Shown here piece by piece: positions 1 through 649 of a stretch of DNA of 649 bases. Made by a program: the position numbers and the translations under genes. The DNA is from Escherichia coli. GTDB taxonomy: Bacteria; Pseudomonadota; Gammaproteobacteria; Enterobacterales; Enterobacteriaceae. The stretch lies in assembly GCF_003334305.1 (NCBI RefSeq), contig NZ_QOWS01000072.1. The stretch is one strand, 5' to 3'. Within the stretch, counting starts at the first letter, position 1; every line of letters begins with the position of its first letter. Under the pieces are notes generated by a model. It had not been told where the DNA came from, did not search any database, and was given only the letters and a program-made list of their open reading frames with translations.

Positions 1-2
1 TC

Positions 3-25
3 GGTAATGCTGCCAACTTACTGAT
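3..25 (+). repeat. IS1 left terminal inverted repeat (IRL), 23 bp
   Basis: GGTAATGCTGCCAACTTACTGAT; differs from the IRL of K-12-type IS1 as I recall it (GGTGATGCTGCCAACTTACTGAT) at one position (4th base G->A). The partner IRR is outside the window, so the inverted-repeat pairing cannot be shown here. Confidence 0.85.
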
Positions 26-40
26 TTAGTGTATGATGGT
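9..40 (+). promoter_or_regulatory. Probable insA promoter (pIRL) overlapping the IRL, which is also the InsA binding/autorepression region
   Basis: A -10-like hexamer TATGAT at 32..37 lies just upstream of the insA RBS and start; in IS1 the insA promoter is known to lie partly within IRL. The -35 element is not clearly identifiable by eye, so boundaries are approximate. Confidence 0.35.
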
Positions 41-46
41 GATTTT

Positions 47-52
47 AAGGTG
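47..52 (+). promoter_or_regulatory. Shine-Dalgarno sequence for insA
   Basis: AAGGTG at 47..52, 5 nt upstream of the GTG start codon at 58..60. Confidence 0.5.
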
Positions 53-57
53 CTTGC

Positions 58-333
58 GTGGCTTCCATTTCCATCAGATGTCCTTCCTGCTCCGCTACTG
101 AAGGCGTGGTGCGTAACGGCAAAAGCACTGCCGGACATCAGCGCTATCTCTGCTCTCATTGCCGTAAAACATGGCAACTACAGTTCACTTACACCGCCTC
201 TCAGCCCGGTAAGCACCAGAAAATCATTGATATGGCCATGAATGGCGTCGGATGTCGCGCCAGTGCACGCATTATGGGCGTTGGCCTCAACACGGTTTTA
301 CATCACTTAAAAAACTCAGGCCGCAGTCGGTAA
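58..333 (+). CDS. insA: IS1 InsA protein (91 aa): transposition inhibitor / transcriptional repressor and N-terminal DNA-binding part of the InsAB' transposase
   Basis: ORF 58..333 with GTG start and TAA stop at 331..333; translation [37 protein letters not shown]... carries a C-x2-C-x20-C-x2-C zinc-finger motif (C8, C11, C32, C35) and a C-terminal HTH-like segment ([30 protein letters not shown]). Near-identical to recalled InsA with about 7 substitutions (e.g. V4I, S7R, D15E, T52K). Confidence 0.93.
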
Positions 334-649
334 CCTCGCGCATACAACCGGGCAGTGATGTGATTGTCTGCGCTGAAATGGACGAACAGTGGGGCTACGT
401 CGGTGCTAAATCACGTCAGCGCTGGCTGTTTTACGCGTATGACAGGATACGGAGGACGGTTGTGGCGCACGTCTTCGGTGAACGCACTCTGGCCACACTG
501 GAGCGTCTTCTGAGCCTGCTGTCGGCCTTTGAGGTCGTGGTATAGATGACGGATGGCTGGCCGCTGTATGAATCACGCCTGAAGGGAAAGCTGCACGTTA
601 TCAGCAAGCGTTACACTCAGCGCATTGAGCGACATAATCTGAATCTGAG
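252..649 (+). pseudogene. insB: IS1 insB frame (transposase catalytic part), interrupted by an in-frame TAG at 543..545 and 3'-partial at the window edge
   Basis: ORF 252..545 ([64 protein letters not shown]...) matches recalled InsB ([27 protein letters not shown]...). It ends at TAG 543..545, where canonical IS1 has TGG (Trp) in the motif DVVIWMTDGW. The same frame then continues open over 546..647 as [34 protein letters not shown], matching canonical InsB. Classed as pseudogene only because of the internal stop; a sequencing error or suppression are alternatives. Confidence 0.7.
307..315 (+). promoter_or_regulatory. Programmed -1 ribosomal frameshift (slippery) site TTAAAAAAC linking insA to the insB frame
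   Basis: TTA-AAA-AAC in the insA frame (codons 307-309, 310-312, 313-315; A6 run 309..314 followed by C315) is the established IS1 A6C frameshift motif. The -1 frame reads CTT AAA AAA CTC (L K K L), which continues into the InsB-like frame. The insA stop (331..333) lies 16 nt downstream. Confidence 0.85.

Follow-up and report, generated by a model that had tools for sequence, protein, structure and literature searches.

The window analysed here, a 649-nt stretch of Escherichia coli DNA, begins only two bases ahead of the terminus of an IS1 element, and the question it raises is where this copy is inserted and how it came to be there. A preliminary description had placed the terminus at nt 3, with a single-base difference in the left inverted repeat (IRL), and had left the disrupted target, the 8-9 bp target-site duplication (TSD) and membership in a composite transposon to be settled from outside sequence. 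With high confidence, the explanation favoured here is that the window is the left 647 nt of a defective 768-bp IS1F whose insertion context is one or both of two sites in a single genomic island, that its TSD would have been lost through recombination, and that the window itself is likely a collapsed repeat. Searches covered complete E. coli genomes, plasmids and phages.

IS1 was present in 4,971 of 5,426 complete E. coli genomes by BLAST, and the best matches to the window were annotated as 'IS1-like element IS1F family transposase'. Window positions 3-649 align without gaps, from the first base, to the curated IS1F of K-12, with 2 differences in 647 nt (645/647, 99.7%). Against K-12 IS1A there are 64 differences over 647 nt (~90% identity), and of the 64 markers within the window that distinguish IS1F from IS1A, 63 show the IS1F-type base. 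The classical IS1 copy of phage P1 is also ~90% identical to the window. By its sequence, the element is the IS1F iso-form of IS1. Each defining feature of IS1 that can be examined is present except transposase integrity: a terminal inverted repeat of ~23 bp starting GGT(G/A)ATG, the right-hand partner of which (IRR) lies outside the window and is present at all matched loci; an IRL-to-IRR length of 768 bp, the IS1 length, at the exact-match loci (the window itself being too short to show it); and the IS1 layout of two ORFs, at 58-333 and 252-545, in frames offset by -1 with AAAAAAC at 309-315. The features of the window are as follows.

1..2, no strand: flanking 'TC', outside the element; at least two different insertion-site flanks end in these bases, ...GCTGCAAATC/ and ...GGGGATTTC/
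3..25, + strand: IS1 left terminal inverted repeat (IRL) of IS1F type, GGTAATGCTGCCAACTTACTGAT (consensus match, identity to K-12 IS1F, onset of conservation at nt 3)
3..649, + strand: left 647 nt of an IS1F-type IS1, IS positions 1-647 of 768 (alignment to curated features)
10..37, + strand: sigma-70 promoter-like site CTGCCA-16-TATGAT overlapping the IRL (consensus match only)
58..333, + strand: insA ORF, GTG start, 91 aa, zinc-finger and HTH repressor, intact (ORF and profile match)
309..315, + strand: intact A6C motif, AAAAAAC, at which a programmed -1 frameshift joins insA and insB' (sequence; motif named in PMC12428005)
312..649, + strand: insB' frame, offset by -1 from insA; it continues past the window end and contains an in-frame stop (ORF analysis)
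543..545, + strand: TAG nonsense codon in the insB' frame, with A at IS position 542 (alignment; RefSeq 'internal stop')

The window start reads tc/GGTAATGCTGCCAACTTACTGAT. Positions 3-25 (+ strand) match the 23-nt IS1A-type IRL consensus, GGTGATGCTGCCAACTTACTGAT, with one mismatch (22/23), the G>A at window nt 6, which is IS position 4. With up to 3 mismatches allowed, 0 of 200 dinucleotide-preserving shuffles gave a match to that consensus. The IRL of K-12 IS1F is identical to that of the window (23/23), so that the single difference from the K-12-type IRL reported in the preliminary description holds for IS1A-E and not for K-12's own IS1F; the G>A reads as the IS1F state of this position. 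A is likewise the base at the corresponding position of the canonical IRR, where ...GGAGTCATTACC gives GGTAATGACTCC as its reverse complement. IS1A-E have a common IRL and IRR, and the ends of IS1F are distinct and more alike each other (PMC12903888). The placing of the base change within known IS1 end variation is therefore borne out, both by the K-12 IS1F IRL and by that study. An IS1 copy at another locus (L023) starts GGTAATGG... and is bounded by a perfect 9-bp duplication; since this copy combines A at position 4 with a TSD, that base does not stand in the way of transposition.

In IS1 the zinc-finger/HTH protein InsA serves as a repressor of the promoter located in the IRL and binds at the terminal inverted repeats. 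The DDE transposase InsAB' is made when, on rare occasions, ribosomes slip by -1 at A6C; its substrates are IRL and IRR, and its action creates a target duplication of 8-9 bp. The promoter-like site at window 10-37 sits where the insA promoter of IS1 is presumably to be expected; sigma-70-like sites in the window numbered 2, versus 0.5 expected from shuffles. The second of these matches lies at window 610-638, inside insB'. A scan of the window for terminator-like sites found none, and no RNA family was matched in Rfam on either strand of the window at E<=1.

The three ORF pieces cover positions 1-81, 75-153 and 156-189 of the 199 positions of NCBIfam NF033558, in two frames offset by -1, and separately each scores below the cutoff of that profile. 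A conceptual InsAB' fusion, with the slip applied, the TAG masked as X and the C-terminus missing, scored 221.9 bits (curated cutoff 100) over profile positions 1-189 of 199. A G>A at window 302 (IS 300) gives R82H in InsA and InsAB'; the base is G in K-12 IS1F, IS1A and all other aligned copies. L81, the neighbour of R82, has been placed in the HTH DNA-binding motif of InsA (PMC12428005).

The transposase frame is interrupted, unlike that of an autonomous IS. The codon at window 543-545 is TAG in the window versus TGG in IS1A and in the intact IS1F-type copies (pB39_V, PPompW, p140_MLI109 and 2024CK-00184). The same TAG is found in K-12 IS1F, the insB7 of which is annotated as a pseudogene, and RefSeq labels the matching copies 'programmed frameshift; internal stop'. 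Because of the TAG in insB', the window copy cannot make its own transposase. IS1F is essentially immobile alone and mobile when InsAB' is supplied (PMC12428005, PMC12903888), and under such supply it is the non-consensus copy most often mobilised (PMC12903888). The window copy retains an intact IRL, insA and slip site, and its insB' stop is the TGG>TAG change of the IS1F lineage. By analogy it would be non-autonomous and movable only with InsAB' in trans, an analogy drawn from K-12 IS1F, in which trans-mobilisation was reported, to a copy that additionally has InsA R82H and, at the antiporter site described below, a T>C in the IRR (IS 765).

All 649 bases of the window were matched at 100% in seven E. 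coli chromosomes, all at one locus. The order at this locus is a basic-amino-acid/polyamine antiporter, an Orn/Lys/Arg decarboxylase, an antiporter, the IS1, a 5'-truncated IS600 and then a C4-dicarboxylate transporter. The junctions read ...GTATGCTGCAAATC/GGTAATG... on the left and ...GGAGTCATCACC/TACAACTGGGTACAGC... on the right. The left junction was found in 510 of the 5,426 E. coli genomes, and in five of five inspected IS1 begins at the same base; the right flanks in these five are of at least four kinds (IS600-delta, ykgR, a hypothetical gene and a MarR gene). The right junction was counted in 198 genomes, the full configuration in only 86. In 2024CK-00184 (L027) the same right junction, including the C at IRR position 765, occurs on an intact IS1F with the left flank of pB39_V. 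No empty target, lacking an IS, was seen on the antiporter side: of the 510 genomes that bear the flank 5 were inspected, and IS1 occupies the site in all of them.

The antiporter-side copy is an IS1F/IS1A mosaic. In the exact-match copy there are nine consecutive IS1A-type markers across IS 648-750 (L001 6650-6770); in ATCC 43896 the copy at this site is IS1F-type at markers through IS 636 and IS1A-type from IS 648 onward. The IRR of the antiporter-side copy has the T>C at IS 765. The copies at the same site in ECONIH1 and APEC E19019 switch between IS1F and IS1A between markers 157 and 178, and those in CFT073 and 300709 carry deletions. Homologous recombination or gene conversion among IS1 copies would be expected to give mosaics with such varied switch points.

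In the same genomes, ~20 kb from the exact-match copy, an inverted IS1F adjoins ykiE-fecI, with the flank ...GGGGATTTC/IRL. Agreement between the antiporter-side and fecI-side copies starts with the 2-nt 'TC' that precedes the IRL and lasts to IS 647, which is window 1-649; directly outside it they diverge, with T/A before nt 1 and A/G after nt 649. The window end, IS 647, is one base before the first IS1A-type marker (IS 648). In strain A7 each of the two copies equals the window at 649/649 positions; in ATCC 43896 and UMB200201_11, two of the three exact-match genomes inspected, the fecI-side copy differs at 2 positions. Since the limits of the window are the limits of identity between the two copies, the window is most likely a collapsed-repeat contig, that is, the maximal repeat common to both, and this origin is regarded as probable. 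It presupposes a source genome like that of A7 or an assembler that popped bubbles, and the identical copies of A7 could themselves be a polishing artefact of the A7 assembly. A collapsed repeat would give in-edges ...GGGGATT and ...GCTGCAAA and out-edges ACAACATCTGGC (IS1F-type) and GCAGCACCTGGC (IS1A-type). The 'TC' would then be the last 2 nt shared by chance between two flanks, and not the flank of one insertion. The insertion would lie at either or both of two sites that share a genomic island: site (a), downstream of the antiporter, Orn/Lys/Arg decarboxylase and antiporter genes with the right end abutting the 5'-truncated IS600, and site (b), adjoining ykiE-fecI.

The window may instead derive from the antiporter-side mosaic copy alone, its ends being arbitrary cut points. 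This is the less likely origin but one that retains some weight, as all seven exact full-length matches lie at the antiporter locus and all seven have the private A at window 302, which among the genomes checked the fecI-side copy has only in A7. However, both ends of the window fall at the exact limits of copy agreement, an unlikely double coincidence for an arbitrary cut, and the whole source record is 649 nt, which is typical of repeat contigs.

Additional observations concern the content of the island. The antiporter-decarboxylase-antiporter block (L004 13157-18674) has two paralogous antiporter genes flanking the decarboxylase gene and resembles an acid-resistance module; ~510 of 5,426 E. 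coli genomes carry it, and the plasmid search gave no match. Its other border is a diverged, frameshifted IS1-family element (L004 ~12197-12970, - strand) with the ends GGTGATGCCTCTAATTGG... and GGTAGTGCATCCAATTAG..., an arrangement kept in CFT073 and ECONIH1. Between fecE and the decarboxylase block lies a transposase gene of the IS3 family, interrupted by a group II intron that encodes an ltrA reverse transcriptase/maturase (L004 7740-11176).

The IRR consensus is absent from the window on scanning, and therefore a TSD is not assessable from the window alone; in this the preliminary description, which had found the window uninformative on insertion context, was right. The check that it had proposed, for a direct repeat of 8-9 bp flanking the two ends, was run on public genomes and came back negative at either exact-match site. 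At the antiporter site the left flank is CTGCAAATC versus TACAACTGG on the right, and at the fecI site GGGGATTTC is opposed to TCCTCCCGA (or to GACCATGTT in K-12). Detection of TSDs was confirmed in positive controls at other IS1 copies (GGCTATATGC, CTGCAATTC, CTATAAATC and GGGATTTC). A TSD is the mark of a simple insertion event and not of IS1 family membership.

A simple recent IS1 insertion, with an 8-9 bp TSD just outside the window, is the default expectation for IS1, and the other IS1 copies examined have perfect 8-10 bp duplications. It is nonetheless a very improbable account of this copy: both sites that match 649/649 are without a duplication; the partners that a duplication would require, IRR followed directly by CTGCAAATC or by GGGGATTTC, gave no perfect match among the 5,426 E. 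coli genomes; the copy is defective; and its junction is fixed across 86-510 genomes. Recombination or gene conversion between IS1 copies, in contrast, would leave no surviving target duplication. The separate junctions with other partners, together with the IS1A-like right 120 bp, point to the antiporter-side copy as a product of recombination and not a fresh insertion, a history that rests on shared junctions, no parental pair having been found within one genome.

Some candidates for the missing junctions were rejected. The best near-matches to the TSD partner (L022, L023 and L024) turned out to be simple insertions unrelated to it, each bounded by a TSD of its own, and the IS1A/IS3-delta junction of ECONIH1, considered as the parental right junction, differs in the sequence past IS1. 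As a side observation, a TSD was found in none of six IS1F-type copies at distinct sites (L003, L005, L009, L010, L013 and L027), a small and non-random sample; the IS1A-type and other copies examined (L003 7318, L022, L023 and L024), likewise few and non-randomly chosen, all have one. The lack of TSDs at IS1F-type copies fits the idea that these are old and have been reshuffled.

A second IS1 copy bracketing cargo genes had also been suggested as something to look for. Such a copy does exist, as the inverted IS1F ~20 kb away in the matched genomes, and the two copies bracket cargo in the manner of Tn9: fecIRABCDE, the IS3 with its group II intron, the diverged IS1-family element and the decarboxylase block. 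The duplication expected of composite transposition, however, is lacking, the outer ends of the IS1F pair reading TCGGGAGGA versus TACAACTGG. The window copy could be considered as an arm of a composite transposon in which the inverted IS1F pair moves, as a unit, ~20 kb made up of the fec operon and the decarboxylase/antiporter block. The two IS1F-type copies do flank fecIRABCDE and the decarboxylase block with their IRLs facing inward, and supplied InsAB' moves IS1F and mini-IS1 constructs in trans (PMC12903888). Against this stand, besides the unlike outer flanks, the stop in both transposase genes, an outer right flank that varies among genomes while the inner junction is constant, and a left (cargo) flank with no match in 72,556 plasmids; moreover, the 'IS1 family' element lying closer to the cargo is another member of the family, and a highly diverged one. 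That element, annotated 'IS1 family transposase' ~6 kb to the left, was considered as a second IS1F arm and rejected, being highly diverged and forming no long inverted repeat with IS1F. The composite transposon is accordingly held to be a highly doubtful reading, and there is no positive evidence that the ~20-kb unit moves. Equally little credence, for the two together, is given to the ideas that IS1F persists as an InsA-only 'repressor' damping host IS1, or that the 20-kb module, delimited by two transposase-dead IS1F copies whose ends and insA are intact, is moved or inverted in trans by InsAB' from co-resident IS1A-type copies.

The left boundary at nt 3 was examined with 13 IS1 copies having distinct left flanks, drawn from chromosomes, plasmids and one prophage. 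Upstream of the boundary the commonest-base fraction is at most 0.69 in every column. From IS position 1 on it is 1.0 except at positions 4 and 8; position 4 is polymorphic (A in 8 copies, G in 5) and at position 8 the fraction is 0.92. With conservation setting in at IS position 1 in all 13 copies, the boundary is real and IS1 homology does not extend upstream of it. Continuation of that homology past nt 3, under which the preliminary description would have regarded its own boundary as misplaced, was not seen across these differently flanked copies, and the terminus it had named is upheld by the consensus match, by the 13-copy conservation and by the starts of the curated features. That the boundary is misplaced and IS1 homology extends further upstream is extremely improbable, as the 'TC' at positions -2/-1 in 9 of the 13 sampled flanks is an ascertainment effect, the hits having been ranked or queried on those bases, whereas the curated K-12 IS1F and IS1A features both begin at the base aligned to window nt 3 and the perfect 8-10 bp TSDs of the control copies abut exactly the equivalent base.

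All of this has been described before, namely IS1F, its distinct ends, the insB stop, trans-mobilisation and the IS-mediated rearrangement of islands. Rearrangement of genomic islands by IS elements is textbook knowledge. The biological import of the present copy is small and the one useful addition is technical: for a 649-nt record that opens 2 nt ahead of an IS end and breaks off at the point of divergence between two copies, a collapsed repeat is the most likely origin. Since the window is probably such a repeat, its 2-nt 'flank' is not to be taken for a single insertion site.

The closest known system is the IS1F of K-12 MG1655 (insA7 and the insB7 pseudogene, adjoining fecI, a 'type IV' IS1), at 99.7% gap-free identity to the window. 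It has in common with the window the identical 23-bp IRL, the TAG stop in insB' and the A6C slip site, and its left flank, ...GGGGATTTC, is also that of the fecI-side candidate site. It differs from the window at two positions. At IS 156 (C in K-12, A in the window) the K-12 base is private, all other IS1F-type copies examined having A; at IS 300 (G in K-12, A in the window) the change is private to the window lineage and yields InsA R82H. The antiporter-side copy differs from it further in its IS1A-like right 120 bp and in the T>C at IS 765 of the IRR.

Canonical IS1 (K-12 IS1A/IS1E; phage P1, R100) resembles the window in its 768-bp architecture, in the layout of insA, A6C and insB', and in an IRL matching at 22/23. 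It differs by a nucleotide identity of only ~90%, by G versus A at IRL position 4, and by the nonsense codon of the window insB', with which the window copy would not be autonomous. The mobile IS1 copies of K-12 are IS1A/E (PMC12428005). Intact IS1F-type copies (on plasmid pB39_V, in prophage PPompW_EH2246 and on the 2024CK-00184 chromosome) have the IRL and the IS1F marker pattern of the window, and differ from it in having TGG at IS 541-543 versus TAG; those of pB39_V and 2024CK-00184 are annotated in RefSeq with uninterrupted transposases.

Follow-up and report, generated by a model that had tools for sequence, protein, structure and literature searches.

Escherichia coli K-12 MG1655 carries six copies of IS1, named IS1A to IS1F, each 768 bp long in RefSeq. 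The K-12 copies of types 1–3 are at least ~98.8% identical to IS1A among themselves (PMC12903888), and IS1F is the type 4 IS1 of Umeda and Ohtsubo 1991, as that work is cited in PMC12903888. The role of PIS1, a promoter that overlaps the left inverted repeat (IRL), and its repression through InsA on the IRL are established IS1 biology, InsA being a known repressor of IS1 that binds the inverted repeats (PMC12428005). K-12 IS1F is immobile on its own (PMC12428005), and over-produced InsAB' mobilises it in trans, where it gave 44% of the insertions among the four non-consensus copies (PMC12903888). The cause of the immobility is called unknown in PMC12903888. Both of these 2025 papers deal with the immobility of K-12 IS1B, IS1C, IS1D and IS1F; their text contains neither 'amber' nor 'nonsense' nor a premature stop in IS1F insB, and the stop codons that they do mention concern other constructs.

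All six K-12 copies were aligned gap-free to positions 3–649 of the window (the whole 649-nt stretch of DNA analysed here), which correspond to positions 1–647 of the 768-bp element. IS1A and IS1E each match at 583/647 positions (90.11%; 64 mismatches for IS1A), IS1B and IS1C at 89.95%, IS1D at 89.64%, and IS1F at 645/647 (99.69%). With identities of 89.64–90.11%, the window falls outside the consensus type (IS1A–E), for which ~98.8% identity to IS1A or more is expected. Membership of the IS1F isoform was judged by near-identity to the K-12 MG1655 IS1F as the reference copy, and every feature tested assigns the window to the IS1 family and to this isoform. We consider it very probable that the window holds the left 647 bp of a 768-bp IS1F-isoform element that carries the amber codon of K-12 IS1F, a non-autonomous copy that would still make InsA and could be mobilised in trans.

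These values bear on an earlier, sequence-only reading of the same DNA, which had estimated about 10% nucleotide divergence from canonical IS1 and had placed the copy in one of the divergent isoform groups. The estimate agrees with the 64/647 mismatches to IS1A; identity to IS1A and IS1B (89.95–90.11%) stays far below the >99% at which that reading would have given up its reference, and the divergent group can be named as IS1F. Its further statement that the copy is not of the K-12 type is accurate with respect to IS1A–E (89.6–90.1%) but not with respect to IS1F, which is itself resident in K-12.

All features described below lie on the + strand of the window. Positions 1–2 (TC) are flanking DNA outside the element, the IS1A and IS1F alignments both beginning at position 3. 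The IRL, GGTAATGCTGCCAACTTACTGAT, occupies positions 3–25 and is identical to the IRL of K-12 IS1F (23/23); it matches that of IS1A at 22/23 positions, the sole difference lying at IRL position 4, where the window has A and IS1A has G (G4A). It thus has the form of an IS1-family terminal repeat, an imperfect repeat of ~23 bp that starts GGT(G/A)ATG. A consensus scan places a sigma-70-like, promoter-like site (CTGCCA-16 nt-TATGAT, 9/12 matches) at positions 10–37, where it overlaps the IRL and sits at the place of the insA promoter. In the list of open reading frames, insA is intact at positions 58–333, with a GTG start and 91 codons followed by TAA, and encodes the InsA repressor; the zinc ribbon of the protein (Pfam Zn_ribbon_InsA) is matched at residues 1–36 with an E-value of 2.5e-19 and its helix-turn-helix domain (HTH_Tnp_IS1) at residues 43–86 with an E-value of 4.6e-25.

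The insB frame, −1 relative to insA, spans positions 252–545 in the same list and ends prematurely after 97 aa; up to the stop, its protein is identical to that of the K-12 insB7 pseudogene. The slippery motif AAAAAAC (A6C) lies at positions 309–315, as in IS1A and IS1F, and would join insA to insB' by −1 programmed frameshifting. The window therefore shows the two consecutive reading frames in phases 0 and −1 and the A6C motif that characterise the IS1 family, frameshifting itself being predicted from these features. An Rfam scan of the window (E ≤ 1) gave no match, so that no curated RNA family covers the IS1 frameshift region. Past the stop, the remainder of the insB' frame (positions 546–649) translates up to ...RIERHNLNL, where it is cut by the window end. 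This end is IS position 647; the final 121 bp of the element, including the right inverted repeat (IRR), lie beyond it, so the completeness of the element cannot be judged from the window.

IS1A and IS1E, and likewise IS1B, IS1C and IS1D, share with the window the 768-bp IRL-insA-A6C-insB' layout and the Pfam domains, but differ from it in nucleotide sequence (89.6–90.1% identity) and at 7 InsA and 16 InsB residues, the stop included. The 64 differences from IS1A are scattered over the left-end leader, insA and insB, as the sequence-only reading had described: one lies in the 23-bp IRL, five fall at leader positions 24–55 of the element, insA holds 24, and the part of the insB frame beyond the insA stop holds 34. 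Those in the first 55 bp, six in number, are substitutions only. Relative to K-12 InsA1, the seven InsA changes are V4I, S7R, D15E, T52K, T69S, I80V and R82H; six of these had been listed correctly before, and the seventh had been given as T68S. Relative to the InsB of IS1A, the changes are P2S-P6T, D15G, S65R/L66I/K68R (SLRK to RIRR), M80L, G84E, M87L, P92A, D94E, I97V and W98*. The changes previously listed for InsB are all found, with the corrections that an M-to-L change occurs twice (M80L and M87L) and that P2S-P6T and W98* had been left out.

The K-12 IS1F (MG1655 4518472–4519239, adjoining fecI; insA7 and the insB7 pseudogene) has the same IRL as the window, the same amber at InsB codon 98 and 62 of the window's 64 differences from IS1A. 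The window and this copy differ at two positions. At position 158 the window has A and K-12 IS1F has C, giving His34 in InsA (as in IS1A) versus Pro34; at position 302 the window has A and K-12 IS1F has G, giving R82H in the window. The two InsA proteins accordingly differ at 2/91 residues (P34H and R82H relative to K-12 InsA7). We regard R82H as a minor allele within the isoform, because K-12 IS1F has R82. The A at position 302 is also present in the fec-linked IS1F copy of strain 503025, and the idea that R82H is private to copies at the antiporter locus described below was rejected on this ground. Pro34 of the K-12 protein sits in the second cysteine pair (C-S-x-C) of the zinc ribbon, where the window, IS1A and a Shigella copy all have His34; the K-12 copy is thus the more degraded of them at this site.

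The functionally decisive feature of the copy is an amber codon in the insB frame, common to the window and K-12 IS1F, which the sequence-only reading had overlooked. Comparison with the K-12 copies shows TAG at window positions 543–545 (IS positions 541–543) where IS1A–E have TGG; the change is W98* in InsB and affects residue 163 of the 232 residues of InsAB'. A conceptual InsAB' was constructed in silico as the −1 frameshift product, which for IS1A is 232 aa long. The corresponding product of the window ends after 162/232 aa, at about model position 62/131 of DDE_Tnp_IS1, and the window copy consequently lacks the uninterrupted transposase frame through the whole DDE domain that is expected of an autonomous IS. 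When the stop is read as tryptophan, InsAB' matches all three Pfam models: Zn_ribbon_InsA (PF03811) at residues 1–36, HTH_Tnp_IS1 (PF12759) at 43–86 and DDE_Tnp_IS1 (PF03400) at 102–197, the last match covering model positions 1–96 of 131. On the NCBIfam model NF033558 (IS1 family transposase; cut-off 100), the product with the stop read as tryptophan scores 224.6 bits and the stop-terminated 162-aa product 171.7 bits. We take D109, D166 and E191 to be the catalytic residues of InsAB', in which case the second aspartate and the glutamate fall after the stop; the assignment of these IS1 DDE residues reportedly stems from Ohta et al. 2002, which PMC12428005 cites. In RefSeq, K-12 insB7 is annotated as a pseudogene, copies that match the window carry the remark 'programmed frameshift; internal stop', and copies with one mismatch are named IS1-like element IS1F family transposase.

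Searches were made with 90-nt probes centred on this codon, for which a threshold of ≥99% identity amounts to an exact match (a single mismatch gives 98.9%). The TAG probe is exact in 1876 finished E. coli records, K-12 MG1655 among them, and its TGG version is exact in 2190 records; as both kinds of copy are found, the IS1F isoform exists in an intact and an amber form. The numerous TGG records would fit a different account, in which the window is an active Shigella-type IS1 isoform whose TAG either stems from faulty sequencing or assembly or undergoes efficient readthrough. Also in its favour, near-identical TGG copies (99.4–99.5%) with an intact 232-aa InsAB' are common on Shigella and E. 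coli plasmids. One of them, on plasmid pSB4_227 of Shigella boydii Sb227 (WP_094106546.1), is 99.4% identical over the window, with TGG and the full 232-aa InsAB'; it has the same isoform backbone as the window and also differs from it at window positions 10, 212 and 302. We nonetheless judge this account very improbable. The 1876 TAG records are independent, and the seven finished genomes that match the window at 100% are annotated with an 'internal stop', which together exclude an error. As for readthrough, its level at UAG without a suppressor is normally far lower than would be required for a frameshift product whose expression is very weak to begin with. Some full-length protein could arise through amber suppression, for example in a supE or supF host, or through readthrough at a low level.

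Relative to IS1A, dN/dS is 0.12 for insA and 0.10 for insB', and the divergence is mostly synonymous. The ~10% divergence from IS1A is old and built up under purifying selection (dN/dS ~0.1); the IS1F lineage was therefore functional during its evolution and acquired the stop later.

The amber-bearing IS1F copy represented by the window has kept its IRL, promoter-like site, insA and A6C motif intact, and its transposase frame is interrupted within the catalytic domain. Transcription would still proceed from the IRL promoter and yield the repressor InsA, which binds the inverted repeats. Active InsAB' would not be made, which would leave the copy non-autonomous, and its movement would be expected to depend on InsAB' provided in trans by an intact IS1 in the same cell, a reading with which the published behaviour of K-12 IS1F agrees. 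Otherwise, the copy would remain in place as a relic, inherited passively and available to homologous recombination as a substrate. The W98* codon that the window has in common with K-12 IS1F is the obvious candidate for the cause of IS1F immobility, which the 2025 K-12 mobility papers leave unexplained (PMC12428005, PMC12903888). The loss of activity could be due in part to several of the 16 InsB substitutions as well.

In the copies sampled, the amber allele occurs at three loci: fec-linked, at yedJ/hchA (one copy), and at a locus between an antiporter gene and IS600. The fec-linked insertion was seen in K-12 and in four other strains among the sampled copies. Such a distribution, together with the wide occurrence of the allele (1876 records), the intact insA, promoter region, IRL and A6C motif, and the known repression of IS1 by InsA (PMC12428005), could be read as a sign that the amber copy is kept as a useful domesticated regulator, its InsA and a 162-aa InsAB' fragment (zinc ribbon, helix-turn-helix and partial DDE domain) damping co-resident IS1. 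We find this highly unlikely. A single insertion, the fec-linked one, accounts for most of the amber copies sampled, so their prevalence is explained by common descent or by co-transfer with fec. P34 in the zinc-ribbon CxxC region of K-12 IS1F and the further changes in strain 503025 look like drift. It is conceivable, though rather unlikely, that the amber IS1F allele is a non-autonomous lineage that has spread to several loci by means of co-resident IS1 transposase, as a full-length parasite of the IS1 family, perhaps with some damping by InsA; a more symmetrical IRL and IRR might have helped such a spread.

The right flanks of the fec-linked IS1F differ between strains. In K-12 the element is followed by GACCATGTT... 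and then yjhU, and in the four other strains by TCCTCCCGAACT... and then remnants of IS3, IS5 or IS21, a difference that points to a rearrangement or deletion next to IS1F in one of the lineages.

The whole window is found at 100% identity in seven finished genomes, at one single locus, with the annotation 'internal stop'. These genomes include the ETEC strains ATCC 43896 and L3_E36 and isolates from the USA, Brazil, Bangladesh and an orangutan, and the element together with 300 bp on each side is identical in sequence in all seven. The order at the locus is Orn/Lys/Arg decarboxylase, basic amino acid/polyamine antiporter, IS1, 5'-truncated IS600 and C4-dicarboxylate transporter; in NZ_CP024278.1, for example, the IS1 lies at 2621761–2622528 and directly abuts the truncated IS600. 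K-12 IS1F stands at another chromosomal locus, and its 3' end differs from that of the element in the seven genomes, which is IS1A-like. In these genomes, IS positions 573–636 are IS1F-like at 8/8 informative sites and positions 648–750 IS1A-like at 9/9; over positions 648–768, identity is 99.2% with IS1A and 91.7% with IS1F, and the right end is IS1A-like (GGTGATGACTCCAACTTATTGAT), the IS1F-type IRR being GGTAATGACTCCAACTTACTGAT read inward. A search for a target-site duplication at this locus found none in the seven genomes (...GCAAATC / IS / TACAACTGG...), and the fec-linked and yedJ loci likewise have no duplication of the 8–9 bp made by the IS1 family. The missing duplications are consistent with later rearrangement.

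The chimera at the antiporter/IS600 locus is most simply explained if two copies, one of IS1F type and one of IS1A type, recombined and lost the intervening DNA. Whether the window itself comes from such a chimera, in which a left part of IS1F type and a right end of IS1A type were joined by homologous recombination and deletion of the DNA between them, and is thus part of a hybrid scar, is a question on which we see the chances as evenly balanced. That all seven exact-match genomes have this one locus, with its IS1A-like 3' end and no target-site duplication, speaks for it. The chimeric part, on the other hand, is wholly outside the window, and fec-linked, plain IS1F copies are only 1–4 bases from the window and have the same TC flank, that of strain 503025 also having A302. 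The first IS1A-like site lies one base beyond the window end at IS position 647, so chimerism is not assertable for the window. A chimeric origin is compatible with the identity of the window as an amber IS1F copy and adds to that explanation.

Elements of this kind are widespread. Some form of IS1 that matches the window is present in 4971/5426 complete E. coli genomes. A 73-nt isoform probe (window positions 222–294), which has no 28-mer in common with IS1A, was found in 4194/5426 of these genomes, at a median of 2 places per genome, and in 3135 plasmids, with Klebsiella (1787), Escherichia (663), Enterobacter (249), Shigella (144), Citrobacter (121) and Salmonella (85) as their genera. As a clean marker of the isoform this probe is valid only in part: it also matches copies whose annotation reads IS1A or IS1B family, which indicates that IS1 isoforms are mosaic and that the counts come from an imperfect marker. 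The sequence-only reading had held that isoform identity bears on host range and history of acquisition; with the IS1F isoform ubiquitous in Enterobacteriaceae, it carries little information on either, and the isoform alone is no pointer to an unusual host or acquisition history. The finding is in this sense already known, IS1F having been described in 1991 (as cited in PMC12903888), being annotated in K-12 and occurring in most E. coli genomes. For annotation, the copy should be described as an IS1F-type pseudogene copy whose insA is intact and whose insB' has an internal amber, and not as an active transposase.

Two smaller observations concern individual copies of the amber allele and their surroundings. 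In the fec-linked IS1F of strain E2865 (NZ_AP018808.1), A replaces C at the equivalent of window position 315, changing the slippery motif to AAAAAAA; this is potentially a second inactivating or frameshift-altering lesion in an already dead copy. The dinucleotide TC directly precedes the IRL at all three loci of the amber allele (...ATTTC at the fec-linked locus, ...CTCTTC at yedJ/hchA and ...CAAATC at antiporter/IS600), unlike the flank of K-12 IS1A, which ends in TA, and this common flank could reflect a target preference of IS1 or chance.

Follow-up and report, generated by a model that had tools for sequence, protein, structure and literature searches.

IS1 makes a small amount of InsAB' transposase relative to its InsA repressor by a -1 shift at an A6C motif, which is the published route for this element (PMC12428005, PMC4066793, PMC5009743). 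A module of this kind lies at positions 307-333 of a 649-nt stretch of Escherichia coli DNA (contig NZ_QOWS01000072.1), which was analysed as a whole and is called the window below. A first-pass annotation took the preservation of the module to show that the regulatory architecture of the element is intact, even though the downstream frame carries a stop. The question raised by this locus is whether a preserved recoding signal means a working element.

Our analysis indicates that 307-333 is very probably the canonical programmed -1 ribosomal frameshift signal of IS1, located in an IS1F-type copy that is unable to make its own transposase. The IS1 A6C frameshift at this position had been identified correctly. 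The signal has been known since 1989 and the gene is already annotated: RefSeq names it "IS1 family transposase" or "IS1-like element IS1F family transposase", adds the note "programmed frameshift; internal stop", and gives it the status of a pseudogene with an internal stop. The value of the analysis therefore lies mainly in annotation and interpretation, in that an intact recoding signal is not equivalent to an active element.

The window contains the left part of an IS1F-type element

Positions 3-649 of the window are the left 647 bp of an IS1F-type IS1. The whole window matched seven E. coli chromosomes at 100% identity and thousands at 99% or more. Comparison with IS1F of K-12 (the fec/KpLE2-linked copy; type IV IS1 of Umeda and Ohtsubo 1991) revealed 99.8% identity over 3-649, with a single mismatch in 647 positions, at 302. 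The two copies have their left terminal inverted repeat (IRL), the A6C and TAA module and the TAG at codon 163 in common. The 'consensus' IS1 of the IS1A/IS1E type (IS1R-like) has the same 768-bp organisation as the window element, with 90.4% overall identity between IS1A and the window copy.

The IRL (3-32, + strand; GGTAATGCTGCC...) is of the IS1F type according to the subtype alignment, and its extent of about 30 bp follows PMC12428005. Its beginning, GGTAATGCTGCCAACTTACTGATTTAGTG at position 3, aligns from the first base with the ends of IS1A, IS1B, IS1X2, IS1X3 and IS1SD, and the host DNA just 5' of position 3 varies between copies. The right inverted repeat (IRR) is outside the window but present in an exact-match genome, which gives an element of 768 bp. 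A consensus scan found a putative sigma-70-like promoter, CTGCCA-16-TATGAT, at 10-37 (+ strand), overlapping the IRL. This is the position expected of the weak IS1 promoter, since that promoter partly overlaps the IRL (PMC12428005). A second sigma-70-like match, GTTACA-17-CATAAT, is found within insB' at 610-638 (+ strand). These two are the matches observed in the window, compared with 0.5 expected in shuffled sequence.

A Shine-Dalgarno-like AAGGTG at 47-52 (+ strand) is located 5 nt 5' of the GTG start of insA. The insA gene (58-333, + strand) is the only long + strand open reading frame covering the slip site, and the RefSeq CDS begins at the same position 58. It ends with TAA at 331-333 and encodes 91 amino acids with a zinc ribbon and an HTH DNA-binding region, i.e., the IS1 repressor. 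InsA contains the Pfam domains PF03811 (residues 1-36, E = 2.5e-19) and PF12759 (residues 43-86, E = 4.6e-25), and scored 41.2 bits against NCBIfam NF050000, for which the cutoff is 28. For the conceptual transframe protein, Pfam revealed Zn_ribbon_InsA, HTH_Tnp_IS1 and DDE_Tnp_IS1, the last of which (PF03400, E = 7e-52) starts at residue 102. Against NF033558, the equivalog model of the IS1 transposase with a cutoff of 100, the 162-aa product of the window copy scored 171.7 bits, and the same protein with the TAG read as Trp and continued scored 224.6 bits. These scores, together with the three IS1 Pfam domains, bear out the identity of the element as IS1.

The slippery heptamer is in register with insA

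The sequence of 307-333 is TTAAAAAACTCAGGCCGCAGTCGGTAA. Position 307 is the start of an insA codon (307 - 58 = 249 = 3 x 83), so that the insA frame reads TTA (307-309), AAA (310-312) and AAC (313-315), followed at 316-333 (+ strand) by the five-codon spacer TCA GGC CGC AGT CGG and the insA stop TAA. The slippery heptamer A_AAA_AAC (A6C) thus lies at 309-315 (+ strand) in the register needed for -1 slippage, as had been claimed. Its assignment as the -1 ribosomal frameshift site draws on the sequence, the register, the subtype comparison and published work (PMC12428005, PMC4066793). The nearby insA stop that had been pointed out is TAA at 331-333, 15 nt (five codons) past AAC. The -1 frame is stop-free from 249 to 542, in agreement with the statement that it is open from the slip site into the InsB frame. 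It is closed by TAG at 543-545, which is the downstream stop mentioned from the start, and is open again up to the window end. The insB' frame read after the slip (312-542, + strand) comprises 77 codons for a linker and the first part of DDE_Tnp_IS1, and encodes the first catalytic Asp, D109 (in EMDEQW).

The copy at 309-315 (+ strand) is the only AAAAAAC of the window. The chance expectation is 0.04 matches on both strands, and at least one match was found in 8 of 200 shuffles. A chance origin of the heptamer was ruled out by this expectation together with the homology evidence.

The -1 shift at A6C is established for the IS1A type (Sekine and Ohtsubo 1989, Escoubas et al. 1991, as cited in PMC12428005), and replacement of the A6C of IS1A by a fused frame increased transposition about 1000-fold (PMC12428005). 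In E. coli, A_AA.A_AA.C has been measured as a low-efficiency -1 heptamer, above 0.10% without stimulators (PMC4066793). It is among the more frequent motifs of IS1/IS3-family elements, and IS1 is a cited example of a deliberately inefficient frameshift site (PMC4066793, PMC5009743). The sites of IS3-family elements and dnaX resemble IS1 in using -1 tandem slippage on an A-rich heptamer, and such sites join a DNA-binding ORF on the upstream side with a catalytic one that follows it (PMC5009743, PMC4066793). However, the IS3-family and dnaX sites have A_AAA_AAG with a pseudoknot or hairpin and an upstream Shine-Dalgarno element, whereas IS1 has the low-efficiency AAC variant.

ISEc30, an IS1 family element in Escherichia phage Rac-SA53 (L016, 144-909), has only 44% protein identity. 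Its slip region reads ACT TTA AAA AAC, followed by TCG CGC CAA AGC GAA and TAA. The heptamer and its register are as in the window, there are again five codons to the insA TAA, and no stop interrupts the -1 frame on its way into the DDE domain. Unlike the window copy, ISEc30 has an intact transposase frame and an annotated 8-bp duplication at its flanks. The comparison suggests that the distance to the insA stop may be constrained, besides the heptamer. The nucleotides around the kept motif in ISEc30 differ from those in IS1F.

The IS1 copy in Escherichia phage RCS47 (FO818745.1; L017, 452-458) has A7C instead of A6C. This gives a single fused 232-aa insAB ORF for which the frameshift is unneeded, i.e., a natural equivalent of the engineered hyperactive mutants, although a homopolymer sequencing error is possible.

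Structure around the slip site

A possible pseudoknot was mentioned without data in the 2025 IS1 papers (PMC12428005, PMC12903888). Minimum free energy folding of 309-420, 316-375 and 33-nt segments did not support any stimulatory structure, with z-scores from -0.3 to +0.9 among IS1 variants. A hairpin pairing 320-323 with 328-331 (4 bp, -3.7 kcal/mol) was weak and no better than in shuffled sequence, and a small hairpin in ISEc30 was unconvincing (z = -1.5). A search of Rfam at E ≤ 10 returned two chance-level matches and no frameshift element, and no upstream Shine-Dalgarno-like element was detectable at the slip site of the window copy. Because no structure was supported, the shift efficiency is not inferable from structure. 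Sekine and Ohtsubo 1992 (Mol Gen Genet 235:325) reportedly found the downstream structures to be dispensable and the insA stop codon to modulate the efficiency.

An amber codon truncates the transposase

The alignment, the reading frame and the 'internal stop' of RefSeq all place an amber TAG at 543-545 (+ strand), where it replaces the Trp163 codon. Codon 163 is TGG in every other IS1 subtype sampled. The shifted product of the window copy is cut at 162 residues, compared with 232 in full-length InsAB'. IS1A, in contrast, has TGG at this codon, encodes the complete 232-aa InsAB' and transposes autonomously, and essentially all IS1 transposition in K-12 is due to the IS1A type (PMC12428005).

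In a transposase alignment of IS1F, IS1A and ISEc30, the invariant acidic residues are D109 (EMDEQW), D166 (TDGW) and E191 (QRIER). A DDE triad was reportedly described for IS1 by Ohta et al. 2002 (J Bacteriol 184:6146; cited in PMC12903888). On the basis of the three aligned sequences, D109, D166 and E191 fit this triad. The TAG lies three codons 5' of D166 and separates D109 from D166 and E191, so that no single polypeptide has the complete triad. The rest of insB' past the stop (546-649, + strand) begins with the native Met164 ATG, encodes D166 (MTDGW) and E191 (RIERH) and continues past the window; this part is out of reach for a shifted ribosome. Judged from its sequence, the window copy is an IS1 family member by descent, but a defective one.

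The frequencies of the two alleles were obtained with SNP-centred 48-mer searches of 5,426 E. coli genomes. TAG at 543-545 was found in 2,974 genomes (3,860 places), K-12 derivatives included, usually as one copy. TGG at codon 163 was found in 3,379 of the 5,426 genomes (18,198 places), on IS1F-like and related backbones. Exact "repaired" TGG versions of the window sequence exist, some of them at the same chromosomal sites. In E. coli PD007, which has a K-12-sized genome, the IS1F at the K-12 fec/yjhU position (L006, 2503-3270) has TGG and an intact transposase, annotated WP_244589562.1, whereas TAG is the allele at this site in the K-12 derivatives CETR3G40 and JM109. Copies of either allele are likewise present at the HD-domain/hchA site. 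This alternation of TGG and TAG at one site could result from reversion, gene conversion or sequencing error.

In K-12 BW25113, IS1F is essentially immobile alone and makes no detectable contribution to transposition (PMC12428005). Overproduced InsAB' in trans mobilises IS1F, and does so more readily than other defective copies (PMC12903888). In the portions of text that we searched, these two 2025 papers discuss the immobility of IS1F via amino-acid substitutions and inverted repeat differences, and the same portions contain no mention of an amber codon at Trp163. The amber codon is a sufficient explanation for the immobility of IS1F alone.

Preservation of the module reflects recency

That preservation of the module shows an intact regulatory architecture was not supported. 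Intact relatives differ from the window copy by one or two bases; therefore, seven unchanged bases are expected by default and are no evidence of selection. The 44 nt at 303-346, which take in the heptamer and the spacer and run on to 13 nt past the insA stop, are identical to those of transposition-competent IS1A. TTAAAAAACTCAG followed by TAA is kept in all 13 IS1 subtypes sampled (90-100% identity), but conservation of the slip region is uninformative among these subtypes at identities of at least 90%, as 22% of the other 44-nt coding windows were equally conserved. This stretch, A6C included, and the TAA were also kept in 80 of 80 IS1F-like copies from viral contigs, a sample ranked toward intact ORFs. 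A scan of viral contigs for distant relatives, using the three-sequence transposase alignment, returned close relatives only, and an exact-pattern scan of viral contigs for the TAG allele returned a single locus, which did not suffice to compare dN/dS between insA and insB'. That the motif is preserved is a matter of recency and not of demonstrated selection.

The output of the module is broken in this copy. The shifted product ends at residue 162 of 232, without D166 and E191, and InsA has the substitution R82H. At position 302 (+ strand), the alignment shows A for G as the sole difference from the common IS1F in the window, also distinguishing the window copy from that of K-12, and codon 82 of insA is changed from CGT to CAT (Arg to His). 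R82H is within the HTH, and the changed base is 7 nt 5' of the heptamer. R82 is invariant in IS1F, IS1A and ISEc30 in the three-sequence alignment. The A302 allele was found in 97 genomes (164 places) and is not restricted to the locus of the window. The term "intact" thus holds for the 27-nt signal only, as the transposase arm is truncated and the repressor arm is substituted at a conserved residue. R82H, which affects InsA and InsAB' alike, adjoins L81, and the substitution L81F is discussed in PMC12428005.

Sister copies with the TAG allele carry changes in the slip region itself. In two of them (L099 and L101), 321 is changed from C to T, which is synonymous in insA and replaces Pro with Ser in the -1 frame. 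In L098 (ATCC 25922) and L103 (ST1193), 324 is changed from C to T, which is synonymous in insA (CGC to CGT) and turns CAG into TAG in the -1 frame, giving a stop four codons past the slip site. The 324T allele occurs in IS1 copies of 868 genomes, including ATCC 25922 and ST131 EC958, and in both copies sequenced from among these 868 genomes the backbone is the TAG-allele IS1F. In the TAG-allele IS1F lineage, the module is decaying and the open -1 frame is being lost; the window copy still has it.

Proposed mechanism and alternative explanations

In the mechanism that we propose, ribosomes translating insA would normally stop at TAA 331-333 and produce the 91-aa InsA repressor. A small fraction would slip back one base on A_AAA_AAC (309-315) and enter the insB' frame through a Leu-Lys-Lys-Leu junction. 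In a functional IS1, this slip would lead to the 232-aa InsAB' transposase. In the window copy, the shifted ribosome would meet TAG 543-545 and release a 162-aa protein. Both DNA-binding regions (zinc ribbon and HTH) and the first catalytic Asp would be retained in this protein, whereas the second Asp and the Glu would be missing. Lacking these two residues in its product, the copy would be non-autonomous and would move only with transposase from another IS1. We infer that the window copy is transcribed and retains the usual low rate of shifting; its truncated 162-aa product is presumably catalytically dead. The literature provides that the A6C shift occurs and is required, and that IS1F is immobile alone and mobilised in trans (PMC12428005, PMC12903888). 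The window copy can still be mobilised in this way.

The wide spread of the amber allele, present in 2,974 of the 5,426 genomes and usually as one copy, could also mean that amber IS1F copies are retained as regulators, with InsA and the 162-aa DNA-binding InsAB' damping active IS1 in trans. InsA is a known IS1 repressor (PMC12428005), insA and the slip site are intact in the window, and 321T and 324T are both synonymous in insA while damaging the -1 frame. However, the high frequency of TAG is explained by linkage to the fec island, six of seven fec-context copies being at one site, and 324T removes the truncated InsAB' product in 868 genomes. In addition, R82H falls on an otherwise invariant HTH residue of the window InsA, K52T is also polymorphic, and the insA changes (two nonsynonymous and two synonymous) carry no signal of purifying selection. 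We consider a regulatory role of this kind improbable. The shift itself might be attributed to RNA polymerase slippage on the A6 run, with an extra A in the mRNA, instead of ribosome slippage. Transcriptional slippage does operate in a substantial number of IS elements (PMC5009743), and the A7C of the IS1 in phage RCS47 shows that a base can be added to the run in DNA, but reviews place IS1 among the ribosomal-frameshifting elements (PMC5009743, PMC4066793), and ISEc30 conserves both the heptamer register and the logic of Lys-tRNA re-pairing. For transcriptional slippage to be efficient in E. coli, a run of about nine or more is required. The protein sequence across the IS1 junction was reportedly determined by Sekine, Nagasawa and Ohtsubo (1992). 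Polymerase slippage is, in our judgement, even less probable than the regulatory role.

The copy would be functional after all if the TAG were bypassed, either by amber suppression or read-through, or by restart at ATG 546-548 to give a two-piece transposase. Amber suppressors are carried by many laboratory K-12 strains. The TAG directly adjoins the native in-frame ATG of Met164 (546-548), and the IS1F-specific GAGG at 531-534 lies 11 nt upstream, where IS1A has GACG. However, assembly of a catalytic core that is divided between D109 and D166 is improbable, target-site duplications are absent from the TAG copies examined, and IS1F transposition in BW25113 was undetected unless InsAB' was supplied (PMC12428005, PMC12903888). 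A bypass is the least probable of the three explanations, with hardly any chance of being correct. The stop-restart geometry at 531-548 could in principle give a 69-aa C-terminal fragment. Neither amber IS1F copies acting as dampers in trans nor a TAG-ATG restart giving a two-piece transposase has positive support, and the chance that one or the other operates is slim. Ribosomal slippage at A6C in a copy whose transposase frame is closed by TAG is the reading that we prefer.

Genomic sites of the TAG copies and the mosaic element

Most TAG copies represent a single fec-linked IS1F that accompanies the fec island even where the island is on a plasmid. Among the fec-context copies sampled, six of seven were at the same fecI-ykiE-adjacent site. 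TAG copies were found at three further sites, namely HD-domain/hchA, decarboxylase-antiporter/IS600 (the site of the window) and mdtM/brnT. An 8-9 bp target-site duplication was absent from all TAG copies examined (L001-L003, L098-L100 and L102, at four distinct sites). In a TGG copy (L008), by contrast, a perfect 9-bp duplication, AATAACTTC, is present. The missing duplication is consistent with later rearrangement and is no argument against IS1 ancestry. In the K-12-like PD007 (L006), the right flank is unlike that of the other fec-linked copies, which suggests an adjacent deletion.

In the three exact-match genomes examined, the element comes after a gene pair for an Orn/Lys/Arg decarboxylase and an antiporter, and is directly adjacent to a truncated IS600. 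In an exact-match genome, the element has GCTGCAAATC as its left flank and TACAACTGGG as its right flank, and the two share no direct repeat. The element of these genomes differs from K-12 IS1F in this location, between the decarboxylase/antiporter pair and the IS600 fragment, and in its last ~120 bp, which are IS1A-like. Beyond the window, 650-766 are identical to IS1A, with nine differences from IS1F (650-752), and a tenth difference falls at 767. Because 3-649 are IS1F-like and 650-766 are IS1A-like, the element is an IS1F/IS1A mosaic. Its IS1F-like part reaches window position 638, and the window end coincides with the junction. The mosaic structure shows that the window copy is still usable as a recombination substrate. 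In E. coli ATCC 43896, where the continuation past 649 lies at 3650-3768 of locus L001, the complete element of 768 bp is such a mosaic, as it is in L004 and L005. Base 767 of the mosaic element, in the IRR, is common to neither IS1F nor IS1A.

Follow-up and report, generated by a model that had tools for sequence, protein, structure and literature searches.

What does an in-frame stop codon followed at once by a start codon mean in the transposase gene of an insertion sequence: a fresh lesion, a translational device or an ordinary pseudogene mutation? The case lies in the window, the whole 649-bp stretch of Escherichia coli DNA that was analyzed, in which TAG at 543-545 directly precedes ATG at 546-548. 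As the first-pass annotation had described, both codons are in the insB' frame (ORF 252-545), which stays open to the window edge. Taken together, the results make it very probable that the window is a copy of IS1F with a known amber mutation (Trp163 to stop) that disables insAB', that is, an ordinary pseudogene lesion in a persisting, non-autonomous copy.

The window is almost wholly IS1 insertion sequence and holds the first 647 bp of one element of the IS1F isoform, which starts at window position 3 with GGTAATG (GGTAATGCTGCC...). Alignment gave 2 mismatches in 647 positions with K-12 IS1F and 64 in 647 with IS1A, and this near identity to the one and clear distance from the other assign the window to the IS1F isoform. 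The source element as a whole is not of pure IS1F type: it is F-type at 63 of 63 informative sites up to 638 and IS1A-type at 7 of 7 sites from 650 to its end, beyond the window, and is therefore an IS1F/IS1A mosaic with a crossover at 638-650, at the window's end and within L001 4638-4770. The complete element (L001, 4003-4770) has the 768-bp size and the imperfect ~23-bp terminal inverted repeats of IS1 and aligned end to end without gaps to both K-12 IS1F and IS1A, with flanks that diverge at both element ends. It also has the IS1 architecture of insA, an A6C programmed frameshift and insB' in the -1 frame (Table 1), the insA product being a repressor with a zinc ribbon and a helix-turn-helix (HTH). 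When the stop was restored to Trp, the protein matched the IS1 transposase profile NCBIfam NF033558 (transpos_IS1) with 243 bits against a cut-off of 100, and Pfam placed Zn_ribbon_InsA at residues 1-36, HTH_Tnp_IS1 at 43-86 and DDE_Tnp_IS1 at 102-232. The promoter-like site inside the left inverted repeat occupies what we take to be the position of the known IS1 promoter (P-IS1) for insA/insAB'. Two properties of a complete, autonomous IS1 were missing. The insAB' frame is interrupted by the TAG, and the source copy has no flanking direct repeat of 8-9 bp; the missing duplication fits later rearrangement or recombination, and membership in IS1 stands. Rfam gave no match to the window at E<=1. 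The window was found at 100% identity in 7 complete E. coli genomes and at 99% or more in thousands.

Table 1. Features of the window (positions in the 649-bp window).
Feature	Position	Strand	Evidence or remark
Left terminal inverted repeat (IRL)	3..25	+	Alignment to K-12 IS1F begins here; left flank diverges at once
Promoter-like site inside IRL	10..37	+	Consensus scan, 9/12 matches
insA, GTG start, 91 codons, TAA stop at 331-333	58..333	+	ORF; Pfam Zn_ribbon_InsA and HTH_Tnp_IS1
A6C slippery motif AAAAAAC, programmed -1 frameshift from insA to insB'	309..315	+	Sequence; PGAP 'programmed frameshift' on the same element
insB' frame before the stop, InsAB' residues 86-162, first half of DDE_Tnp_IS1	312..542	+	
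SD-like GAGGT, within codons GAG GTC (Glu-Val)	531..535	+	10 nt upstream of ATG 546
Amber codon (TGG to TAG), Trp163 of InsAB' and Trp98 of the InsB ORF	543..545	+	PGAP 'internal stop'
Rest of insB' from the conserved Met164, second half of the DDE domain	546..649	+	transpos_IS1 profile positions 156-199

In the reconstructed frameshifted product, the TAG is codon 163 of 232 in insAB' and codon 98 of the InsB ORF. Codon 163 is TGG (Trp) in IS1A and the following ATG is the conserved Met164 codon, and the stop is a single G-to-A change of the conserved Trp163 codon. InsAB' translation no longer includes the part from 546 to 649, and in the two source genomes (L001 and L069) the frame after the stop runs undisrupted for 69 codons to the normal TAA. 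The stop and the start adjoin because Trp163 (TGG) precedes Met164 (ATG) in all IS1 isoforms. Among the 93 single-base substitutions that can create a nonsense codon in insAB', three fall directly before an ATG; the juxtaposition is mildly coincidental: it follows from the Trp-Met dipeptide and is neither designed nor a new translational device.

The stop is not peculiar to this copy. K-12 IS1F carries the identical TAG and its insB7 (b4576) is annotated as a pseudogene, RefSeq PGAP labels these copies 'programmed frameshift; internal stop', and the 97-aa truncated ORF and the 69-aa tail ORF are each present in at least 994 contigs in public protein collections (for example, UniProt Q9X2T0); annotation has therefore already recorded the feature. 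With the stop in the K-12 annotation and flagged by PGAP in thousands of genomes, it carries little weight as a discovery. Thousands of independent assemblies agree on this base, and artefact or sequencing error was rejected on that ground. A literature search on insB7 returned nothing relevant; the original description of IS1F is reportedly that of Umeda & Ohtsubo 1991. K-12 IS1F (MG1655 4518472-4519239; insA7 b4294, insB7 b4576) has the same IRL, insA, A6C motif and TAG as the window. It differs from the window in its junctions (fecI and yjhU in K-12; an antiporter gene and an IS600 remnant around the window), in lacking InsA R82H and in having H34P and S143L, which the window lacks, and the last ~120 bp of the source element, beyond the window, are IS1A-type, unlike those of K-12 IS1F. 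The consensus IS1 elements IS1A and IS1E share with the source element the 768-bp architecture, the frameshift-dependent transposase and the 69-aa C-terminal sequence, whereas IS1A has TGG at codon 163, lacks an SD-like GAGGU before Met164 and diverges from the window by ~10% of nucleotides. IS1A is autonomously mobile (PMC12428005).

The first-pass annotation had also claimed that the codons of 546-647 differ from canonical IS1 at synonymous positions only, and had read this as a signature of purifying selection on the InsB C-terminus and hence as a sign that the stop is recent. The observation itself was borne out. An ungapped codon comparison with K-12 IS1A showed 8 synonymous and 0 non-synonymous differences, and the examples quoted (TCA/TCC, GTT/GTA and CGT TAC ACT/CGA TAT ACG) were all among the eight. 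Beyond the window the frame is likewise free of disruptions and non-synonymous changes, and the 69-residue tail protein is that of IS1A. The reading put on the pattern held in part. The dN/dS was 0.12 for insA, 0.146 for 336-542 and 0 for 546-647; the region before the stop is equally constrained, so a contrast between the two sides of the stop is missing. All eight synonymous differences are common to intact IS1F copies, indicating that they were inherited from the functional IS1F lineage and predate the stop. The low dN/dS is thus real, but the selection it reflects acted on functional IS1F elements after they parted from IS1A and not on this copy once it had the stop; between IS isoforms, dN/dS is uninformative on the state of an individual copy.

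The same holds for the age of the stop. A one-step change with the rest intact downstream, next to TGG alleles that persist, agrees with a lesion not followed by long decay, but the codon pattern cannot date it. Intact alleles a single base away still segregate, and compared with the ~10% divergence between IS1A and IS1F the stop is therefore young. It is not recent in this copy, however. The direct evidence on its age is the allele distribution. K-12 IS1F has the identical TAG and so do at least 2,304 E. coli records, with three haplotypes or more and no fewer than six junctions, some of them on plasmids, which shows that the stop is old and widespread enough to be carried by K-12 and thousands of other strains. 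Variation within the set of TAG copies (8 non-synonymous and 6 synonymous changes, including InsA H34P, R82H and N86K and InsB S143L) looks relaxed, but the 8:6 ratio is statistically indistinguishable from the 11:6 polymorphism among intact copies (Fisher p=0.72; p=0.07 against the between-isoform ratio), and as a test for dating the stop it is underpowered and confounded by recombination.

The ancestral state was assessed by a one-genome-per-species scan for the local 29-mer with A or G at the critical base, which returned 57 stretches. In the 10 species other than E. coli, all 56 matches read TGG; they were in Mixta, Siccibacter, Klebsiella, Kluyvera, Pantoea, Yersinia and one candidate-phylum MAG contig. 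The sole TAG was in the 547-bp contig00190 of Archangium violaceum Cb vi76 (L031), and its flank is the exact yjhU-side flank of K-12 IS1F (GACCATGTTTAT), so this match is almost certainly E. coli K-12 contamination of the myxobacterial assembly. Perfect target-site duplications of 7-10 bp flanked 23 of 49 full-length TGG copies, identifying TGG as the active, ancestral form, and none of 10 full-length TAG copies. An allele census of complete E. coli genomes, based on the best match per record plus about 25 sampled copies, counted at least 2,304 replicon records with the exact 81-mer in its TAG form and 2,903 with the TGG form. TAG was rare on plasmids (26 among the best 5,000 plasmid records).

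Intact IS1F-type elements (WP_225379934.1 of strain 203740, and copies in Mixta, Siccibacter, Klebsiella and plasmids) are 1-13 substitutions away from the window and have the same 8 synonymous differences. Unlike the window, they have TGG and encode the full 232-aa InsAB', and about half of them have 7-10 bp target-site duplications, indicating recent transposition. An intact copy at malM (L062) differs from K-12 IS1F at the TAG/TGG base alone. The malM-sopA copies (L062 and L077) have the K-12 haplotype apart from TGG, including InsB S143L, and are flanked by a 9-bp duplication (GAAATGAAG); another intact IS1F with InsB S143L (L079) has a clean target-site duplication of CATTTGTG. The intact form has therefore transposed.

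Two further observations concern TGG copies outside Escherichia. Mixta sp. Marseille-Q2659 and Mixta mediterraneensis contain dozens of near-identical IS1F-like TGG copies per genome (L007-L050), many with 8-10 bp target-site duplications, which is a recent expansion of IS1F outside Escherichia. The candidate-phylum match is an enterobacterial IS1F-like TGG copy in a 2.7-kb Candidatus Nanosynbacter (Saccharibacteria) MAG contig (L060), which suggests mis-binning or contamination.

In E. coli, the stop is tied largely to one locus. The junction between fecI-ykiE and the left end of IS1F was found in 2,598 of 5,426 genomes, and all 8 of the best TAG matches that were listed and could be cross-checked lie at the fecI-ykiE junction; a single insertion next to the ferric-citrate operon is therefore the ancestor of most TAG copies. 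At the orthologous fecI-ykiE locus, with the same left and right flanks, TAG and TGG alleles both segregate. TAG was found at the fec locus in E2865, 300709, 503025, AR_0162 and K-12 (L003, L066-L068 and L072), the K-12 copy having only the left flank in common and yjhU on its right, and TGG was found there in six genomes retrieved through their intact InsB protein (L074, L076 and L080-L083). At least three haplotypes carry TAG at this locus, and all four gametes are present for the site pairs 158/544 and 544/679, which indicates recombination; recurrent mutation or reversion is much less probable. The IS copies at the fec locus differ by 0-8 pairwise differences per 768 bp and the adjacent 1.5 kb of fecIR by 1-5, which fits neutral drift and/or conversion. 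In two of the TAG copies (L066 of E2865 and L067 of 300709), C315A turns the A6C motif into seven A and causes InsA N86K.

The window itself comes from another locus, where the element has a basic amino-acid/polyamine antiporter gene on one side and an IS600 remnant on the other (L001 and L069). TAG was also found at yedJ/hchA (L002), on an Enterobacter mcr-10 plasmid (L070), on an O128:H27 IncF plasmid (L071) and, in a decayed fragment, on an hly plasmid (L073). A 'TC' dinucleotide to the left of IRL was seen in the first three TAG copies and vanished as a pattern with more copies. The junction between the antiporter gene and IS1 was present in 448 genomes. The orthologous antiporter copies of CFT073, 300709 and CFSAN064036 (L084-L086) have TGG, a 2-bp deletion of the AT of ATG 546 and a 6-bp deletion at 636-641, and two of the three have an IS1A-type tract at 347-416. 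As these copies combine TGG with deletions, the TAG tract was probably imported to the window's locus. The rare change G302A (InsA R82H, in the HTH region) was shared, among the sampled copies, only by the source-locus copies and one fec-locus TAG copy (L068 of 503025). We infer that neither a fresh mutation nor a simple insertion placed the TAG tract at the antiporter locus, and that it came from another IS1 copy through recombination or gene conversion.

The consequence of the stop for the transposase can be predicted from the restored protein. InsAB' is cut at residue 162, in the middle of DDE_Tnp_IS1, while the zinc-ribbon/HTH DNA-binding part and InsA are kept. The familiar DDE signature, hTDxG...Y followed by E-x-x-N, predicts that the lost part contains both the second Asp (D166 of MTDGW) and the Glu of RIERHN; the DDE motif of IS1 is reportedly the subject of Ohta et al. 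2002. An element whose InsAB' is truncated within the catalytic domain would thus be unable to make its own transposase. A PDB sequence search with the restored InsAB' gave no meaningful homologue, and a single-sequence AlphaFold2 model of it had a pLDDT of 41, too poor for fold comparison, with a strand/helix order compatible with an RNase-H-like DDE fold.

Several other readings of the junction were weighed. A recent private nonsense mutation of this copy, with the InsB C-terminus still under purifying selection, would agree with the TGG of the orthologous antiporter copies in CFT073, 300709 and CFSAN064036, with the 100% match of the window in only 7 genomes and with the lack of non-synonymous changes downstream. 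It is nevertheless very unlikely, since at least 2,304 records share the identical TAG with K-12, the synonymous differences are common to intact copies and older than the stop, and the rare G302A together with TAG is shared with the fec-locus copy of 503025, pointing to import and not to de novo mutation. A live but attenuated element, in which read-through or suppression of UAG would give a trickle of full-length InsAB' and the stop would serve as an extra brake, would suit an allele that is very common and an ORF that is otherwise intact. The abundance, however, is explained by linkage to the fec island, and TAG copies have no target-site duplications. Full-length product would also require both the frameshift and read-through, and the product of the two efficiencies would be vanishingly small. 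Given in addition the lack of native mobility (PMC12428005), the chance that this reading is right is close to negligible.

Translational reinitiation at ATG 546, which the first-pass annotation had raised as speculative, deserves closer attention. Bacterial termination-reinitiation junctions combine an adjacent stop and start with an upstream SD-like element, as the window does. The GAGGU at 531-535 forms an anti-SD duplex of -6.3 kcal/mol, and no ATG in the window is preceded by a stronger one; the corresponding IS1A site reaches -2.8 and the site upstream of insA -4.0. The adjacent codons thus have a usable ribosome-binding signal. In contrast to operon couplings, the window junction arose when a nonsense mutation hit the interior of a single domain, and its parts pre-exist in intact alleles: the ATG and GAGGT are in all intact TGG copies and hence did not evolve in response to the stop. 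The SD-like GAGGU makes reinitiation conceivable in mechanical terms, but it stays a speculation in view of the GAGGU of intact copies, the immobility of K-12 IS1F and the lack of duplications around TAG copies. A further step would be a split transposase, in which GAGGU-aided reinitiation at the AUG yields a 69-aa peptide that restores some activity together with InsAB'(1-162). Such an arrangement would give meaning to the adjoining stop and start, to a -6.3 kcal/mol pairing with no counterpart in IS1A, to a 69-aa tail identical to that of IS1A and to the presence of TAG copies at several junctions, but it is extremely unlikely: the GAGGU and ATG are both found in intact copies, the break falls inside the DDE domain, only rare frameshifted ribosomes reach the site, tail changes such as S143L have accumulated, 0 of 10 TAG copies bear the target-site duplication that is the footprint of simple insertion, and K-12 IS1F is immobile alone (PMC12428005). 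More broadly, it is most unlikely that the amber allele is not simply dead and acts either as a two-piece InsAB' made by reinitiation or through InsAB'(1-162) as an inhibitor; if true, such a two-piece or inhibitor role would help explain why TAG IS1F is so common in E. coli.

Under the preferred reading of an IS1F copy disabled by the amber codon, the TAG copy would be inherited mainly with the fecIRABCDE island, would be shuffled among haplotypes and IS1 copies by homologous recombination or gene conversion, and would be mobile only with InsAB' provided in trans by another IS1. The analysis shows the identity and distribution of the mutation, the TAG/TGG polymorphism at an orthologous locus, the mosaic structure and the missing target-site duplications, whereas the loss of catalytic residues, spread through gene conversion and trans-mobilization in nature are inferred. 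Published experiments are consistent with this scheme. K-12 IS1F showed no detectable transposition alone (PMC12428005). With InsAB' over-expressed in trans and the consensus copies IS1A and IS1E absent from the strain, IS1F was the most often mobilized of the remaining copies and accounted for 44% of 48 sequenced insertions (PMC12903888). Both of these 2025 experimental papers put the immobility of K-12 IS1F down to amino-acid mismatches, and a text search of the two found no mention of a premature stop in IS1F insB (PMC12428005 and PMC12903888). The amber codon is by itself a concrete reason for the immobility of K-12 IS1F. The analysis adds that a nonsense and an intact allele segregate at one fec-linked site, while intact copies of the same haplotype elsewhere have target-site duplications and hence have transposed.

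The IS1F isoform has also been inactivated independently. In E. coli O157:H7 PV15-279, an IS1F-type copy (L061) has TGG at codon 163 but a GAA-to-TAA change at InsB codon 45, equivalent to window position 384.
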